59,561 nucleotides of DNA, from contig JAKOQC010000247.1 of the NCBI GenBank assembly GCA_029778565.1, forward strand, positions 1 through 59,561, given 5' to 3'. Numbering within the stretch: the first letter of the stretch is position 1; each line of letters starts with the position of its first letter. Positions 1-59,561 of the stretch are shown in pieces. The position numbers and the translations under genes are program-made. Source of the stretch: a bacterium. GTDB taxonomy: Bacteria; Patescibacteriota; Saccharimonadia; CAILAD01; BJGX01. Below the pieces are notes generated by a model. That model saw only the letters and a list, made by a program, of their open reading frames with translations, had not been told where the DNA came from and searched no databases.

Positions 1-68
1 GCAACAGTTTTAGAAATTGCAAAACAAATTCAAGCTAACTCAGATTGGCACCAAAGGAGACCAAAACT

Positions 69-536
69 ATGAGCTATATATCGTTAGTTATTGCAGTGGT
101 TGTTATAAGTATACTTATTTATTTTCTTATGAAGAGCAAGGCAAGTGATAAGCGAAAGTTTGACCCCAATAAAGTTGGCAGCGTAAAACCAGCCAACAAT
201 TCAAACGGCGGACTTAATACCGAATTGGTAAAAAACAAGTGGAGTGAAATTGGTGCCATGCAAAACTCTGGTGCAGCTGGATTAAAAAATGCTCTTATAG
301 AGGCCGATAAGTTACTTGATTATGTGATGATTCAAAAAGGTTTTTCTGGCGAGACAATGGGAGAGCGACTGCAGAGTGGTGGCTCGGCTTTTAGTAATTT
401 AAATGCTATTTGGGCAGCACATAAGCTGCGTAACCAAATGGCTCACGAGATTCAGCATGATGTGGTAGCTGCGCAATTTAAGCAAGCTATATCGGACCTG
501 GGCCAGGGTATAAGAGATTTAGGAGTTGGCTTGTAG
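69..536 (+). CDS. membrane-anchored hypothetical protein
   Basis: ORF 45..536. AAGGAG at 53-58 favours the ATG at 69. N-terminal hydrophobic helix ISLVIAVVVISILIYFLM. C-terminal helical part carries RNQMAH (R-x4-H). No family recognised with certainty. Confidence 0.6.
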   Translation: MSYISLVIAVVVISILIYFLMKSKASDKRKFDPNKVGSVKPANNSNGGLNTELVKNKWSEIGAMQNSGAAGLKNALIEADKLLDYVMIQKGFSGETMGERLQSGGSAFSNLNAIWAAHKLRNQMAHEIQHDVVAAQFKQAISDLGQGIRDLGVGL

Positions 537-1975
537 TGTCAAAACAGTATACTCCTACTATTGGTATAGAAATTCATGTACAACTCGCCACAAAGAGTAA
601 GATGTTTTGTGCTTGCGATAATAATAGTCGTAATGCCGAGCCGAATACCAATGTGTGTCCTGTCTGTATGGCTTTTCCGGGTAGCTTGCCGGTTGTGAAT
701 AAGGGTGCCGTAGAGCTGGCAATAAAACTAGGCTATGGTCTAAATGCTCAGATAGCCAAGATAACAAGTTTTGATCGCAAAAATTATTTTTATCCAGACA
801 GTCCTAAGGGATACCAAATTACCCAGATGCGAGAGCCGATAGTTGGCAAGGGTTACGTAGAGATATTGGTTGATAATGAATTTAAAAAAATAGGTATTCA
901 TCATGCCCATTTAGAAGAAGATGCTGGTAAATCTACTCATCCTACAGGTAAAGATTATAGCTTGGTAGATTTTAACCGCGCAGGAACACCGCTTGTAGAA
1001 ATTGTTTCAGAACCTGATATGCATAGTGCGGTAGAGGCAAAACGCTATCTGCAAGAAGTGTATGCTATCGCTACTACTCTGGGTGTTAGTGATGGAGATA
1101 TGGAGCATGGCAATTTTAAATTTGATCTGAATGTTTCGGTGAGTGATAACGAAGAACTCGGTACTCGTACTGAGTTAAAGAATCTCAACTCATTTAGAAA
1201 TGCCGAACGAGCACTTAATTATGAGATAGCTCGGCAGATAGAAATTCTCGAGCAAGGAGAGAAAGTAGTTCAAGAAACTCGCGGCTGGAATGATGCTAAA
1301 GGCAAGACAGTACCACAGCGTAGTAAAGAAGAAGCTAATGACTACCGGTATTTTCCCGAACCAGACATTCCACCGCTTAACCTAGATGAAGAATTTATTA
1401 CCAACGTTCAGGCAGAAGCAAAGAAGGAAGTCTTACCAATTACGGTTCGCCAAGAGTTACTAAGCTTGGGGCTCAACTCTGACGAGCAAGACATTCTCGT
1501 AGGCCAAGCCAAAACACGTACGATTTTTTATGATGCTAAGAATACGCTCAACAATTCTCAGCTAGAGCGCAAGATAGTAAATTGGCTGGTTGGTGATTAC
1601 CAGGCCTGGAAGAGTGAAAACAGCGAGTCTGAGTCGAAACTAAGTGGTCAACATTTGGCTGAATTGATTATGTTAATAGAAGATGGAAGCATTTCTTCGA
1701 AGACTGCCAAAGAAATATTTGCTAATGTTATTGCCGGGCAAAAGCCAGCAGAAATTATTCAAGCCAAAGGACTTACCCAGATGAGTGATGATACCGAGCT
1801 AGAAGCTATTATTGTAGATATTATTGCCAAAAATCCTCAAGCTGTAGCAGATTATAAGTCTGGTAACGAAAAAGCTGCTGGTTTTTTTGTGGGGCAAGTT
1901 ATGGCAGCCACAAAAGGTCAGGCAAATCCCGGCAAGGCGAATGCGCTTGTGCTAAAATTATTACAAGAACAGTAA
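536..1975 (+). CDS. gatB: Asp-tRNA(Asn)/Glu-tRNA(Gln) amidotransferase subunit B
   Basis: 479 aa. Typical GatB N-terminus (PTIGIEIHVQL, CPVCMAFPGSLP) and C-terminal YqeY/GatB tail. GTG start overlaps the upstream stop. Confidence 0.95.
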   Translation: MSKQYTPTIGIEIHVQLATKSKMFCACDNNSRNAEPNTNVCPVCMAFPGSLPVVNKGAVELAIKLGYGLNAQIAKITSFDRKNYFYPDSPKGYQITQMREPIVGKGYVEILVDNEFKKIGIHHAHLEEDAGKSTHPTGKDYSLVDFNRAGTPLVEIVSEPDMHSAVEAKRYLQEVYAIATTLGVSDGDMEHGNFKFDLNVSVSDNEELGTRTELKNLNSFRNAERALNYEIARQIEILEQGEKVVQETRGWNDAKGKTVPQRSKEEANDYRYFPEPDIPPLNLDEEFITNVQAEAKKEVLPITVRQELLSLGLNSDEQDILVGQAKTRTIFYDAKNTLNNSQLERKIVNWLVGDYQAWKSENSESESKLSGQHLAELIMLIEDGSISSKTAKEIFANVIAGQKPAEIIQAKGLTQMSDDTELEAIIVDIIAKNPQAVADYKSGNEKAAGFFVGQVMAATKGQANPGKANALVLKLLQEQ

Positions 1976-1990
1976 TAATTTATTCCCCCA

Positions 1991-2617
1991 ATGAATGACT
2001 TTGTAGTAATTAATACCCAAAATGCCGTAAACCAACTCAATACTGGGTTTGTAACTTACGGACCTCGAATTATCCGAGCTGTTTTGTTTGCTATTGTGGG
2101 CGTTATACTTATTCGCTTGCTTTCGTACTTGTTTGAACGAATTCTAGGTTATGTGAAATTTTCTTTTGGGCTGAAAGAAATATTACAAATTATTGTGCAA
2201 GGTATCTTGTGGGTATTGCTTGGTATTGGTACACTGCAGATTCTTGGTCTTACCAATATTGCACTGACAGTAGGTGCTCTGGCGGCAGCTTTTTCTTTTG
2301 GTATTTCACAAGGCATTTCACCGACAGTAAAAGATTTACTCTCTGGCTTACAACTAAGTAGTGATCACGACTTTCGGGTAGGTGATAAGGTAATAGTGGG
2401 CGCCAAAGACGAGCGTGCCGAGGGGTATATACTCGAGATGGACGTCAAAAAAACTCGCATTATTGATAAACATGGTAACTTGCACGTAGTGCCTAACTCG
2501 GTGGTAGATGATAATGAGTGGATCTTGCTAGAGCGTGATGAAGCAACCTATGAGCATATGCAGCGGGCAGATGTCTTGCAAGCTATACATTATAAGATAA
2601 ATAAACATCATAAATAA
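1991..2617 (+). CDS. small MscS-like mechanosensitive channel family protein
   Basis: 208 aa. TM helices followed by a beta-domain pattern (GDKVIVG...GYILEMDVKKTRIIDKHGNLHVVPNSVV) typical of MscS-family channels. Confidence 0.6.
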   Translation: MNDFVVINTQNAVNQLNTGFVTYGPRIIRAVLFAIVGVILIRLLSYLFERILGYVKFSFGLKEILQIIVQGILWVLLGIGTLQILGLTNIALTVGALAAAFSFGISQGISPTVKDLLSGLQLSSDHDFRVGDKVIVGAKDERAEGYILEMDVKKTRIIDKHGNLHVVPNSVVDDNEWILLERDEATYEHMQRADVLQAIHYKINKHHK

Positions 2618-2681
2618 TTTTTACATAGTATCTTAAAAGTGGTAGTATAAAGATATACTTAATGTTTGCGAGGAGAAGAAT

Positions 2682-2954
2682 ATGAACACATTACTGATAG
2701 TGCTAATTACCTTAGTTTCGATTACTTTAATTATTTTGGTTATTTATACCGTAGTATTCTTAGTATTACTTATTAAGGCTCTTAAGCAAGTTCGCTTGGC
2801 TGCTAATAAGGTTCAAGAAAGTGCCGACCAGGCCTCAGAACTTGTTGATGAAGTACGGAGAACCGTCGTAAACCCTGGCATTATTGCGATGATGATAGAA
2901 AAGTATTTGCACAAAGCTACTAAGAGAGCTAGAAAGAATAAAAGCGATGAGTAA
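2682..2954 (+). CDS. DUF948-like small membrane protein
   Basis: 90 aa. N-terminal TM helix then a coiled segment. Sits directly upstream of and overlaps a YtxH gene, as in the Firmicutes DUF948/YtxH pairs. Confidence 0.5.
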   Translation: MNTLLIVLITLVSITLIILVIYTVVFLVLLIKALKQVRLAANKVQESADQASELVDEVRRTVVNPGIIAMMIEKYLHKATKRARKNKSDE

Positions 2955-3405
2955 AGAAAAAGGATTTTTTAAAGGAGCAATTGTTGGTGGATTGGTAGCT
3001 GGCACATTGGCTTTATTGTTTGCACCCAAAAGTGGTAAAGAAACACGCGAAGATCTAAAGAAACGTTGTGACGAAACTCATGCTGAGTTGCAGGCAAAAA
3101 TTAATACTGCTAAAAAAACAGGCGATAAAGTTACCAAAGAAAAGATAGAACAGGCCGAAAAACTGGCTGCCGAACTCTCGCGTAAAAGCGCCGAGCTTTC
3201 GAAGTCTTCTAAGAAGGTTGGCAAAGTTGCTGCCGAAGAAACGAAAGCACTAACTCAACGGGCTGCCGAGTTGGCTCTCGAATTGGCCGAGTCTTCTAAA
3301 AAAGTCTATGCAACCGGTAAAAAAGAAGCTGCGAGAATACAACGAGCCAAACAGCGTGCAGCTGAGAAAAGTAAACAGCCTGCAAAAAAAGCTAGCTCTA
3401 AATAA
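2947..3405 (+). CDS. YtxH domain-containing protein
   Basis: 152 aa. GFFKGAIVGGLVAGTLALLFAPKSGKETREDLKK signature followed by a Lys/Ala/Glu-rich helix. Confidence 0.75.
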   Translation: MSKEKGFFKGAIVGGLVAGTLALLFAPKSGKETREDLKKRCDETHAELQAKINTAKKTGDKVTKEKIEQAEKLAAELSRKSAELSKSSKKVGKVAAEETKALTQRAAELALELAESSKKVYATGKKEAARIQRAKQRAAEKSKQPAKKASSK

Positions 3406-3412
3406 TTAGTGA

Positions 3413-3676
3413 ATGGCAAAACCAACCAAGAATAATTCGGTAGCTTCCCAACAACTCGCAGCGAGCCTTGGTTTAGAAGCTATCAATGAGCTTCTTACTA
3501 ATAAAAAGAAATTGTGGTGGTTAAATTTTCAGACTGGTTTTGTGCGTGGGTTTGGTGGGGTGCTGGGCGCTGCAGTTGTAATTGTAATTATTGGATTTTT
3601 AGTAACCGTGTTTGGCGGCCTACCATATATAGGGCATTTATTACAAAAGATTAGTGCTGCAATGCAATCTAGCTAA
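3413..3676 (+). CDS. small membrane protein (DUF5665-like)
   Basis: 87 aa. FVRGFGGVLGAAVVIVIIGFLV pattern. Confidence 0.45.
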   Translation: MAKPTKNNSVASQQLAASLGLEAINELLTNKKKLWWLNFQTGFVRGFGGVLGAAVVIVIIGFLVTVFGGLPYIGHLLQKISAAMQSS

Positions 3677-3744
3677 GCTATAGTGTTTTCTCTCACCAAG
3701 TGCAAAAGGTATCGTGGTAAAATAGGTATACAAAGAGGAGGGAA

Positions 3745-6700
3745 ATGGCGGACGCTATAGAGCCAGGTAAAAATGAAGTTATCAACAAGGCCCGGGCAGA
3801 AAAGGGGTTTGTTGATTTTGTGCATTTACATACTCACACTCACTATAGCCTGCTCGATGGCTTGCAAAAGATACCAGACTTAGTTGACCATATTGAAGGT
3901 CTGGGGCAAACTGCTTGTGCCATTACCGACCATGGTACGCTCTCTGGTGCGATAGAGTTTTATAAGGCGTGCAAAGAGAAAGGTATAAAACCAATTATTG
4001 GTATCGAAACATATGTTGCACCCCGTACTCATTTAGACAAAAATAGCGCCGAAGACAGAACACCGTTTCACCTTACCTTGCTTGCCGAAAACATGCAGGG
4101 CTACAAGAACTTAATGAAGCTCAGTACCATAGCCAATCTCGAGGGATTTTATTATAAGCCCCGGGTAGACCATGACCTACTCGAGAAATACAAAGAGGGT
4201 ATTATAGTACTTTCTGGCTGTGCGGGTGGTGAGCTTGGCAGCAAGATACTCGATAATAATTATGCCGAAGCCAAAAAAACTGCCGAGTGGTATAAGAGCG
4301 TTTTTGGCAAAGACAATTATTTCTTAGAGCTACAACCACATACCGAAGATTTTCAACAAAAAGTTAATGAAGGAATAAAGAAACTTGCCAAAGAGCTCGA
4401 TCTTAATTTAGTAGCAACCGGTGACTCGCATTATTCTGTTTCTGACCAACACTATGCGCACGATATTTTGCTATGTGTACAGACCGGTAGTACGGTGGAT
4501 GATGTAAAACGTATGAAGCTGGATATGGATCTCTCAGTAGCACCAGGCAGTCATTTTGCTGAGTTCTTTAAAGATGTACCCGAGGCAGTGAGCAATACAG
4601 TAAAGATAGCCGAGCGCTGTGAGATTGATATTGAACTCGGCAGGATTCTGATTCCTCGATTTCCTGGTGTACCGAAAGGCAAGACAGAGAAATCTCTATT
4701 GCGCGAGATGGTCTTTGCAGGCGCCGCCAAACGATATACCGATATGGAAGGTGATGATCTGAGCGAAGCTAAGGTAAAACCAAACCTACCGGCCGAAGTG
4801 CTCGAAAGAATTGAATATGAATTGAAAGTAATTGGCGATATGGGTTATGAAGGCTACATGCTGATTGTTTCTGACCTCATTAATTGGAGTAAGGCACAGG
4901 GCATTGTTTGTGGCCCGGGGCGTGGTTCGGCGGCTGGTAGTATTATTGCCTATGCCACTGCAATTACCGAGCTTGATCCGCTTAAGTACGATTTGCTCTT
5001 CGAGCGGTTCTTAAACCCCGATCGTATTAGTATGCCAGATATTGATATGGACTACGCTGATGATAGGCGAGAAGAAGTTATTAATTATGCCACCGAAAAA
5101 TATGGTCAAGAACGGGTAGCTCAAATTATTACCTTTGGTGTAATGGCCGCACGTAACGCCGTGCGCGACACGGGTCGCGTGCTGGGCCTGCCGTATGGTG
5201 AGGTGGATGCCATTGCCAAAGTAATACCAGCACCGATTCAGGGTAGACATATTCCGCTAAAAAACTCGATTGTTGATAACCCAGAACTAAAAGCAGAATA
5301 TTCTAATAATCCCAAAGCTAAACAAGTAATCGATATTGCTATGCAGCTTGAAGGTACTATTCGTAATGCCGGTACCCATGCAGCAGGTGTGGTGATAGCG
5401 CCAGAAAATTTAGTAGAGTACGTACCACTTACCCGGGCTAGTAAAGGTGGGGTTGCCACACAATACTCTATGAACCCTATTGAAGAGCTTGGTTTGTTAA
5501 AATTCGATTTTCTCGGACTCTCTAACTTAACAATTATTAAAAATACCCTGCGTATCATTAAAAAAGTGTATGGCAAAGATATTAATGTAAACGAAATTCC
5601 GATTGATGACAAAAAGACCTACGATTTGCTAAGTAGAGGAGATACTACCGGTGTCTTCCAGCTAGAGTCGGCCGGTATGAAGCGCTATATTCGCGATCTT
5701 AAGCCAGATAGATTTGAAGATATTATTGCCATGGTAGCCCTGTATCGGCCAGGCCCAATGCAGTGGATAGAAGATTTTATTAACAGAAAACACAACCCTG
5801 GGCTTATTACCTATGGCCATCCCAAAATGGAGGAAGCACTAAAGAATACCTACGGAATTATTGTGTATCAAGAACAAGTTATGCAAATCGCCAAAGACTT
5901 ATGTGGATTTACTGGTGGCCAGGCCGACACCCTACGTAAAGGTATCGGTAAAAAGATTCCCGAAGTGATTGCTAAGATGAAGCAAGAATTTATTGATGGT
6001 GCTATTAAAACAAGCCAAGTAGAAGAGAAGTTTATTAATGATTTATGGAAGAGCATTGAAGATTTTGCGGCCTACTGTTTTAACAAATCACATGCTGCTT
6101 GTTACGCTCTTATTAGTGTGCAGACAGCGTACTTAAAAGCGCACTATCCATCGGCTTTTATGGCGGCTTTGCTTACCTCAGACCACGAAAACCTAGACCG
6201 TATTGCTATTGAAGTAACCGAATGTCGTAAGATGGAAATAGAACTTCTGCCACCAGACATTAACGAAAGTTTTGCCGAGTTTGCTGTTGTGCCAGAGACC
6301 GGTAATATTCGGTTTGGCCTAGGAGCAATTAAGAATGTTGGCATGGGGCCAATTGAGATAATTTTGGCTGCACGCAAAGAAGGTGGTAAGTTTCAGAGCC
6401 TCGAAGATTTTTGCAAACGAGTAGAGGCAAGTGCCATTAACAAGAAAGTAATGGAATCACTTATAAAGTGCGGTGCTTTTGATAGCATGGGCGATCGCGA
6501 CACTTTGCTTGAGAGTGTAGAAGTAATTACAGGCTATGCGTCTCGTTTGCAAAAAAATGCTCTCAGCGGACAGATTGATATTTTTGGCTCGATGGGCAAG
6601 CCCGAAGAAACCCCACCGCTAAGATTAGTTCCGCCTAGTAGTAAAGTAGATCCCCGCACACATTTAATGTGGGAGAAAGAACTTATGGGGTTGTTTGTTA

Positions 6701-7368
6701 GTAGCCATCCATTGGATGATTTTCGCAACTACTTAATGTCGAAGGCACAAAGTATAACTAAGTTTTCTAAAATGGACGATGGTGCCGAGATTACGATTGG
6801 TGGTATTGTAACTGGTTTGCGCCAAATCTACACTCGCAATAACGATGCAATGGCATTTGTGCAGCTCGAAACACTCGATAGTGACGTAGAAGTTGTAGTG
6901 TTTCCGCGAGTCTGGCAAAAGAGTAAAGATCACTTAGCGGTAGACAGTGTAGTGCTTATTACTGGCAAGATTAATGCTAAAGATAGAGAGGGTAAACTTG
7001 TCGACGAATTAAAGGTGCTAGCCGATAGTGTTAAACCAACTGTTGCTGAAACTGCTCGCATGTTTCCACCTCCCGAACAAACCATTGAAGGTGCAGTTGC
7101 TCAAGAAGATTTACCCAACGAAAATATCGAGAGCATTACTATTAGCTTGCAGTCTACTACCGAAGGTGAAAAACTCTTGCACATCAAGCGTCATCTAGAA
7201 GCACATAAGGGTAGTGTGCCTATTATGCTACACTTTGCAGCTACATCTCAGAATTTACGCCTGCCAGGTGGAATTGACGGCTCAGAAAGTCTTATTGCTG
7301 GGCTTATTGAGATAGTTGGTGAAAGTAATGTAGCTATCAAAAAGAAACCAACACCAGTTTCTTCCTAA
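3745..7368 (+). CDS. dnaE: DNA polymerase III alpha subunit
   Basis: 1207 aa. PHP domain (FVHLHTHTHYSLLDG), polymerase core (GPGRGSAAGS, PDIDMD), HhH and OB fold. GAGGAGGG RBS. Confidence 0.97.
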   Translation: MADAIEPGKNEVINKARAEKGFVDFVHLHTHTHYSLLDGLQKIPDLVDHIEGLGQTACAITDHGTLSGAIEFYKACKEKGIKPIIGIETYVAPRTHLDKNSAEDRTPFHLTLLAENMQGYKNLMKLSTIANLEGFYYKPRVDHDLLEKYKEGIIVLSGCAGGELGSKILDNNYAEAKKTAEWYKSVFGKDNYFLELQPHTEDFQQKVNEGIKKLAKELDLNLVATGDSHYSVSDQHYAHDILLCVQTGSTVDDVKRMKLDMDLSVAPGSHFAEFFKDVPEAVSNTVKIAERCEIDIELGRILIPRFPGVPKGKTEKSLLREMVFAGAAKRYTDMEGDDLSEAKVKPNLPAEVLERIEYELKVIGDMGYEGYMLIVSDLINWSKAQGIVCGPGRGSAAGSIIAYATAITELDPLKYDLLFERFLNPDRISMPDIDMDYADDRREEVINYATEKYGQERVAQIITFGVMAARNAVRDTGRVLGLPYGEVDAIAKVIPAPIQGRHIPLKNSIVDNPELKAEYSNNPKAKQVIDIAMQLEGTIRNAGTHAAGVVIAPENLVEYVPLTRASKGGVATQYSMNPIEELGLLKFDFLGLSNLTIIKNTLRIIKKVYGKDINVNEIPIDDKKTYDLLSRGDTTGVFQLESAGMKRYIRDLKPDRFEDIIAMVALYRPGPMQWIEDFINRKHNPGLITYGHPKMEEALKNTYGIIVYQEQVMQIAKDLCGFTGGQADTLRKGIGKKIPEVIAKMKQEFIDGAIKTSQVEEKFINDLWKSIEDFAAYCFNKSHAACYALISVQTAYLKAHYPSAFMAALLTSDHENLDRIAIEVTECRKMEIELLPPDINESFAEFAVVPETGNIRFGLGAIKNVGMGPIEIILAARKEGGKFQSLEDFCKRVEASAINKKVMESLIKCGAFDSMGDRDTLLESVEVITGYASRLQKNALSGQIDIFGSMGKPEETPPLRLVPPSSKVDPRTHLMWEKELMGLFVSSHPLDDFRNYLMSKAQSITKFSKMDDGAEITIGGIVTGLRQIYTRNNDAMAFVQLETLDSDVEVVVFPRVWQKSKDHLAVDSVVLITGKINAKDREGKLVDELKVLADSVKPTVAETARMFPPPEQTIEGAVAQEDLPNENIESITISLQSTTEGEKLLHIKRHLEAHKGSVPIMLHFAATSQNLRLPGGIDGSESLIAGLIEIVGESNVAIKKKPTPVSS

Positions 7369-7371
7369 CAT

Positions 7372-7402
7372 AAAAAACCGAAGCGTTAGCTTCGGTAAAA
7401 TT
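7372..7402. terminator. bidirectional hairpin terminator between dnaE and the minus-strand cassette
   Basis: ACCGAAGC-GTTA-GCTTCGGT stem-loop at 7377-7396, flanked by an A-run and a T-rich run. Confidence 0.7.
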
Positions 7403-7405
7403 TAA

Positions 7406-7759
7406 TTAGTATCTACTCAGTCGAGTGCGCAAGGTGTGAGCATCGGTCTGCAAGCGAGCAATCTTGGTATGAAGTACTTCGATTTCAGCTTCTGCGTTCT
7501 GCTTTCTAACTACAAAAGACTCGATAGTTGCAGCACTTAGACTGGCATTGTTCATCTGCTGGGTAAATTGACGAATACGTGCATGTAACAGCTCAAGATC
7601 ACTCTGAGCTGTCATCAATTCGGCTTCGATGCGGTCAAGTGCACGCTGGCGCCTGGCTTGCTTACCTCGAGTTACTCGGTGTGTTCTATAGGCTGCAGCT
7701 TGTCGACCCAGTGTTGGGTCGTCATTATCAACAAAGGCATATCTATCATCGATAGCCAT
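7406..7759 (-). CDS. hypothetical coiled-coil protein
   Basis: ORF 7406..7807. AAGGAG 5 nt upstream favours the ATG at 7759 (MAIDDRY...). C-terminal heptad-like helix. GC-rich. Confidence 0.6.
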   Translation of the reverse strand: MAIDDRYAFVDNDDPTLGRQAAAYRTHRVTRGKQARRQRALDRIEAELMTAQSDLELLHARIRQFTQQMNNASLSAATIESFVVRKQNAEAEIEVLHTKIARLQTDAHTLRTRLSRY

Positions 7760-7885
7760 GGTTACTCCTTTGCCTATGCGAGGTGCTTGTCGGGGAGATC
7801 CCGCCACAAACTTCGATCCGGCAGCTGGCGGAGTATCAAAATTTCTGGTGGTGCTGCGATTTATCCCTCGCAGCGGGGGTTGTAA

Positions 7886-8050
7886 CTAACGCTGAATACG
7901 TCTTGGGCGAGCAAACAGCTCGACCAAGCGGGGGTCGGGCTTCACTTCCTGGTCGATCATCTCGAGCAGTTTGTCGAATACCTCTGGTGAGGCAACGATC
8001 TGCTGAGAAACAGGCTCAAAGCAATCTTCTTCCCAAGGATTCTTATGCAT
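7886..8050 (-). CDS. small hypothetical protein (54 aa, below the ORF-track cutoff)
   Basis: Hand translation gives MHKNPWEEDCFEPVSQQIVASPEVFDKLLEMIDQEVKPDPRLVELFARPRRIQR. AAGGAG RBS directly upstream. Fills the gap between two same-strand genes. Confidence 0.5.
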   Translation of the reverse strand: MHKNPWEEDCFEPVSQQIVASPEVFDKLLEMIDQEVKPDPRLVELFARPRRIQR

Positions 8051-8064
8051 CTCACTCCTTATTC

Positions 8065-8487
8065 TTACTCGACCAATTCGGGAATCAGACGCTCACCCTT
8101 CTGGATGAGCTCCTTGTTACTTAGAACGCGGCCGTCGCCGATGTGCGGGAGCCAGCCGAAGTAGGTAATGGCATCTAGGCTGTTGCGAAACAGCCAGTAC
8201 ACCACGACCTCATCAGCTGCATCGGCCACATAGTGAGCGATGCGCTCGAGCGCCTGGCGCTTGGCAGTGTCATCCACCGTACGGCTGATGACACTGCCGT
8301 AGTAGCGCCACTCTCGGTCGCTGTCACGCAACCGAAATGCTGCCTGCAGCAGAATGATCTCGCCTTGGTAGACGAACACCATTCCTGGCTTAAAACGCAA
8401 CTTTGGTGGCTTAATCTTGCTCTCATCCACCCACATCGTCATGTTGTGGGGAGAGTGCGGTACGGCAACTTGCTTTCCTTGGTTCAT
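8065..8487 (-). CDS. hypothetical protein
   Basis: 140 aa ORF. 4-nt ATGA overlap with the upstream gene implies translational coupling. No recognisable family. Confidence 0.6.
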   Translation of the reverse strand: MNQGKQVAVPHSPHNMTMWVDESKIKPPKLRFKPGMVFVYQGEIILLQAAFRLRDSDREWRYYGSVISRTVDDTAKRQALERIAHYVADAADEVVVYWLFRNSLDAITYFGWLPHIGDGRVLSNKELIQKGERLIPELVE

Positions 8488-8822
8488 CGGGATCCTTTCG
8501 GATTCTCAAGTATCTCGGCGAACTGGGCGCGAAGGTATTGGTTCTTTTTATGACAGTATGCAATTGCAAATGGGCCAAGCAAGAAATTCTTCCATACTGG
8601 CATGCTTCGTTCTTTTAAGAATTGTTCAACTAGCTGTTCTTCGCGAACTGGCAACATCGATTTTTCTTTCTCGATGTGCCACAAGTATGGCCAACCAATG
8701 GTTATGTGGATTTCGTAATCGGGGTACTTGGCTGTTGGAAAAATAAACATCAGATAAATAATCTCTATCATTAAACCGATACATCCCCAGAACATAACTA
8801 TGCTATACAGCCATGTAGCCAA
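8484..8822 (-). CDS. hypothetical membrane-anchored protein
   Basis: 112 aa. TTG start 5 nt after AAGGAG. N-terminal hydrophobic segment. First gene downstream of a consensus promoter. Confidence 0.6.
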   Translation of the reverse strand: MATWLYSIVMFWGCIGLMIEIIYLMFIFPTAKYPDYEIHITIGWPYLWHIEKEKSMLPVREEQLVEQFLKERSMPVWKNFLLGPFAIAYCHKKNQYLRAQFAEILENPKGSR

Positions 8823-8867
8823 TTTGACTCCTTGGTCGGGCGGTGCTTCTCGATTGAGAACTAAAGT

Positions 8868-8896
8868 ATTATATCAAGAAAACAGGTAAAAGTCAA
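8868..8896 (-). promoter_or_regulatory. sigma70-type promoter of the 8822-7406 cassette
   Basis: On the minus strand: TTGACT (8896-8891), 17 nt spacer, TATAAT (8873-8868). Confidence 0.65.
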
Positions 8897-8955
8897 TATA
8901 TTTTACTGAATTTGTCAAGTAAGTGTATAGTACCCAACAGATAGGCTAAATACTC

Positions 8956-8984
8956 TTGCCAGAGTTTACCAGATGTGCTACACT
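8956..8984 (+). promoter_or_regulatory. rplS promoter, leaderless type
   Basis: TTGCCA-N17-TACACT. The -10 box ends 9 nt before the ATG at 8994 and there is no SD. Confidence 0.6.
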
Positions 8985-8993
8985 ATTTGGGTT

Positions 8994-9677
8994 ATGAATC
9001 CTATCGCAACTCTAGAAGCCAGCCAAAAGAAGGCCAAATTACCAGAAATTCACTCAGGTGATACCGTTAGAGTACACCAGAGAATTACCGAAGGTAAAAA
9101 GAGCCGTATTCAGGTATTTGAAGGTTTGGTTATACGCTATAGCAAACCAGGTAGCTTACAGGCTATTATTACTGTACGCAAGATAGCCTCTGGTGTAGGG
9201 GTAGAAAAGAGCTGGTTGGTACACAGCCCATCTGTAGAGAAGATTCAAGTTGTGAAACGTAGCAAGGTACGTCGAGCATTTCTTAGCTATATGCGAGATA
9301 GAAGTGGTAAATCTGCTAGACTCGCCGAAATGGGCTTTGATAAAGAAGCTACCAATGCAGCTGACCATCGCACAGCCACCCAGATAGCCGAAGAAGCAAA
9401 AGCTGCCGATGAGGAAGCAAAAATTGCGAAAGAAGAAGAAAAGATTGATGGTGATAAAGCCGCAAAGAATGATGAGGCCAAACAAGTAGAAGAAAGTACC
9501 GAAGATGTAGCTAAAGAAGAAGATAAAAAAGCCGCAGAAGATGATGCTACGCCAGCAAGCGATAACGAACCAAAAGATGCTCCGGCTGATGAAAAAGTAA
9601 ATTCTGACGGTAACGACGAGCAACAAGAAGCCGCCGAAGAATTTAAAGACGGCGTAGACAAGGCCGACAAGAAATAA
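8994..9677 (+). CDS. rplS: 50S ribosomal protein L19 with a long acidic/lysine-rich C-terminal extension
   Basis: The L19 core (HSGDTVRVHQRITEGKKSRIQVFEGLVI...) is followed by about 115 aa of low-complexity E/K/A/D tail. The ATG at 8973 lies inside the promoter, so 8994 is preferred. Confidence 0.9.
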   Translation: MNPIATLEASQKKAKLPEIHSGDTVRVHQRITEGKKSRIQVFEGLVIRYSKPGSLQAIITVRKIASGVGVEKSWLVHSPSVEKIQVVKRSKVRRAFLSYMRDRSGKSARLAEMGFDKEATNAADHRTATQIAEEAKAADEEAKIAKEEEKIDGDKAAKNDEAKQVEESTEDVAKEEDKKAAEDDATPASDNEPKDAPADEKVNSDGNDEQQEAAEEFKDGVDKADKK

Positions 9678-9693
9678 TAGTAGTACTCTAGTC

Positions 9694-9723
9694 ATAATTA
9701 AGACCCGAAAGGGTCTTAATTAT
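9694..9723 (+). terminator. hairpin terminator after rplS
   Basis: 13-bp stem ATAATTAAGACCC-GAAA-GGGTCTTAATTAT. Confidence 0.6.
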
Positions 9724-9783
9724 GTTATTGATTGAAAATTTGTATAATATAAAAAACTGTACCAACAACCACTCAGGAGAACC

Positions 9784-10026
9784 ATGGGTGTTCCGAGTTT
9801 AATTACTAAAGAGATAAGAGTTAAGCCTTCTTTGTATTTTTCTGGTTGGGTTATGAGCCATGTAGAAGGAAATAAAGATGAAGTTTGTATATTAGATAGT
9901 GGCCGTGCTTCGGTTTACTGTTATACAGATGATGAACTCACCGGTAGTTATTCTCTATTAGCAACCAATAAACTTGATGCAATAAAAGAATACAGTTCAA
10001 TCTTGAAAGAACGTAGAAAAAAATAA
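9784..10026 (+). CDS. hypothetical protein
   Basis: 80 aa ORF with a GGAGAA RBS. Followed by a terminator. Confidence 0.5.
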   Translation: MGVPSLITKEIRVKPSLYFSGWVMSHVEGNKDEVCILDSGRASVYCYTDDELTGSYSLLATNKLDAIKEYSSILKERRKK

Positions 10027-10058
10027 CCCGTTTCAAATTGAAACGGGTTTTGTTATTT
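10027..10058. terminator. bidirectional hairpin terminator
   Basis: CCCGTTTCA-AAT-TGAAACGGG with an A-run upstream and a T-run downstream. Confidence 0.7.
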
Positions 10059-10070
10059 TAGATATACATC

Positions 10071-10472
10071 TTAGTCTTGATTGATGATAGTGATTTGGAT
10101 TCGTTCATCCAAGATGCCGGAATATGCACTTTGCACATCTTTCAGCTCATCTGGAGAGAACCGATCATAAGCCACGTTATCACAAACACTGAGTGCTTGG
10201 CGAAGCACATCGGTAACTGCCTCGGTCTCTTCATTGGGCTCGCCGAAGCGCAAACCGCAGAACGGGCAATATAGGAGACCAATAAGCATTGGCTCAAACT
10301 TTTCTGGTGGCCCTTGCGGGTTGCCATAAGCATTGTTCCAGGCTACACCGGCACCATTTTTGTGTGTAATCATTACCCACTCAGGCTTCATAGCACAGAC
10401 GTGATCAGTAGCATCTTCGAGAAGTTCACTCATTCTGTCAGAGTGAGTAAGATATGGGACTGCCTTTGGCAT
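10071..10472 (-). CDS. hypothetical protein
   Basis: 133 aa. The start overlaps the upstream stop (TAATG). Contains a CPFCG motif. No family recognised. Confidence 0.6.
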   Translation of the reverse strand: MPKAVPYLTHSDRMSELLEDATDHVCAMKPEWVMITHKNGAGVAWNNAYGNPQGPPEKFEPMLIGLLYCPFCGLRFGEPNEETEAVTDVLRQALSVCDNVAYDRFSPDELKDVQSAYSGILDERIQITIINQD

Positions 10473-10735
10473 TACGCGCTCCTCTCGAGCAACATGTTGG
10501 CGTGGGCAAGCAAAGGTTGCATTTCTTCAGTAGGGCCATGGAATACAATAAGCTTAGTAAATGGGTGATGCTTTTTTTTAAGTCTAAGCACAATGCAACT
10601 GCCATCGGTAGCTGCAACCTCATATCTACTACGTGTATAGACCTGCAGAGAATGCAAACCGGTACTGGTAGCTTCTTCTATGGGACTTCGGACAACCGGG
10701 TCTTCAAGAGTACTAACAAAGCCGATGGTGATCAT
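10472..10735 (-). CDS. hypothetical protein
   Basis: 87 aa. Its ATG directly abuts the upstream TAG. Confidence 0.55.
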   Translation of the reverse strand: MITIGFVSTLEDPVVRSPIEEATSTGLHSLQVYTRSRYEVAATDGSCIVLRLKKKHHPFTKLIVFHGPTEEMQPLLAHANMLLERSA

Positions 10736-11113
10736 CTATTCCTGCTCCTCCTCTTCTGGCATATCCCACCACATAGGGTCGGGTAATTCGCCAAACCGAG
10801 CGGAAAAATGTGGCTCGAGTATCTTAACAAGGTCTATGGCCTTATTATGACGCGAATGTACAAAGATACGGCGGATAACAAGTGGGGTACGACTCTGTTG
10901 GTTTTCAATAAGCCATTCGGCAAGCGCCATGGTGTTGGGCGAGCCAATACCATAATTACTGCTCATGTCATAATCGAGCCAGAGCTCATCTATTACTTCA
11001 GCAGACTGCAAAAACGAAGTAAGTAGCTCAACAGCTACAACAGTGTTTCGGCAATGAAATGCTCGTGAATCTGCCGAAAGGCGAATATCGTCTACTACGA
11101 CGATCTTTCCCAT
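10736..11113 (-). CDS. receiver-like domain protein resembling the cyclic-phosphate-processing receiver (cREC) family
   Basis: The track ORF start at 11173 lies inside the promoter. A GGAGAGAAGG RBS favours MGKIVVVDDIR at 11113. The pattern hhhhDD-R ... LDYDM ... TG..a..WL ... I.VHS matches my recollection of stand-alone cREC domains. Confidence 0.45.
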   Translation of the reverse strand: MGKIVVVDDIRLSADSRAFHCRNTVVAVELLTSFLQSAEVIDELWLDYDMSSNYGIGSPNTMALAEWLIENQQSRTPLVIRRIFVHSRHNKAIDLVKILEPHFSARFGELPDPMWWDMPEEEEQE

Positions 11114-11163
11114 CCTTCTCTCCTGTAGGGTACTCGCTACCAGGGACGATTGCGAACTGGTAA

Positions 11164-11192
11164 ATATTAGCATAAAAATAATGAATAGTCAA
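11164..11192 (-). promoter_or_regulatory. sigma70-type promoter of the 11113-10071 operon
   Basis: On the minus strand: TTGACT (11192-11187), N17, TAATAT (11169-11164). Confidence 0.6.
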
Positions 11193-11246
11193 TAGATCAT
11201 AAACCGAGTAACGGTGGTATAATTGCCATATTCTTAAAGGAGGTGG

Positions 11247-11852
11247 ATGGTAGTAACAGCAAGCTCTACTCTAGAGCAAAAGCTATATAAAGAGGGTGTT
11301 TTGCTAGTAGCCGGAATAGACGAGGTTGGCAGAGGTGCGTTGGCGGGGCCACTGGTAGCTGGTTGTGTAGTATTACCACTAGACCATCGGCTCGGCCTGG
11401 CAGATTCTAAATTGATATCTGCAAAAAAACGCGCTAGTATTGCCGAGCAGATAAGAAGTAGTGCTGTTGGCTTTGGTCTTGGTTGGGTTAGCAACACAGA
11501 AATTGATGAATTTGGTTTACCATGGTGCTTGCAAGAAGCGTATCTAAGAGCTCTAGAAAATATGCACTTAGAGGTAAGCCATATTATCTTAGACGGCTCG
11601 GTAGACTATTTAAAAGAATTTGAAATTTGCCAAACCATAGTTAAGGCCGACCAAAAGGTAGATTGTGTGGCAGCAGCAAGTATTCTGGCCAAAGTAGCAC
11701 GCGATAAATACATGCAAAGCCTGTGCGTGCAGTACCCAGAGTATTGTTATGATACCAATGTGGGGTATGGTACCAAAGCACACAGAGTAGCTATTGCTAA
11801 ACATGGTTTAACAGATTTACACCGAAAAAGCTTTTGCTCGAAATTTATTTAA
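11247..11852 (+). CDS. rnhB: ribonuclease HII
   Basis: 201 aa. GIDEVGRGALAGPLVAG motif. AAGGAGGTGG RBS. Extended -10 TGgTATAAT at 11215-11223. Confidence 0.9.
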   Translation: MVVTASSTLEQKLYKEGVLLVAGIDEVGRGALAGPLVAGCVVLPLDHRLGLADSKLISAKKRASIAEQIRSSAVGFGLGWVSNTEIDEFGLPWCLQEAYLRALENMHLEVSHIILDGSVDYLKEFEICQTIVKADQKVDCVAAASILAKVARDKYMQSLCVQYPEYCYDTNVGYGTKAHRVAIAKHGLTDLHRKSFCSKFI

Positions 11853-11867
11853 TGCAAACCTATACTG

Positions 11868-12230
11868 GTGGTTATGGCACAACATAATGTATATGGCGCT
11901 ATGGCCGAAGACTCGGCAAGTCGCTACTTAGAAAATAACAACTACAAGGTTATACAACGCAATTATAAAGACCGCTTTTGTGAGATAGATATTGTTGCTC
12001 GTAATAACACTACTATAGTTTTTGTAGAGGTTAAATATCGCAGACGCCGAGACTTTGGCGGCGCTATTGGGGCAATTACACCAAATAAAGTCAAAAGAAT
12101 ACAATACTCGGCCGAATTTTGGCTAAGCCAACACCAAGAATTTGCCAGACTACAACCAAGACTAGACGTTATTACTGTTGTGGGTGATATCTCTATGCCC
12201 GAAGTAACTCATTTAGAAAATATTATGTAA
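11868..12230 (+). CDS. YraN-family (UPF0102) endonuclease-like protein
   Basis: 120 aa. CEIDIVAR...VFVEVKYRRRRDFGG pattern. The start could be 11874. Confidence 0.8.
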   Translation: MVMAQHNVYGAMAEDSASRYLENNNYKVIQRNYKDRFCEIDIVARNNTTIVFVEVKYRRRRDFGGAIGAITPNKVKRIQYSAEFWLSQHQEFARLQPRLDVITVVGDISMPEVTHLENIM

Positions 12231-12249
12231 AAAACCTGTGTTAGCACTC

Positions 12250-12278
12250 TTGCATGCCGAGTGCCAATGTGCTATTAT
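12250..12278 (+). promoter_or_regulatory. nusA promoter
   Basis: TTGCAT-N17-TATTAT. Followed by a structured leader of about 120 nt. Confidence 0.55.
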
Positions 12279-12404
12279 AGACACATAGTTTGAACACTTA
12301 GAAAGGAGTCGGAACTGTTTTAAAACAAAAAACAACCGGCTCTTTATTGTTCAAACACTAACTACAACTGAATAACAATTGAATAGAAAAGGAAAAGTAT
12401 ACCC

Positions 12405-13631
12405 ATGCAAAACCAATTTATATCAGCCATCGAACAAATTTGTGAAGAAAAAGGCATTAGTAAAGAGTCTGTACTAGAGGCTATTGCTGCTGCTATGGCT
12501 GCTGCCTACAAAAAAGATTATGGCGATAAAGACCAAGAAGTACGCGCCGAGCTAGACCCAAAGACTGGTGCAGCACGCATTTTTATTAGCAAAGAAGTGG
12601 TAAAGAAGATAGACGAAGGTTTTGAAGAATTACAAATGACTCTCGAAGACGCCAAGAAGATTAACCCCGATATTAAGGTTGGCGAAATGGTAGAGTACGA
12701 AGAAAAAACTCACACCGATTTTGGTCGTGTAGCTGCACAAACTGCCAAGCAAGTTATTATGCAGCGTATTCGCGAAGCCGAGCGAGAAGTAGTATTTAGT
12801 GAATTTTCTGATAAAGAAGGCCAAATTATTAACTCTACTGTGCAACGCGTAGAGCGAGGTAATGTGTACATAGACCTTGGCCATGCTGTGGGTGTACTTT
12901 TTCCTAACGATCAGTTACCTAACGAGCGCTATTATACTGGCCAGCGCATTAAAGTATATGTTGTTCGTGTAGAACAGACACTAAAAGGTCCACAAATTGT
13001 GGTAAGCCGTACTCACCCAGAAATGATTCGCCAACTCTTCGAGATGGAAGTACCAGAAATCTCTGGTGGTAGTGTAGAAATAGTAAATATTGCTCGTGAA
13101 GCCGGTGCTCGCACTAAGATTGCCGTAAAAAGTAATACTGAAGGTGTAGACCCTGTCGGTACGTTTGTTGGTGGACGTGGATCGCGTGTGCAAGCAGTAA
13201 TGAACGAAATTGGTGATGAAAAGATAGATATTATTCCATTTAGCGAAGACCCTAAGGAATATATTGCCTCAGCACTTAGCCCTACCAAAGTAATTGAAGT
13301 AAAGATAAATGAAGAAGAAAAGAAAGCTACAGTAAAAGTACCAGAAGATCAGCTAAGCTTGGCAATTGGCAAGTCTGGTCAGAATGTTCGTTTGGCTGCC
13401 AAGCTAACTGGCTGGAGTGTTGATATTGACGGAGCCGATGAAGCCCATGTAGAAGAAACTGCAGATGCAGTTGACGAGCCAAAGACTATTAACACGAAAG
13501 ATCTCGAAGACTCACTACTAAATGCAGCTAGTACAGAAGAAACTACCAAAGAAAAACCTGCCAAAGAGGATAAAGAAGCAGTAAAAGAAGATCAGACAAA
13601 GACAGAAAGCGAACCGCAAGAACATAAGTAA
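12405..13631 (+). CDS. nusA: transcription termination/antitermination factor NusA
   Basis: 408 aa. N-terminal domain, S1 and two KH domains (LAIGKSGQNVRLAAKLTGW), plus an acidic tail. Confidence 0.95.
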   Translation: MQNQFISAIEQICEEKGISKESVLEAIAAAMAAAYKKDYGDKDQEVRAELDPKTGAARIFISKEVVKKIDEGFEELQMTLEDAKKINPDIKVGEMVEYEEKTHTDFGRVAAQTAKQVIMQRIREAEREVVFSEFSDKEGQIINSTVQRVERGNVYIDLGHAVGVLFPNDQLPNERYYTGQRIKVYVVRVEQTLKGPQIVVSRTHPEMIRQLFEMEVPEISGGSVEIVNIAREAGARTKIAVKSNTEGVDPVGTFVGGRGSRVQAVMNEIGDEKIDIIPFSEDPKEYIASALSPTKVIEVKINEEEKKATVKVPEDQLSLAIGKSGQNVRLAAKLTGWSVDIDGADEAHVEETADAVDEPKTINTKDLEDSLLNAASTEETTKEKPAKEDKEAVKEDQTKTESEPQEHK

Positions 13632-13651
13632 CTAAATAGAAGGAGGATGAT

Positions 13652-16120
13652 ATGGATACCGATTTTCCAGAAGTATTTGAAAGATTTACACAGAATGCAA
13701 AATTGGCTTTTCAGTTTGCCGGGCAATTGGCTCTGCAAACAGGAGCCAGCTATGTCGGTACCGAACACCTTCTATTAGGAATTGTAAAAACCCAAAACTC
13801 TTTGGGTGCTCGCTTGCTCTCAGAAGCCGGTGTAAGTCTCGAAAAAGTTAACCCTGGCCTTCTTGCTCAACCTACTTCTACTCCTCAGGGTGTAGTAGAC
13901 CTTTCTGAGACAGCGAAAAAGACTATTACGCTTGCATTGCGTATGGCACAAGAATACGGCCAAGCCTATGCTGGTACCGAGCATTTATTGTTTGCTATTC
14001 TTAGTCAAAAAAATTCGCGGGCGCAGACTATTCTGCACGATCTTAAGGTAGACCCTACCAAACTGCGAGCAGATGTAGAGAACAGCCTGGCAAACCAGCC
14101 GCATACCTTTGCTCAACACAACGAACCTAATGGAAAAGGCGGCAAAGCCTCAAAAACTCCTGCGCTCGATCACTTTAGTATAGATCTTACTCAGAAAGCT
14201 CGTGATGGCAAGTTAGACCCTATGGTTGGTCGAGCAGCACAGCTGGCACGTATGATCTCTATTCTAAATCGCCGCACCAAAAATAACCCAGTTCTTATTG
14301 GCGAGCCTGGAGTTGGTAAAACCGCCATAGTCGAAGGTTTGGCGAGTAAGGTGGTAGAAGAAGACGTACCAGAGCTACTGCTCGGTAAACGTATTATGAT
14401 GCTCGACATGGCATCGGTTATTGCCGGTACGAAGTTTCGTGGTGAGTTTGAAGAACGTCTAAAGAAGATTATTGACGAAGCCTCTGGTGCTGACGATGTA
14501 ATACTATTTATCGATGAGTTACACAATGTAGTTGGGGCTGGTAGTGCCGAAGGTGCTATAGATGCTGCAAATATTTTAAAACCAGCTCTTGCACGGGGCG
14601 AAGTACAGACAATTGGTGCCACAACTTTAGAGGAATATCGCAAATATATTGAGAAAGATTCTGCCTTAGAGCGACGATTTCAACCTGTTCAAGTTCCAGA
14701 AGCTACAGTAGAAGAGACTATTGAGATTTTACAGGGTCTACGACCACGCTACGAAGAGTTTCATCATGTTGCTATTTCTGATGAAGCGATAGAGCAAGCT
14801 GCCAAGCTAGCAAAACGCTACGTTAGTGATAGATTTATGCCCGATAAGGCTATCGATCTTATCGACGAGGCTGCCGCACAAGCCAGAATTGCTCGTGGTG
14901 GTACCAGCAAGCCACAACGTACTCTACAAACCAAGCTAGAAGCACTTACTACCAAGATAGATGATGCAGTGTATCATCAAGACTTCGAGCATGCTGCCAA
15001 GCTAAAGGCTGAGGCTAGCAGAATAGAAAAACAGATTGCCGAGCTCGACAAAAAACGCGGTAAGAAAAAAGAAATTAGTATTAGCGCCGAAGATATTGCA
15101 GTGGTTATTAATCAGACCACCGGTATTCCACTGACCAAGCTTATTAAGATAGAAACAGAAGCGCTCAAGAAGCTTGAGGCCAACCTTAAAGCTAACGTAA
15201 TTGGTCAAAACGAGGCTGTTAGTGCAGTGGCACGCGCCATTCGTCGCAGTCGTACCGGTATTGCCGACGAGAACCGGCCAATAGGATCGTTTATATTCTT
15301 AGGCCCCACTGGGGTTGGTAAGACCGAGCTGGCTCGAGTTTTAGCTCAGGAATTGTTCCACGACAAAGATGCGATGATAAAAGTTGATATGAGTGAGTTT
15401 ATGGAAAAACATAATGTATCACGCTTAGTTGGTGCACCGGCTGGCTATGTTGGCTTCGAAGAAGGCGGACAGTTAACAGAAAAAGTTAGACGCCGACCAT
15501 ACAGCCTGATACTTTTTGACGAAATAGAAAAAGCCCACCCAGATGTCTTTAATATGCTCTTGCAGATCTTAGAAGACGGGCAACTTACCGATGCCAAAGG
15601 CCGCAAAGTAGATTTTCGAAATACTATTATTATTATGACTAGCAATGTAGGCGCTCGCCAATTGCACGACGAAGCCGTAATTGGTTTTAACACGCATAGC
15701 GAAAAAGACGAAGATAAACTAGAACGACATCACGAGCAGATGCAAAAGAATTTAAAGACCGAGCTCAAAAAAGTCTTTCGCCCCGAATTCTTAAACCGAA
15801 TTGATCACGTGGTGGTATTCCGTGCTCTAGCTCCGGCAGATATCGAAAAGATTATCGACCTCCAACTAAAAGATCTGGCCCGTCGCCTAGAAGCCAAAGA
15901 AGTAAATCTAAAGTTTGCCGCCGGACTAAAGAAAATACTTCTTAAAGAAGGATACGATGCCGACAATGGTGCCAGACCACTTAAGCGTGCTATTCAGCGT
16001 TTAATAGAAGATCCGCTAGCCAGCGAGATGATAGATGGTCGTATTCACGAAGGCGATACGGTAAAGGTAAGTGTTGATAAAGACAATAAGATAGAACTCA
16101 AAGTCGCGTTAGGGGTGTAG
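13652..16120 (+). CDS. clpC: ATP-dependent Clp protease ATP-binding subunit ClpC
   Basis: 822 aa. Clp_N repeats, two AAA+ modules ([16 protein letters not shown]), a short UVR-like middle domain and an IGF loop. Confidence 0.9.
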
Positions 16121-16227
16121 TAAATTCATCTTTTTTAACATACAGATTATCGCATTCCCCTTGGCATACATATTAATCGATGCTGAGTCAAAAAAAGACT
16201 AACATAAATTAGTTAATATATTAGTAT

Positions 16228-16265
16228 AAAAGAGAAAGACCGGCGAGCATACGCTCAAACCGGCC
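16228..16265 (-). terminator. hairpin terminator of the minus-strand gene 16776-16408
   Basis: On the minus strand: GGCCGGTTGAGC-GTAT-GCTCGCCGGTC followed by TTTCTCTTTT. Confidence 0.55.
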
Positions 16266-16407
16266 TGGGTGGTGATTGCTCACCTGTGTGGAGATTACTC
16301 CAGTTAGCTTTGGTTGTGGGTGCCAAACCACGGTGATGCTATGCATCTGGCATTTCGCGGAGGTAATTCTTGCTGTTCCTTCCGTAGCTTCCCGCTATTA
16401 GGGTAAA

Positions 16408-16776
16408 CTACATGCTGGGAAGGTTAGATTCAACCCAGTTCTCGAAGTCGAACAGCTTGATTTCATCTGTCTGCGGATCGCGCAGCAGGTAGAGGGTGAT
16501 ATCCACATCTGCTACATACGAAAGGATGGAATAGCCCTCTTCGTAGTGGTAGATTTCCACGTCGCCGCTCAGTTCGAGCGTCCAAATCTCCACGTCATAG
16601 TGATTAGACATAAAGAAATGGGCATTGGCGGAGGTACAGCGATCGAGATGCTGATACCAGAATGGTTGAATATGCCCGCATTGCGTGAGAGCAATGCAGA
16701 GACTATCGATTGTCTCGCTACTAGACATGTAAACAACTCCTCCGTAAAGTGTGCTATGCCGATCCATAATCGACAT
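16408..16776 (-). CDS. hypothetical protein
   Basis: 122 aa from the ATG at 16776, which lies 8 nt downstream of the -10 box (leaderless type). No family recognised. Confidence 0.6.
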   Translation of the reverse strand: MSIMDRHSTLYGGVVYMSSSETIDSLCIALTQCGHIQPFWYQHLDRCTSANAHFFMSNHYDVEIWTLELSGDVEIYHYEEGYSILSYVADVDITLYLLRDPQTDEIKLFDFENWVESNLPSM

Positions 16777-16784
16777 CAATAACT

Positions 16785-16813
16785 ATATTACCATAGTTTA
16801 TATAAAAAGTCAA
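16785..16813 (-). promoter_or_regulatory. sigma70-type promoter, leaderless type
   Basis: On the minus strand: TTGACT (16813-16808), N17, TAATAT (16790-16785). Confidence 0.6.
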
Positions 16814-16900
16814 TAGTCTTTTTCGAAAGAAACACTTTCGTTTTGTGTTCGTATTGTGTTACACTAAATATATAAGTAATTTTAGTGTGAACAAAATAAT

Positions 16901-18241
16901 ATGCCAAAAGTAACCAGCCAATTTGTATGTCAAAACTGTGGCGCCACGTTTTCTAAGTGGGCCGGCAAGTGCATGCAGTGTGGGGCTTGGGATAGTCTGG
17001 TAGAATCTGCACCCATCACAACAGTTAACGGAAAGGTAAGTACTAATACACCTGCTGCCAAACCAGACAAGCTCTCATCTATACAGTCAGCCAAAACACC
17101 GCGTATAACCACTACAATTGGTGAGGTAGATACGGTATTGGGTGGTGGCATTGTACCAGGGTCGTTAATTTTGTTGGCAGGTGACCCTGGTATTGGTAAA
17201 AGTACACTCGTCTTACAGCTAGCTGGAATTTTGTCTAAGCAAAAACGTACGGTTTTGTATGTTAGTGGTGAGGAGTCGGCTAACCAAATTAAGTTGCGGG
17301 CCGAGCGTATTACGGGTTTGAGTGAAGAGTTTGATTTTGCTGCCACTACCGATCTCGATAGCGTTATAAGTTTGGTTGCCAGCCAAGATTATGATTTAGT
17401 GGTAGTCGATTCTATTCAGACCATGAGCTCTTCGGCCTCAGCTTCTGCTGCCGGCACGGTCAGCCAAATTACCAATGGCGCCAATCAGCTCATGCAATCG
17501 GCCAAAACTACTAATACCGCTTTTATTATTATTGGCCACGTTACCAAAGAAGGTAACTTAGCTGGCCCACGCCTACTCGAACATTTGGTAGATGTGGTGT
17601 TGTACTTAGAAGGTGATAGGTATGGCATGGTTAAATTCTTGCGTGGGGTAAAAAATAGGTTTGGTGCTACTGACGAAGTGGGTGTGCTCGAGATGACCGA
17701 TTCTGGCCTGCAGCCAGTATTAAACCCAAGTGGATTATTACTAGAAGAACGTAGCCTGGCACCAGGCAGCGTGGTGTTTGCGGCCATGGAAGGTAGCCGG
17801 CCATTATTAGTTGAAGTGCAAGCACTCGTTAGCCCAAGTGTATTTGGGTACCCCAAACGAGCTAGTGTTGGGGTCGACCTAAACAGACTTAATATGCTCT
17901 GTGCAGTATTAACCAAACGTGGGGGAGTAAATTTGAGCGCCTCAGATGTGTATGTTAATATTGTAGGTGGTCTCAAGATTACCGAGCCTGCCATAGACCT
18001 TGCAATTATCTGTGCTCTGGCGAGCGCGCAAAAAAACGTTATTATAGATTCTCACTTGGTTGTATTTGGCGAGGTTGGTCTAAGCGGCGAAATACGTACT
18101 GTTAATAGTACTGAGCGTCGTCTGCGCGAGGCCAAAAAATTGGGCTACAAGTCTGCCCTTACAGCGCCACATTCTAGCCTTAAAGGAATGAAGCTTCCGC
18201 ATAGTATTGCCGAAGCAGTAAAAATTATTACCAAAAAATAA
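16901..18241 (+). CDS. radA: DNA repair protein RadA/Sms
   Basis: 446 aa. N-terminal zinc ribbon CQNCG...CMQCG, Walker A GDPGIGKST, KNRFG motif and a Lon-like C-terminal domain. Confidence 0.95.
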   Translation: MPKVTSQFVCQNCGATFSKWAGKCMQCGAWDSLVESAPITTVNGKVSTNTPAAKPDKLSSIQSAKTPRITTTIGEVDTVLGGGIVPGSLILLAGDPGIGKSTLVLQLAGILSKQKRTVLYVSGEESANQIKLRAERITGLSEEFDFAATTDLDSVISLVASQDYDLVVVDSIQTMSSSASASAAGTVSQITNGANQLMQSAKTTNTAFIIIGHVTKEGNLAGPRLLEHLVDVVLYLEGDRYGMVKFLRGVKNRFGATDEVGVLEMTDSGLQPVLNPSGLLLEERSLAPGSVVFAAMEGSRPLLVEVQALVSPSVFGYPKRASVGVDLNRLNMLCAVLTKRGGVNLSASDVYVNIVGGLKITEPAIDLAIICALASAQKNVIIDSHLVVFGEVGLSGEIRTVNSTERRLREAKKLGYKSALTAPHSSLKGMKLPHSIAEAVKIITKK

Positions 18242-18259
18242 ACTTTAAAAGGAATATAA

Positions 18260-19048
18260 ATGTTAGAAATTATTTTAGTCGTTCTCTCGTTAACGGTAGC
18301 GGTTTTAGCAATTGCAGTACTTACTCTTATAAAACAAAACAAAAAAACACCAGTACCAGCTGCAGCAAAGAAAGTAGCTAAAACTGCTGAAAAATCACAA
18401 ATACTGGTCGATACCAGCGCTATTATAGATGGTCGTATTGCCGACATTGCCAAGAGCGGTTTTGTACCAGGCAAACTATTAGTACCACGCTTTGTACTAG
18501 CAGAATTGCAAAACATTGCTGATAGCGAAGATAGTATGCGACGGAGTCGCGGACGCAGAGGCTTAGAAATGCTCAATATTATTCGCGAGAATCCAGCCGT
18601 TGAGCTCGATATTATCGAAGAAGATCCAGAGGATATAAAAGAAGTAGACCATAAGCTAGTACGCATTGCGCGAGATTATGGCACCGATATTTTAACTACC
18701 GACTACAATCTCAATAGAGTTGCCACCATCGAGCAGGTAAAGGTACTTAATATTAATGAACTCGCCAATGCTATTAAGGCTGTTGTTATTCCGGGTGAAG
18801 AAATGAGAGTAAAAGTAGTACAAAAAGGTAAAGAAAAAAACCAAGGTCTTGCCTACTTAGAAGATGGCACAATGATAGTTGTAGAAAAAGGTGACAAGTT
18901 ATTGGGCAAAGAAGTGTCGGTAGAAGTAACCCGAATATTCCAGACCGTAGCCGGCAAGATGATTTTTGCGGTAGAGAAGGGAAGCAAACGACCAGTTCGT
19001 GCCAAATCTACCAATCATCGTAAACCAGTGCAAAAGCCAAAGCGCTAG
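18260..19048 (+). CDS. PIN/TRAM domain protein (YacL-like)
   Basis: 262 aa. TM helix, PIN domain ([13 protein letters not shown]) and C-terminal TRAM-like beta domain. radA-adjacent, as in Firmicutes. Confidence 0.75.
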
Positions 19049-19115
19049 GCTTGCAATAAGCAAAATTAATACGTAGAATATCTCTTGTCTTATCCGCGAG
19101 GTTAAGAGGTGCATA

Positions 19116-19685
19116 GTGTCTTTGGCAAAAAACGAAGAGGGAAAGATCGATCTAGCTATTAATCTGACTATCGGTATTTGGATTGTTCTATCAATAACAG
19201 CCGGTCTGATTGTTATGATACATTTATGGCAAGAGCAATCGCAGAAAGAATCGGATTATCGGGCACTTGGTTGGAAAACTGTGCAGGCAGATGTTACAGA
19301 CCTCGGTAACATCAATGGCGATTTTAAACCTATTAGTCAGACAGCTAATCTGCAATATCGTTATAATAGTGAAGAACAAATCACTACTCAGCAGCAAATC
19401 GGCCTTGGTTACCATGTAGGTGACAAAGTGTTACTATTTGCAAATAAAAACGGTGAAGTGGTGATAAAAAATGTACCAAATGGTTCTCGGATTCCATATG
19501 ACCCGACAATAAAAAGTTTTGGTGGCGACTATTTAGGTTGTATTGTTGCAGGTATATTTGCGAGTATTTTTGCTGCACTTGGTTTACTAGTGGGTGGTGT
19601 GATTCTTGTATTGATTTTTGCGGGAATTGTAGCGCTATATGAAGCAGTATTTAAATCAAACAAAAAATCTCAAACTGCCTCCTGA
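19116..19685 (+). CDS. membrane protein (possibly DUF3592-like)
   Basis: 189 aa. GTG start after GAGGTG. One N-terminal and several C-terminal TM helices flank a beta-rich segment. Confidence 0.5.
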   Translation: MSLAKNEEGKIDLAINLTIGIWIVLSITAGLIVMIHLWQEQSQKESDYRALGWKTVQADVTDLGNINGDFKPISQTANLQYRYNSEEQITTQQQIGLGYHVGDKVLLFANKNGEVVIKNVPNGSRIPYDPTIKSFGGDYLGCIVAGIFASIFAALGLLVGGVILVLIFAGIVALYEAVFKSNKKSQTAS

Positions 19686-19702
19686 ATTTCAGGAGGTTTT
19701 TT
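19678..19702 (+). terminator. rho-independent terminator
   Basis: CCTCCTG-AATTT-CAGGAGG followed by TTTTTT. The stop codon lies inside the stem. Confidence 0.75.
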
Positions 19703-19740
19703 ATTACCCGTTGAATCAGCATACCTGATATAATAACCAT

Positions 19741-20493
19741 ATGCGTTATTCGCACAAAATTCATCAAGCCAATCAGCAAAAATCACCCGGTATACAACGT
19801 AGACAACGTATAACCAGCTTTATACTTATTGGTGCTGTTATTATCTTTTTATTAGTTTTTGCCGAAACGAAAACAATAGATTGGTGGGAGTTTTATCGCT
19901 TCTTTTTATCGAGCCTGTTTAGTGTGGCAGTGGCATATATTATTGCAGCTTTTCTGGCGCTTTTACTTGCTTTGGGCGCTACCAAAAATAAATGGTTAGA
20001 GAATATCTTACTGCCCGTACTTGACGTTGCCCAAAGTTTTCCGACATTTGCTCTAATACCAGTATTACTTGCAATATTTGGTACTAGCCGGTGGGTAGTT
20101 ATTGTATTCTTGGTAGTAACAATTATTTGGCCGATTGTTTTTACCCTCATTACTGCGCTTAAAGGCGAGCGCGAAGATCTTGGACAGGCTGCCACTATCT
20201 ATAATGCTCATGGCTTAAAGAGACTGTGGTATTTTAGATTACCTTCGGTATTTCCAGCCTTTATATCTGGCTCTATTATTGGTTGGGGTGAGGCGTGGGA
20301 AGCTCTAATTGGTGCCGAAATTATCGCCAAAGTATTAGGGGTAGGATCGTATTTAGGCAAATTAGGTGAGACTGGTAGTGTGTGGCAATTAGTGTTGGGT
20401 ATAGCTATGTATCTCTTTCTTATCTTTATACTCAATCAAATAATCTGGCTGCCATTACTTAACTTTTCTTCGAGGTACCAAAATGAATCCTAA
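19741..20493 (+). CDS. ABC transporter permease (nitrate/sulfonate/taurine-type BPD family)
   Basis: 250 aa, multi-TM, with EAA-like loop region AATIYNAHGLKRLWYFRLPSVFP. Confidence 0.8.
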   Translation: MRYSHKIHQANQQKSPGIQRRQRITSFILIGAVIIFLLVFAETKTIDWWEFYRFFLSSLFSVAVAYIIAAFLALLLALGATKNKWLENILLPVLDVAQSFPTFALIPVLLAIFGTSRWVVIVFLVVTIIWPIVFTLITALKGEREDLGQAATIYNAHGLKRLWYFRLPSVFPAFISGSIIGWGEAWEALIGAEIIAKVLGVGSYLGKLGETGSVWQLVLGIAMYLFLIFILNQIIWLPLLNFSSRYQNES

Positions 20494-21211
20494 CAACAAA
20501 GTAATACAAATACGGCGCATTAGCCTAAGTTATAAAGAAAATGGTCAAAAGTTTCCCGTACTAGACGATGTTAGTTTTGATGTAGCGCCTGGCGAATTTA
20601 TTTGCATAGTAGGTTCGAGTGGCGGCGGTAAAAGTACCTTACTAAGGATATTGGCAGGTCTGCAAAAACAGACAGAAGGCAAAATACTCAATATGCCAGA
20701 GCAACTTGGTTTTGTGTTTCAAAACTTTGCACTTTTTCCTTGGCTAGATGTTGAAAGTAATGTGAGTTTTGGCTTGCGTATGCAAGGGCTAAGTAAAAGC
20801 CAAATCCACAAAAGGGTACGCGAAGAAATAGATCGCATTGGCTTAGAAGGATTCGAAAAAAGTCACCCCAAAGAACTTTCTGGTGGCATGAAACAACGGG
20901 TGGGTATTGCCAGAGCATTGGCCATACACCCTAAAGTACTTTTGCTCGACGAGCCGTTTTCGGCACTCGATGAAATTACTGCCAAGGGTTTGCGGCACGA
21001 TCTACTAAGAATTCATACGCAAACCAAAGAGACAGTTATTATGGTAACGCACTTAGTAGAAGAAGCAGTAGAACTAGCCGATAGAATTATTGTAATGAGC
21101 CCAAGACCAGGTAAAGTTCGCAAGATTATTACAAATACTATGTCGCGGCCACGCGATACCCGCAGCAGAGAATTCTTTAAGTTAGTAGATGAAATAGAAG
21201 GAGTTCTATAA
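20483..21211 (+). CDS. ABC transporter ATP-binding protein
   Basis: 242 aa. Walker A GSSGGGKST, signature LSGGMKQR and Walker B LLLDEPFS. Confidence 0.9.
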   Translation: MNPNNKVIQIRRISLSYKENGQKFPVLDDVSFDVAPGEFICIVGSSGGGKSTLLRILAGLQKQTEGKILNMPEQLGFVFQNFALFPWLDVESNVSFGLRMQGLSKSQIHKRVREEIDRIGLEGFEKSHPKELSGGMKQRVGIARALAIHPKVLLLDEPFSALDEITAKGLRHDLLRIHTQTKETVIMVTHLVEEAVELADRIIVMSPRPGKVRKIITNTMSRPRDTRSREFFKLVDEIEGVL

Positions 21212-21212
21212 C

Positions 21213-24077
21213 TTAAGGATAGATAGTCGTCCCATTAACTATTGCTTTGATATTTGAGCTCCCATTACTCGCACCATTCCAGGCAGGACCAGTCCAGCCA
21301 GACCAAGAGTAGGGGGGAATTGGGTATGAATTACCATTTGCAATAAATGTACCGGAACTGCCAGATGCACCGGATAAACTACAATTCTTTGTGGGGGCTG
21401 AAGCGCAATTTAAGGTTAAGCTACCTCCACCAACATTTACACTTACACTATTACTCTGAGCGCTATAATATGCAGTGTCATAAATCTTTGCATAGTAGCT
21501 ATGTGTGCCACTACCTGGAGTATCGGTTAGTGTACCGCCCCCGCCAGTTGAGCTAATAAGGGTGTTGTCGCGAAAAACATCAACGTGCGAGATAGGGAAC
21601 CGACCACTCGTCACACTAGTAGTAACACTTACCGTGCCATTGGCATTAGCAGTTGCCGAGATTGTGGCAGTTGGCTGAGCATCACCACACTGATGAACAT
21701 CGTCGTTCTGTGTTGGAATAGAACCGCCACTACCATAACCCAAGCTAGCAGCTAATGCCTGAACAGGCGGATTCCAACGTGGATAGGCAATGTCGGTAGG
21801 TGGAATTTCGGCAGTAATAAGCGCACCAGTAATATCACGACGGGCATCTTGTGGAGTACAAGCGGTAGCAAGCTTGCCAGACACAACATCGATAGTGGCC
21901 GATTGGTTGCCAGATGCTGTAGGTAATTGATACCAAGAAGCAAAGATATCAGTGCGAGTTCTCGAACCATTCACCGGAGCTTTGCCGGTATTGGCATCTA
22001 GAGTAACTTGCTTAATGCCACTCGGTTGTTTAAATTGCTCAACAGGTGTATCCTTTAGAGCATTTTTCATATACGTATTCCATATTGGGGCCGATACAAT
22101 ACTGCCGGCTTGTGTCATAGGTTTGTTATTATTGTTTCCGGTCCAAACTACTGCCACGAGTTGTGGTGTGTAGCCAACAGTCCAAGCATCTTTGTAGTCT
22201 TCGGTGGTACCCGTCTTGGCTGCGACTGGTCTGCCAGGCAAAGTTAGAGGATTGTTACATGTAAATACTCCCAGACTACAGCGAGCGTTATTGTCAGAAA
22301 GTATACTACTAATTTCGTATGCTATTTGAGGGTCTATTACCTGTTTACCTTTGTTATTTTTATCAGTTGTTTCATCAATAACTTTTCCGTTAGGGTCGGT
22401 AATCTTTAGCCAATAAACTTGATTATGTTTTACGCCTTCGTCTGCCAAGACAGAAAAGGCATTTGCCATGTCTACCATTTTTACTTCGCCAGAACCAAGA
22501 GCAAGAGAAAGACCATAGTCGGCTGTTGTTTTATCGAAGGTTGTAATACCCATTTCTTTTGCAGTTTTAATAAACTCTTCTTCGCCACCAATGTAGAGTG
22601 CTTTTACAGCCGGAATGTTGAGTGAGCTTGAGAGTGCAGTACGAATAGACTGTACACCATAGAATCTATTGGTATAGTTCTTTGGCGTGTATCCACCACC
22701 AAAGTCGGTTTTTACGTCATACATTGTACTTCCTGGCCCCCAATTCTTTTTAAACAGGTTAGAGTATACTAATGGCTTAATCGAACTACCTGGCTGGCGA
22801 TTGGCTGAGGCAAGGTTATAGCTACCAAAATCAGGCTGGTTGTAATCGTAGCTACCCACCATAGCTAAGACCTCACCATTTTTAGGATCGGCCGAAACCA
22901 GTGCAGCGTTGCTACCACCAAACTTACGTACATTGTCCATACCCGAAACCACCGCTTCTTCGGCCAGTTTTTGTTTATCAACATCTAATGTGGTGATTAC
23001 CTTTAAGCCGCCTTGGTTGACAGTCTTAACGCCATATTTTTCTTCGAGCTGTTCGCGAACATACTGTACATAGTGTGGGGCAGTCACGTTGGCGTAAGGA
23101 TTGTAAGGTTTTAATTGTGCTAAAACGTCAACCTCTTTAGCGGCATTTGCTTGCTCTTGAGTAATTTTCTTTTGCTCTGCCATAAGGTCGAGAACACGAT
23201 TCTTCTTAGTAATGAGTTCGGGGGTATGTGAACCATATGGAGAGTAATAGGTTGGTGCTTGAGGTAAACTAGCAAGCAGGGCACATTGTGATAGGGTGAG
23301 ATCTTTTGCATCTACACCAAAGAATTGCTTGGAAGCAGCCTGAACACCATAGGCCGTACTACCGTAGGGAATTTCGTTAAGATACAGTTTTAAAATATCA
23401 TCTTTTTTATAGAGTTGTTCGATCTCAATTGCTAAAATTAGCTCTTTAATTTTGCGAGAATAGCTTCTCTCGTTAGTTAAAAGCGCATTTTTTACATACT
23501 GTTGAGTTATTGTACTACCACCACCACGGCTAGAGTCTTTAAATATAATACCGGTAAATGCTCGAGCTATTCCTTTAGGGCTAAATGCCCCCTGACTATA
23601 AAAGTCTTTATCTTCTAGGGCCACAGTAGAATCTTTAATACACTGTGGCATTTGGTTAAATTCGATAATACTACGATTTTTATCACCATAAATTTCTACT
23701 AATAGGTGTTGGCCGGTTCGATCATATAGTTTAGTGGTTTGGGCGCTCGTAATAGAGTTGATTTTATTTGGACTCGGTAAGTCTTTAGCAAACCAAGCAA
23801 ATACTGCTGCTACAGCTAAAAAGCCAGTTAAAAGCGCAATAGCATACAGCTTAAGTGCTTTTTTTGAAGTAAGCACTTTATAAACGTGTTTGGGGTAGAG
23901 CTTGCGAATACCTTTCTCGCGTGGAACAGCTGGGGTGGTAAGCCAAGTAAGAACGTTTTTCTTCTTAGTAGAAACTGCCGCAGTGGTGGCTGCAACTTTT
24001 TTTGCCGAGGTAGAAGAGCCGCGACGAATTACGCGGCGTTTACTAATTACATTACGTTTGGTGGGTTTTTTAGCCAT
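21213..24077 (-). CDS. class A penicillin-binding protein (transglycosylase/transpeptidase) with a Gly/Ser/Thr-rich C-terminal extension
   Basis: 954 aa. GT51 motifs (EDKDFYSQGAFSPKG, GGSTITQQ). Transpeptidase motifs SSIKP and KTGTT. Confidence 0.9.
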   Translation of the reverse strand: MAKKPTKRNVISKRRVIRRGSSTSAKKVAATTAAVSTKKKNVLTWLTTPAVPREKGIRKLYPKHVYKVLTSKKALKLYAIALLTGFLAVAAVFAWFAKDLPSPNKINSITSAQTTKLYDRTGQHLLVEIYGDKNRSIIEFNQMPQCIKDSTVALEDKDFYSQGAFSPKGIARAFTGIIFKDSSRGGGSTITQQYVKNALLTNERSYSRKIKELILAIEIEQLYKKDDILKLYLNEIPYGSTAYGVQAASKQFFGVDAKDLTLSQCALLASLPQAPTYYSPYGSHTPELITKKNRVLDLMAEQKKITQEQANAAKEVDVLAQLKPYNPYANVTAPHYVQYVREQLEEKYGVKTVNQGGLKVITTLDVDKQKLAEEAVVSGMDNVRKFGGSNAALVSADPKNGEVLAMVGSYDYNQPDFGSYNLASANRQPGSSIKPLVYSNLFKKNWGPGSTMYDVKTDFGGGYTPKNYTNRFYGVQSIRTALSSSLNIPAVKALYIGGEEEFIKTAKEMGITTFDKTTADYGLSLALGSGEVKMVDMANAFSVLADEGVKHNQVYWLKITDPNGKVIDETTDKNNKGKQVIDPQIAYEISSILSDNNARCSLGVFTCNNPLTLPGRPVAAKTGTTEDYKDAWTVGYTPQLVAVVWTGNNNNKPMTQAGSIVSAPIWNTYMKNALKDTPVEQFKQPSGIKQVTLDANTGKAPVNGSRTRTDIFASWYQLPTASGNQSATIDVVSGKLATACTPQDARRDITGALITAEIPPTDIAYPRWNPPVQALAASLGYGSGGSIPTQNDDVHQCGDAQPTATISATANANGTVSVTTSVTSGRFPISHVDVFRDNTLISSTGGGGTLTDTPGSGTHSYYAKIYDTAYYSAQSNSVSVNVGGGSLTLNCASAPTKNCSLSGASGSSGTFIANGNSYPIPPYSWSGWTGPAWNGASNGSSNIKAIVNGTTIYP

Positions 24078-24125
24078 AAGGGTTTTAGTCTATTGAATTG
24101 ATTATACCAAAAAAAACGCTTTGTC

Positions 24126-24134
24126 TGCTATAAT
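24126..24134 (+). promoter_or_regulatory. extended -10 element of tyrS, leaderless type
   Basis: TGcTATAAT ends 10 nt before the ATG at 24145. No SD. Confidence 0.5.
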
Positions 24135-24144
24135 GTGACACATA

Positions 24145-25365
24145 ATGAGTGTTGATAAAGCCAAGCTAGAAGAGCTACTTACCCGAGGCGTCGAAGACGT
24201 TATTGTTAGGGCAGAGTTAGAAAAGAAGCTAAAGAGTGGCAAAAAGTTGCGTATAAAACTCGGTATAGATCCTACCAACCCGCAGATTCATATTGGTCGG
24301 GCTACCGCATTATGGAAGTTGCGAGCTTTTCAAGACCTAGGTCATCAAATTACTTTAGTAATCGGTACATTTACTGGTGTTATTGGTGATGCCAGTGACA
24401 AAGATAGCGAACGTCCTTTAGTAGAGCGTAAGACAATAGAAGAGAATATGCAGACGTACGCTAAACAAATTGGCAAGATCTTAGATATGAAGAAGGTAGA
24501 GCTATATTACAACGGTGATTGGTTTGACAAAATGCCTTTGCAAAAATTCTTTGCCCTCACGCAAATTTTTACCATTCAGCAGATGATAGAAAGAGAAAAC
24601 TTTGCTAAGCGCATAAAGGCTAATAAGCCTGTTGGCATACATGAGACTCTGTACCCAATGCTGCAAGGCTATGACAGTGTAGAAATGAAGACCGATGTTG
24701 AAATTGGTGGTAGCGACCAACTCTTTAATATGTTGGCTGGTCGTGAAGTGCAAAAAGCCTACAAGATGGATCAGCAGAATGTTATGACACTGCATTTGCT
24801 TGAGGGTACCGATGGCAGAAAAATGAGTAGTAGCTGGGGAAATTGTATTTATATTAGTGATGAGCCACTCGAAATGTACGGCAAAGTAATGACCGTACGT
24901 GATGAGTTAATTCCTGTGTACTTTAAACTCTGTACCGACGTTCCGCTCGAGCAAGTAACCGCACTCGAGCAAGCCATGTCAGGTGCTTTGGTAGAAGACA
25001 ATATGATGACGGTGTTTGGTGATCCGGCCAACCCTCGTGATACCAAGGCGAGTTTAGCACGTACCATTGTGGCCCGTTACCATGGTGATAAAGCTGCTTT
25101 GCAGGCCGAAGAAGCTTGGAACGCTCAGTTTCGTGAAGGTAATAAACCCAAAATAATTCCAACTAAGAAAACCAAGCCGGGTACATTACTTAATGTAGTA
25201 TCAGATTTGTTTGGTCTTTCTAAGTCTGATGTGCGTCGTCTTGTCGCCCAAAATGGTATTAGAGTGGACGATGTTGCTGTAGAGAATGTTGACCAAAAAA
25301 TTAGCAAAGACTGTCTAATACAAGTCGGCAAGCGCCGGTTTATTCAGGTAAAACTTACCAAGTAA
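24145..25365 (+). CDS. tyrS: tyrosine--tRNA ligase
   Basis: 406 aa. HIGR (HIGH-like) and KMSSS motifs. C-terminal S4-like domain. Confidence 0.92.
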   Translation: MSVDKAKLEELLTRGVEDVIVRAELEKKLKSGKKLRIKLGIDPTNPQIHIGRATALWKLRAFQDLGHQITLVIGTFTGVIGDASDKDSERPLVERKTIEENMQTYAKQIGKILDMKKVELYYNGDWFDKMPLQKFFALTQIFTIQQMIERENFAKRIKANKPVGIHETLYPMLQGYDSVEMKTDVEIGGSDQLFNMLAGREVQKAYKMDQQNVMTLHLLEGTDGRKMSSSWGNCIYISDEPLEMYGKVMTVRDELIPVYFKLCTDVPLEQVTALEQAMSGALVEDNMMTVFGDPANPRDTKASLARTIVARYHGDKAALQAEEAWNAQFREGNKPKIIPTKKTKPGTLLNVVSDLFGLSKSDVRRLVAQNGIRVDDVAVENVDQKISKDCLIQVGKRRFIQVKLTK

Positions 25366-25370
25366 GTAAT

Positions 25371-25571
25371 TTCGTCTTTTGTTCGTGCTAAAATAAAAGA
25401 ATGCAATTGGATACTCCTGTATCAGTACTTACTGGCGTGGGGCCGGTCGTAAAAAAAGGTCTCGAGCAGTTAAAAATAAAAACCGTTGGTGATTTGCTTT
25501 GCCATTTGCCTAGGCGTTTTGAAAACTACAGTGCCATTACTCGTATGCGCGATATCCGCCCCAATTCCAAG
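25371..25571 (+). repeat. left copy of the duplicated recG promoter and 5' end
   Basis: Aligns without gaps to 26494-26694. About 95% identical over the first 105 nt or so, and much more diverged after that. Confidence 0.85.
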
Positions 25572-25589
25572 TATTTATCCTTATATTGA
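25401..25589 (+). pseudogene. truncated recG 5' fragment (62 codons)
   Basis: MQLDTPVSVLTGVGPVVKKGLEQLKIKTVGDLL... parallels the first ~57 residues of RecG at 26525, then loses similarity and stops. Confidence 0.8.
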
Positions 25590-25649
25590 CATTTGTTTTA
25601 TTTAATGTAAAATATAATGTGTTATCACTTCTACAGAAGAGGTTGAACC

Positions 25650-26414
25650 TTGCAACAACAATCCTGGGGATCAGGTCGATTTACTACAAGTAGTTCAAAT
25701 AGTGGTTCTCTTACAGATACTAGAACAGGTACTTCTTATAATGCTGATGGCATTGGAATTGGTGGAGATATTATTGGCGCGTTGATTTTTTTACCATTCT
25801 GTATACTCTCAGAACTAAATCAAGCATCTCGTGAAAAACATCAAAAAATAGCAGCAAAGCAATTAAAAGCCTCGCAAAATTTTGGGCTTGAATTTGATCC
25901 GAATGTAGAACGTTACCACGGACTGCCTCAATCAGCAATTCCAGCGAGCAAGTTAAACGGTTTTCCAAAAGGGTACTATAGAATTAGTAATCGCCATCCA
26001 CATGTTCGTTTGTGGTGGACGGGCAAACGGTTTGGTAGAGAAGTACCTTTTAGCCCGATCAGCCAGTACTGGAATGGTGAGGCTTGGGTGAAAGGACGAG
26101 GTGGTTTACCAAAAGACTTTTGTTTCCCGCCAGATGTAATGCCAGAGCCAATTGAATTGATGACCTACACACCCTTAAACCAACCTGCTGGTTATTACCG
26201 CCCAGAACCTTTTTTATTTCCACGTTTTTATCTTTATTGGAATGGTAGCCAATGGATAGCAGAAGATTTCAAGATTTTGAGAAACAACGGATTTATGTTT
26301 GTAGTGAAGCTTGATGGAGAATGGATAGCAAACACAGAGGGTGAAGAATACTGGTATCCAATTGAGTTTGTAGAAAAAGAAAACGGCGACCGAACAATTC
26401 AAATAAAACCATAG
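25650..26414 (+). CDS. hypothetical protein with DUF2510-like aromatic repeats
   Basis: 254 aa with a TTG start. Ser/Gly/Thr-rich N-terminus and one TM-like segment. Repeated motifs GYYR...LWWTGKRF, YWNGEAW and GYYRPEP...LYWNGSQW. Confidence 0.55.
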   Translation: MQQQSWGSGRFTTSSSNSGSLTDTRTGTSYNADGIGIGGDIIGALIFLPFCILSELNQASREKHQKIAAKQLKASQNFGLEFDPNVERYHGLPQSAIPASKLNGFPKGYYRISNRHPHVRLWWTGKRFGREVPFSPISQYWNGEAWVKGRGGLPKDFCFPPDVMPEPIELMTYTPLNQPAGYYRPEPFLFPRFYLYWNGSQWIAEDFKILRNNGFMFVVKLDGEWIANTEGEEYWYPIEFVEKENGDRTIQIKP

Positions 26415-26437
26415 CGTAGTCATAACTACGCTTTTTT
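26413..26437 (+). terminator. rho-independent terminator
   Basis: AGCGTAGT-CATA-ACTACGCT followed by TTTTTT. Confidence 0.75.
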
Positions 26438-26493
26438 ATTACTAGTCGAACTTAATTATGGGTGTTAGTCCATTAAGATTCATTAACAATATT

Positions 26494-26694
26494 TTTCGTC
26501 TTTTGTTCGTGCTAAAATAAAAGAATGCAATTAGATACTCCTGTATCAGCACTTACTGGTGTGGGGCCGGTAGTAAAAAAAGGTCTCGAGCGGTTAAAGA
26601 TTAAAACCGTAGCTGATTTGCTATGGCATACACCAAGACGCTGGGAAGACTACAGTCAGATTACCAAAATACGCAATATCAAACCCGGCAAAGT
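26494..26694 (+). repeat. right (functional) copy of the recG promoter and 5' end
   Basis: See 25371-25571. Includes extended -10 TGcTAAAAT at 26510-26518, 6 nt before the ATG. Confidence 0.85.
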
Positions 26695-28558
26695 GGCAAT
26701 TGTGGCAAGTGTTGAGGTAATAAATGTACGTCGTAGTGCTCGTCAGAAACGACTTACAATTACCGAGGCGATATTAACAGATGGCAGTGGCACAATTAAG
26801 GCGGTGTGGTTTAATCAACCATACCTTACCACCACCCTCAAAAAAGACCAAAACTATCTTTTTGCCGGTAATTTTGAGTTTAAAAATAATTATCTTAGTC
26901 TGAATAGTCCTAGTTTTGAACCAGCCAATGAAGCAAATTTTAAAGGGGCAATTTATCCAGTTTATCCAGAGACAGCGACTATTTCTTCTAAAACTCTGCA
27001 AAAACTCATTAGCCAATGTATTGAATCGACATTGCAATTACAAGATGATTTGCCCGAAGAGGTACAAACTCAGGCTGGTGTAGTTGGTTTGGGTGAGGCA
27101 TTGCGACTACTACATCAACCCAAAAGTATGGCTGATGTCGAGCGCGGAAAAGAACGACTTAGCTTTGAGGAATTATTTTGGCTAATATTAACCGGCTTGG
27201 TACTAAAGGCCGAAATACAAACCGAAGATGCTTATAAAATACCATTTAATCTCTCAGTTGTAGAATCAGTTCTAAACCAACTTAATTTCGAACTTACCGA
27301 TGCGCAGCGTAAATCAGCCTGGACGATATTTAAAGATATAGAACAGAGCAAACCAATGAATCGTCTACTAGAAGGTGATGTGGGTAGCGGCAAGACATTG
27401 GTGGCTCTGCTAGCACTTGCCATGACAGTCAAGGCTGGGTATCAAGCAGCACTCATGGTGCCCACCGAAATTCTTGCTCGTCAGCATATGGTAACTCTTA
27501 CAAAACTTGTTAAATCACTTGGTATAAAAACAAGCTTGTTAATCTCGGCTCTGCCTGCTGCTGAGAAAAAACTTGTGCAGCAAAAAATTAGCGAAGGCAA
27601 AACCGATATTGTTATTGGCACACATGCTTTGCTAAGTGAAGGGGTAGAATTTAATAACTTGGCACTAGTGGTAATTGATGAGCAACATCGGTTTGGGGTA
27701 AATCAACGCCGGCAGTTAAAAACCAAAGCGCAAGCAATGCCACATGTACTTACTATGACAGCCACACCAATTCCACGTAGCTTGGCACTGGTGGTATATG
27801 GTGACTTAGATGTTTCGGTAATTGATGCTTTACCGCCAGGACGTAGCCCAGTAACTACCAAAGTAGCCCGTGAGATAGATAGAAGCACAATTTATTTTAT
27901 GGTAGATTCGCTTCTTAGCCAGGGGCAGCAAGCCTACATTGTTTGCCCAGCTATCGAAGAAAACGATCTCACTGGTCTAAAGTCGGTAGAAGCAGAGTAT
28001 AAAAAATTACAAAAAAGTATATTTTCGCATCGCCGCATTGCTATGTTGCACGGAAAAATGAAGCCAGCCGAAAAGGCAGAAATAATGGAAGACTTTCGCG
28101 CTAAAAAGTATGATATTTTACTTGCTACCACGGTTATTGAGGTGGGGGTAGACGTACCCAATGCCACTGTTTTAATTGTTGAAAATGCTGAACGTTTTGG
28201 CCTGGCTGCGCTGCATCAACTACGCGGACGAGTAGGGCGGAGCAACCTGCAAAGTTATTGTTATTTGTTTTCTGAAAGTCAGAGCCCAATGGCCTATAAG
28301 CGCTTGTCAGCTATGGAAAAAACTACCGATGGTTTTCGTCTCGCCCAAATAGATTTAGAACTACGTGGGCCAGGTGAGATATATGGTACCGCCCAAGCTG
28401 GCATACTCGATCTACGGTTTGCTAATCTCTTAGATGCTGCTGGTCTTGCTCGGGCAAAAGAGATTGCCAATGATTTCTTACAGTCTGGCAAAATGGTACA
28501 ATATAAGCCTGTAGTAGAGCGGGTAAACAAACTAAAAAAACTAACCTCACTCGATTAA
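26525..28558 (+). CDS. recG: ATP-dependent DNA helicase RecG
   Basis: 677 aa. Wedge/OB domain, helicase motifs GDVGSGKT and DEQH, and a C-terminal TRG region. Confidence 0.95.
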   Translation: MQLDTPVSALTGVGPVVKKGLERLKIKTVADLLWHTPRRWEDYSQITKIRNIKPGKVAIVASVEVINVRRSARQKRLTITEAILTDGSGTIKAVWFNQPYLTTTLKKDQNYLFAGNFEFKNNYLSLNSPSFEPANEANFKGAIYPVYPETATISSKTLQKLISQCIESTLQLQDDLPEEVQTQAGVVGLGEALRLLHQPKSMADVERGKERLSFEELFWLILTGLVLKAEIQTEDAYKIPFNLSVVESVLNQLNFELTDAQRKSAWTIFKDIEQSKPMNRLLEGDVGSGKTLVALLALAMTVKAGYQAALMVPTEILARQHMVTLTKLVKSLGIKTSLLISALPAAEKKLVQQKISEGKTDIVIGTHALLSEGVEFNNLALVVIDEQHRFGVNQRRQLKTKAQAMPHVLTMTATPIPRSLALVVYGDLDVSVIDALPPGRSPVTTKVAREIDRSTIYFMVDSLLSQGQQAYIVCPAIEENDLTGLKSVEAEYKKLQKSIFSHRRIAMLHGKMKPAEKAEIMEDFRAKKYDILLATTVIEVGVDVPNATVLIVENAERFGLAALHQLRGRVGRSNLQSYCYLFSESQSPMAYKRLSAMEKTTDGFRLAQIDLELRGPGEIYGTAQAGILDLRFANLLDAAGLARAKEIANDFLQSGKMVQYKPVVERVNKLKKLTSLD

Positions 28559-28562
28559 TTAT

Positions 28563-29357
28563 ATGAATTCAGGATTTATTACATACTTTACCAAGGGTAA
28601 AGTTTTAAATAATATTGGTACTCACCAAAAATTCGATAAAGTTGCTTATCGGCTTATTCGACCACGCATAAATCTCAACAAATTTCCTCAGCAGCGGCAA
28701 ATATTAAAATTCGAGGGCATGGGTGGCCCAGACGGTTTAAAAATGAAAAGCAAAAATTATCGGGCTGATCATCTCTGGGATCCGGTAAATAAAATCGGCC
28801 ACCTGCCTAGTTGGGTAGAGATTCATTATAAGAACGCTGTCGAGGCGTTAAAGAATGGCGACAGTGTAAAAGCAAGTTTCGAGCTTGGGTTTATGGCGCA
28901 TTATTTAACAGATAGCCTCACGCCAGCTCATCATACCAATCATAAACTCATTACCGCAGAGTACGAAGACGCGAACCGTTTACGAAAAAATTGGGTAGTG
29001 TGGGGGCGTAAGGGTTTGGTAAGTTCTCATGTAATGTTTGAAAGTGGTGTTTCAACTGCTATTGCCTTTAATCGTTTGCGGGTGAAGTTTGATGAAGATT
29101 TGTATAATCGAATAATACAAGAGGGTATTAAAGTAGTAGTAGAAGACGAGTCTTTACGTATTGCCAAACTAGATTTATTTGATCGTTATCTCAAAAAAGG
29201 CTGGACTGTCGATTTGGCCAAAACCGTTAAAACGGTAGTAGTAAAACGAATCCCTCAGTTAGTAGCTGCAACTTGGCTGGCTGCTTATACCGAAGCTGGG
29301 TATAGCGTAAAGCCACCACCGGTAAAAACTAAGAAATCAAAACAGATTAAACAGTAA
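28563..29357 (+). CDS. hypothetical protein (weak resemblance to zinc-dependent phospholipase C-like fold)
   Basis: 264 aa. His-rich motifs (MAHYLTDSLTPAHHTNH). The 3' end overlaps convergent purF by 11 nt. Confidence 0.35.
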   Translation: MNSGFITYFTKGKVLNNIGTHQKFDKVAYRLIRPRINLNKFPQQRQILKFEGMGGPDGLKMKSKNYRADHLWDPVNKIGHLPSWVEIHYKNAVEALKNGDSVKASFELGFMAHYLTDSLTPAHHTNHKLITAEYEDANRLRKNWVVWGRKGLVSSHVMFESGVSTAIAFNRLRVKFDEDLYNRIIQEGIKVVVEDESLRIAKLDLFDRYLKKGWTVDLAKTVKTVVVKRIPQLVAATWLAAYTEAGYSVKPPPVKTKKSKQIKQ

Positions 29358-30774
29358 CTTTATTGTCATTCATTTGCGAAAGAGGTTGCTCAATATGGTG
29401 GACTTCACCAGCTCGTTCGAGTAGATCTATAGGATAATTCCCCGAAAAACAAGCAGTACAGAGTTTGTCTTCGGGTAGGCCAATAGCTTTTATCATTCCT
29501 TCATAACTTAAGAAGCCCAAGCTATCAGCAACAATATGGTCTTGCATTTGCTTAACTGACATTTTAGAGGCTAAGAGCTGGGCTTGGTCTGGTGTGTCTA
29601 TGCCATAAAAATCTGGATATTTTACCGGTGGCGAGCTTACTCTAATGTGTACTTCGCGTGCGCCAGCGCTCTTGAGCATTTTGACAATTTGCTGAGTAGT
29701 GGTACCTCTTACAATGGAGTCATCTATTAAGACCACACTCTTACCGGCAAGGTGCTCGGGCAACGGATTAAGTTTCATTTGTACTGCTCGGTTGCGCATT
29801 TCTTGTGTTGGCTCAATAAAGGTGCGGTGAATGTAGCGATTCTTAATAAGACCATGGTCAAATTCTATGCCAAGCGTATTGGCATAGCCAAGGGCAGCCG
29901 GAATAGCCGAGTCTGGTACGGGTATAACCACATCGGCTTGCACTGGTTGCTCGTGGGCCAGCTCTACACCCAATTGACGTCGTACCTCATTGACTAATTT
30001 GCCTGCCAGAATACTATCGGGTCGAGCAAAATAGATAAATTCAAAAACCTCTAGCTTTAGATCGGGCTCTTCTATTTGCCAACTCTTTAATCCATTTTTA
30101 TCAATTCGTACTAACTCACCTGGCTTGATATCGCGCACCAATTTTGCGCCAATCATATCAAATGCACAGGTTTCAGAAGCTATCACGTAACCATCTTTAA
30201 TTTTGCCGAGAGAAAGCGGACGAATGCCATGTTTATCACGAAAGGCATATAGCCCTTTGTGGTTTAAAAGCACACAGCTAAATGCTCCGGTAAAAAGCGG
30301 CCACGCAGATTTAATTGCTTCTGAAACAGATTTTCCCTGATAAATATAATACCGAATTGCGTCGGTCATCATCTCGCTATCGTTACTGCCACGCTTGAGC
30401 AATTTTTTATTCTTTAAAAACTCCTTTAGAGCGGTAGTACTAGGTAAGTTACCGTTGTGGGCAAGTGAGATAACATCATCACCTCGATGCACTGGCTGCA
30501 TATGACGATCGTGCTTGCCACCAGAGGTAGCGTAGCGATTGTGCCCAATAGCCATATGGCCTTCTAGTCTCTGCAAATCATCTTCGGTATACACCTGGGC
30601 TACTAGCCCGGCCCCATGGTGCGAAATAAATCCTTCGCCATCACCGCTAACAATTCCTGAGCTTTCTTGGCCCCGATGCTGCAAAGCCGAAAGACCAAAA
30701 TAAGTAAGCCGTGCAGCTGGTTGAGTTTTTGAATAAACTGCCATTACTGCACACTTTTCTTTTAATTCAGACAA
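29347..30774 (-). CDS. purF: amidophosphoribosyltransferase
   Basis: 475 aa. Short propeptide before the catalytic Cys (EKCAVMAV). Ntn-glutaminase motifs RGQESSGI and HNGNL, a PRTase domain and a C-terminal CTACF. Confidence 0.88.
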   Translation of the reverse strand: MSELKEKCAVMAVYSKTQPAARLTYFGLSALQHRGQESSGIVSGDGEGFISHHGAGLVAQVYTEDDLQRLEGHMAIGHNRYATSGGKHDRHMQPVHRGDDVISLAHNGNLPSTTALKEFLKNKKLLKRGSNDSEMMTDAIRYYIYQGKSVSEAIKSAWPLFTGAFSCVLLNHKGLYAFRDKHGIRPLSLGKIKDGYVIASETCAFDMIGAKLVRDIKPGELVRIDKNGLKSWQIEEPDLKLEVFEFIYFARPDSILAGKLVNEVRRQLGVELAHEQPVQADVVIPVPDSAIPAALGYANTLGIEFDHGLIKNRYIHRTFIEPTQEMRNRAVQMKLNPLPEHLAGKSVVLIDDSIVRGTTTQQIVKMLKSAGAREVHIRVSSPPVKYPDFYGIDTPDQAQLLASKMSVKQMQDHIVADSLGFLSYEGMIKAIGLPEDKLCTACFSGNYPIDLLERAGEVHHIEQPLSQMNDNKVTV

Positions 30775-30827
30775 AACTAACCCCTCCTATTTACTTTTAT
30801 AATTAATTTCATTGTATCATAGTCCAT

Positions 30828-31367
30828 ATGCTAAAAATTACTTCAGGAATATATGGGGGCCGTAAGTTAGTGCAGCCAAAGACCGATAAAACCCGTCCGG
30901 TAATGGAACGCACTCGCCATGCGATATTTCAGGTTCTTGGTGATCTTACAGGGCTAGATGTGCTCGACTTGTATGCAGGCAGTGGCGCATTGGGCTTAGA
31001 AGCTCTCAGTCTTGGTGCTAACTCGACCACCTTTGTTGATACTGCAAGAGTGGCTATTGATGCTATTAAGTCTAATTGTACGACGTTAGAGATTGCCCAG
31101 AAGGTTGTAATAGTTAATTCAAAAGTAGAAGATTTCATTAAGGCCAACCAGTCTACTTACAATATTATTTTTTTCGATCCACCATATGCCAATTTAGACC
31201 AACGTCAACTCAAACTAGCAGCCGACCAATTGGCGCCAGATGGAATACTTGTTGTCAGCTGTTCTGTCAAAACCGAACTACCAGACAAACTTGGCAAAGC
31301 CATGGTGGTTAAACTAAAAAAATATGGTGACACTCAGATTGCTTACTATAAATCTAAGAGTCTATAA
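30828..31367 (+). CDS. rsmD: 16S rRNA (guanine966-N2)-methyltransferase
   Basis: 179 aa. ITSGIYGGRKL...RPVMERTRHAIFQVL...LDLYAGSGALGLEALSLGA...FFDPPY. Confidence 0.85.
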   Translation: MLKITSGIYGGRKLVQPKTDKTRPVMERTRHAIFQVLGDLTGLDVLDLYAGSGALGLEALSLGANSTTFVDTARVAIDAIKSNCTTLEIAQKVVIVNSKVEDFIKANQSTYNIIFFDPPYANLDQRQLKLAADQLAPDGILVVSCSVKTELPDKLGKAMVVKLKKYGDTQIAYYKSKSL

Positions 31368-31378
31368 TTACTCTAATA

Positions 31379-32686
31379 ATGAAACATACTGACACCTTAA
31401 TTATCGAAGGCGGAAAAAAACTCTCCGGCTCTATCGTTGTGCGCGGGGCCAAAAATGCTGTTACCAAAATAATGGTTGCAACACTCTTAAGTGAGCAGCC
31501 AAGTACTATTGCCAACGTGCCAGACATAGAAGATGTAAGAGTTGTAAGCGAGATGATCCGCGAAGTAGGTGGTGAAGTAGAAAAGCTTAAAGACGGCGTA
31601 ATAAAAATAACACCGGCGTCTCTACATCAACCAAACACGTTAGCCCTTCATAAAATTGCCGGCACCAGCCGCATACCCATTTTGTTTGCCGGCCCATTGC
31701 TGCATCGTCTTGGTGAGGCCAAGCTACCTACTTTGGGTGGTTGCAAAATTGGCCCACGACCAGTCGATTTTCACCTAAAGTCTTTGCAAAGTATGGGTGC
31801 CGAGGTAGAAGAAAACAAAAAGGCGTTAATTATTACTACCCAAGGCCTTACAGGTGCCAAAATAGAATTAACTTACCCAAGTGTTGGGGCAACTGAGCAA
31901 GTGCTTCTTAGCTCTGTCTTGGCCAAAGGAGTCACAGAACTCCGCAACGCCGCAGTAGAGCCAGAAATTATTGATCTAATCTGTGTCTTACAAAAGATGG
32001 GTGCAATTATAGAGGTTGGAACGAATAGGGTAATTACTGTGCAAGGAGTAGAGAAGCTGCACGGCTTTGAGCACAATGTATTAACCGACCGAATAGAAGT
32101 AGCTAGCTGGGCATGTGTAGCAGCCGCAACAGATGGCAAGATTTTTATTAAAGGTGCTCAGCAAGAGCCAATGATGACATTTTTAAATACCTTTCGGAGG
32201 GTAGGTGGAGAATTCGCAGTAAAGGACGATGGTATAGAGTTTTGGCGTGGCCGACCGCTTACTAGTATTACACTTGAGACAGATGTGCATCCGGGATTTA
32301 TGACCGACTGGCAGCAGCCTTTTGTGGTGCTCTTAACCCAGGCAGAAGGTAGTAGTACTATTCACGAGACAGTATACGAAGAGCGTTTTGGCTTTACTGA
32401 TGCTCTTAATAAAATGGGCGCCCGTATTCAACTCTACCAAGAATGCTTAGGCGGTACACATTGTCGGTTTGAAAACAGTAATCATTTACATAGCGCCATT
32501 ATTAATGGCCCTACAAAATTACAGGGCGCCGAAATAGATGTGCCAGATTTACGTGCTGGCTTTAGTTATGTGGTAGCGGCCCTAGTCGCACAGGGGAAAA
32601 CTACAATTAATGGTATAAAAACTATCGAGCGTGGCTACGAAAAATTTGAAGAAAAATTACGTGCTATTGGCACAGTGATTATTTAG
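31379..32686 (+). CDS. murA: UDP-N-acetylglucosamine 1-carboxyvinyltransferase
   Basis: 435 aa EPSP-synthase-fold enzyme with an active-site loop of type LGGCKIGPRPVD. TATAAT at 31363-31368, 10 nt before the ATG. Confidence 0.93.
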   Translation: MKHTDTLIIEGGKKLSGSIVVRGAKNAVTKIMVATLLSEQPSTIANVPDIEDVRVVSEMIREVGGEVEKLKDGVIKITPASLHQPNTLALHKIAGTSRIPILFAGPLLHRLGEAKLPTLGGCKIGPRPVDFHLKSLQSMGAEVEENKKALIITTQGLTGAKIELTYPSVGATEQVLLSSVLAKGVTELRNAAVEPEIIDLICVLQKMGAIIEVGTNRVITVQGVEKLHGFEHNVLTDRIEVASWACVAAATDGKIFIKGAQQEPMMTFLNTFRRVGGEFAVKDDGIEFWRGRPLTSITLETDVHPGFMTDWQQPFVVLLTQAEGSSTIHETVYEERFGFTDALNKMGARIQLYQECLGGTHCRFENSNHLHSAIINGPTKLQGAEIDVPDLRAGFSYVVAALVAQGKTTINGIKTIERGYEKFEEKLRAIGTVII

Positions 32687-32712
32687 CAATAATCTGGTAT
32701 AATACTTTTTAC

Positions 32713-32799
32713 GCCGCGGTGGTGGAATTGGTAGACACGCCAGCCTTAGGAGCTGGTGAGGTAACACTCGTGGAGGTTCAAGTCCTCTCCGCGGTACCA
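32713..32799 (+). tRNA. tRNA-Leu (anticodon TAG), CCA encoded
   Basis: Hand-folded cloverleaf. Acceptor GCCGCGG/CCGCGGT, anticodon loop CTTAGGA, long variable arm, T arm GGAGGTTCAAGTCCTC and terminal ACCA. Confidence 0.9.
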
Positions 32800-32805
32800 T
32801 AAAAA

Positions 32806-32832
32806 ATAGCCCAGAATTTTGGGCTATTTTTT
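32806..32832 (+). terminator. rho-independent terminator after tRNA-Leu
   Basis: ATAGCCC-loop-GGGCTAT followed by TTTTT. Confidence 0.7.
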
Positions 32833-32913
32833 ATATCGTAGAAAATGATCAAACAATATATGTGGGATGGCCAGAATCAGCTTCCGAAATTATGGCGTGG
32901 TCTAGTTTTATGA

Positions 32914-32946
32914 AAATAAAAAATACCGAATCAATTGATCCGGTAT
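32914..32946 (-). terminator. terminator of minus-strand gene 33486-32980
   Basis: On the minus strand: ATACCG-loop-CGGTAT followed by TTTTTTATTTT. Confidence 0.55.
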
Positions 32947-32979
32947 ACTGTTTATAATTATAAATTGTTAAATTGTTCT

Positions 32980-33486
32980 TCAGTCATCTGCTTCATAATA
33001 GAAGAAGTCATTTACACCAAAGACAATATTACCATTTCTCTCGAGCAACAACAGAGTGTGCTTGATGATAAATTTGGTTGGAACCTCGATCGGAATACCT
33101 TTGCCTTCTCGTACTGCTAAAACTGCCTTGAGTAGTCTATCATCATCAGGTTGAGTTGGCATATGGCAGTTCTTTCGAACAACTCCGAGCACAGCTTCAA
33201 TAATCTCGGCATGGATGTTTTGTAGAAGGATTGCACGGACTTTTTGATAATCATTATATTCATCATTTGTAAACAGTCTCTCCCAAATTTTACGAAGTCT
33301 CACGGCCTCTACAAGGCTCAACCTTTGCACATCACAATGAGCAAAAGAGCAACTACGTGGCATTGTGCCATCAATAAGAGAAATGCCGCAAACTACATTA
33401 TCTTCTACGCTCGATTCTATACAAAGTACCGGGTGAAAATCGCAATCTTCATAGATATCTCCGGGGAGAATTCTATCGCTTGTCAT
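32980..33486 (-). CDS. hypothetical protein
   Basis: 168 aa. AAGGAAGG RBS and its own consensus promoter. No family recognised. Confidence 0.6.
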   Translation of the reverse strand: MTSDRILPGDIYEDCDFHPVLCIESSVEDNVVCGISLIDGTMPRSCSFAHCDVQRLSLVEAVRLRKIWERLFTNDEYNDYQKVRAILLQNIHAEIIEAVLGVVRKNCHMPTQPDDDRLLKAVLAVREGKGIPIEVPTKFIIKHTLLLLERNGNIVFGVNDFFYYEADD

Positions 33487-33518
33487 TGGTACACCTTCCT
33501 TGGGTGGAGGTCGGAGTT

Positions 33519-33547
33519 ATTCTACACTTTTATTCAATATTAGTCAA
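33519..33547 (-). promoter_or_regulatory. sigma70-type promoter of the 168-aa gene
   Basis: On the minus strand: TTGACT (33547-33542), N17, TAGAAT (33524-33519). Divergent from the RNA promoter. Confidence 0.6.
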
Positions 33548-33567
33548 TAATTTATTATTTTTGCCTA

Positions 33568-33596
33568 TTGACACAGTTTATTTGTTTTGCTACAAT
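33568..33596 (+). promoter_or_regulatory. consensus sigma70 promoter driving the large noncoding transcript
   Basis: TTGACA (33568-33573), exactly 17 nt, TACAAT (33591-33596). Confidence 0.7.
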
Positions 33597-34149
33597 CGTA
33601 ATCGCGTTTTTGAACCTTACATTTGCTGCCCTAGAGAAAATCTTGTGCAGCGATAACCAGTTTTTTCTAGAGTATTCACTAGCTTGAATGCACGGTTTGA
33701 TTCGCCTCATAAAGAATCTGGTTATCGCTGCAGAATGTAGCAACAGAAGTGTCACCGCAGTGTTCTGCGCCCCGCGAGTAATCGCGCCCTGCCCACAGGG
33801 GATCGGTGGAGTTGTTGTGTGCCCCAGAACCACACACTTGCAACTTTACCTTAATGGTCAGGTATGGGATAAACTACCAGGCTGCGGTGACACGCCAATC
33901 AGTGCCGGCTCGCCGAGAAGCGGGCGAGTACAGCGGATCGCCTGTAAATGGGGGTCTTCGCGAGCCGGCACGATTCTCCGCGCGCTAGCCTTGCCAGCTG
34001 AGCCATCTCCGGGTGGGGCCAATGCGAGCGGATGCGCCTGAGAGACCGAAGCTGTTCCAAAACGGCTGAGGTGCTAGAAGAGAGTGACCTACTCCAAAAC
34101 CACTCTTGCCCCGGTCTCTCGGGCGAAATCGAAACAGGCAACTGTTTCA

Positions 34150-34221
34150 GGGGACGAAGTTCTTGTGGAAGAACACCCGCCAGTTGGTGGGAGGTTGGTG
34201 GTTCGACTCCACTCGTCTCCA
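34150..34221 (+). ncRNA. tRNA-like module embedded in the large RNA (Ala/tmRNA-type acceptor, no canonical anticodon loop)
   Basis: Acceptor GGGGACG/CGTCTCC with G3-U70 and discriminator A. D arm GTTC-TTGTGGAA-GAAC. Anticodon arm CCCGC-CAGTTG-GTGGG has only a 6-nt loop, or forms a 6-bp stem with an AGTT tetraloop. 5-nt variable region. T arm GGTGG-TTCGACT-CCACT. No encoded CCA. Confidence 0.6.
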
Positions 34222-34368
34222 CTGGTAGTACAATCTCGACGGCGGGTTCTTCCTGTCACCGGCGGAAAGATTGTGCTCCATACCGGCTTCGGGTCGGGTT
34301 GCATTAAGGCGTGATGTTCGCTACTAGCGCCTTATGTGTAGCCCGGCTCGTTGCCGGACCATCTCGAG

Positions 34369-34396
34369 CCTCAATACATTCGTATTGAGGTTTTTT
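34369..34396 (+). terminator. rho-independent terminator of the large RNA
   Basis: CCTCAATAC-ATTC-GTATTGAGG followed by TTTTTT. Confidence 0.8.
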
Positions 34397-34493
34397 CTTA
34401 CCCGAAAAATGTTGAAGTCAGCGATGTATTATGATACATTTATAGGCATGAATACTGTTAAAACAGCTTGGTTTTATTTTACAAACTCTGTGT

Positions 34494-34567
34494 CTCGCCG
34501 AGGTGTTTTAAGCTAAACTCTAAATAATACGTATCAATGTAAGCCTCGGCGAAAGCCGAGGTTTTTT
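34494..34567 (+). promoter_or_regulatory. terminator/antiterminator (attenuator-like) leader upstream of the 34630 operon
   Basis: Terminator CCTCGGC-GAAA-GCCGAGG plus TTTTTT at 34544-34567. The upstream segment CTCGCCGAGG (34494-34503) can form 9 bp with the 5' arm of the terminator (34544-34552). Confidence 0.5.
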
Positions 34568-34629
34568 GTTGGTATTCATGTGGTTCTCTTGTTAAGTGAA
34601 TCACATCCGTACCTTCAAAAGGGGGAGTA

Positions 34630-34953
34630 ATGAGCATAAAAGTATCTCTGCAAGCATGCTCAAACAGGCAGGTAATGGTATTTACCACTAATGCAAGGCT
34701 AAGCAATCATGTACACACTGCGTTCTTTACAGCACACAATATTATCTACTCTCAGCGAGAGTTAAATAAGATTGGTGTTGTGGCCGAACAGGTAGTGCGC
34801 CAAGTACTTGCGTTTTACGAAATTCGCTCAGTATTTGTTAGTAGCAAGAGCATGAGTGTAGTGCTAAAAACTGGTAAGCAGTGGGAGACATTGCCCGACC
34901 AGATAGTGCGTATTATCGAAAAGGCACTCGATGAGTTTGGGATAGAGTTATGA
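34630..34953 (+). CDS. hypothetical protein with weak Nfu_N-like (NifU N-terminal scaffold) pattern
   Basis: 107 aa with a GGGGGAG RBS. The pattern ...VLAFYEIRSVFVSSKSMSVVLKTGKQWETLPDQIVRIIEKAL resembles ...GVKSVFFGxDFITVTK...W..L in Nfu_N domains. This is judged by eye only. Confidence 0.55.
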   Translation: MSIKVSLQACSNRQVMVFTTNARLSNHVHTAFFTAHNIIYSQRELNKIGVVAEQVVRQVLAFYEIRSVFVSSKSMSVVLKTGKQWETLPDQIVRIIEKALDEFGIEL

Positions 34954-35198
34954 GCCAGTCACTGAGTAGATCAGAGATAGTGCAACGACGTATTGAGACA
35001 TTTGCTCGCATACTTAAGCGCTATCATCCAGATTTGTACGAAAAATACAAAAACGATCTTACCGACCCCATGAGTAGACAGGCCATTCGCCAAATAATTG
35101 CTGTACGAAGACTAACAGCACGTGCGGAGGCTGCAAGACGAGAAAACGAGCGTATACAACGCGAGAACAGAAAACTTCACCGCCCATACTTTTCTTAA
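34950..35198 (+). CDS. small basic helical protein
   Basis: 82 aa, Arg/Lys-rich. ATGA overlap with the upstream gene implies translational coupling. Confidence 0.55.
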   Translation: MSQSLSRSEIVQRRIETFARILKRYHPDLYEKYKNDLTDPMSRQAIRQIIAVRRLTARAEAARRENERIQRENRKLHRPYFS

Positions 35199-35212
35199 AG
35201 TATGGGTTTTTT
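35183..35212 (+). terminator. rho-independent terminator
   Basis: CCCATACT-loop-AGTATGGG followed by TTTTTT. The stop codon is in the loop. Confidence 0.75.
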
Positions 35213-35239
35213 ATTACTCTAGAAATCTCTTACTATTTC

Positions 35240-35248
35240 TGATAGAAT
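35240..35248 (+). promoter_or_regulatory. extended -10 element of tig, leaderless type
   Basis: TGaTAGAAT ends 9 nt before the ATG at 35258. CTGATAGAATAC is identical to the rpsL promoter. Confidence 0.55.
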
Positions 35249-35257
35249 ACAACGATT

Positions 35258-36535
35258 ATGATAAAAGTTACTACCAAAAAAGCCCCCAGCCAAGTTACAT
35301 TAACGATTTCTGTAGATGAGCAGTTTATTGCTCCATACAAGCAAGCTGTCTTAAAACGCCTTAAGAAAGATTTAAAAGTGCCAGGTTTTCGCCCTGGTAT
35401 GGCGCCCGATAATCTTGCCGAAAAAGAATTGGGTGAAGCCAGAGTACAGGCAGATGTATTAGACGAAGTTATAATGCACGCCTATTCCCGAGCTGTACGC
35501 GACGAAAAACTCGAGACGGTAGCTAGTCCTAAAATTAGTCTCAAAAAATTTGTGCCCTATACCGATTTAGAATTTGAGGCTGAAGCACCAATAATGCCAA
35601 AAATTGCTTTTGATCTTAAGAAGCTAAAAGTAAAACCATTAGAGGCAAAGCTAGATAAAAAAGACATTGAAGAGACTTTGCAAGCTATGCAAAAACAAGC
35701 TGCCAAAAAGAGCGAAAAAAAGGGTGCTATTGCCAATGGTGACGAAGTAACCTTTGATTTTACCGGCGTGCGAGAAGGCAAGCCAGTAGAAGGAGCTGCA
35801 GCCACTAATCATGTACTGGTAATAGGGAGTAAACAATTTATTCCTGGCTTTGAAGACAACCTAATTGGTTTAAAAAAGGGTGACGACAAGAAATTTACGG
35901 TTACTTTTCCAAAAGACTACCATGCCAAAGACCTGGCTGGTAAAGACGTCGAGTTTACGGTAAAAATTCATAAGATAGAACAGATAGAATTACCAAAGCT
36001 AGACGATGCTTGGGCAAAAACTATGGGGCCGGTAAAGACTTTGGCCGAGCTAAAAAAAGATATCGAAAAAACACTGCTGAGCCAAAAGCAAGCGGAAGTT
36101 ACCAAACAGTACGAAAACCAAGTACTAGAAGCTGCAATTACCCAGGCTAAATTCGAAGCACCAGCAAGCCTAGTCGAAGAACAAGCTAATCATTTGCGAT
36201 CAGAAACAGAAGAAAACTTAAAGAATTCTGGTTTAGATTTAGACAAGTATCTCGAAATTCAAAAACGCAGCCGCGAAGACTTCGAAAAAGAACTCAAAAG
36301 CGAATCAGAAAAACGCGTTAAGCTTGGTTTGTTGCTCAGACAACTAATTGCTGATCAAAAAATTGCCGTGAGTGATGCCGAAATAGATGGTGAAATTCAA
36401 ATTATGAAAGAACAATACAGCGACCCACAAATGCTCGAACACATAGAGCATGATCATTTTCGTGAAGATGTACGAAACCATCTCTTAACTACTAAGGCTA
36501 TGAATGTTTTAGTAGAAGCAGCTGCCAAAAAGTAG
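35258..36535 (+). CDS. tig: trigger factor
   Basis: 425 aa. N-terminal ribosome-binding motif GFRPG, an FKBP-type PPIase and a C-terminal helical arm. Confidence 0.93.
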   Translation: MIKVTTKKAPSQVTLTISVDEQFIAPYKQAVLKRLKKDLKVPGFRPGMAPDNLAEKELGEARVQADVLDEVIMHAYSRAVRDEKLETVASPKISLKKFVPYTDLEFEAEAPIMPKIAFDLKKLKVKPLEAKLDKKDIEETLQAMQKQAAKKSEKKGAIANGDEVTFDFTGVREGKPVEGAAATNHVLVIGSKQFIPGFEDNLIGLKKGDDKKFTVTFPKDYHAKDLAGKDVEFTVKIHKIEQIELPKLDDAWAKTMGPVKTLAELKKDIEKTLLSQKQAEVTKQYENQVLEAAITQAKFEAPASLVEEQANHLRSETEENLKNSGLDLDKYLEIQKRSREDFEKELKSESEKRVKLGLLLRQLIADQKIAVSDAEIDGEIQIMKEQYSDPQMLEHIEHDHFREDVRNHLLTTKAMNVLVEAAAKK

Positions 36536-36574
36536 ACGTAAGCAGTACTAGTCATTACAGGAGAGTGTGATAAA

Positions 36575-37201
36575 ATGAAGGCTATGAAAGAGAGTGGTGA
36601 TTACAACAATTCGATTTTAGTGCCAACAGTTATAGAAAAAACAGCTGGTGGTGAACGGGCCTATGATATTTACTCGAGGCTATTAAAGGAGCGCATAATA
36701 TTTTTAGGCACAGAGGTAAACGACCAAGTGGCTAATTTAGTTATTGCACAGTTGTTATTTTTAGAATCAGAAGATAAAACGGCAGACATTAAGCTCTACA
36801 TTAATAGCCCTGGCGGTAGTGTGTATGCTGGCCTGGCTATGCTCGATACCATGAATTTAATTACTCCGGATGTTAGTACAATTTGTGTGGGTATGGCGGC
36901 AAGTATGGGTGCAGTGTTGTTAAGCTCTGGTGCTAAAGGCAAGCGATTTGCTCTGCCTAATTCAAAAATAATGATCCATCAGGGTTCGGCTGGTTTTTCT
37001 GGTACACCAAGTGATATCGAAATTACTGCTCGTGAAGTATTGAAGAGCCGACAAAAGCTTGATGAAATCTTAGCCGAGAATACCGGTAAGAGTATCGAGC
37101 AAGTACATAAAGATACCGACCGTGACTATTGGATGAGTGCTGCTGAGGCCAAAACGTATGGAGTAATAGATAGCGTTGTAGCCAAACGCGACAAAAAATA
37201 G
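36575..37201 (+). CDS. clpP: ATP-dependent Clp protease proteolytic subunit
   Basis: 208 aa. [16 protein letters not shown], catalytic region GMAASMGA and IMIHQ. Confidence 0.95.
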
Positions 37202-37216
37202 TGAGCACGTAAGCTA

Positions 37217-38461
37217 ATGTATGCTCAGCTTCTCAAAAATCGCAACTTTTTAAAGATCTGGTCGGCACAACTGGTCAGCCAGATTGCCTCAAACCTATTA
37301 AACTTTGCCTTAATAATTCGTATTTTCGATCTCGCTTCGAAAACGCAATTCGCCAATATTTCGGTGAGTCTACTTATTTTAAGTTTTGGTATTCCATCTA
37401 TTATCTTTGCGGTATTAGCTGGAGCGTACGTTGATCATCTCGACAGGCGCAAGGTATTGATTGTTACGAATATTGCTCGAGCAGTACTTGTGTTACTCTT
37501 CTTGGTTTTCGAAAATAATATCTTTGTAGTGTACGGATTAGTCTTTTGTATTTCTACGCTTAGTCAGTTCTTTACTCCTGCCGAAGGAGCAGCCCTACCT
37601 AAGCTAGTCAAACCCAATCAGTTCTTAGCGGCTAATAGCTTGTTCTTATTTACACTTTATTCGAGCTTTGTTATTGGCTATAGTCTGGCTGGGCCAGTGA
37701 TTGCGGCATTTGGCGGCCCTGCGGTGTATTATTTAGTGGCAGTTTCGTTTGTATTGGCAGCGCTACTAAGCTGGGGCTTGCCTAAGCTACGTCCGGCAGA
37801 AACCGGTATTAACTTTGCAGCCATTAACAAACAGGTCTTCTCGACTATTCGCTCGAGTATGCACCAGATATTTACTTCACACAATCTTATATTTCCAATT
37901 ATCAACCTTACCATTGGCCAGATGATGATAAACGTTATTGCTGTTTTGGCACCTGGCCTGGCCCTTATGTTGTTTAACCAAAGCTTGGCAGTGGTGAGTG
38001 TTAAATTGATTGTTCCGGCTGCCATTGGCATGATAGCTGGTGCTGTAGTGGTGGGTCAGTTTTTAAAAAATACCAAAAAAACCTCAATAATTACACTGGG
38101 GATTGCTCTAGCTGCAGTAATGCTTATTAGTATTACCGGGGTATATCATTTACGGAGTATGACCTACTTTAGTTATCTTGTAGTTGGATTTTCTGTAGGA
38201 CTCGGTTTTGCCAACGGTCTCGTAAGTGTTTCGGCGCAGACTTTATTACAGCTTAATTCTACCGATGAACAGCGCGGTAAAATTTTCGGTACACTTAATA
38301 TGATGATGAATATTGCTGCCTCGGTTCCTGTATTGCTGGCTGGCATTACTGCTGATTTAGTAAGTCCAGTCACGGTGCTGAGTGGTGCCGGGGTGTTGAT
38401 AGCAATCTATGGCATTTATCAGTACAAAGTATTTTCGAATGTACAGTTGAAAAATAGCTAA
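37217..38461 (+). CDS. MFS transporter
   Basis: 414 aa with about 12 TM helices and a DRRKVL loop motif. Confidence 0.8.
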   Translation: MYAQLLKNRNFLKIWSAQLVSQIASNLLNFALIIRIFDLASKTQFANISVSLLILSFGIPSIIFAVLAGAYVDHLDRRKVLIVTNIARAVLVLLFLVFENNIFVVYGLVFCISTLSQFFTPAEGAALPKLVKPNQFLAANSLFLFTLYSSFVIGYSLAGPVIAAFGGPAVYYLVAVSFVLAALLSWGLPKLRPAETGINFAAINKQVFSTIRSSMHQIFTSHNLIFPIINLTIGQMMINVIAVLAPGLALMLFNQSLAVVSVKLIVPAAIGMIAGAVVVGQFLKNTKKTSIITLGIALAAVMLISITGVYHLRSMTYFSYLVVGFSVGLGFANGLVSVSAQTLLQLNSTDEQRGKIFGTLNMMMNIAASVPVLLAGITADLVSPVTVLSGAGVLIAIYGIYQYKVFSNVQLKNS

Positions 38462-38469
38462 AAAAACAC

Positions 38470-38499
38470 TTGACCCAATAGATATAACTAAGGTACAAT
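38470..38499 (+). promoter_or_regulatory. rpoBC promoter
   Basis: TTGACC-N18-TACAAT. Followed by a leader of about 240 nt. Confidence 0.55.
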
Positions 38500-38741
38500 A
38501 CAGTCATTAAGAAGGACGCTTAAACGAAAACAACCGGTTTATTGTAACCTGAGAAATTGGGATACGCCGGTTTTTTGTCGGTTTAGAAAAACCTCCTTTA
38601 ATAACAAAACAGATGTTAGATGTTAGATTTTTGGTTCGACCGGTTAGATCTAAAAACCTAAGCCATCAAGCGTCATTGTTCGAATAAAATCGAAACACAG
38701 AAAAATCTAATAGTTTAAGTGTAGGAAGGTATTAAAATAAT

Positions 38742-41700
38742 ATGGCCAAAACCCCAGCTCCTTTGCGTATCTATGCAAACGAAACAAAAAAAGACATTCT
38801 GCCCTTACCAAATTTAATTAAAATTCAGAGAGATTCTTATCAATGGTTTGTTGATGAAGGTCTAAAAGAACTTTTTGAAGAAATTAGCCCAATAGAAGAC
38901 TTTACTGGTAAAAAATATTCCCTTACCTTTAAAGATTATCATTACGAAACTCCAAAGGTTTCAGAATCGTTAGCAAAAGAAAAGAATCTCAGCTACGAAG
39001 CTTCTTTAAAAGCTAATGTTGAGCTATTAAACAAAGAAACTGGCGAAGTAAAAACTCAAGAAATTTTCTTGGGTGATTATCCTATTATGACCGATCGCGG
39101 TACCTTTATTATTAATGGTGTAGAACGTGTAGTAGTAAGCCAGTTGGTGCGTAGCCCTGGCGTTTTCTTTACTCGCGAAAATGGTGCTGACTACTTTGGT
39201 GCTAAAATTATTCCTTCACGCGGTGCGTGGTTAGAAATCGAAACCGGCCAGAATGGGGTAATGAGCGTTAAGATAGACCGTAAGCGTAAGATTGCCGTTA
39301 CAGCATTGTTACGTGCTTTTGGGTATGGTACCGATAAAGAACTTACCGAAATGTTTGCCGATGTAGATACTGGTGAGGTTAAATTTATTCAAGAAACCAT
39401 CGCAAAAGATCCTTCACACTCTACTGCTGAGGCCTTAATGGAAGTATATCGACGTATTCGCCCGGGTGATATGGCAACGGTAGAAAACTCAAAAAGTCTT
39501 ATTGATGGAATGTTTTTCGACTTTAAGCGCTATGATTTTTCAAAAGTCGGTCGCTATAAGATGAACAAACGCCTTGGTTTGGAATGTAAAAATATTCCAG
39601 AAAACCGCATTCTTCGTCGCGAAGATTTTGTAGCTATTATTAAAGAAGTAATTCGCATGAGCAACACCAATGCTCCTGCCGAAGATATCGACCACTTGGG
39701 TAATCGTCGTCTTAAGATGGTTGGCGAACTTATGCAGCAACGCTTTAGAGTAGGTATTCTTCGAACCGAACGAATTGTAAAAGACCGCATGGGTATTGCC
39801 GATCCAGAAGCCATTATGCCAGCCCAACTCGTAAATGTGCGACCAATTGTTGCTTCGGTAAAAGAATTCTTTGCTTCTCACCAACTTAGCCAGTTTATGG
39901 ATCAAGTAAATCCTTTGGCAGAAATTGTTCACAAGCGTCGTCTTAATGCTATGGGTCCTGGTGGTTTGTCTCGAGAACGTGCCGGGTTTGAAGTGCGTGA
40001 CGTACACCGTACCCACTATGGCCGTATTTGTCCTATCGAAACTCCAGAAGGTCCAAACATTGGTTTGGTTTCTACCCTGGCTACCTATGCACGAGTAAAT
40101 GAATATGGCTTTATCGAAAGCCCATACTTACGAGTTATTAATAAAGCCGCACCAGCTAAAGCTGTTGGCGAAATAATTAGTCGTCAAGTAAAAGACAGCA
40201 AAGGCAACGTGCTTGCCAAAGCAAATGAAAAGGTAAGTGCTACACTTGCCAAAAAACTCGAGAAGGCTGGTATAGAAGAAGTACCACTAAAAGCTCGTTT
40301 AACCTCAGAAGTTGTCTATCTCGACGCTTCAGACGAAGAAAAGGCTGTTATTGCTCAAGCAAATACACCTACAAACGAACAAGGTTACTTTATTGATAGC
40401 CGCGTTTCGGTACGGGGTATTGGCGGTGAAGCTGATGAAGAAGATGTAAACAATGTAAGTTACATGGATGTTACAAGTAAACAAACCGTTGGTGTTTCGG
40501 CAAGTCTTATTCCATTCTTAGAACACGATGACGCCAAACGTGCTTTGATGGGTGCAAACATGCAACGTCAAGCAGTAGCTTTGGTACGTCCTGACTCACC
40601 TGTAGTTGGTACTGGTATCGAAGATACTGTGGCTATCGACTCTGGCCAGGTTATTGTTGCTGAAGAAGATGGTGAAGTTGTAAGTGCAACTGCATCAGAA
40701 ATTACTGTTAAATACAAAAAACTCGGGACTAAGACATACGAACTTATTACTTTTGTTCGCTCTAATCAAGCTAGCTGTATTCACCAACGTACTGTTGCCT
40801 ATGCTGGGCAAAAAGTGAAAAAAGGTGACATCTTGGCAGATGGTATGAGTACGCAAAATGGTGAATTGGCTCTGGGTCAAAACGTTGTTGTAGCCTTTAT
40901 GCCATTTGATGGTCTTAACTTTGAAGATGCTATTGTACTTTCGCAGCGTCTCGTACAAGACGATCGATACACAAGCATTCATATCGAAACTCACCAAATT
41001 GATGTACGCGACACCAAGCTTGGTCCAGAAGTAGTCACCCGTGATATACCAAATGTATCAGAAGAAAGTCTTAAGGATCTTGATGATGAAGGTATTGTGC
41101 GAATTGGCGCAGAAGTAAGTGCTGGTGATATCTTGGTTGGGAAAATTACACCAAAAGGTGAAACCGAGTTAACTTCGGAAGAACGCTTATTGCGCGCTAT
41201 CTTTGGTGAAAAAGCTCGCGATGTAAAAGATACTAGCTTGCGCATGCCAAACGGTGCTTCTGGTAAGGTAGTAGATGTAAAAATCTTAAGCCGAGAAGCT
41301 GGTGATGATTTGCCTGCTGGCTGTATGACCCAAATTTACGTGGCCGTTGCCGAACTTCGCAAAATTCAAGTGGGTGACAAAATGGCTGGACGACACGGTG
41401 ATAAGGGTGTTATTTCAAAGATTATGCCAGTCGAAGACATGCCATACCTAGAAGATGGTACTCCTGTAGATATTGTGCTTAACACTTTGGGTGTGGGTAC
41501 TCGTATGAACCTCGGTCAGATTCTCGAAACTCATCTAGGTTGGGCCGCTCAAGCACTTGGCTATAAGATTGCCAGCCCAGTATTTAATGGGGTAAAGATA
41601 GACCAAATTAAAGCCGAACTCAAAAAAGCCGGTTTACCAGAAGATGGTAAAGCGCAGCTTTATGATGGCTTTACTGGCGAGCCACTAACTCACAAAACTA

Positions 41701-42260
41701 CCGTTGGGGTAAAGTATATGCTGAAGCTTCAACATATGGTTGATGATAAGATTCACGCTCGCTCAACTGGTCCATACGCTATGGTTACCCAGCAACCACT
41801 TGGTGGTAAAGCTCAAATGGGTGGACAGCGATTTGGTGAAATGGAAGTATGGGCACTTGAAGCCTATGGTGCTGCTAACACCTTGCAAGAAATTCTTACT
41901 ATTAAGTCAGACGATGTAATTGGCCGTTCGAAAGCCTATGAGTCAATCATTAAAGGTGAAGAAATTAAAGGACCACGTGTACCAGAAAGCTTTAATGTGT
42001 TAGTAAAAGAATTGCAAAGTCTTGGCTTGGCAGTAGATCTCGAACGCAGTAAGCTTGCTACCAGTATTGATGCCGAAGAAGTATTAGCAGCCGAAACTGC
42101 CGCTGAAGTGAAAGATTTGGCCGATGAAGAACTTTTAGTGGGTGAGGCAGCTGCCGAAGGTGAGGCAATTGTTGATTTAACAGATGCCGGAGCTGAAGAT
42201 GACTTCGCCGCATTAGCAGAAGCAGAATTAACCAAAGATATAGAATCGGAAGAGGTATAA
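38742..42260 (+). CDS. rpoB: DNA-directed RNA polymerase subunit beta
   Basis: 1172 aa with conserved beta-subunit blocks throughout and an acidic C-terminal tail. Confidence 0.98.
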   Translation: MAKTPAPLRIYANETKKDILPLPNLIKIQRDSYQWFVDEGLKELFEEISPIEDFTGKKYSLTFKDYHYETPKVSESLAKEKNLSYEASLKANVELLNKETGEVKTQEIFLGDYPIMTDRGTFIINGVERVVVSQLVRSPGVFFTRENGADYFGAKIIPSRGAWLEIETGQNGVMSVKIDRKRKIAVTALLRAFGYGTDKELTEMFADVDTGEVKFIQETIAKDPSHSTAEALMEVYRRIRPGDMATVENSKSLIDGMFFDFKRYDFSKVGRYKMNKRLGLECKNIPENRILRREDFVAIIKEVIRMSNTNAPAEDIDHLGNRRLKMVGELMQQRFRVGILRTERIVKDRMGIADPEAIMPAQLVNVRPIVASVKEFFASHQLSQFMDQVNPLAEIVHKRRLNAMGPGGLSRERAGFEVRDVHRTHYGRICPIETPEGPNIGLVSTLATYARVNEYGFIESPYLRVINKAAPAKAVGEIISRQVKDSKGNVLAKANEKVSATLAKKLEKAGIEEVPLKARLTSEVVYLDASDEEKAVIAQANTPTNEQGYFIDSRVSVRGIGGEADEEDVNNVSYMDVTSKQTVGVSASLIPFLEHDDAKRALMGANMQRQAVALVRPDSPVVGTGIEDTVAIDSGQVIVAEEDGEVVSATASEITVKYKKLGTKTYELITFVRSNQASCIHQRTVAYAGQKVKKGDILADGMSTQNGELALGQNVVVAFMPFDGLNFEDAIVLSQRLVQDDRYTSIHIETHQIDVRDTKLGPEVVTRDIPNVSEESLKDLDDEGIVRIGAEVSAGDILVGKITPKGETELTSEERLLRAIFGEKARDVKDTSLRMPNGASGKVVDVKILSREAGDDLPAGCMTQIYVAVAELRKIQVGDKMAGRHGDKGVISKIMPVEDMPYLEDGTPVDIVLNTLGVGTRMNLGQILETHLGWAAQALGYKIASPVFNGVKIDQIKAELKKAGLPEDGKAQLYDGFTGEPLTHKTTVGVKYMLKLQHMVDDKIHARSTGPYAMVTQQPLGGKAQMGGQRFGEMEVWALEAYGAANTLQEILTIKSDDVIGRSKAYESIIKGEEIKGPRVPESFNVLVKELQSLGLAVDLERSKLATSIDAEEVLAAETAAEVKDLADEELLVGEAAAEGEAIVDLTDAGAEDDFAALAEAELTKDIESEEV

Positions 42261-42262
42261 AA

Positions 42263-45200
42263 ATGGATAGAGACACACTTATTCACGAACAACAAATTAT
42301 CGACTTCGATGGTATTCGCCTTGGCGTAGCCAGCTCGGATCATATTCTAGACTGGTCACATGGTGAAGTAATTAAGCCAGAAACCATCAATTACCGTACA
42401 CAAAAACCAGAAAAAGACGGACTATTCTGTGAAAAAATCTTTGGTCCTACCAAAGACTGGCAATGTTACTGCGGCAAATACAAGGGTATTCGTTACAAAG
42501 GGATTGTATGTGACAAATGTGGCGTTTTGGTAACTCGCGCAATTGTTCGACGCGAACGAATGGGACATATTGCACTATCTGTTCCAGTAGCACACATCTG
42601 GTTCTTACGCGGCACACCAAGCCCAATTAGTCTTGTACTAAACGTAGGTATTCGCGATCTTGAGCGAGTTGTGTATTTTGCTAACTTTATCGTTACTGAT
42701 GTTGATGAAAAACTTAAAACAGAAGCCCTCGAAGAGCTCGATCGTGATTTTAATACCAAACGCAAAGATATTTTGCAAAAACATCAAATTAAAGATGCTA
42801 AAAATGCTGAAATCTCAGAAGAAGCTACCAAAGAGCTTACCGATCTAGAAACCAACTATACCAATGCCAAGACCGATCTTAGCAATCTTGCGAAGTATCA
42901 GTTATTACCAGAAGGCCGTTACCGCGAACTGAATATGAAATTTGGTCAAGTATTTAAGGCCGGTATTGGTGCTGAAGCTCTGCAATTACTCTTAGAAGAA
43001 ATAGACCTTAAGAAATTAGTAAAAGATCTTCGCAAAGAATCAGAAGAAGCACAAGGACAAAAGAAGAAAAAAGCCCTCAAGCGTCTTAAGCTAATTGAAG
43101 GTATGGAACAAGCTGGTATTCGTCCAGAATCTATGATTATGACAAATGTACCAGTAATTCCACCAGACTTGCGACCAATGGTACAGCTAGACGGTGGTCG
43201 TTTTGCTGCTTCAGACCTTAACGATCTTTACCGACGAGTGATTAACCGAAACAATCGTCTTAAGAAACTCTACAACCTGCAAGCTCCAGAAGTAATCTGT
43301 CGTAACGAAAAACGTATGTTGCAAGAAGCAGTAGATGCGCTTATTGATAATAACGCCCGACGCGATCGTGCAGTTTCTGCAGCTGGTAGTCGTAAGAAAC
43401 TTAAAAGTCTTACAGACTTACTTAAAGGTAAACAAGGACGGTTCCGTCAAAACTTGCTTGGTAAGCGGGTAGACTATTCAGGTCGATCAGTAATCGTTAT
43501 TGGTCCTCACCTTAAGCTAGACCAATGTGGTCTGCCAAAGATGATGGCTCTTGAATTGTTTAAACCATTCGTTATTGGCCAGCTTATTGAAAAAGGCATT
43601 GCTCATAACGTAAAAAGTGCCAGTAGAATGATAGAACGTGCTCGCACCGAAGTATGGGATACGCTCGAAGAAGTTATTTCTGGCAAATACGTACTGCTTA
43701 ATCGCGCACCTACCTTGCACCGCCTTGGTATCCAAGCCTTTAAACCAGTTCTAATAGAAGGTAAAGCAATTCAGCTTCACCCAATGGTATGTACTGCTTT
43801 TAATGCCGACTTCGATGGTGACCAAATGGCCGTACATGTTCCACTTTCAGAAGCTGCTCAGGCTGAAGCCAAGAATATTATGCTTTCTAAGATTAACTTG
43901 CTCAAACCAAGTAGTGGCGAGCCAGTAGTTAATCCAAGCCAAGATATTGTGCTGGGTTGTTACTTCTTAACCAGTGAAATTAAAGAAGGTTTGGGCGCTG
44001 GTAAAGTCTTTAGTAATACCGATGAAGCCATTATGGCATACCAAGAAAAATGTGTAGACTTGCGAGCAAAAATTAAAGTTCGACTAGAAAGTGGTATTAT
44101 CGAAACCACTCCTGGCCGCTTACTCTTTAATGAAATTTTGCCACCAGAAATTGATTTTGTTAACGAAACTGTTAACAAGAGCAAACTAAAACGAATTATG
44201 GCCCAAGTGTTTACCACAAAAGGTCAAGAAGCAACTGCTGACTTAGCCGATGCTATTAAAAACCTCGGTTTCCGATATGCTACCAGCTCTGGTATTTCAA
44301 TCGGTATGGACGACCTCGTTATTCCTGCCAATCGAGATAAATTGGTTGCTGCTGCAGAAGCTAAGACTATTGAATACGTTAATCAATACCAACAAGGGTT
44401 AATTACCAACGAAGAGCGTCGCGCTCACACCGTTGATATATGGAAGAAAACCGGTGAAGAAGTTGAAGCTGAACTAGAAGACACCCTATTAAACTCAGAT
44501 TCTACCCTGTATGACGATTTACAATCTGGTGCACGTGCTAGTATTGGTCAGATAAATAAGATGAGTGGTATGCTCGGGCTTATGCTTTCACCTACCGGTC
44601 GAATTATTGAGTTGCCAGTAAAATCAAACTACAAAGACGGTCTGGGTGTGCTAGAGTACTTTATTTCTACTCACGGTGCGCGTAAAGGTCTTACCGATAC
44701 CGCTTTGCGAACCTCAGAGTCAGGATACTTAACACGTCGTTTGGTTGATGTTGCGCAAGACGTAGTTATTACCGAACCAGATTGTGGTGATAAAGAAGGC
44801 TACATTATGACCCGTAGCGAAGCTTTGGCAACTGGCGAAGAGGGCCTAAGTGCCTGGATAGCTGGTCGTACTGCAATGAAAAAAGTGTTACATCCAAAGA
44901 CGAATGAAGTGATTGTAAAAGCCGGCAGTATTATTGATGATGATTCAGCCAAGCTTATTGATCAGCTCGAAATCGAAGCTGTACACATTCGCTCGATTCT
45001 AAAATGTAAAAGCACCTGGGGTCTTTGCCAACGCTGTTACGGTCTCGATCTAGCTAAAGGTACACCTATCGAAATGGGTGAAGCAGTTGGTATTGTGGCT
45101 GCTCAGAGTATTGGTGAGCCAGGTACCCAGCTAACCATGGATACCAAACACTCAACTGGTGTTGGTGGCGATATTACACAAGGTTTGCCACGTGTAGAAG

Positions 45201-46054
45201 AAATTTTTGAAGCTCGTGCACCAAAGGGTCAAGCCATTTTAGCTGACATTGAAGGTACTGTTAAGATTACGAAAAAAGACAACAAGCAACTTATCTCGGT
45301 AATTCCACTTAACCAAAAAGTTACTGAGTACGAGCTAAAAGGTATGAAGCCAACAGTAAAGACTGGCGAGAGCGTAAAACGCAGTGCTGTTATGGCAAAA
45401 TCTGCAGATGGCAAAAAGACTATCAAAGCTGGTGGTAATGGTACTGTAAAAGTTAGCAAAGACGGTATTACACTTGTACACGAAGGCGGTAATATGCGCG
45501 AGTACACTGTAAGTGAATACACCACTCTTGAGGTTAAAAATGGCGATACTGTTAGTGTGGGTCAGCGTCTTACCGAGGGTTCGGTTAACTTGCAAGATAT
45601 GCTCTTGCTGAGTGGCGAAGAAGCTGTACAGCGCTACATTATCGACGAAGTACAAGCTATTTACTTAAGCCAAGGTCAGACAATTGCTGCTAAACACATT
45701 GAGGTAATCATTCGACAAATGTTTAGTCGTGTACGCATTGAAGAGCCAAATGACACCGAGTTTATCTCTGGCGATATTGTCTCTACTACTACCCTTAACG
45801 AAGAAAATACCCGCGCCAAAGAAAACAAAGGCAAGCCTGCAACCTACGAAAAACTCTTAATGCCAATTACCAAGATTTCTACTAGCTCAGATAGCTGGCT
45901 ATCTGCAGCAAGCTTCCAAGAAACCACCAAAGTGCTTATTTCTGGAGCTATGCGCGGTAAAGTAGATAAACTACATGGTCTTAAAGAAAACGTTATTATC
46001 GGTCGGTTAATTCCTGTCGGTACTGGTTTTCGCGGCGACGAAGATAAGGCTTGA
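42263..46054 (+). CDS. rpoC: DNA-directed RNA polymerase subunit beta'
   Basis: 1263 aa. Zinc-binding CYCGKYKG...CDKCG and catalytic NADFDGD. Confidence 0.98.
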   Translation: MDRDTLIHEQQIIDFDGIRLGVASSDHILDWSHGEVIKPETINYRTQKPEKDGLFCEKIFGPTKDWQCYCGKYKGIRYKGIVCDKCGVLVTRAIVRRERMGHIALSVPVAHIWFLRGTPSPISLVLNVGIRDLERVVYFANFIVTDVDEKLKTEALEELDRDFNTKRKDILQKHQIKDAKNAEISEEATKELTDLETNYTNAKTDLSNLAKYQLLPEGRYRELNMKFGQVFKAGIGAEALQLLLEEIDLKKLVKDLRKESEEAQGQKKKKALKRLKLIEGMEQAGIRPESMIMTNVPVIPPDLRPMVQLDGGRFAASDLNDLYRRVINRNNRLKKLYNLQAPEVICRNEKRMLQEAVDALIDNNARRDRAVSAAGSRKKLKSLTDLLKGKQGRFRQNLLGKRVDYSGRSVIVIGPHLKLDQCGLPKMMALELFKPFVIGQLIEKGIAHNVKSASRMIERARTEVWDTLEEVISGKYVLLNRAPTLHRLGIQAFKPVLIEGKAIQLHPMVCTAFNADFDGDQMAVHVPLSEAAQAEAKNIMLSKINLLKPSSGEPVVNPSQDIVLGCYFLTSEIKEGLGAGKVFSNTDEAIMAYQEKCVDLRAKIKVRLESGIIETTPGRLLFNEILPPEIDFVNETVNKSKLKRIMAQVFTTKGQEATADLADAIKNLGFRYATSSGISIGMDDLVIPANRDKLVAAAEAKTIEYVNQYQQGLITNEERRAHTVDIWKKTGEEVEAELEDTLLNSDSTLYDDLQSGARASIGQINKMSGMLGLMLSPTGRIIELPVKSNYKDGLGVLEYFISTHGARKGLTDTALRTSESGYLTRRLVDVAQDVVITEPDCGDKEGYIMTRSEALATGEEGLSAWIAGRTAMKKVLHPKTNEVIVKAGSIIDDDSAKLIDQLEIEAVHIRSILKCKSTWGLCQRCYGLDLAKGTPIEMGEAVGIVAAQSIGEPGTQLTMDTKHSTGVGGDITQGLPRVEEIFEARAPKGQAILADIEGTVKITKKDNKQLISVIPLNQKVTEYELKGMKPTVKTGESVKRSAVMAKSADGKKTIKAGGNGTVKVSKDGITLVHEGGNMREYTVSEYTTLEVKNGDTVSVGQRLTEGSVNLQDMLLLSGEEAVQRYIIDEVQAIYLSQGQTIAAKHIEVIIRQMFSRVRIEEPNDTEFISGDIVSTTTLNEENTRAKENKGKPATYEKLLMPITKISTSSDSWLSAASFQETTKVLISGAMRGKVDKLHGLKENVIIGRLIPVGTGFRGDEDKA

Positions 46055-46079
46055 TTAACAGGTAAGAATCTGATAGAAT
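46051..46079 (+). promoter_or_regulatory. rpsL promoter, leaderless type
   Basis: TTGATT-N17-TAGAAT. The -10 box ends 9 nt before the ATG at 46089 and there is no SD. Confidence 0.6.
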
Positions 46080-46088
46080 ACTTTTGTT

Positions 46089-46514
46089 ATGCCAACAATC
46101 AATCAATTAATTCGCAAACCACGAGTTCGCAAAGTAAAGAAAACTAAGGCACCAGCCCTAGGGAAGAGCTTTAACGCACTTAAAGTTCGCTCTACTAGCA
46201 TGAACTCGCCTCTCAAACGTGGGGTTTGTACTAAAGTGTTTACCCAAACACCAAAGAAACCAAACTCAGCGTTGCGTAAAGTTGCTCGTGTGCGTCTTAC
46301 AAATGGGATGGAAGTAACTGCCTACATTGGCGGCGAAGGCCACAACCTGCAAGAACACTCAGTTGTGTTGATTCGTGGTGGTCGTGTAAAAGATTTACCT
46401 GGTGTGCGTTACCACGTGGTACGTGGTGCGCTCGACACCGGTGGAGTATCAGATCGCAAACAGGGCCGTAGTAAATATGGTACCAAGCTAGAAAAAGGCG
46501 GAAAGAGCGAATAA
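46089..46514 (+). CDS. rpsL: 30S ribosomal protein S12
   Basis: 141 aa. PTINQLIRK...[10 protein letters not shown]. Confidence 0.97.
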
Positions 46515-46990
46515 TGCCAAGAAAAACTACCAAATCTCTTAAGAGGGTAATACCTGCCGATACGAAGTATCAGAGCGTGTTAGTACAAAAAACCATCAAT
46601 AAGGTTATGAAGAATGGTAAAAAACGTCTTGCCGAAGGTCTTGTTTATTCTGCCATCGAAACTGCTGCTGTAAAAAGCAAAAAAGAACCCGTAGAAATTC
46701 TCGAGTTGGCGGTAAAGAACGTTAGTCCTGCAGTAATGGTAAAGAGTAAACGTATTGGTGGTGCCAACTACCAAGTACCTATGGAAGTAAGGGGGGATAG
46801 AAAAACTCACTACGCACTTACCTGGATACTCGATAGTGCTCGTAATAAATCTGGCAAGAGCTTCGATAAAAAACTCTCAGCCGAACTGATTGCCGCAGCC
46901 AATAACGAAGGTGATGCAATTAAGAAAAAACAAGATGCTCACCAGATGGCCGAAGCCAACAAGGCTTTTGCCCACTTCGCTCGCTACTAA
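46514..46990 (+). CDS. rpsG: 30S ribosomal protein S7
   Basis: 158 aa S7 family protein. The start overlaps the rpsL stop. Confidence 0.96.
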   Translation: MPRKTTKSLKRVIPADTKYQSVLVQKTINKVMKNGKKRLAEGLVYSAIETAAVKSKKEPVEILELAVKNVSPAVMVKSKRIGGANYQVPMEVRGDRKTHYALTWILDSARNKSGKSFDKKLSAELIAAANNEGDAIKKKQDAHQMAEANKAFAHFARY

Positions 46991-47003
46991 GCAGGCAAAC
47001 TAA

Positions 47004-47031
47004 AAAACCACCCATCAAAAGGTGGTTTTTT
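47004..47031 (+). terminator. rho-independent terminator after rpsG
   Basis: AACCACC-loop-GGTGGTT followed by TTTTT. Confidence 0.7.
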
Positions 47032-47035
47032 AGTA

Positions 47036-47063
47036 AATAAAAACCCGATCATTGCTGATCGGG
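47036..47063 (-). terminator. hairpin terminator (copy 1 of a repeated 21-mer)
   Basis: CCCGATCATTGCTGATCGGGA forms an 8-bp stem followed by a T-run on the minus strand. Overlaps the last codons of the 124-aa gene. Confidence 0.6.
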
Positions 47064-47423
47064 AGTATCGGAGTACTTTCGACTAATAATTTGATATATC
47101 TTTCTCATAGGCCAGCTCACAATCCAAATTAGAAAGATGGGCCAACATAGTATAGCAGTAACGATTTTGGGCTGAGTATCTACACGGATGTTACTCCAGC
47201 CTCGAAAACCATAGCCCAATTTTCCTTTGCTTAGTGCGGTAATCAAGTAATAGATTGTACCGCCAAACAGCACAGAAACCACACGGGCCTCTAAAAAGAT
47301 AACACCTGTCAAAATAGAAAGAATAGTAAGAATACCTAAAAAGATAAGATAGGTTTTGACTATTTCGAATGCGAATTCACCAAATGGTGCATCTCTTCTA
47401 CTTATTCCTTCTTGAGTCTCCAT
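47049..47423 (-). CDS. hypothetical membrane protein
   Basis: 124 aa with 3-4 predicted TM helices. Confidence 0.6.
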   Translation of the reverse strand: METQEGISRRDAPFGEFAFEIVKTYLIFLGILTILSILTGVIFLEARVVSVLFGGTIYYLITALSKGKLGYGFRGWSNIRVDTQPKIVTAILCWPIFLIWIVSWPMRKIYQIISRKYSDTPDQQ

Positions 47424-47486
47424 GTGCCCTCCGTGGTAGAAGTCTCAAAACTAAAATATAATACCATAAATAATTCACAATTACAA

Positions 47487-47515
47487 TAAAAAATCCCGAT
47501 CATTGCCGATCGGGA
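47487..47515 (-). terminator. hairpin terminator (copy 2 of the repeated 21-mer)
   Basis: CCCGATCATTGCCGATCGGGA, 20 of 21 nt identical to 47044-47064. T-run on the minus strand. Confidence 0.6.
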
Positions 47516-47518
47516 TAG

Positions 47519-48130
47519 TTAGTAATAACCCCAGTGATTATAGGGTTTGTAAGAAAGAACAGAATCCCCAAGTCGAAAGTGTTCACCTTGGCTGTATTGT
47601 CTAGTTATAGGTAGAGCAGTAATACCTCTTTCGGCTGCCCATTCGAGGATGTCTTTAACATAACCAATACTGTATAGATCGATAAATTTCTCTTTTAACT
47701 TTTTTATCCAATTTGCTCTTACATCTAATTCAACCAGACTATCATAACCTCTGCGCAAGTTCATTTTGTCGCGACAGGTTTTACACTTTAAGTAGGTCTC
47801 TACGTAATGTTCATCACGCTCGTAGTAATGGTCGCCAGTTGTTCTGGTGCCAGTAAGAACAACACCCATTAACTCAGCCTCGGTTACTATATGGAATTTA
47901 TTGCTCGAGAATCTTTGCTCGCATAGACCAAGGCCTTCAGATATGAGGGCAGCAATAATCTGCTCGGCAATTGCCAGATTGTAGGCATTCACTGCTTCAC
48001 GTAGGTTATGTTCAGCCTTTTGGTGCCTCTTTTGGGCTTGTCGAACACCTTTATCGGTTTGCTTGGTTTTTACAAAACCAGTAATTATAGCCTGCATAGC
48101 TTGTTCTGGTGTTTTTGATCTATTCTTCAT
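47519..48130 (-). CDS. hypothetical protein
   Basis: 203 aa with a CKTC motif. ATGA overlap with the upstream gene. Confidence 0.6.
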   Translation of the reverse strand: MKNRSKTPEQAMQAIITGFVKTKQTDKGVRQAQKRHQKAEHNLREAVNAYNLAIAEQIIAALISEGLGLCEQRFSSNKFHIVTEAELMGVVLTGTRTTGDHYYERDEHYVETYLKCKTCRDKMNLRRGYDSLVELDVRANWIKKLKEKFIDLYSIGYVKDILEWAAERGITALPITRQYSQGEHFRLGDSVLSYKPYNHWGYY

Positions 48131-48603
48131 GAGCGCACCTCACAGAAGATGAAACTTTCGTCACGGTATTGTCTTTGCTCAAAACTTAACGATCGATCAA
48201 TATAATTTGTGATGATATGCTCACTTTTCAAGTCGCCAATAGCCATATCAAAGGCCAACGCACAAATACCTGCCTGCGTACATTCATCCAGTAGGCTACT
48301 CCGACTAAGTTCATCACTTTCCATATTAGTAGCTACTTTCGTGGCTAGTGAAGCAATAATCTGATACTTTGCCGCCTCAATAGAATTGAAAAACCGCAAT
48401 CGCTTCTTTTTACTAATAGACTGACAATTTTGCAGATGTGTTCTAAGAAGTAAAACCATACAGCCACAATGGCCACAAACAAACCAGTGTCTATAATCTA
48501 TATCGTAATCTTTAAACCCTAACTCTAGCCGGGCTTGTTTAACTTTTTCTAGATATGTTTCTTGTGGAGTTGGCACGTGCATCTCACTGTAATAGTGCCC
48601 CAT
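48127..48603 (-). CDS. hypothetical Cys/His-rich protein
   Basis: 158 aa. The CGHCGC...H..C cluster suggests a small zinc-binding module. AAGGAG RBS. Confidence 0.6.
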   Translation of the reverse strand: MGHYYSEMHVPTPQETYLEKVKQARLELGFKDYDIDYRHWFVCGHCGCMVLLLRTHLQNCQSISKKKRLRFFNSIEAAKYQIIASLATKVATNMESDELSRSSLLDECTQAGICALAFDMAIGDLKSEHIITNYIDRSLSFEQRQYRDESFIFCEVRS

Positions 48604-48707
48604 TACGTACTCCTTTGGTTGTTAAGGTACTTTTCCACATTATATTTACCTCAAAACTTTATCTAGTCTAGATATTTTTACTCAAAATTATTTACCCCAG
48701 CAACAAA

Positions 48708-48736
48708 TTGACTCAAATAATCTGTGGATATATAGT
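48708..48736 (+). promoter_or_regulatory. promoter of the Nudix gene, leaderless type
   Basis: TTGACT-N17-TATAGT. 8 nt to the ATG at 48745. Confidence 0.6.
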
Positions 48737-48744
48737 AATTAGTA

Positions 48745-49407
48745 ATGACACATCATATTCAAAAACAGATTCTTGCTAAATTAATTACCCATCCATATTT
48801 GCGTTTTAGTAAGCTAAAACCAAGCAATATAGAAAGTAACCACTTTATGTATCACCTTAAAGCTCTTATGCGCGAGGGTTTGGTAGTAAAAAATGATGAA
48901 GGATTGTATTTACTCAGCGCCGAAGGTAAACAGTTTGCTGATAACTTAAGCCTCGAGACGTACAAACCACGTAAGCAACCCAATATCGTTACACTTGTCA
49001 CTTGTCAGAACGAAAAAGGGCAATGGCTGGTATATAAACGAGCTCGCCAGCCGTTAATAAACCAAGTTGGGTTTGTATATGGCAAAGTGCACTTGGGTGA
49101 AACAATCTCAGAGGCTGCCCATAGAGAGTTAAAAGAAAAGACTGGTTTGCAATGCGAGCTTACTCACAAGGGTGATGGCTATATTACAATTTATGAGTCT
49201 GGCGAGCCGGTTAGCCAGATATTGTTTCATTTATTCTATGGTAAAAATCCATATGGAGAGATTAAGCCAACCAAAAAGCCTGGTATGGCCTCTTGGGCCT
49301 GGCAAGAAGAATTTGGCCACCCGCCGTACATGGCTAGCATGCCCGAGTTGGCACAACTAGCCAAAGAATCAACAGAGCGATTCTTTGTAGAACTTACCTA
49401 TAAATAA
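48745..49407 (+). CDS. Nudix hydrolase with an N-terminal winged-helix domain
   Basis: 220 aa. Nudix box GKVHLGETISEAAHRELKEKTGL. N-terminal MarR-like wHTH pattern. Confidence 0.8.
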   Translation: MTHHIQKQILAKLITHPYLRFSKLKPSNIESNHFMYHLKALMREGLVVKNDEGLYLLSAEGKQFADNLSLETYKPRKQPNIVTLVTCQNEKGQWLVYKRARQPLINQVGFVYGKVHLGETISEAAHRELKEKTGLQCELTHKGDGYITIYESGEPVSQILFHLFYGKNPYGEIKPTKKPGMASWAWQEEFGHPPYMASMPELAQLAKESTERFFVELTYK

Positions 49408-49428
49408 AAACCCCAACCTTAGTTGGGG
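49406..49428. terminator. hairpin between convergent genes
   Basis: AAAAA then CCCCAAC-CTTA-GTTGGGG. The stop codon of the minus-strand gene lies in the loop. Confidence 0.55.
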
Positions 49429-50000
49429 GTAGTAGTGAGCTTTTGGATAACAAACAGATCTCTGTAACGTGCAAACGTTACCTTTAGCTGATATTCTACC
49501 TCTTCAAACAACTTGTCCAGATTGAATGCACCTGGGCCATAGTGGGTAAGAAGCAGGTTGAGAATGGGGTAGGGAATGCTGGGCATCAGAGCGAATCTCT
49601 CCGCAGGAAACTCTACCATGTCTGCCGGGTTATGGTCGATCCAGAATGACCACTCTGCACAAATTACTTCTTCATTTCTTGCTGCCAGCCCGGGGGCAGT
49701 AATCATGCAAAGTGCAAACCAAAGGTCTTGTAAACTCTTGTCTGCATTTTCGAGCCGAGTATTGAGCTGATCTCTCAGCGGCTTTGTATGAAGGCGAAGA
49801 ATATGTTCGTAATTTACACCAAGCTCGGTGAGCTTTTCGAGAACAGGTTGAGATGTTTCTGGGTCGCTATCACCATTTGCCTCGGCAATTTGGTACAGTA
49901 CATCAATAATCGATTCAGCGGCAAAAACAGATTCAGGAAACTCATCTTTCTTGGCAATTTCGAGCAACCACGGGAGGGCTGCAACGAGTCTCTCATCCAT
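49419..50000 (-). CDS. hypothetical protein
   Basis: 193 aa, helical. No family recognised. Confidence 0.6.
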   Translation of the reverse strand: MDERLVAALPWLLEIAKKDEFPESVFAAESIIDVLYQIAEANGDSDPETSQPVLEKLTELGVNYEHILRLHTKPLRDQLNTRLENADKSLQDLWFALCMITAPGLAARNEEVICAEWSFWIDHNPADMVEFPAERFALMPSIPYPILNLLLTHYGPGAFNLDKLFEEVEYQLKVTFARYRDLFVIQKLTTTPN

Positions 50001-50035
50001 AACATTGCCTTTCGGGGGTGCGTTAAGACTATGTA

Positions 50036-50064
50036 AATATACACTTACTAGGTAAATTTGTCAA
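50036..50064 (-). promoter_or_regulatory. sigma70-type promoter of the 193-aa gene
   Basis: On the minus strand: TTGACA (50064-50059), N17, TATATT (50041-50036). Confidence 0.6.
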
Positions 50065-50081
50065 GAAAAAACGCCCTGGTG

Positions 50082-50321
50082 TTAACCAGAGCGAATATTA
50101 AGAATACAGTAGGTAATAATAGCTGTCGCAACACTCCAAAAAACAAACAATACCCCGAGTAGAGCATTTCTGTCACTCCTGCGTAGGTACTTGGCCATCT
50201 CGGCCGAGCTAGCCCCTTCATAATCGCTTGGTGATTTGCGCCAAGCGTAGATAAAGACAAACCCGATAGCAATTAGTACAGCAGCAAGAAGAAGTAAAAG
50301 GGTGTATCCGGCGTTCATCAC
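50082..50321 (-). CDS. small two-TM membrane protein
   Basis: 79 aa with two hydrophobic helices. GAGAGGTGAG RBS. Confidence 0.55.
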   Translation of the reverse strand: MMNAGYTLLLLLAAVLIAIGFVFIYAWRKSPSDYEGASSAEMAKYLRRSDRNALLGVLFVFWSVATAIITYCILNIRSG

Positions 50322-50442
50322 ATCTCACCTCTCAATTGGGCGGTAGGACTTTGGTACAACCTAAGACATTGTCAGATAAGACTAGATGAAATTCTACAAG
50401 CTTTAACTAGATGGTGTCAACCAATTGTTATACTCACAAATA

Positions 50443-50471
50443 TTGCCAGAGTGTATACAATCTGCTACAAT
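50443..50471 (+). promoter_or_regulatory. fusA promoter
   Basis: TTGCCA-N17-TACAAT. Confidence 0.6.
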
Positions 50472-50541
50472 TATTCAGAAATAGCCGTATTTGGCGCTTT
50501 TTTCATTTTGCAATAAATTAGAAGGAGAGAATACAAACCCC

Positions 50542-52668
50542 ATGGCGCGCGATTATAGTTTAGAAGACACCAGAAATATTGGTATTATTGCCCACATCGA
50601 TGCCGGTAAAACCACGGTAACCGAGGGCGTACTTTATCGTACTGGTAAGGTGCATAAAATTGGTGAAGTTCACGAAGGTGAAGCCACTATGGACTGGATG
50701 GAGCAAGAACGCGAACGCGGTATTACTATTACCTCTGCCGCTACTACGTGCTTCTGGAATAACAAGCGTATTAACATTATCGACACCCCTGGTCACATCG
50801 ACTTTACTGTAGAAGTAGAGCGCTCTTTACGTGTGCTTGATGGTGCCGTAACAGTGTTTGATGGCAAAATGGGTGTAGAGCCACAGTCAGAAACGGTTTG
50901 GCGTCAGGCTGACAAGTATGGCGTGCCACGAATTTGTTTTATTAATAAAATCAACTCTACAGGTGGTGATTTTTATAAATCTCTCGAAAGCATTCACGAA
51001 CGCCTTACCAAACATGCCTATCCTATACATTTACCAATTGGTTTCGAGCAAGAAATTCATGGCGTAGTTGACCTTGTTTCTATGAAGGCCTATACCTATA
51101 AAGACTATACCGACAAAGAACTTGTTGAGGGCGAAATTCCTGCCGATATGAAAGAAAAGGCTGAGAAATATCGTCAACACCTTATTGAAGCTGCTGTAGA
51201 AGCTGACGATGCCGTAATGGAAAAATATCTCGAAGGTACCGAGCTGAGCGAAGACGAAATAAAAAGCTGTATTCGCAAATCAGTATTGCAAGGTGATTTC
51301 TTTATTGTCTCAGGTGGTGATGGACGCGGCGTAATTGTCGAAAAACTCCTCGATATTATCACCGAGTACTTACCAAGTCCGCTCGATATTACTCCACCAC
51401 TAGCAATTGATAACAAGACAGGCGAAGAAAAGCTATTAGAAGTGAGCGATTCTGCACCATTTACCGCGCTAGCCTTTAAAATTGCCACCGACCCATTTGT
51501 AGGTAAATTGGCTTTCTTCCGTGTCTATTCTGGCTCGGTTAAAACCGGTAGTTATGTACTGAATAGTAGTACCGGCGAGAAAGAGCGCATTGGTCGTATT
51601 GTACGTATGCATGCTAACAATCGCGAAGAAGTAGACGAAGTATATGCCGGCGAAATTGCCGCAGCAGTTGGCTTAAAAGCCACTATTACTGGTAATACTC
51701 TATGCGACCCTGCTCATAACATGGTATTAGAAAGTATTACTTTTCCAGAACCAGTTATTAGTATTGCTATCGAGCCAAAGACCAAGGCCGACCAAGAAAA
51801 GATGAGTATTGCGCTTGGCCGTCTTGCCGAAGAAGACCCTACCTTTAGAGTGCATACCGACGAAGATAGTGGTCAGACCATTATTGACGGTATGGGCGAG
51901 CTTCACCTAGAAGTTATTGTCGATAGAATGAAGCGCGAGTTTAAGGTAGAAGCCAACGTTGGTCGACCACAAGTGGCCTTTAGGGAAACTATTAAAGGTA
52001 CTACTCAGGTAGAAGGTAAATTTGTTCGCCAAAGTGGTGGTCGTGGTCAGTTTGGTCATGTCTGGCTCGAGCTTAGCCCGCTCGTAAAAACCGATGATGA
52101 TGAAAAAGGTAAGATCTTTGAATTCGAAAATGCCATTGTTGGTGGTGTGGTACCAAAAGAATATATCAAGCCAGTAGAGCAGGGAATTATTGAGGCTATG
52201 AGTAATGGGGTTATTGCTGGTTATCCAGTAGTAGATATTCATGCCAAGCTCTACGACGGTAGTTATCACGAAGTAGATAGTAGTGAAGTTGCCTTTAAAA
52301 TTGCTGCTTCTATGGCTTTGCAAGAAGGGGTTAAGAAAGCCCAGCCAGTTATTATGGAACCAATAATGAAGGTAGAAATTACTACTCCAGAAGAATCAAT
52401 GGGTGATGTTATTGGCGATATTAACGCCAAGCGTGGCCGCATTGACGAAATGGAAGACCGCTCTGGCGCAAAGGTTATTCGCTGTTTTGTGCCACTTGCC
52501 GAAATGTTTGGCTATGCTACAAGTTTGCGCAGTCTTACTCAGGGTCGGGCCAGCTATGCTATGGAATTCGATCACTACGCTGAAGTGCCGGGTAACGTAG
52601 CCGAAGAGCTAAAAGGCAAATACACCGCCGCAAGAGAATCTGGCGACGCATCAACTCGCGCTAGCTAA
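50542..52668 (+). CDS. fusA: elongation factor G
   Basis: 708 aa from the ATG at 50542 (AAGGAGAG RBS). G1 motif AHIDAGKTT. The track ORF starts earlier at a TTG. Confidence 0.97.
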
Positions 52669-52683
52669 TATATTACTGTAGCC

Positions 52684-52712
52684 AAAAAAGACCCATTATC
52701 AGGGTCTTTTTT
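52684..52712 (+). terminator. rho-independent terminator after fusA
   Basis: AGACCC-loop-GGGTCT followed by TTTTT. Confidence 0.75.
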
Positions 52713-52831
52713 GGTTGTGCTTGTAAAAACAAAAAAACGGCGTATAGTAATTCTTGCCTTCCTGGGTTGGTGCAAGAAGCGGGCGGAGTAACCCGACGAA
52801 CAGCCACCGGCAAGAAAAAAAGGAGTCTCGC

Positions 52832-53104
52832 ATGAGCGATGAGCCGGATCAGGAAGCCAGGCAAGTTTCGGACGATGATTGGCGTTCTCGGCCACTAACA
52901 CGGCGAGAGAAGCCAGTACAGAAAGAGCCCGATCTGCCGGTAAAGTCAGCGCAAGAATTAGCTGACGAGCAGCGTAAAGTTCAATCTATTTTGCAAGCCA
53001 GCCAGCAAGCTGGTGTTGATCCAACTGTTCTTACTCAACATCTTGGTAAGGTGGTCGAGCATCTCTCTAAAGACGATTCGCAAGAGGATGCCCCGTCTGA
53101 ATAA
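52832..53104 (+). CDS. small acidic hypothetical protein
   Basis: 90 aa from the ATG after an AAGGAG RBS. GC-rich and predicted disordered/helical. Confidence 0.5.
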   Translation: MSDEPDQEARQVSDDDWRSRPLTRREKPVQKEPDLPVKSAQELADEQRKVQSILQASQQAGVDPTVLTQHLGKVVEHLSKDDSQEDAPSE

Positions 53105-53110
53105 CCATTC

Positions 53111-53139
53111 TCCTACCTGGCATAAGGTAGGATTTTTTT
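53111..53139 (+). terminator. rho-independent terminator
   Basis: TCCTACC-loop-GGTAGGA followed by TTTTTTT. Confidence 0.75.
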
Positions 53140-53202
53140 ATGAATTTTTGTCTTTATATGGTAGAATAATACCGTCCAAGACCTGCAATTCTAGGAGGCA
53201 GT

Positions 53203-53472
53203 ATGGACGACGGAATGTACCTCGAAGAAATCGTAGAGCGCCTAAAATATGCTGTATTTGTTATTGCTGTTGCATGTTTTGGCCTAGTAATTTCTGTGGG
53301 TATTATCGCTTGGTTAATTTCTGGAGATAGTACAATCCTTTTCCGTACAATTATGTTTTTCATCACTGGGTGCATTGTCGGTGTAAAGGGTTATTATATG
53401 TTCGATACCGAAGGTTCCTTTTCGGACGAGTCTGAAAGTGGCTCTGACGTTTGGACCGAAGATGAACTGTAG
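53203..53472 (+). CDS. small two-TM membrane protein with an acidic tail
   Basis: 89 aa. AGGAGG RBS. Confidence 0.55.
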   Translation: MDDGMYLEEIVERLKYAVFVIAVACFGLVISVGIIAWLISGDSTILFRTIMFFITGCIVGVKGYYMFDTEGSFSDESESGSDVWTEDEL

Positions 53473-53475
53473 TAT

Positions 53476-53503
53476 AGACCTTTGTTTATCAAGGGTCTTT
53501 TTT
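53476..53503 (+). terminator. rho-independent terminator
   Basis: AGACCTTT-loop-AAGGGTCT followed by TTTTT. Confidence 0.65.
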
Positions 53504-53516
53504 CATATAAAAACAC

Positions 53517-53545
53517 TTTACAAACCGAGAGAGATTAGCTATACT
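53517..53545 (+). promoter_or_regulatory. tuf promoter
   Basis: TTTACA-N17-TATACT. Confidence 0.6.
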
Positions 53546-53621
53546 AAATACAAGCTATTCCAAGGCGATTTTTTATTGTCTAAAATAATTTATTAATAAA
53601 TTAAGAAAATAAGGAGAAATA

Positions 53622-54803
53622 ATGGCAGATTTTAAGCGCGACAAACCACACGTTAATGTAGGTACTATGGGTCACGTTGACCACGGTAAAACTACCTTAA
53701 CTGCAGCTATTACGCACGTATTGGCAAAGAAATTACCAAGCGATGTAAACAAACCAATTAAGTACGACGAAATCGACAAGGCTCCAGAAGAAAAAGAACG
53801 CGGTATTACTATCGCTACTTCTCACCAAGAGTACGAAAGTGAAAAGCGTCACTATGCTCACGTTGATATGCCAGGTCACGCCGACTATGTTAAGAACATG
53901 ATTACCGGTGCTGCTCAGGTAGACGGTGCTATTTTGGTAGTAAGTGCTGCTGATGGTCCTATGCCACAAACCCGCGAGCACGTATTGCTTGCTAAGCAGG
54001 TTGGTGTACCAAAAATCTTAGTTTTCATGAACAAGATGGATATGGCCGACCCAGAACTTGCAGAACTCGTTGAAGTTGAAATTCGCGAACTCTTAGAAAA
54101 GTATGACTTCGACAAAGATGCTCCTATTGTTAAGGGTTCAGCTCTTAAGGCTTTAGAAGGTGATGCTGCATCAGAAGATGCTATTATGGAGCTTGTAAAA
54201 GCTATGGATGAATACATTCCAGAACCAAAGCGCGATCTTGACAAGCCATTCCTTATGCCAATCGAAGACGTTTTCTCTATTAAGGGTCGAGGTACCGTTG
54301 CTACCGGTCGTATCGAACAAGGTAAAGTAAATATTAACGACGAAGTAGAAATTGTTGGTATTAAAGACACTTCTAAAACCGTAGTAACTGGTGTAGAAAT
54401 GTTTAAGAAAATGCTCGACGAAGGTCAAGCTGGTGATAACGTAGGTATCTTGCTTCGTGGTATTGAACGCGATGATATTGAACGTGGTCAAGTACTTGCC
54501 AAACCAGGCAGTATTACTCCTCACACCGAGTTTGAATGTGAAGTGTATGTTCTTAAAAAAGAAGAAGGCGGACGTCACACTCCATTCTTTAAGGGCTACA
54601 AACCACAATTTTACTTCCGTACAACCGATGTTACTGGTGAAGTAGAACTTCCAGAAGGTACCGAAATGGTAATGCCTGGTGATAACATCTCTGTAAAAGT
54701 AAAACTTCTTGCTCCAATCGCTATGGAAGATGGTCTACGATTTGCTATTCGCGAAGGTGGTAAGACTGTTGGCGCTGGTGTTGTAACTAAGATTATCAAG
54801 TAG
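53622..54803 (+). CDS. tuf: elongation factor Tu
   Basis: 393 aa. [17 protein letters not shown] and NKMD motifs. Confidence 0.98.
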
Positions 54804-54818
54804 TAGAATACAAATACT

Positions 54819-55139
54819 ATGCCCGACGCACCAACCAAACAACGCATCCGCATTAAGCTAAAAGCTTATGATAATAAAGTAATGGACCAGTCGACAAAGC
54901 AAATTATCGACACCGCTATTCGTACGGGTGCGAATGTAGCCGGGCCTATTCCACTACCTACCGATAAGAAGAAGTACACTGTTAATAAGAGCCCACACAT
55001 CTATAAGACCTCACGAGAGCAGTTTGAAATGCGTACTCACAAACGTCTTATTGATATTACCGAGCCAACACCTAAGACAATTGATAACCTTATGAATCTT
55101 AGCTTGCCAGCCGGTGTAGACATTGAAATAAAGATGTAA
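54819..55139 (+). CDS. rpsJ: 30S ribosomal protein S10
   Basis: 106 aa. [10 protein letters not shown]...[19 protein letters not shown]. Confidence 0.96.
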
Positions 55140-55158
55140 TGTTGTTTGAGTACTCATC

Positions 55159-55184
55159 AAAAAACCCCTGTAGAGGGGTTTTTT
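55159..55184. terminator. bidirectional terminator after rpsJ
   Basis: AAAAAA then CCCCT-GTAG-AGGGG then TTTTTT. Confidence 0.75.
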
Positions 55185-55196
55185 GATCTGTTGAAC

Positions 55197-55586
55197 TTAT
55201 TCTGCTAGCTGCATAGCTGTTTCAAACAAAGTTTGCTTCAGCACTCTGTCAGCAATAAAAGCATTTGTTGATCGATGAAACTCAGCTCTATTATTTTTGA
55301 GTAAATGGTCATTGTCTCTACTACCTACAGCCGAATTATACTGATCCATAGCACGTACCATTTTTCCACATGCGACAATTCGATCGTTAGGGTCAGCAAT
55401 GTCAGCTAGGTATTTAGCAACGGGGTTTTCAACAAAGGCATTTTCTTTTTTAGCATATTCTTCATCAGTTTCTAGGAAGTCCAAGACAGTTTTTGCAGCC
55501 TCACTGTCATCTCCTTTTAATTCACTTGGATCAACGGCTGGTTTAAACTCATCTTTTGGTTCTCCACTTGGTACTGGTTCTGGCAT
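55197..55586 (-). CDS. hypothetical protein
   Basis: 129 aa with an AGGAGG RBS. Its own promoter, read on the minus strand, is TTGCTT-N16-TAAAAT. Confidence 0.6.
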   Translation of the reverse strand: MPEPVPSGEPKDEFKPAVDPSELKGDDSEAAKTVLDFLETDEEYAKKENAFVENPVAKYLADIADPNDRIVACGKMVRAMDQYNSAVGSRDNDHLLKNNRAEFHRSTNAFIADRVLKQTLFETAMQLAE

Positions 55587-55674
55587 AAATCCTCCTAAAT
55601 AATATTTACTACTTATTTTATCGGTTTATATAGAAAAAGCAACTTGAAGGTGTCTGTATTAAAATACCCCAGCG

Positions 55675-56154
55675 TTAGCTGGGGATTGGGGTTAAGTGCT
55701 CGACAATGTAGCGGTCGTTAAGACCAGCAGTAAAGAGTAAATTAGCAACTTTGTATGGGTCTTCATCTTTAATGTGAGCCATATCAATCTCGAGTGAGTA
55801 GGGTCGCAAAAAACTCGGTAGAGTGGGTCGTGCTAAGAAAGTAATTACTCGTTCAAGCAGTTCATCACTACTACATTCTGGCTCGCGAAATCGCGTTTCT
55901 GACATAGGAATACGAGGAGAGTGAAAATGCAAAATCTGATTGAATCTCCTCACCGCTCGAGGCGAAGAAAGCTCAATTAAAAATGGTTCTTCTTGCCATG
56001 TCCAATCACCCAAGCCACGTGTGGCGGCAATGGCCCAAGCGATTTCTGAGGTTCGTAAGCACTTCATTAACTGAATGTAGGTTACTTGATCAATTCTGCC
56101 AGTAATCACTTCGAGACGGCCAATATCTGGGTCGCTTGGAAAAGGATGATCCAT
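55675..56154 (-). CDS. hypothetical protein
   Basis: 159 aa from the ATG at 56154 (GAAAGG upstream). The track start at 56193 is a TTG only 9 nt from the -10 box. No family recognised. Confidence 0.55.
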   Translation of the reverse strand: MDHPFPSDPDIGRLEVITGRIDQVTYIQLMKCLRTSEIAWAIAATRGLGDWTWQEEPFLIELSSPRAVRRFNQILHFHSPRIPMSETRFREPECSSDELLERVITFLARPTLPSFLRPYSLEIDMAHIKDEDPYKVANLLFTAGLNDRYIVEHLTPIPS

Positions 56155-56202
56155 CTGGAATGACCTTTCTTGTCGGAGAGAATAGAGGTACAACGAAATA
56201 GG

Positions 56203-56231
56203 ATTGTACCAAGCAATAGGTGTATATGCAA
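56203..56231 (-). promoter_or_regulatory. sigma70-type promoter
   Basis: On the minus strand: TTGCAT (56231-56226), N17, TACAAT (56208-56203). Confidence 0.6.
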
Positions 56232-56245
56232 GTAGGCAGATATAA

Positions 56246-56277
56246 AGAAAAACCTCGTCTGCGGGTGGCAGACGAGG
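56246..56277 (-). terminator. rho-independent terminator of the 149-aa gene
   Basis: On the minus strand: CCTCGTCTGC-CACCC-GCAGACGAGG followed by TTTTTCTTT. Confidence 0.8.
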
Positions 56278-56316
56278 ATGTGTCGAGCTCCAATCTCGAC
56301 GGCGAACTTGAGGGGA

Positions 56317-56766
56317 TTATCCGCTACTACCGATGACCAGCCCAGACGGAGCGGTCTTTGCCTGCAGACGGCGATACAGCTCGGGAAGTTGCTTCTGAAA
56401 GAAGCTTCGCAACGAAGCTGCAGAACTGCCACTCAGGCGTCGTCTCTCGAGCTGTGTGGGTTCAAGACCGCGATAACGAGCGACCGAATCGAGAATGGCA
56501 GAGATCTGCCCTTCGACGAACTTCGTGTCGGGAACGACGGTCACAACGGTATTGCTAAGTCGAATAACCGTGATACCGTTGCGATCGAGGTACCCCTCGA
56601 TGGTATCGGTAAACCCGCTCTTGGTCTTTGGACAGACCGGCATGCTGATGAGCATTACCGTTCTGCGTTTCTTGGTTGAACCTGCTTTCTCTGTCGGGTA
56701 GAACATGGCATACTCAAGCACCATGTTTACCTGTTCTTCTGTTGGGGGCTTTTGAGATGGCGTCAC
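56317..56766 (-). CDS. hypothetical protein
   Basis: 149 aa with a GTG start 5 nt after GGGAGG. GC-rich. No family recognised. Confidence 0.6.
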   Translation of the reverse strand: MTPSQKPPTEEQVNMVLEYAMFYPTEKAGSTKKRRTVMLISMPVCPKTKSGFTDTIEGYLDRNGITVIRLSNTVVTVVPDTKFVEGQISAILDSVARYRGLEPTQLERRRLSGSSAASLRSFFQKQLPELYRRLQAKTAPSGLVIGSSG

Positions 56767-56842
56767 TCTTCCTCCCTCTATGCAAGTGAGTGACAGCGGA
56801 TGGGTAAATGTGCATCGTTGCGCCTTTGCAGCGATAGGTTTA

Positions 56843-56872
56843 ATACTAACCCTTAAAAACTGGTTGTGTCAA
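56843..56872 (-). promoter_or_regulatory. sigma70-type promoter of the 149-aa gene
   Basis: On the minus strand: TTGACA (56872-56867), N18, TAGTAT (56848-56843). Confidence 0.55.
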
Positions 56873-56971
56873 TGTTTTTTTTGCTGCACACAGCACAAAA
56901 GCTTGCGCTTTATTCTTAAGCTGTATTACAATGTGTGTAAGTTAAAAACTTCAATTAAATAAGGAGACAAA

Positions 56972-57340
56972 ATGCCAGAAGATAAAAAACCAGTAGCAAC
57001 AACAAGTAATGATTCAAACGATACACTCATGGGTGTGTTGGCATATCTAGGAATTCTATGCCTCGTACCACTACTAGCTGCAAAAGACTCTAAGTTTGCA
57101 CAATATCATGCCAAACAAGGTGTTACTCTTTTTGGGCTCGAAATTGTATTGGTATTATTACAATGGGTAATTGGTTTTGTAGCACTCATGGGAGGTCTTG
57201 GCTTCTTTGGTCTATTCGCTATGTTAATTTGGTTGGTATGGATTGGAACCTTTGTTCTTTCTATCCTTGGTATTGTAAACGTAGTAAACAAAAAAATGGT
57301 TCCACTACCAATTATCGGTGGCATCAACATTATCAAGTAG
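56972..57340 (+). CDS. DUF4870-like membrane protein
   Basis: 122 aa. MGVLAYLGILCLVPLLAAKDSKFAQYHAKQGVTL pattern. AAGGAG RBS. Confidence 0.65.
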   Translation: MPEDKKPVATTSNDSNDTLMGVLAYLGILCLVPLLAAKDSKFAQYHAKQGVTLFGLEIVLVLLQWVIGFVALMGGLGFFGLFAMLIWLVWIGTFVLSILGIVNVVNKKMVPLPIIGGINIIK

Positions 57341-57392
57341 TCTCTTAAGCAAGTAACAGACACCGTCTGTACTTTCAGAAAACTAAAAACAA

Positions 57393-57881
57393 ATGCCCAA
57401 ACGCAAACAAAGCTCAAAAACCTATACTTGGAACAGCAAAAACTCAACCGGAGTAATGAGTGCTCTCGATAACGTTTTTGGTGAAAAAGGCCCACTCCAG
57501 TTACCAAAATCTGTAAAAGATTGGGTAGCAGAGTGGGTTTGGGTATTTGCGCTAATTGGCGTGATTATTCGTGGTTTTGGGCTACTGACGTTACTCGGAC
57601 TAGGCGCCGTCTTCTCGGGAGTTGCCGCTTCTACTGGCGCATTTAGCTTCTTTTCGACAATAGGCTTTGGAATTGTATTCTTAGCAGCCGAAGGAATCTT
57701 ATTGCTTATTTCTATCCCTGGTTTAAAGCACAAAAAATTATTGGGCTGGGATTTTGCTTTTTATGCCGAGGTAGTTGCAATTGTTGGTAATTTACTCAAT
57801 CTTAACGTAATAGGTGCGATAATCTCGGCTATTATTGGATTTTACTTCTTGTTTCAGATTCGATCTCGATTTAGAAAATGA
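57393..57881 (+). CDS. hypothetical multi-TM membrane protein
   Basis: 162 aa. The start is uncertain (alternative ATG at 57456). ATGA overlap with the next gene. Confidence 0.5.
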   Translation: MPKRKQSSKTYTWNSKNSTGVMSALDNVFGEKGPLQLPKSVKDWVAEWVWVFALIGVIIRGFGLLTLLGLGAVFSGVAASTGAFSFFSTIGFGIVFLAAEGILLLISIPGLKHKKLLGWDFAFYAEVVAIVGNLLNLNVIGAIISAIIGFYFLFQIRSRFRK

Positions 57882-58129
57882 GCACAAAAAGACCAAAACG
57901 CTCTATTGCTCAAGACTTTGTTTTTCTAGTAAAAGCAGCACTTTATCTGTTATTGGGCACTCTTTGGATAAGTTTTGGTGGACATCGCTTGTTGCCTGCG
58001 GGTCTGATACTCGGTTTTGGTTTTTCTCAGCTAGATTTTTTGAGGATTGATAGAAAAATAGAATATGCATTACTTGTAGTTGGTGCGCTTTTTGGCCTCT
58101 ATGGTCTGGGCATTACAATTCAGCTTTAG
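57878..58129 (+). CDS. small membrane protein
   Basis: 83 aa with 2-3 TM helices. Confidence 0.5.
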   Translation: MSTKRPKRSIAQDFVFLVKAALYLLLGTLWISFGGHRLLPAGLILGFGFSQLDFLRIDRKIEYALLVVGALFGLYGLGITIQL

Positions 58130-58135
58130 TTTGGG

Positions 58136-58165
58136 TTGACATATCAGGTGGTTTTCTGATACACT
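58136..58165 (+). promoter_or_regulatory. promoter of rplC-rplD
   Basis: TTGACA-N18-TACACT. Followed by a structured leader of about 120 nt. Confidence 0.6.
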
Positions 58166-58291
58166 TGCTAACGACTTAAAAAACTCTTCTAGAAAAGTTT
58201 TTGCATATCAAGTCACCCCAGCTGAACATAGGAAAGGTCGGCACAAGCCGAAACCATCAAGTGTTCAGATATTATTTTTTAAATTTATTTT

Positions 58292-58903
58292 ATGAAAGCA
58301 TTAATCGCTCAAAAAATTGGTATGACTCAAGTGTTCTCAGAAAAGGGAGCAGTTATTCCTGTTACCTTGCTTTCGGCTGGGCCTTGTGTGGTGACTCAGG
58401 TAAAGACCGACGAAACTGATGGCTATAATGCTGTACAGCTTGGTTTTGGTGAAGCTAAAAAAATTGCCAAGCCACAAGCCGGACACGTAAAGAAAAGCGG
58501 CGCTACTCCTAAGACTCTCGGTGAATTTAGAATTGAAGGCGAAGACGAAATGCCGAAAGTGGGCGATAATATTACTGCCGAAGTTTTCTCTGTTGGCGAC
58601 ACCATAACAGTAAGCGGTGTTTCTAAAGGAAAAGGCTTTGCCGGAACCATTAAGCGTCATAACTTTGCTCGTGGCCCTAAAACACATGGTAGCCACAATT
58701 ACCGAGCTCCAGGATCGATTGGTGCTGGTTATCCGCAACATGTTTTTAAAGGTCAAAAAATGGCTGGCCACATGGGTAATGCTCAGGTTACTACCAAAAA
58801 CCTTACCGTCGCACATGTAGACACTAAGAACAATATTATTGGAATTAAGGGTGCAATTCCTGGTCCGAAAAAATCAATTGTACGAATATGGGGGATCGCA
58901 TAA
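58292..58903 (+). CDS. rplC: 50S ribosomal protein L3
   Basis: 203 aa. KIGMTQVF...[10 protein letters not shown]. Confidence 0.97.
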
Positions 58904-59559
58904 TGAAAGTTGCTACCTTTTCTAAGACCGGTACAAAAGCTGCCGAAACTCAACTGCCAAAAACAGTGTTTGAAGTAGAAGTTACCGATGCAACTTTGCA
59001 ACAAGCTATAGTACGAGCAAATGCCAATCTTCGTCATGCTAGTGCCAAAACCCTAACTCGTGCCGAAGTTAGAGGTGGTGGACGTAAGCCATGGCGACAA
59101 AAAGGTACTGGTCGTGCTCGGTTTGGCTCTACACGAGTTCCTATTTGGCGCAGTGGTGGTGTTGCTCATGGTCCACACGGCGAACAAAACTACACCAAAG
59201 AAATGCCAAAAAATATGGTACAAGCCAGTGTGCGCATGGCACTTACTTCTCAAGCAAAGAATGTTATTGTTATAGAGAACTTTGAGGTAAAAGAGCCAAA
59301 GACCCGTTTAGTTATCGATCTTATCGACAAGCTAAATGCCGAAGGAAACATCATTATTATAGCTTCGGCTCTAAGCGAACCAACCTTATTGGCACTCGCC
59401 AATGTACCAGGAGTAATGGCAATTCGACCTAATCAGTTGCGTGCGTATGATATTATGATTGCCGACACGATTATTATTGAAAAATCAGCCCTCGCTGACA
59501 TCGAAAAACAGTATGGCAAGGCTACTAAAAAATCAGTAGTTACGAAAGGCAGCAAATGA
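58903..59559 (+). CDS. rplD: 50S ribosomal protein L4
   Basis: 218 aa from the ATG overlapping the rplC stop. [16 protein letters not shown] motif. Confidence 0.95.
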
Positions 59560-59561
59560 AA

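Follow-up and report, generated by a model that had tools for sequence, protein, structure and literature searches.

The DNA analysed here (the window, 59,561 nt) comes from a member of Candidatus Saccharibacteria and includes a 2.4-kb interval between a tRNA-Leu gene and tig. The left border is tRNA-Leu(TAG) with an encoded CCA (32713..32799, plus strand; ARAGORN, and Rfam tRNA at 55.8 bits), followed by a bidirectional terminator (32799..32834; inverted repeat I3), a perfect-palindrome hairpin whose 18-nt arms are 94% complementary and have A- and T-runs on either side. All six features that the first-pass annotation had listed for this block were found where it had placed them. The block consists of three autonomous transcription units, being neither one operon nor one island: a gene for an acidic 168-aa protein, a non-coding RNA of ~795 nt, and a bicistronic operon encoding proteins of 107 and 82 aa. 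We read these as separate units because the block has a promoter for each of the three and a total of three or four terminators, all of which are kept in relatives. Here, we describe what we observed of anatomy, conservation, RNA structure, protein folds, and linkage, and then consider how the RNA and the proteins may be related.

The 168-aa gene lies on the minus strand (32980..33486) and ends in an intrinsic terminator with a 10-bp stem and a T-run (32923..32946, minus strand; terminator scan). Its promoter, TTGACT-N17-TAGAAT, was confirmed on the minus strand at 33547..33519; it matches 10 of 12 consensus positions, and the alignment of clade A shows that its boxes are kept. The large-RNA promoter, TTGACA-N17-TGcTACAAT (33568..33596, plus strand), has an extended -10 box and matches 11 of 12 positions plus the TG extension; TTGACA and TGCTA..T are invariant in clades A-C, and the promoter is present also in clade D. 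The two promoters had been described as divergent and about 20 nt apart; there are indeed 20 nt between the two -35 boxes, both are kept in relatives, and the back-to-back arrangement persists in clades A, C, and D. A generic promoter scan of the region was not above chance (4 found, 4.8 expected), so the pair is credible because of its conservation in relatives and not because of a scan score. The 168-aa gene would be transcribed from its member of the pair, divergently from the RNA.

The first-pass annotation called the 168-aa protein family-less. This holds for Pfam, NCBIfam, PHROG, and PADLOC, none of which gave a match; however, its N-terminal ~65 aa fall into a sizeable, unannotated Cys/His domain family outside Pfam, with 443 representative clusters (E<=1e-3). 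In the AF2 model (pLDDT 87.5), the N-terminus is a small beta-barrel with conserved C15, H18, C22, C46, H50, and C51, while the C-terminal half is helical and variable or swapped among relatives, whose C-terminal types differ. For the barrel, Foldseek gave matches to NusG-KOW and to Tudor domains, with a probability of about 1 but at E values of 0.06-0.3. The protein is acidic (pI 4.99 in the window; range 4.3-5.0). Two full-length relatives (P0016 and P0019) are encoded beside a peptidase M48 gene, P0019 also upstream of LemA, and neither the large RNA nor the 107/82 pair is present near them. The 168-aa family therefore occurs independently of the RNA.

The sample is a small one of about ten independent contigs, which are mostly short. 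The four components of the locus occur in the same order and orientation in the window and in every sufficiently long contig (L001, L002, L003, L006, L007, and L020), and three further contigs (L011, L023, and L032) carry a 168-like gene and the RNA up to the contig ends. Gene order is thus invariant across four RNA clades. Extra DNA or rearrangements are found only at the block borders, never inside: L001 and L006 have a greA-like gene there, L007 has 0.64 kb inserted before tig, and the tRNA-Leu, which adjoins the 168-like gene in all relatives, is flipped in L002 and L004. The RNA and the 107/82 pair have a common, very narrow distribution.

The position of the block directly 3' of a tRNA gene, together with protein genes far more divergent than the flanks, could point to an island acquired horizontally and integrated at tRNA-Leu. 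In agreement with the first-pass annotation, which had set a tRNA-integrated island aside, we found no integrase, and the 3' end of the tRNA-Leu gene is repeated nowhere in the window. There are also no flanking direct repeats around the block and no phage or viral match for it; the G+C content of its protein genes resembles that of the surrounding genome, and all the relatives that we found carry the block at this site. An island origin is thus largely refuted already and, in our judgment, hardly credible. The flanking MurA, Tig, ClpP, and MFS proteins are 88-98% identical to those of L001, L006, and L007, which carry the same block. Given these similar flanks and the missing integrase, repeats, and phage matches, we read the 2.4-kb interval as a lineage-specific locus inherited vertically within a small group of Saccharibacteria.

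The second unit (33603..34399, plus strand) is a highly structured RNA, supported by folding energy, RNAalifold, and the lack of codon-phase bias; versions in relatives are about 0.7 to 1.2 kb long. The ~0.8-kb RNA with a tRNA-like module proposed at first pass is borne out, with the cloverleaf at 34150-34222 (ARAGORN, Rfam tRNA). The RNA has a G+C content of 53-62% versus about 42% in the flanks, a minimum free energy of -364 kcal/mol (z = -13.1), and an RNAalifold consensus with 229 pairs, 45 of them compensatory. Codon-phase bias was absent (p = 0.2-0.9) in the RNA, whereas the control, the 107- and 82-aa genes, gave p < 0.001 in most comparisons. The RNA is therefore real and non-coding. 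Nucleotide identity to L001 is 83-93% for the RNA, 76-91% for the flanks, and 43-67% for the coding sequences of the block; the protein genes are the least conserved of the region, and the RNA, as the best conserved, is the constrained core of the locus. No Rfam family matched beyond the embedded tRNA-like element, and the RNA is a previously undescribed, strongly conserved, structured RNA.

Its structure combines conserved parts with modular variable inserts. Near the 5' end, a long hairpin (33643..33735, plus strand; inverted repeat I1; GCAGCGATAACCAG...CTGGTTATCGCTGC) has two nearly invariant strands in clades A-C, where its pairs never vary, and is missing in clade D. A multi-branched domain follows (33749..33893, plus strand; inverted repeat I7), closed by a 12-bp long-range helix that pairs 33749-33760 with 33882-33893. 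This helix is 100% paired in five lineages and has compensatory double changes in 6 of its 12 pairs, which 0-1 of 500 shuffles matched. The RNA ends in an intrinsic terminator (34366..34399, plus strand; 12-bp stem and U-run), whose stem also shows compensatory changes in relatives. Transcription would run from the near-consensus extended -10 promoter to this terminator.

The tRNA-like element (34150..34222, plus strand) has acceptor, D, and T arms, was called "tRNA-???" by ARAGORN, and matches Rfam tRNA at 38.5 bits. In the window it has G3:U70 and A73, and its anticodon arm is a hairpin with a 6-nt loop. Among relatives these loops are 4-6 nt long, UUCG and GAAA tetraloops among them, so the element cannot decode. 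In the eight-lineage alignment the acceptor stem is 100% paired and G3:U70 is kept in 8/8 lineages from all four clades, while the neighboring pair 2 is GC, CG, or AU. Position 73 is A in most clades and G in clade B; CCA is not encoded in the window, and L007 and clade C do encode ACCA. G3:U70 and A73 are determinants for AlaRS and are also present in tmRNA (PMC3968760). Altogether, the element appears to be an alanine-type, anticodon-less tRNA mimic.

The element resembles the tRNA-like domain of tmRNA, and tRNA-Ala, in its acceptor G3:U70, its A73 in most clades, and a canonical T arm, and the L007 element reaches 29.5 bits against the tmRNA model. Unlike tmRNA, the RNA that bears it has no tag reading frame and no ARAGORN tmRNA call, the L007 score falls short of the Rfam gathering score (47), and the cloverleaf is contiguous and lies midway inside a larger RNA, with a 4-6 nt anticodon loop. 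Among eukaryotes, MALAT1/mascRNA provides another tRNA mimic inside a larger non-coding RNA. The bacterial YrlA is similar in holding a tRNA-like module within a non-coding RNA, where tRNA enzymes are expected to recognize it (PMC4201824). However, the YrlA model scored only 17.9 bits (E=1.2) against the locus RNA, no Ro/Rsr gene is near the locus, and the host RNA exceeds a Y RNA four- to eightfold in size.

One reading would make the tRNA-like element the sole functional product, a non-decoding alanine carrier (for example, for cell-wall or lipid aminoacylation), and the rest of the transcript its leader and trailer. Retention of G3:U70 in 8/8 lineages despite the loss of the anticodon would fit, as would the ACCA encoded in some clades and, as weak circumstantial support, the nearby murA. 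Yet the parts outside the element are equally or more conserved and hold most of the compensatory pairs, and a leader and trailer would not retain about 25 covarying helices. We regard this reading as highly improbable.

Could the RNA instead be a machine in itself, like the large ornate RNAs GOLLD and ROOL of bacteria or phages, of which GOLLD has no known function (PMC12286853)? The locus RNA is similar in length (about 0.8 kb), in its many helices, in having variable and conserved parts, and in its adjacent tRNA gene, and its embedded tRNA-like element recalls the tRNAs that are sometimes covalently embedded in the GOLLD linker (PMC12286853). Such a putative RNA-only machine would self-assemble into a multimeric particle to which the tRNA-like arm is covalently attached, and the neighboring genes would be bystanders; the ornate 0.7-1.2 kb RNA with its modular variable inserts, the location of GOLLD and ROOL near tRNA islands, and ROOL's lack of known protein partners (PMC12286853) are consistent with it. 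However, the GOLLD, ROOL, and OLE covariance models gave no match even at E<=10, and the locus RNA matches these Rfam models in neither sequence nor structure. The context is one of housekeeping genes on a CPR chromosome, not a prophage, and the embedded element is an alanine-type mimic without an anticodon rather than a functional tRNA. We therefore consider an RNA-only machine unlikely.

The third unit encodes the 107-aa (34630..34953, plus strand) and 82-aa (34950..35198, plus strand) proteins. Their proposed translational coupling is supported by an 82-aa start codon that overlaps the upstream stop (ATGA), and the strong terminator expected after the pair is present at about 35182..35213 (plus strand; terminator scan), with the 82-aa stop codon in its stem. 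The weak Nfu_N-like pattern reported for the 107-aa protein proved to reflect its fold: Pfam Nfu_N matches below the cut-off (E=5.9e-5, 23.5 bits; cut-off 27), and the AF2 model (pLDDT 89.5) is matched by Foldseek to 2ltm, the NFU1 N-terminal domain, and 2ffm, SAV1430 (E=3e-4, TM 0.6-0.7). We know of no RNA-binding role for the Nfu_N fold. The 107-aa gene shows codon-phase bias, and so does the 82-aa gene, which is also supported by its ORF and homologs. The 82-aa protein has no family match in Pfam, NCBIfam, PHROG, or PADLOC and no PDB match, and its C-terminus (...ENERIQRE..KL[HR]RPYFS) is kept in homologs. It had been described as a basic helical protein; it is helical, with a pI of 11.1 in the window, but the basic character is not kept, the L001 homolog having a pI of 5.5.

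The operon is preceded by a leader that had been called attenuator-like, which our analysis bears out and refines to an extended -10 promoter specific to this unit, a leaderless uORF, and an antiterminator/terminator pair. The promoter, TTGAAG-N17-TGaTACATT (34412..34440, plus strand; read from sequence), has 7 nt between the end of the -10 box and the uORF ATG, and TGnTAnnnT and this spacing are kept in all clades. The uORF encodes a leaderless peptide of 22 codons, MNTVKTAWFYFTNSVSRRGVLS (34448..34516, plus strand), and the ORF, its length, and a W-[FY]-Y-F core are kept in clades A and C. Besides synonymous changes, its variation comprises a 3-nt indel that keeps the frame and a switch between Ser codons (Ser-Ser) from TCT to AGC, and because of this indel and the conservation at the amino acid level we count the uORF as support for an attenuator. 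The antiterminator strand CGCCGAGG (34496..34503, plus strand) lies within the R-R-G codons of the peptide; its pairing with 34544-34551 holds in 97.9% of cells from six sequences (slid controls 27-44%), although the statistics are weak, with one compensatory change (in L007) and about 233/500 shuffles reaching the observed values. Its conservation could alternatively stem from peptide coding. The attenuator terminator, CCTCGGC-GAAA-GCCGAGG with a U-run (34541..34570, plus strand; terminator scan), is 100% paired in the six sequences.

This leader resembles the trp, pheA, and his attenuators in its short conserved uORF, which has an antiterminator strand in its 3' end and clustered codons for a single amino acid class, here aromatic, and in its Rho-independent terminator. 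It differs in that the uORF is leaderless and has a mixed W-F/Y-Y-F run rather than single-amino-acid repeats; the controlled genes are not biosynthetic, and no 1:2 pause hairpin was identified in the leader. The 107/82 genes would accordingly be under ribosome-mediated attenuation, apart from the RNA. The leaderless peptide with its W-F/Y-Y-F core would be translated first; a ribosome at the uORF stop would cover the antiterminator strand (34496-34503), and the terminator (34544-34561 and U-run) would form. A ribosome stalled on the aromatic codons would leave the antiterminator free, allowing read-through into both operon genes. We found no conserved complementarity between the large RNA and the leader.

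The first-pass annotation proposed that the whole block is one functional unit. What stands of this is the conserved order and orientation and the distribution shared by the RNA and the 107/82 pair; the three autonomous units and the 168-aa relatives without the RNA do not fit it. In this view, the locus would encode a putative RNP of the large RNA and at least one flanking protein, its genes linked by joint function as in OLE with OapA, OapB, and OapC. A conserved basic C-terminal helix makes the 82-aa protein a candidate partner; another is the 168-aa protein, whose small beta-barrel followed by helices is the general architecture of OLE-binding OapB (PMC7936274). The invariant order in all carriers and four RNA clades, with insertions and inversions confined to the block borders, would fit an RNP, as would the back-to-back promoters. 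That the 168-aa protein has relatives without the RNA is not decisive against it, since oapB also occurs in genomes without ole (PMC7936274).

Several observations nevertheless weigh against an RNP. The units are separately transcribed and regulated, the 168-aa protein is acidic, the 82-aa protein does not keep its net charge, and the fold of the 107-aa protein is that of Nfu_N. Change is far faster in the proteins than in the RNA that would be their target. Their C- or N-terminal types are exchanged while the RNA modules show no corresponding change, and we found no co-variation between protein types and RNA modules. Although OLE likewise has partner genes beside a large structured RNA, neither the RNA nor the proteins are homologous, OapB is not in the top 50 Foldseek matches of the 168-aa protein, and the acidic, Cys/His-bearing barrel contrasts with the basic KOW surface of OapB, leaving the 168-aa protein a candidate RNA binder only. 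A single RNA-protein system is thus weakened by the RNA-less relatives, the acidity of the 168-aa protein, and the unconserved basicity of the 82-aa protein, and its argument is the linkage itself, which plain synteny also predicts where flanks are 88-98% identical. We consider an RNP possible but rather doubtful.

We lean instead towards three autonomous units arranged around an ornate tRNA-mimic RNA, with the operon under separate attenuation. Strict co-linearity in all carriers of four clades could after all mean one functional system, in which the RNA and the proteins would be functionally coupled. In the explanation with three units, the large RNA may act through tRNA mimicry: RNase P, RNase Z, the CCA-adding enzyme, and AlaRS would recognize the tRNA-like element, with processing and charging as the predicted outcome. 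The element may then be set free as a tRNA-like RNA that accepts alanine but does not decode, or it may be kept tethered to the large scaffold, much as tRNAs are held in GOLLD linkers.

All of the items that the first-pass annotation had placed at 32806-35212 were located in the window, including the ORFs, promoters, large RNA, terminators and ATGA overlap. This interval is bordered by tRNA-Leu(TAG) (32713-32799) on the left and tig (35258-36535) on the right, with rsmD and murA further upstream and clpP, an MFS transporter gene, rpoB and rpoC downstream. The 168-aa ORF (32980-33486) is on the minus strand, as is its promoter, TTGACT-N17-TAGAAT (33547..33519). The divergent promoter, TTGACA-N17-TACAAT with a TG extension (33568..33596), has its -35 box 20 nt from the other. 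The large RNA (~33603-34399, plus strand), with a G+C content of 53-62% vs ~42% in the flanks, ends in a 12-bp terminator (34366-34393) and is followed by a leader with a second terminator-like hairpin (34541-34564), the 107-aa ORF (34630-34953), the 82-aa ORF that overlaps it by ATGA, and a final terminator (35182-35207). A generic promoter scan found four sites vs 4.8 expected from shuffles, i.e., no enrichment, so the block promoters are credible because they are kept in relatives and not because of their match to the consensus. The public gene call for the 107-aa protein is 92 aa long (P0001), apparently starting at Met16; since homologues also conserve residues that precede Met16, the 107-aa form is favoured.

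When genomes were scanned with Tig as the query, only L006 and L007 proved to be true relatives; both are Candidatus Saccharibacteria MAGs in which Tig is 91-92% identical and the block is also present. Among 5.8 billion clusters, homologues of the block proteins are exceptionally scarce: the 168-aa protein has four others, the 107-aa protein three and the 82-aa protein one. The carrier set, which comprised the contigs of these homologues plus one from a DNA-pattern scan, falls into four RNA clades: A (window, L001/L006, L002, L007 and L011), B (L023), C (L003-5 and L020-22) and D (L032). The contigs are mostly 1-3 kb; in every sufficiently long one, the order is constant, with the 168-like gene on the minus strand and then the RNA, leader, 107-like and 82-like genes on the plus strand. 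The metagenome DNA-pattern scan returned six loci, of which only L011 and L013 (the contig of L002) proved genuine; L012 arose by chance within a CDS, L015 is similar over a 27-nt motif only, and L014 and L016 lack RNA similarity. Three viral pattern matches showed no further similarity and no tRNA.

Within these relatives, the RNA and its neighbours evolve at very different rates. Between the window and L001, L006 and L007, protein identity is 88-93% for MurA, 91-92% for Tig, 96-97% for ClpP and 92-98% for the MFS transporter vs 42-62%, often over partial length, for the 107-, 82- and 168-aa proteins. At the nucleotide level, identity to L001 is 83-93% in the RNA, 76-91% in the housekeeping flanks and 43-67% in the coding regions of the block. 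Thus, nothing in the region is under stronger constraint than the RNA, and nothing under weaker constraint than the block proteins. Inside clade A, at least two unrelated C-terminal halves occur in the 168-aa protein, and the type in the window is nearer to that of clade C, which is incongruent with the RNA tree; no correlation of protein types with RNA modules was seen. An rsmD-like gene (30950-31250) forms a second divergence valley (55-57% nucleotide and 61% amino acid identity to L001), right beside a murA that is 93% identical to L001 at the protein level.

The borders of the block have also been rearranged. tRNA-Leu(TAG) always adjoins the 168-like gene, but in L002 (9-95) and L004 (1755-1840) it is on the same strand as that gene and is thus inverted relative to the window, L001, L006, L007 and L011. 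A GreA/GreB-domain gene lies between the two in L001 (3273-3743) and L006 (2960-3427), and tblastn with this gene gave no match in the 59.5-kb window. In L007, 0.64 kb of extra DNA (5359-6000) between the 82-like gene and tig contains a 160-aa ORF, in which neither a Pfam match nor a GreA domain was found. The block had been judged not to be a tRNA-integrated island, and this holds: the window has no integrase-like ORF or family match and no repeat of the tRNA 3' end, as the tRNA-Leu 3' 25-mer occurs there once (≤3 mismatches) and flanking direct repeats were not found.

For the window copy of the RNA, the predicted folding energy is -364 kcal/mol, with z = -13.1 relative to dinucleotide shuffles. 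When clades A and B were folded jointly with RNAalifold, 229 pairs in ~29 helices were obtained, with compensatory double changes in 45 pairs, and an independent MAFFT/alifold run gave 232 pairs, again with 45 compensatory. A long-range helix (33749-33760/33882-33893) closes a multi-branch domain and is 100% paired in five lineages that span all four clades. Compensatory changes are seen in six of the 12 pairs, a level that only 0-1 of 500 shuffles attained. A protein-coding reading of the G+C-rich region is ruled out by the codon-phase test, in which RNA substitutions lack codon periodicity (p = 0.2-0.9), while the control 107- and 82-aa genes have it in most comparisons (p down to 3e-4). A 147-aa gene called on the minus strand within the RNA (L001:5056-5499; equivalent ORF at L006:4620-5063) is probably spurious, since the RNA covaries and codon periodicity is absent.

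The RNA is also modular. An extra module of 150-370 nt follows 33893 in L001, L006, L002, L007 and clade C; it is structured and contains ACAAGACCAGATA...GTTCAG (L001:4724-5091, L002:1129-1277). Both the window and L023 lack it, which makes the window copy a shortened form of the RNA; L007 carries an additional insert of ~250 nt in the 3' domain. Other helices covary, but both strands of a long 5' hairpin (33643-33735; GCAGCGATAACCAG / CTGGTTATCGCTGC) are almost invariant across clades A-C, which hints at sequence-specific recognition; the hairpin is absent from clade D (L032). The clade C RNAs have a further T-arm-like element near the 3' end, in which CTCCCC comes directly after GCAGGTTCAAGTCCTGC (L003:1190-1220, minus strand; also L020), and a GGGGTAGG strand directly follows the first tRNA-like element. 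Together, these bracket the 3' domain much as in tmRNA, although G3:U70 and CCA are both missing.

Rfam gave only tRNA-type matches for the RNA, whether the window was searched at the gathering score, 33400-34700 at E ≤ 10 with permissive filters, or seven related loci at E ≤ 0.1; the GOLLD, ROOL and OLE models were unmatched throughout. A comparison with 50,697 phage records likewise gave no match to the RNA. The closest analogue is GOLLD, which is also large and ornate and can have a tRNA covalently attached (PMC12286853); however, GOLLD and ROOL occur in prophage or phage contexts, whereas the RNA described here has housekeeping neighbours and no phage, viral or PHROG match. Judged by these comparisons, the RNA falls outside the GOLLD, ROOL and OLE families.

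The tRNA-like element (TLS) within the RNA (34150-34222) is a contiguous cloverleaf with acceptor, D and T arms, reported by ARAGORN as "tRNA-???" and scoring 38.5 bits against the Rfam tRNA model (gathering score, 29). In an alignment of eight lineages, the acceptor stem is 100% paired, and the acceptor and T stems together are 97.7% paired. Pair 3 is G:U (G3:U70) in all eight lineages, while pair 2 alternates among G-C, C-G and A-U. Discriminator 73 is G in clade B and A in the other three clades. The determinants of alanyl-tRNA synthetase (AlaRS) are G3:U70 and A73, which are common to tmRNA (PMC3968760). ACCA is encoded after the TLS in L007 and clade C (L003, L020); the window reads A-CTGG and would therefore depend on CCA addition to the processed RNA. 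The "anticodon" arm, a covarying hairpin, has a loop of 4-6 nt, with UUCG in L007 and a 3-bp stem plus GAAA in clade C. A 7-nt anticodon loop with a defined anticodon is absent from the TLS copies, in which the ARAGORN "anticodons" are 2-nt or inconsistent, and this reduced arm explains why the ARAGORN identity shifts (???, Pyl, Arg) among genomes. The TLS of L007, the only one to match the tmRNA model RF00023, scores 29.5 bits, below the gathering score of 47. A tmRNA reading was rejected, as ARAGORN made no tmRNA call and a conserved short frame ending in ...AA* (the tag) was not found. We conclude that the TLS is a non-decoding tRNA mimic that appears to be under selection for alanine identity, and charging is predicted. 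As a lead, the anticodon stem and variable loop of the L001 TLS also resemble those of E. coli tRNA-Ala.

Directly after the RNA terminator lies the promoter of the leader and operon, TTGAAG-N17-TGaTACATT (34412-34440). Its TGnTAnnnT ends exactly 7 nt ahead of an ATG in every clade, which points to a leaderless message. This ATG opens a uORF (34448-34516) of 22-23 codons, encoding MNTVKTAWFYFTNSVSRRGVLS in the window and MKTAQTTWYYFFMNFASCRGVFK in clade C; the uORF persists in clades A and C, and clade B retains its start. It is conserved as a peptide: a 3-nt indel stays in frame, synonymous changes occur, and at Ser-Ser the codon family switches from TCT to AGC. The R-R-G codons of the uORF contain a putative antiterminator strand, CGCCGAGG (34496-34503), and CCTCGGCG (34544-34551), on the 5' side of the terminator stem, is complementary to it. 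Over six sequences, the terminator is 100% paired and the antiterminator 97.9%, vs 21-50% in slid controls. In L007, one leader change is compensated in all three strands; this is the sole compensatory event, and shuffle controls were not exceeded. Leader variation is too low for shuffle significance, so we grade a mutually exclusive antiterminator/terminator switch as likely, not proven. Altogether, the leader is probably a leader-peptide transcription attenuator with its own promoter. A ribosome at the uORF stop would cover the antiterminator and transcription would end, while a ribosome stalled on W-F/Y-Y-F would leave the antiterminator free, so that the operon would be transcribed.

Other candidate elements of the leader did not hold up. 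The inverted repeat I2 (34447-34475/34552-34580), a putative stem around the terminator, is not kept in clade C. A T-box, through which the leader would sense the TLS, was rejected as no Rfam T-box match was found. A search for base pairing between the RNA and the leader gave non-homologous sites that differ in each genome and are therefore noise. Just 5' of the ribosome binding site of the 107-aa gene, GTACCTTCAA (34609-34618) is invariant in all clades, and since it is partly complementary to the conserved TTGTTGGTA after the attenuator terminator, the two may form a second regulatory hairpin.

For the block proteins, PHROG and NCBIfam models were unmatched, PDB sequence searches found no meaningful match, and the sole PADLOC match was a marginal methyltransferase (12.9 bits) for the 168-aa protein; no known defence or toxin-antitoxin system was matched. 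The AF2 model of the 107-aa protein (pLDDT 89.5) has as its best five PDB matches by Foldseek 2ltm, 2ffm, 2ltl, 1pqx and 2k1h, all of the Nfu_N type and including the NFU1 N-terminal domain, SAV1430, SeR13 and a yeast NifU-like protein (E = 3e-4 to 1e-2, TM 0.51-0.74, probability 0.99-1.0; best matches at E = 3e-4, TM 0.6-0.7). Based on this model, the protein has an Nfu_N alpha/beta fold, in agreement with a sub-threshold match to Pfam Nfu_N (PF08712; 23.5 bits, cut-off 27, E = 5.9e-5). The 82-aa orthologues share only a C-terminal ...ENERIQRE..KL[HR]RPYFS, and the pI is 11.1 in the window vs 5.5 in L001.

The model of the 168-aa protein (pLDDT 87.5) has an N-terminal small beta-barrel, KOW/Tudor-like, and a helical remainder that is in part weakly winged-helix-like. 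Foldseek matches to the barrel have a probability of ~1 but E values of 0.06-0.3, and a search of a viral library gave generic small barrels only. The N-terminal ~65 aa carry a Cys/His signature, PGDIYEDCxYHPVLC...GISLIDGSxPRSCSxxHCGV, with C15, H18, C22, C46, H50 and C51 conserved. At E ≤ 1e-3, this barrel recruits 443 representative clusters, mostly single-domain "hypothetical proteins" of 80-130 aa; one member comes from an Alphaproteobacteria MAG. Pfam has no model for it, and we regard it as a candidate new zinc-binding domain family. Two full-length relatives of the 168-aa protein, P0016 and P0019, adjoin a peptidase M48 gene, the latter also upstream of LemA; at both loci, there is only a ~110-nt upstream spacer, with no large RNA and no 107/82 pair. 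P0015, a relative just as distant, adjoins the clade D RNA.

On balance, and with modest confidence, we read the block as a co-inherited locus with an RNA core, in which coupling of the RNA to its neighbours is unproven. The first-pass annotation had gone further, proposing one functional unit, and this stands in part. A single RNP system, in which flanking proteins would bind the RNA, is favoured by a gene order that is invariant over four RNA clades, by rearrangements confined to the block borders (the greA-like gene, the 0.64 kb before tig and the tRNA-Leu inversion) and by the narrow distribution that the RNA and the 107/82 pair have in common. There is precedent as well: OapB, a partner of OLE RNA, is a small beta-barrel plus helices, like the 168-aa fold, and oapB also occurs without ole (PMC7936274). 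The block resembles the OLE locus in its adjacency and small-beta-barrel neighbour, but the 168-aa protein is acidic (pI 4.3-5.0). The block also comprises three autonomous units, each with its own promoter, terminator and regulatory logic. Moreover, the 168-aa family has RNA-less relatives, the 107-aa fold is not known to bind RNA, the charge of the 82-aa protein is not kept, and RNA:leader complementarity is not conserved. Carriers with sequenced flanks are so alike there that plain synteny accounts for much of the linkage. We therefore consider a single RNP doubtful, though possible, and retain the co-inherited locus with an RNA core.

A more specific idea, which we regard as quite improbable, is that the RNA represents a new class of alanine-charged, anticodon-less tRNA-mimic machine. 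Here, the G3:U70 module would be charged on, or after release from, a ~0.5-kb ornate scaffold, and together with the co-inherited, fast-evolving small proteins would make up a dedicated system of ultrasmall epibiotic bacteria. If so, ribosome-associated, trans-translation-like or aminoacyl-transfer roles would be possible, and the attenuated operon would report translation stress.

What stands out in the co-inherited locus is how strongly the RNA is constrained beside such hypervariable neighbours. Large ornate bacterial RNAs are few (e.g., OLE, GOLLD, ROOL and HEARO), and each hid unexpected biology. To our knowledge, almost nothing is known of the noncoding RNA biology of the Candidate Phyla Radiation, from which the large RNA provides an example of an ornate RNA. 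Further leads are the candidate partner proteins, the probable leaderless leader-peptide attenuator in a CPR bacterium, and a widespread Cys/His small-barrel family (443 clusters) that is absent from Pfam. For the RNA itself, the TLS is a particularly informative handle, having lost its anticodon while retaining the AlaRS wobble pair.

Follow-up and report, generated by a model that had tools for sequence, protein, structure and literature searches.

Structured bacterial RNAs of more than 500 nt fall, to our knowledge, into very few classes; nearly all of these are without a known function, and each was a notable discovery. GOLLD and ROOL, bacterial RNAs whose function is unknown, are ornate and large (at least about 0.6-0.8 kb); both adjoin tRNAs, and GOLLD sometimes embeds one in a linker (PMC12286853, PMC12990946). 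Here we describe a large RNA gene of Saccharibacteria that is real, conserved, non-coding, structured, and modular. As in GOLLD, a tRNA-like structure lies inside the RNA, and the transcription units of three homologues (L006, L008, and L012) contain real tRNAs. Unlike GOLLD and ROOL, which belong to phage or prophage tRNA islands, the gene occupies a chromosomal housekeeping locus, embeds a tRNA mimic without an anticodon, and varies in its number of modules between close relatives.

The eukaryotic long non-coding RNAs MALAT1 (with mascRNA) and MEN-beta owe their 3' ends to RNase P, which cleaves them at a tRNA-like structure; mascRNA is not aminoacylated. The Saccharibacteria gene resembles them in that a tRNA-like, the would-be processing site and source of a small RNA, comes after a large structured RNA. 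It differs from MALAT1-mascRNA in being bacterial, in that cleavage is only inferred, and in the further structured RNA 3' of the tRNA-like. YrlA RNAs (about 100 nt, partnered with Rsr/Ro60) are likewise bacterial, non-coding, and equipped with a tRNA-like module; the YrlA model (RF02553) reached only 17.9 bits, its gathering score being 69, and no Ro60-like gene was among those identified within about 5 kb of our RNA. The Staphylococcus cell-wall tRNA-Gly and the Bacillus cereus tRNA-Other are tRNA-shaped RNAs with non-decoding roles; unlike the mimic described here, both retain an anticodon loop of 7 nt and are encoded by ordinary stand-alone genes.

The RNA gene was studied in a window of 59,561 nt, the whole stretch of DNA that was analysed, and its features are collected in Table 1. 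Its neighbours are purF, an rsmD-like gene, murA, tRNA-Leu, tig, clpP, and rpoB, and 10 other Saccharibacteria contigs carry it in the interval from murA/tRNA-Leu to tig. Homology with the window RNA extended over the full length in L001, L002, L157, L192, and L006. Across homologues the RNA measured 630-1381 nt, and whole multi-helix modules were gained or lost between genomes whose trigger factors are 91-92% identical. The region was not repeated elsewhere within the window. Its G+C content was 54.8% over 33603-34396 (up to 62.5% in 200-nt windows) as compared to 42.2% in the remaining window, in line with the GC-richness that the original prediction had pointed out.

Table 1. Features of the large RNA gene, in coordinates of the window.
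Feature	Position	Strand	Remarks
Sigma-70-type promoter, TTGACA-17-TGcTACAAT (extended -10)	33568..33596	+	11/12 consensus positions plus TG extension
Predicted primary transcript, ~794 nt	33603..34396	+	5' end inferred from -10 box
5' leader motif UUUGAACCUU	33609..33618	+	unpaired, conserved (family consensus UUUGNACCUU)
Module 1, three-way junction	33623..33743	+	MFE domain; 15-bp helix 33646-60/33718-32
Module 2, multi-helix domain	33749..33893	+	closing helix 33749-60/33882-93; GNRA hairpin 33773-86 inside
Module 3, long hairpin domain	33897..33975	+	helix 33902-12/33961-71
Module 4, nested hairpin	33977..34032	+	4 compensatory pairs
Module 5, branched hairpin	34035..34125	+	closing helix 34036-48/34112-24
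Module 6, GNRA-capped hairpin	34131..34148	+	one base upstream of tRNA-like
Alanine-type tRNA-like cloverleaf	34150..34221	+	acceptor GGGGACG/CGUCUCC, G3:U70, A73, D arm, T arm GGUUCGACUCC
Module 7, hairpin 34227-36/34268-77	34223..34280	+	conserved loop UUCCUGUCAC; 2 compensatory pairs
Module 8, 3' branched hairpin	34283..34357	+	5 compensatory pairs
Intrinsic terminator	34366..34396	+	34366-34393, then T run

The promoter that had been proposed, TTGACA-N17-TACAAT, was present where predicted, with the same boxes and spacing in L001, L002, and L157 and a variant, TTGACG-17-TATGAT, in L006. The terminator with its T run was likewise found at the end of the RNA; its stem covaried in L157, L192, and L006, CCUCAAUAC/GUAUUGAGG being replaced by CCUCAAUGC/GCAUUGAGG and by CCUCAGUAC/GUACUGAGG. 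Transcription from this promoter is inferred, as no expression or end-mapping data are available. The leader motif stood at the 5' end of the RNA in nine loci (L001, L002, L157, L006, L249, L008, L009, L010, and L012); as a genome-wide signal it was unconvincing (TTTGNACCTT, 2 occurrences vs 1.0 expected; GTACCTT, 15 vs 7.3).

A search of metagenomes with the tRNA-like pattern returned 115 loci, mostly ordinary tRNA-Ala(UGC) genes and the 3' ends of tmRNAs; only L157 and L192 among them were true homologues of the large RNA, and L142 contained the mimic on its own. Two further patterns, scanned against viral contigs, gave only chance matches. The pattern GAGAGACC...GGTCTCTCGGGC had one match in viral contigs, apparently coding by eye, and nhmmer gave no match to the RNA there. 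The pattern GGTGCTGCCAACACC...GCGGAC had >120 matches of identical length; the one inspected looks coding, and the whole set was therefore judged irrelevant.

The fold of the RNA was much more stable than chance would give. The minimum free energy (MFE) of the + strand was -362.7 kcal/mol as compared to -279.4 +/- 7.1 for shuffled sequences (z = -11.75); the - strand reached only -297.9, an asymmetry of 65 kcal/mol. Compensatory changes were observed at 25 of 144 pairs vs 11.1 +/- 2.3 in shuffles (none of 500 reached 25). When pairing partners were slid out of register, only 2-10 compensatory pairs were obtained, as compared to 25 in the true register, and the share of paired cells was 39-46% instead of 92%; the 5' modules add further compensatory pairs. 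These counts come from 4-10 sequences, several of them closely related, and the shuffle controls were not corrected for relatedness. The RNA matches the independent, highly structured molecule of about 0.8 kb, in the size class of GOLLD and ROOL and with its own promoter and terminator, that had been proposed.

All five long-range complementarities of the original prediction were exact (15, 12, 11, 13, and 10 bp, the last two with one G-U each), and both GNRA hairpins, 33773-86 and 34131-48, were present. Homologues and covariation, which the prediction had named as the way to check these helices, were found: all five remain paired in homologues by way of compensatory changes. A pairing of 33631-40 with 33661-70, suggested to compete with the longest helix, is complementary in the window but, by reading, unconserved in the alignment; in homologues the stretch reads as a short local hairpin, most often capped by a loop of GNRA type. 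The prediction missed the tRNA-like at 34150-34221 and the modular build of the RNA.

Five of the 26 pairs in module 1 were compensatory (6 sequences). The closing helix of module 2 changed from G-C to A-U in L157 and L192, and the loop GUAA became GCAA; a different sequence took the place of this module in L002, and related extra modules occurred in L001, L157, and L192. Module 3 contained 3 compensatory pairs, with 98% of cells paired. By reading, closing sequences similar to those of module 5, CC.(G/A)A(G/A)AG ... CU(C/U)U(C/U)GGG, recur in the hairpin 5' of the tRNA-like in L008, L009, and L010. The loop of module 6 was GCAA, GUAA, or GAAA among homologues, and its stem covaried (A-U to G-C in L192). 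Every homologue carried a hairpin 3' of the tRNA-like; in L006 a real tRNA-Lys stood at the position corresponding to module 8. A helix closing the 5' leader onto the 3' end was considered and rejected, as the MFE structure paired only 2 bp there, none conserved. The leader ACCUU can pair with AAGGU in the variable loop of the tRNA-like (5-7 bp in most homologues); AGGU is frequent in the variable loops of tRNAs.

The RNA is a new class of large bacterial RNA and belongs to no catalogued family, as had been surmised. Of all 4227 Rfam 15 models, only that of tRNA reached its gathering score in the window RNA; with lax filters and up to E = 10 over 33450-34650, the only others to appear were weak, chance-level sRNA and miRNA models. 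No match was obtained to the models of ROOL, OLE, raiA, HEARO/omega RNA, group I/II introns, RNase P, SRP, or 6S RNA.

A self-assembling RNA of the GOLLD/ROOL kind, forming a homo-oligomeric particle in which the tRNA-like and the real tRNAs are tethered or stored cargo, normally left uncleaved, is a doubtful reading. It would suit the size of 0.8-1.4 kb, the many GNRA loops that keep their type while their sequence varies, the hairpin abutting the 5' end of the tRNA-like, and the tRNAs embedded in or adjoining the RNA, as they do in GOLLD (PMC12286853, PMC12990946). The GOLLD model (RF01998) nevertheless gave no match at its gathering score, at E <= 10, or at E <= 1 in 7 homologous loci, and neither in sequence nor in structure does the RNA belong to GOLLD or ROOL, to which it is similar only in kind. 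The locus is a chromosomal one of housekeeping genes and not in a prophage, and blastn searches of phage and plasmid collections gave no match to the RNA. A scan of MFE-unpaired stretches for conserved pseudoknots returned a single 5-nt match, GUUUU/AAAAC, and none longer, and no conserved palindromic loop was spotted by eye. A varying number of modules is also hard to square with a fixed symmetric cage.

Hardly any credence can be given to the idea that the region is a protein-coding gene or a cis-regulatory leader of the genes downstream. The region does offer several ORFs (54-117 aa), and genes follow on the same strand, yet the orthologous stretch of every ORF differs in length by non-multiples of 3 or contains stops. 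These frameshifting indels rule the ORFs out, and a Pfam search of the ORFs in the RNA region gave no match; the claim that the region is non-coding is thus upheld. Against a regulatory leader, a strong terminator follows the RNA. The downstream operon appears to have a leader peptide (a 22-aa ORF) with a terminator; by reading, promoter-like boxes that the promoter scan had not listed seem to stand separately before this ORF and before ORF107, and they are conserved in homologues. ORF107 and ORF82 are absent from L008-L012, which retain the RNA. Searches of Pfam, NCBIfam, and PADLOC gave no informative match for the flanking ORF168, ORF107, and ORF82.

One of the modules is the tRNA-like. The Rfam tRNA model (RF00005) scored 38.5 bits in the window, above the gathering score of 29, and 43-44 bits in L006 and L010; ARAGORN labelled 34150-34221 as tRNA-??? 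with a 2-base 'anticodon'. The MFE structure of the tRNA-like was a cloverleaf in all homologues; the cloverleaf framed by its acceptor strands measures 71 nt. In the window the 'anticodon' arm consists of 6 bp capped by a loop of 4 nt, and there is therefore no anticodon. No homologue has the 7-nt loop that would present a usable anticodon (in all of them the loop is 3-6 nt long or the arm is extended), and the arm covaries, each lineage having rebuilt it from sequence of its own.

Real tRNA-Ala(UGC) genes share exactly this acceptor stem. G3:U70 was present in 10 of 10 tRNA-likes, while pairs 2:71, 4:69, 5:68, and 7:66 changed on both sides; A73 was present in 9 of 10 (C73 in L010), and the first tRNA-like of L012, a distant homologue, has C3:G70. 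Together G3:U70 and A73 are the alanine identity set, which suggests that the mimic is probably CCA-tailed and charged by alanyl-tRNA synthetase (AlaRS); retention of G3:U70 could instead be structural. No CCA is encoded after the tRNA-like in the window (ACUGG), so charging would need 3' trimming and CCA addition. In L142 a stand-alone copy of the mimic has an encoded CCA, and the mimic may thus be an entity in its own right.

Forms of tmRNA without a coding sequence (CDS), about 65 nt long, occur in jakobid mitochondria, some plastids, and phage DS6A. The mimic is like the tRNA-like domain of tmRNA in its alanine-type acceptor stem with G3:U70, its T arm, and its lack of an anticodon. It is unlike tmRNA in that contiguous acceptor strands surround a regular cloverleaf that includes both a D and an anticodon-type stem, and the RNA has no mRNA-like domain or tag ORF, the mimic being embedded in a far larger molecule. 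Neither the window nor any of the Saccharibacteria loci scanned yielded a tmRNA with ARAGORN. The tmRNA model gave only sub-threshold matches confined to the tRNA-like (29.5 bits in L002 and 21.9 bits in L250, against a gathering score of 47). We rejected tmRNA on these grounds (no ARAGORN call, contiguous acceptor strands, no tag frame), and a standard tmRNA is moreover usual in Patescibacteria, being present in 5252 of 6765 genomes (PMC11915505 supplement).

It is conceivable, if unlikely, that the mimic is the main product, a dedicated non-decoding alanyl carrier whose large flanks are precursor or scaffold. It might serve as donor for tRNA-dependent aminoacylation of cell wall or lipid, or as a CDS-less, tmRNA-like ribosome-rescue or inhibitor RNA. 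The invariance of G3:U70 and the near-constancy of A73 among covarying acceptor pairs, an anticodon arm retained merely as a stem, the stand-alone homologue with its CCA, and the sub-threshold tmRNA-model matches would all fit. In the tmRNA-like form of this reading, the regular D and anticodon-type stems are an obstacle; in tmRNA-SmpB structures, SmpB would take the place of the anticodon-type stem. Precedent exists in the CDS-less tmRNA forms of about 65 nt, one of which, from a phage, inhibits the host tmRNA (PMC11915505). What this reading leaves unexplained is the 550-1100 nt of covarying structure upstream.

Real tRNAs lie downstream in the RNA's transcription unit in L006, L008, and L012 (tRNA-Lys, tRNA-Phe, and tRNA-His), and RNase P and RNase Z must therefore act on those transcripts. 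The same tRNAs might be taken as remnants of a decaying tRNA operon, its tRNA-likes pseudogenes and the remainder structured spacer without function, as might the four tandem tRNA-like units (three aberrant) at the locus in L250 and the absence of the RNA from the corresponding locus in L007, L011, L251, and L252. We consider decay improbable: compensated perfect stems, an invariant G3:U70, and a consensus promoter and terminator are unlike pseudogenes, and the window RNA contains no real tRNA, yet is conserved from end to end.

With about even confidence, we favour a large, modular structured RNA, specific to Saccharibacteria, that is a stable multi-domain non-coding molecule cut by RNase P and RNase Z at the mimic, freeing a non-decoding RNA that can probably be charged with alanine. 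The strong sigma-70 promoter would drive transcription and the gene's own terminator would end it. The predicted fold is a string of multi-helix modules, for the most part self-contained; several are GNRA-capped, and one is tRNA-shaped, putatively derived from or mimicking tRNA-Ala and lacking the anticodon loop. Enzymes of tRNA processing would recognise the mimic, RNase P cutting at 34149/34150 and RNase Z or an equivalent after A34221, to yield three products: a structured 5' RNA (~550 nt), the mimic (~72 nt), and a 3' RNA (~170 nt). The GNRA hairpin at 34131-48, one base before the acceptor stem, could hinder RNase P. The mimic, presumed to receive its CCA tail and to be charged by AlaRS, would be unable to decode. 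Cleavage, charging, and the roles of the 5' RNA and of the charged mimic are inferred without charging or end-mapping data. More tentatively, the alanine-charged, anticodon-less mimic, once cut from the giant RNA, may have a non-decoding role, donating alanine outside normal translation or acting on the ribosome as a rescue or inhibitor RNA, the 5' RNA being a separate functional particle.

The RNA belongs to the core genome of Saccharibacteria (CPR/Patescibacteria), ultra-small epibionts. Their genomes are tiny, and a non-coding stretch of 0.8-1.4 kb with a consensus promoter is unlikely to be idle there. Two of its traits are unusual: modules come and go among close relatives, and its tRNA-Ala mimic keeps the AlaRS identity pair without an anticodon. 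Were the mimic charged, it would be a dedicated aminoacyl carrier of a rare, non-decoding kind, and it could bear on the origin of tmRNA-like molecules from tRNA-Ala. Should the tentative reading of a charged mimic alongside a separate 5' particle be true, the locus would represent a new class, a tRNA-punctuated operon of non-coding RNA in the core genome of an epibiont.

The large RNA locus is flanked by murA/tRNA-Leu(UAG) on one side and tig-clpP-rpoB on the other. Homologues were collected by walking through relatives of the trigger factor (tig, 35258-36535) and by one metagenome pattern scan. Two Candidatus Saccharibacteria MAGs, L001 and L002, encode proteins with 92% and 91% identity to the trigger factor of the window. 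nhmmer and alignments placed close homologues at the same position in six loci (L001, L002, L157, L192, L006, and L249); four others (L008, L009, L010, and L012) carry more distant forms. There was no nhmmer match to the large RNA at L007, the intergenic gaps of L011, L251, and L252 are too short for it, and at L250 its place is taken by four related tRNA-like units in an array. The region has no second copy in the window, and nothing similar was found in the phage collection, the plasmid collection, or the viral contigs.

Promoter and terminator are both present, as originally predicted. The promoter (TTGACA-17-TACAAT, 33568-33596) scores 11/12 with a TG extension, and its boxes and spacing are kept in L001, L002, L157, and L006; the terminator stem is preserved among homologues by compensatory changes. 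The proposal that the transcript is non-coding also held: the ORFs that can be drawn in it have no Pfam match and are not conserved, the orthologous stretches differing by non-multiples of three or containing stops. Given those unconserved ORFs, the terminator after the RNA, and promoter-like boxes that we read upstream of the next operon, we give almost no credence to a cis leader or a coding gene. The high G+C content first estimated by hand amounts to 54.8% over 33603-34396 versus 42.2% in the rest of the window, with local windows up to 62.5%. The + strand folds to a minimum free energy (MFE) of −362.7 kcal/mol, as compared to −279.4 ± 7.1 in dinucleotide shuffles (z = −11.75) and only −297.9 for the − strand; if G-U pairs contribute to the + strand structure, a weaker − strand fold is to be expected.

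The five long-range helices and both GNRA hairpins proposed from the window alone are exactly complementary where they were drawn, and each of the five helices contains at least one compensatory pair. Over the 3' 500 nt (six sequences), standard pairs fill 92% of cells, versus 39-46% with partners slid by 1-3 columns. Both sides changed in 25 of 144 pairs, as compared to 11.1 ± 2.3 in shuffles (0 of 500 reached 25) and 2-10 in slid controls. Compensatory pairs number 5 of 26 in module 1 and 5 of 45 in module 2. The loops remain of GNRA type with varying middle bases (GUAA/GCAA at 33778-81; GCAA/GUAA/GAAA at 34138-41). The competing pairing once suggested for 33631-40 with 33661-70 is, by our reading of the alignment, unconserved; homologues, again as we read them, form a small local hairpin there instead. 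The pair counts come from few, partly close sequences, and shuffling takes no account of relatedness. Despite this, given the slid controls and how many independent helices there are, a structured RNA is the only reasonable reading.

Domain map of the large RNA, based on MFE and alignments
Feature	Position	Strand	Remark
5' leader motif UUUGNACCUU	33609-18	+	conserved
Module 1	33623-33743	+	three-way junction
Module 2	33749-33893	+	
Module 3	33897-33975	+	
Module 4	33977-34032	+	
Module 5	34035-34125	+	
GNRA hairpin	34131-48	+	
tRNA-like domain	34150-34221	+	
Module 7	34223-80	+	
Module 8	34283-34357	+	
Terminator	34366-34393	+	after module 8; then T run

The architecture is a chain of mostly self-contained domains, and homologues range from 630 to 1381 nt. 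Among genomes with 91-92% identical trigger factor, whole modules of 70-170 nt are inserted or replaced, with short linkers between. Some of the extra modules are similar in size to module 2 and, as we read the alignment, have an AGAAG-YNGGGAG-like stretch in common, from which we infer that they may be paralogous to it. The near-universal parts are the leader, module 1, module 5, the tRNA-like domain, and the hairpins just before and after it. Such gain and loss suggests that the modules may be semi-autonomous binding or scaffold units. As anticipated, the large RNA belongs to no Rfam 15 family; it resembles GOLLD, with its embedded tRNAs, and MALAT1-mascRNA at most in working. A self-assembling RNA of the GOLLD/ROOL kind with a tethered tRNA is attractive by analogy, but we consider it quite unlikely: the RNA matches no model, lacks a phage context, and varies in module count, and our scan of unpaired stretches yielded one conserved complementary pair of 5 nt and none longer.

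A hairpin, GGUG-CUGCCAA-CACC, precedes the tRNA mimic by 45-66 nt in L006 (~3212-3226), with counterparts in L008, L009, L010, and L249; its 15 nt are identical in four lineages and covary in L249. The window clade lacks it and has a GNRA hairpin in its place. In L010 its loop is complementary to the post-mimic hairpin loop (UUGGCA).

The tRNA-like domain passes the tRNA model and fails on the defining anticodon loop. When only the region is searched, it scores 38.5 bits with the Rfam tRNA model (gathering score 29); ARAGORN reports tRNA-???, with an "anticodon" of 2 bases, and MFE alone gives the cloverleaf in every homologue. The arm at the anticodon position is a perfect stem rebuilt from different sequence in each lineage (e.g. 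CCCGCC/GGUGGG, CCUGCC/GGCAGG, UUUCGC/GCGGAA, CUUCACCC/GGGUGAAG, CCCCGAC/GUUGGGG), capped by 3-6 nt or, in L249 and L250, extended into a longer arm; it cannot decode. Alanyl-tRNA synthetase recognises G3:U70 with A73, its established identity set, which tmRNA shares. All 10 sequences compared have G-U at pair 3:70 (the first mimic of L012 is without it) and 9 of the 10 have A as discriminator, while both sides change at 2:71, 4:69, 5:68, and 7:66. Covariation and the invariant G3:U70 contradict a decaying tRNA operon, which we regard as very unlikely. Genuine tRNA-Ala(UGC) genes from the metagenome scan have the same acceptor stem, GGGGACG/CGUCUCC-A. Those in tRNA arrays of ~70% G+C (L166 10288-10364, L188, and L236) also have the CUGG trailer and unusual 6-bp D stem (GUUCUU/AAGAAC) of the window mimic (34150-34225); in the rest of the family the D arm of the mimic is ordinary. 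This likeness could be due either to horizontal exchange or to convergence.

Three relatives encode a real tRNA between mimic and terminator (Lys-CUU in L006, Phe-GAA in L008, His-GUG in L012), so those transcripts must be RNase P and RNase Z substrates; both enzymes should recognise the mimic too. L010 and L012 end in a second tRNA-like element with an 8-nt loop. L142, an unrelated metagenome contig of 46% GC, has a stand-alone, anticodon-less tRNA-Ala-like gene (1380-1447, −) with encoded CCA, a 5-bp arm, and a 3-nt loop, similar to the L006 mimic (nhmmer E = 1e-5). This stand-alone copy suggests a small mimic RNA with a role of its own. A reading with the mimic as the true product, serving as a non-decoding alanyl carrier or a CDS-less tmRNA-like RNA, is compatible with much of the evidence but leaves the conserved 5' domains unexplained; we think it unlikely.

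The tandem units of L250 (2469-2925), from a Saccharibacterium further removed from the window (57% trigger-factor identity), comprise one whose anticodon region carries a 57-nt insert, one with an Ala-type acceptor/T-arm and a 77-nt arm (tmRNA model, 21.9 bits), a tRNA-Lys(CUU), and one with a 9-bp stem and GUAA replacing the anticodon arm. The array may picture the origin of the large RNA from a tRNA operon. Metagenome loci L167/L214, L199, and L207 hold ~80-nt genes, some among tRNA genes, with tmRNA-type 5' and 3' ends and no mRNA-like domain, resembling the CDS-less tmRNA reported for phage DS6A and some organelles. The large RNA itself fails as a tmRNA on gene architecture and tag frame; a standard tmRNA is usual in Patescibacteria, being present in 5252 of 6765 genomes (PMC11915505 supplement).

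Other elements surround the gene. Back-to-back with its promoter, a divergent promoter-like site (TTGACT-17-TAGAAT, 33519-33547, −) drives a 168-aa ORF (32980-33486, −) with no family match, present only in close relatives (L001, L002, and L157). Downstream (34412-34570), a conserved 22-aa ORF (34448-34516, +; MNTVKTAWFYFTNSVSRRGVLS) comes with promoter-like boxes of its own and a terminator after it (34541-34564), whose 5' arm can pair with the ORF's 3' end (CTCGCCGAGG). The DNA of this stretch, conserved in L001, L002, L006, L157, L192, and L249, resembles a ribosome-mediated attenuator that would sense aromatic aminoacyl-tRNAs; the small ORFs ORF107 and ORF82 lie downstream of it. GTACCTT, to which the leader motif is related, occurs 15 times in the window (7.3 expected), one copy ~10 nt upstream of the ORF107 Shine-Dalgarno being conserved in homologues.

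We infer, with belief and doubt about evenly balanced, a composite reading: cleavage of the primary transcript at the tRNA-like domain would leave ~550 nt of structured RNA from the 5' side, the mimic of 72 nt, and ~170 nt from the 3' side, and the mimic would then gain CCA and alanine. Against it, the hairpin at 34131-48 lies right beside the acceptor stem, no CCA is encoded, and G3:U70 is missing from the first L012 mimic. The large RNA is conserved, independently transcribed-looking, non-coding, and multi-domain, with an alanine-type anticodon-less tRNA domain. It is a real, new class of large structured RNA, confined, as far as sampled, to Saccharibacteria with a trigger factor at least ~60% identical to that of the window.

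Follow-up and report, generated by a model that had tools for sequence, protein, structure and literature searches.

A tRNA-Ala-type, anticodon-less tRNA-like module within a predicted large non-coding RNA of Saccharibacteria

The window analyzed here is the whole of a 59,561-nt stretch of DNA (contig JAKOQC010000247.1 of assembly GCA_029778565.1, positions 1 to 59,561, forward strand) from a Candidatus Saccharibacteria bacterium of the Candidate Phyla Radiation (CPR). Among the neighboring genes purF, rsmD, aroA, tRNA-Leu, tig, clpP and rpoBC, and specifically between tRNA-Leu(UAG) and tig, lies a unit at 33597–34398 that is predicted to encode a structured non-coding RNA of approximately 800 nt (minimum-free-energy z = -10.4); this unit and all of its features described below are on the forward strand. 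It is preceded by a predicted sigma-70-type promoter (33568–33596) comprised of TTGACA, a 17-nt spacer and a TG-extended TACAAT, with 11 of 12 hexamer positions matching; two related loci, L001 and L002, show no change in its -10 element or in the first ~35 bases of the transcript. At the other end, a predicted intrinsic terminator (34366–34398) consists of a hairpin (34366–34393) with a 12-bp stem and a 4-nt loop, followed by a U tract, and compensatory changes in its stem were found in L041 and L097. The RNA would begin with a long hairpin domain (33623–33743; RNAalifold), having an outer helix UUGCUGC/GUAGCAA and a perfect inner helix of 15 bp (33646–33660 with 33718–33732). Judged by reading the sequences, a long 5' hairpin followed by AGCA is also found in L012, L013, L131, L134, L008, and L066. 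A second domain (33745–33894), closed by the helix AGAAGUGUCACCGCAG / CUGCGGUGACACG, is divergent in L002, and at its 3' edge (33893–33896) relatives carry insertions of ~245 nt (L001), ~210 nt (L002) and ~150 nt (L041). There follows a conserved 3' core (33895–34130) of three helical sub-domains, predicted by RNAalifold from three and from five sequences with compensatory changes, which holds the invariant loop CUACUCCAAAACCAC at 34089–34103; long blocks of this core are invariant among the three sequences and near-invariant among the five, though neutral sites are saturated. A hairpin, GAAACAG-GCAA-CUGUUUC (34131–34148; one compensatory pair), ends one base 5' of the feature of principal interest, a tRNA-like module at 34150–34221. 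Located 3' of the module are a hairpin (34227–34277) with the conserved loop UUCCUGUCAC at 34250–34259, the motif CGACGGC..UUCCUGUCAC..GGCG being common to the window and L012, and a long imperfect hairpin (34283–34357; folding predictions) that precedes the terminator. Counted from the predicted start, the module thus lies ~550 nt into the unit, and ~175 nt separate it from the end of the U tract; the position assigned to it in an earlier note on this DNA fits the predicted promoter and terminator.

Several other accounts of the unit were considered and rejected. The open reading frames at 33688–34041 and 34032–34307 are broken in relatives by the 150–245-nt insertions and by other indels, discounting a protein-coding function, and blastn returned no phage or plasmid match that would indicate a mobile origin. 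Neither neighboring gene qualifies as a protein partner; an upstream ORF of 168 amino acids gave no match to Pfam, nor is it conserved at this locus, while a downstream Nfu_N-like gene accompanies the RNA only in the clade of the window. A search of Rfam, which also covers OLE, HEARO, raiA, RNase P and the group I and II introns, was conducted in gathering and permissive modes with the window and 13 related loci; it gave no match to any of these families or to GOLLD or ROOL, and tRNA was the sole family matched by the unit. Likewise, a search of the literature found no previously described RNA of this kind from Saccharibacteria or the CPR. As modeled from predicted promoter to predicted terminator, the unit is a Saccharibacteria-specific non-coding unit that includes the module as one of its parts. 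The embedding of a non-decoding, alanine-type tRNA-like module in a large non-coding transcript, as the earlier note had proposed, is supported.

The module itself folds as a cloverleaf, and each of the parts attributed to it previously was confirmed in the letters of the window, with the detection programs concurring. Its acceptor stem (GGGGACG at 34150–34156 with CGUCUCC at 34214–34220) has seven pairs, including G3-U70, the pair that marks tRNA-Ala, and is followed by the discriminator A73 (34221). Two adenines, A8A9 (34157–34158), lead into a D arm (34159–34174; GUUC/GAAC) with GG in its loop, the pairing of which can extend to 6 bp and leave a GUGG loop. The arm at the anticodon position (34176–34191; CCCGCC-AGUU-GGUGGG) has either 5 bp and a 6-nt loop or 6 bp and a tetraloop, and is followed by a variable region of 5 nt (34192–34196; AGGUU) and a T arm (34197–34213; GGUGG-UUCGACU-CCACU). 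Directly 3' of the module the sequence continues as CUGG, such that CCA is not encoded, as had been noted, unlike the situation with the neighboring tRNA-Leu gene. ARAGORN reported the feature at 34150–34222 as "tRNA-??? anticodon (gt)," that is, with an "anticodon" of 2 nt, and the Rfam tRNA model matched it with 38.5 bits (gathering score 29; E = 2.7e-6 in a 1.2-kb search). The same cloverleaf appears when all 801 nt of the unit are folded to minimum free energy, and RNAalifold recovers it in the consensus structure of five relatives. With respect to a canonical tRNA-Ala, the module has the 7-bp acceptor stem, the D arm, a UUCRANY-type T loop, G3-U70 and A73, but it lacks a 7-nt anticodon loop with U33 and NGC, its own loop being 6 nt, or 4 nt when zipped. 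It also lacks U8, which together with A14 is near-universal among tRNAs, the window and most relatives having A8A9 instead. A8 is also seen in some genuine tRNA-Ala genes of metagenomic tRNA arrays.

The earlier note had named absence from homologous loci as a finding that would count against the module, but in no fewer than seven lineages of Saccharibacteria it is present and conserved at the syntenic locus (tRNA-Leu ... tig-clpP); homologues of the unit at the locus of the window were found in L001, L002, L041, L097, L012, and L013. Every one of the seven synteny-derived lineages has G3-U70 and six have A73, the exception being the most tRNA-like. The pair is likewise found in 13/13 aligned modules, and it also occurs in L010 and L008, the latter with G73. 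Several family members (L041, L097, L131, L066 and L020) were retrieved with a pattern that fixes G3 and U70, only the synteny-derived members being unbiased at this pair. The acceptor-stem cells of the aligned modules are 100% paired, even as seven sequences have G-C and six C-G at 2:71, and 11 have G-C and two A-U at 7:66. The T-stem pairs also covary, and the covariation score of 0.347 compares with 0.128 for shuffled data and with no more than 0.092 upon sliding of the partners. These values for the acceptor and T stems were counted by program; MAFFT placed the D arm and the closed arm out of register between clades, and hence the tabulation of these two relied on segmenting the modules by hand, in a way that reproduces the genomic sequences.

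Evidence of purifying selection was provided by comparison with the adjacent protein-coding gene. At four-fold degenerate sites of tig, the window is only 43% and 38% identical to L001 and L002, respectively, which indicates saturation; in the same genomes, the 5' part of the module is identical at 25–26 of 26 positions and the 3' part at 27–28 of 30. The closed arm is identical at only 8 of 16 positions, yet it is paired in every case, its end being formed variously by AGUU, CAUC, UUCG, CUCG or GAAA tetraloops, by triloops, or by an extension of 35–90 nt. No relative has a 7-nt anticodon loop, let alone one with NGC. The claim that the arm is non-decoding and can zip to 6 bp with an AGUU loop was borne out, and the comparative data indicate that the zipped hairpin is the conserved form. 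Other parts are less uniform. The T stem is reduced to four pairs in L001, L041, and L097, and both L135 and L137 have a D loop without GG and an altered T loop, suggesting that the canonical elbow is not maintained everywhere. The least derived relative (L008, 4842–4917) is nearly a canonical tRNA-Ala, and no block of the RNA other than the module is conserved in sequence throughout the lineages of the family. The L020 copy stands alone and encodes CCA, while in L066 the module is found ~375 nt downstream of the 3' end of 16S rRNA, within the 16S trailer. From these sequence comparisons, the module is a selected, non-decoding derivative of a tRNA-Ala-type gene, with a closed anticodon arm selected for pairing only.

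Sister transcripts of the family carry further tRNA-shaped elements. Probably genuine tRNAs were found in the homologous units of L135 and L137 (tRNA-Phe, 61 bits), L012 (tRNA-Lys(CUU), 67 bits but with two U-U mismatches in the acceptor stem), L008 (tRNA-His) and L144 (tRNA-Trp), together with additional anticodon-less tRNA-like modules that have non-Ala acceptor stems and Watson-Crick 3:70 pairs. The probable presence of genuine tRNAs makes it likely that such transcripts are processed by RNase P and RNase Z, as these tRNAs would have to be excised.

The interpretation that we favor, with a probability of about 0.5, is that the module serves as an RNase P/RNase Z handle within the large RNA, and that its product could be alanylated. 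We infer cleavage, CCA addition, charging and any downstream role of the module. The enzymes of tRNA maturation would handle the module as a pre-tRNA: RNase P would cut 5' of G34150 and RNase Z, or an equivalent enzyme, 3' of A34221, splitting the precursor into a structured 5' RNA of ~550 nt, a 72-nt tRNA-like RNA and a 3' piece of ~175 nt. By the known substrate rules of the CCA-adding enzyme and AlaRS, the freed 72-mer would gain CCA and could be alanylated, but could not decode. The anticodon arm is the one part of a tRNA that none of RNase P, RNase Z, the CCA-adding enzyme and AlaRS needs, and it is this arm that varies freely in the module, except for its pairing, while the remainder is under purifying selection with covariation. 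In addition, the cloverleaf was recognized by three independent methods (ARAGORN, the Rfam tRNA model and RNAalifold), and the flanks of the module resemble those of a pre-tRNA: unpaired sequence borders the 7-bp acceptor stem on both sides, CCA is not encoded, and the 3' trailers of modules start like those of co-transcribed tRNAs (CAAAG...). That the module is the sole sequence-conserved block across lineages also favors processing.

Analogous arrangements are known. The region 3' of 16S rRNA in rRNA operons is a frequent site of spacer tRNAs, and the L066 module in the 16S trailer is similarly placed. Both spacer tRNAs and the t-elements of plant mitochondria are tRNA-shaped elements that provide RNase P/Z cleavage sites in longer precursors; however, spacer tRNAs decode, which the module cannot, and t-elements are organellar and not known to keep an aminoacylation identity pair. 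A parallel in form involves mascRNA and menRNA, the tRNA-like 3' ends of vertebrate MALAT1 and NEAT1 that are excised by RNase P and RNase Z and receive CCA. Like the module, these are cloverleaves in which the anticodon arm is small and does not decode, and they lie within a long non-coding transcript; by analogy the same excision and CCA addition would be predicted here. They differ in being eukaryotic and nuclear, in lacking alanine identity and in being unrelated in sequence; moreover, their cleavage has been demonstrated, whereas we infer it for the module. Other observations weigh against processing. The promoter and terminator are consensus predictions only, RNase P could be impeded in binding the leader by the hairpin that stops one base short of G34150, and the 4-pair T stems and altered D and T loops of some relatives depart from the canonical elbow. 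A purely processing role also leaves the strict retention of G3-U70 unexplained, and the overall count of this pair is biased by the pattern-retrieved members.

This retention is one argument for an alternative, which we regard as unlikely, whereby the released module is itself the functional product, an alanine-accepting, non-decoding RNA, and the flanking RNA is its leader and trailer. Ribosome rescue is one conceivable use of such an RNA, which would then be a tmRNA retaining only the tRNA-like domain; another is that of a dedicated alanine donor in non-ribosomal reactions, for instance the formation of cell-wall cross-bridges or the alanylation of lipids. This alternative overlaps with the favored explanation insofar as both require processing. 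In the seven synteny-derived lineages G3-U70 is kept throughout and A73 in all but one, while pairs 2:71 and 7:66 have changed by double substitutions, and the non-Ala modules in the same transcripts have Watson-Crick pairs at 3:70. AlaRS is known to charge even microhelices bearing G3-U70. Further consistent with an acceptor function are the status of the module as the only sequence-conserved core of the family and the stand-alone, CCA-encoding copy in L020, which is matched end to end by the Rfam tmRNA model with the interior deleted (38.1 bits). Jakobid mitochondrial tmRNAs reportedly lack an mRNA-like domain. On the other hand, the short or altered T stem in several lineages is difficult to reconcile with use by EF-Tu or the ribosome, and the loss of the anticodon is not specific to alanine because non-Ala anticodon-less modules share the transcripts. 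Furthermore, in the clade of the window the flanking RNA is itself under strong sequence constraint, and no gene for SmpB or for a Fem-type or MprF-type protein was found among the window ORFs scanned. More speculative still is the fuller version of this proposal, in which the 72-nt module, following RNase P/Z processing and CCA addition, would be alanylated by AlaRS to serve these ultra-small bacteria as an anticodon-independent alanine carrier, the production of which the ornate flanking RNA would control; this carrier would act in ribosome rescue, as a natural tmRNA stripped down to the tRNA-like domain, or else would be devoted to donating alanine outside the ribosome.

Also unlikely is the proposal that the module remains uncleaved, as a structural or protein-binding tRNA mimic kept within the large RNA, where it might engage another region of the RNA through its elbow, attract a tRNA-binding protein or have a protective role for the RNA. 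Its counterparts would then be the tRNA-like domain of YrlA and the tRNAs carried in the linker of GOLLD RNA (Kretsch et al., 2025, PMC12286853), with tRNA-Phe having been cited in J13/15 of Mycolicibacterium GOLLD (review PMC12990946); storage away from maturation has been proposed for these embedded tRNAs (PMC12286853, PMC12990946). The RNA surrounding the module is large, ornate and highly conserved in the clade of the window, and the acceptor stem is bordered on its 5' side by a hairpin, both of which would suit a retained mimic. The likeness to GOLLD extends to a large ornate bacterial non-coding RNA of ~800 nt or more, a covalently embedded tRNA-shaped module, the proximity of tRNA genes, a variable 5' region and the tRNA-Phe of the sister transcripts in L135 and L137. 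In contrast, no member of the present family that was scanned gave an Rfam GOLLD or ROOL match, even with permissive filters, its locus is chromosomal and housekeeping rather than a phage, prophage or tRNA array, and the module is anticodon-less and near the 3' end instead of in a central linker. YrlA is likewise a bacterial non-coding RNA, the tRNA mimic of which has both T and D arms and is truncated on the anticodon side, and its model (RF02553) gave a weak match over the T arm of the module, the 17.9 bits of which are far below the threshold of 69. The acceptor-like stem of YrlA continues into the Ro-binding stem and YrlA is not known to be a substrate of RNase P, whereas the 7-bp stem of the module ends freely; no Rsr/TROVE gene was found among the window ORFs scanned. 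Nothing obvious would shield the module from RNase P, as its acceptor stem is unextended and the discriminator and flanks are single-stranded, and a conserved docking partner within the RNA is unlikely since the rest of the RNA, unlike the module, is not conserved across lineages.

That the module is a decaying pseudogene of tRNA-Ala or ssrA, or a chance cloverleaf, without function is very improbable. It might be suspected from the missing anticodon and CCA, the replacement of U8 by A8 and the degenerate T stems of some relatives, but it is contradicted by compensatory changes in the acceptor stem, T stem and closed arm and by the occurrence of the module at the syntenic locus in lineages with Tig proteins only 57–65% identical to that of the window. 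The suggestion in the earlier note of a remnant of this kind was rejected given the near-identity of the parts outside the closed arm despite the saturation of neutral sites.

Scarcely credible is the notion that the whole ~800-nt RNA is an unrecognized or permuted tmRNA with its tag frame outside the tRNA-like domain. The module does share with the tRNA-like domain of tmRNA an Ala-type acceptor (G3-U70, A73), purines at positions 8 and 9, a T arm, the lack of an anticodon and a closed stem at the anticodon position, and the extended arm of L010 includes GCA AAC CGC CUU CGG GCU UAA, which would encode ANRLRA-stop. However, ARAGORN with its tmRNA search, a check proposed earlier, made only the tRNA-like call and found zero tmRNAs in the window, and none in the related loci that were run. 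The Rfam tmRNA model (RF00023; gathering score 47) gave sub-threshold matches to just two relatives, L020 and L010 (38.1 and 21.9 bits), confined to their tRNA-like ends with the interior deleted. The mRNA-like domain, with its resume codon, tag frame and pseudoknots, is absent, a 16-nt hairpin closed by a tetraloop occupying its position in the window, and the module further differs in having a regular D stem, in being inside a larger transcript and in not encoding CCA in most members. The strand order, with the 5' strand of the tRNA-like part first, is unlike that of permuted ssrA, and extension of the RNA 5' from the acceptor end would presumably be incompatible with entry into the ribosome. 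Finally, a candidate tag frame in the window (ANASGCA-stop) does not survive in L002, where an indel disrupts it, and the regions outside the module are unconserved across lineages. Of the tmRNA resemblance described initially, the Ala-type ends stand, but the likeness is superficial because the module, in the manner of a tRNA, possesses a D stem and forms one contiguous cloverleaf, and its relative in L008 is almost a tRNA-Ala.

To our knowledge, very few non-coding RNAs have been described from the CPR. If the present interpretation is correct, the family would represent a new, phylum-specific class of large structured non-coding RNA (0.4–1.4 kb) in this radiation, and its module a natural dissection of tRNA, with the acceptor stem and T arm frozen and the anticodon arm variable. 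Two questions thus become testable: whether bacteria employ mascRNA-like tRNA mimics in the processing of long non-coding RNAs, and whether alanine-accepting, anticodon-less RNAs exist beyond tmRNA. Among the matches to the search pattern in metagenomes, one class proved to be genuine tRNA-Ala(UGC/AGC) genes, many of them in arrays of 15–19 tRNA genes, and a marine class to be ordinary class II tRNAs matched out of register. L084 and L130 were unrelated sequences of high GC content, and a scan of viral contigs yielded a real tRNA-Ala(GGC) and unrelated sequences. ARAGORN labeled two of the related modules, apparently wrongly, as tRNA-Arg (L002) and tRNA-Pyl (L041), and such labels would skew the tRNA inventories of metagenome-assembled Saccharibacteria genomes.

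The 72 nucleotides at 34150-34221 of the forward strand (the module) form a tRNA-Ala-type cloverleaf that has no anticodon. From the 5' end, an acceptor strand (GGGGACG) and the dinucleotide AA are followed by a D arm in which GUUC and GAAC enclose UUGUGGAA, a single A, a hairpin replacing the anticodon arm (CCCGCC AGUU GGUGGG; the closed arm), the variable region AGGUU, a T arm (GGUGG UUCGACU CCACU), the second acceptor strand (CGUCUCC) and the discriminator A. The cloverleaf had been proposed in the earlier note and was borne out by ARAGORN, which called 34150-34222 as 'tRNA-??? anticodon (gt)', and by the Rfam tRNA model, which matched at 38.5 bits, against a gathering score of 29, when 1.2 kb was searched (E = 2.7e-6); speed filters had removed this match in the whole-window run. 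The further details of that note likewise agree with the window sequence: a perfect acceptor stem (7/7 pairs) including G3-U70, with discriminator A; a non-decoding arm with a 6-nt loop, or with an AGUU tetraloop once it is zipped to 6 bp; and no encoded CCA, which is present in the neighboring tRNA-Leu gene. The D arm can also zip to 6 bp, and position 8 is A, where tRNAs near-universally carry U. ARAGORN's sole further call in the whole window, its tmRNA search included, was tRNA-Leu(TAG) at 32713-32799; no tmRNA was called.

Few ORFs occupy the stretch that holds the module, which is flanked by a strong promoter-like site (TTGACA-17-TG-TACAAT; 33568-33596, +) on the 5' side and by an intrinsic terminator (34366-34393, +) on the 3' side, both predicted; these transcript boundaries define the ends of a non-coding unit of about 800 nt (the large RNA; 33597-34398, +). 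The 801-nt unit folds with z = -10.4 relative to shuffles, and its global fold includes the cloverleaf. No Rfam family besides tRNA matched the window, permissive filters included; the large RNA family has no entry in Rfam 15, and the literature searches made turned up no description of it. Housekeeping genes flank it, with purF, rsmD, an aroA-like gene and tRNA-Leu upstream, and an Nfu_N-like gene, tig, clpP, an MFS transporter and rpoB/rpoC downstream. The nearest genomes are Candidatus Saccharibacteria metagenome assemblies (tig identity 91-92%).

Synteny, using tig homologues and the contigs carrying them, retrieved related loci with the large RNA in versions of 1.39 kb (L012), 0.87 kb (L013) and about 0.43 kb (L134), with insertions of 210-245 nt at window position ~33895 (L001 and L002) or with additional modules (L135 and L137), as well as a four-member array of tRNA-like modules (L010). 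A module DNA pattern added two close relatives (L041 and L097), a short form (L131) and copies outside the usual context (L066 and L020); three loci (L006, L136 and L145) have tig and no module. Among the approximately seven independent lineages, 8-mer comparison identified the module as the sole block with sequence conserved throughout, the remainder of the large RNA being kept in sequence only within clades. The shared layout, as judged by eye, runs from a 5' long hairpin through '..AGCA..' and variable domains to the module and terminator. An insertion hot spot at 33893-33896, exactly where the second domain meets the conserved 3' core, is occupied in relatives by structured, mutually dissimilar extras of 150-245 nt (L001 ~2412-2655; L002 ~1680-1890).

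Over 13 modules, the acceptor stem was paired in 100% of cells, with pair 2:71 being G-C in seven and C-G in six, pair 7:66 G-C in 11 and A-U in two, and three T-stem pairs changed on both sides; the covariation score was 0.347, compared to 0.128 for shuffles and at most 0.092 for slid partners. Pair 3:70 was G-U in 13/13, G3 and U70 having been fixed in the pattern used for part of the retrievals. The synteny-derived lineages are free of this bias, and G-U was present in every one (the window clade, L012, L013, L134, L135/L137, L010 and L008); non-alanine modules of the same transcripts have a Watson-Crick pair there. Tetraloops (AGUU, CAUC, UUCG, CUCG or GAAA) or triloops cap the closed arm, which in other cases has grown to 35-90 nt; in none of the modules compared does it form an anticodon loop of 7 nt. 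With five close relatives, RNAalifold recovered the cloverleaf unprompted.

The earlier note had also considered a remnant of an ssrA or tRNA-Ala gene. Descent from tRNA-Ala is retained in part: the least derived of the relatives (L008 4842-4917) combines the D arm, variable loop and G3-U70 of an ordinary tRNA-Ala with an 8/6-nt loop. The origin of the module would most simply be a tRNA-Ala paralogue. Decay as a pseudogene is contradicted by conservation, since positions 1-26 are identical to the window at 25-26/26 and the last 30 nt at 27-28/30 in L001 and L002, despite saturation of tig four-fold degenerate sites (43% and 38% identical); the closed arm matches at 8/16, its pairing always kept. 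A complete tmRNA was called by ARAGORN at no locus run; the strands follow the order of a tRNA, a tetraloop hairpin stands where the mRNA-like domain belongs, and the Rfam tmRNA model matched two relatives only, below threshold and over their tRNA-like ends. GOLLD, ROOL, OLE, RNase P RNA and an intron were rejected by covariance-model search of the window and the related loci scanned. Phage or plasmid DNA was also rejected, blastn giving no match.

Jakobid mitochondrial tmRNAs exist without an mRNA-like part, and these and the tRNA-like domain of tmRNA are closest to the module in chemistry. Closest in working principle are the mascRNA/menRNA of MALAT1/NEAT1, with cleavage of the module being a prediction, and the spacer tRNAs and plant mitochondrial t-elements that act as processing signals. 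GOLLD RNAs, with tRNAs embedded in a linker (PMC12286853, PMC12990946), are closest in anatomy. The module lacks at least one defining feature each of tRNA-Ala, tmRNA, GOLLD/ROOL and YrlA; it has the structural feature of the mascRNA type, whose defining feature, cleavage, is here presumed. The most fitting description places it among tRNA-like modules embedded in long non-coding RNAs, a known kind that it represents in a new variant.

RNase P and RNase Z gauge the acceptor stem/T arm, discriminator and flanks, and ignore the anticodon arm. In the alanine-type module a 7-bp acceptor stem with free ends stacks on the T arm, the discriminator is unpaired and both flanks are single-stranded; the features these enzymes measure are all kept, and the only arm lost is the one that does not matter to them. 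The module's 3' trailer starts in the same way as the trailers of co-transcribed tRNAs (CAAAG...), with CCA unencoded in both. From these features, cuts would be expected at G34150 and after A34221, releasing a ~550-nt 5' RNA, the 72-nt tRNA-like RNA and a ~175-nt 3' piece. Homologous transcripts carry tRNA-Phe(GAA) (L135 and L137), tRNA-Lys(CUU) (L012), tRNA-His (L008) and tRNA-Trp (L144), which would need excision, and hence the transcript class is likely an RNase P/RNase Z substrate in these sister species. The tRNA-Lys(CUU) that follows the module in L012 (3456-3528; 67 bits) contains two U-U mismatches within its acceptor stem and one A-C mismatch within its anticodon stem, making its working status uncertain. 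Against processing stand a hairpin ending one base before G34150, a 4-bp T stem in L001, L041 and L097, and loss of the D-loop GG in L135 and L137. The CCA-adding enzyme and AlaRS use the acceptor/T minihelix, the latter with G3-U70, and by these substrate rules the released 72-mer would be CCA-tailed and alanylated. Strict retention of G3-U70, with A73 in all lineages but one, suggests that alanylation may be used and not merely tolerated.

The L010 unit (3469-3925) is terminator-bounded upstream of tig, and its four consecutive modules comprise one with a 57-nt insertion at the anticodon position, an alanine-type module whose ~90-nt arm contains GCA AAC CGC CUU CGG GCU UAA (ANRLRA-stop), a tRNA-Lys(CUU)-like module and one with an arm closed by a GUAA tetraloop. 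The L008 array (4559-4917), also upstream of tig, is headed by a 5' long hairpin as in the window RNA and holds a tRNA-like module whose loop has 6 nt, tRNA-His(GTG), another module of the acceptor/T-arm type and a tRNA-Ala-like gene of nearly canonical form (G3-U70, G73, 8/6-nt loop). In L066 (reverse strand, 1-620), an alanine-type module whose branched arm spans 40 nt, followed by a terminator, lies ~375 nt downstream of the 16S rRNA 3' end, and appears to be an anticodon-less substitute for a spacer tRNA; this 16S rRNA ends with GGAUCAUUUUUU in place of the usual anti-Shine-Dalgarno CCUCC. A stand-alone 69-nt alanine-type module in unrelated context (L020, reverse strand, 448-519) encodes CCA and has a closed arm of 5 bp/3 nt; it aligns end to end with the Rfam tmRNA model, interior deleted (38.1 bits). 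The ARAGORN labels tRNA-Arg(tcg) and tRNA-Pyl(cta) on homologous modules (L002 2145-2219 and L041 2067-2141, respectively) appear to be misannotations of the anticodon-less module. Genuine tRNA-Ala(UGC) genes in L014, L034 and many other soil metagenome loci share the GGGGACG acceptor and unusual A8A9 of the module; those of L014 and L034 are members of arrays that comprise 15-19 tRNA genes, and U at position 14 in L014 would swap the usual U8-A14 pair.

Downstream of the large RNA, a conserved 22-codon ORF (MNTVKTAWFYFTNSVSRRGVLS) within 34448-34564 precedes the Nfu_N-like gene, with a promoter-like site just before it and a terminator (34541-34564) after; it is near-identical in L012 and similar in L013. 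Its UCGCCGAGG can pair with the 5' arm of the terminator, CCUCGGCGA, at -20.3 kcal/mol while the 3' arm has yet to be synthesized, and the region looks like a candidate leader-peptide attenuator that would sense aromatic amino acid supply (W-F-Y-F).
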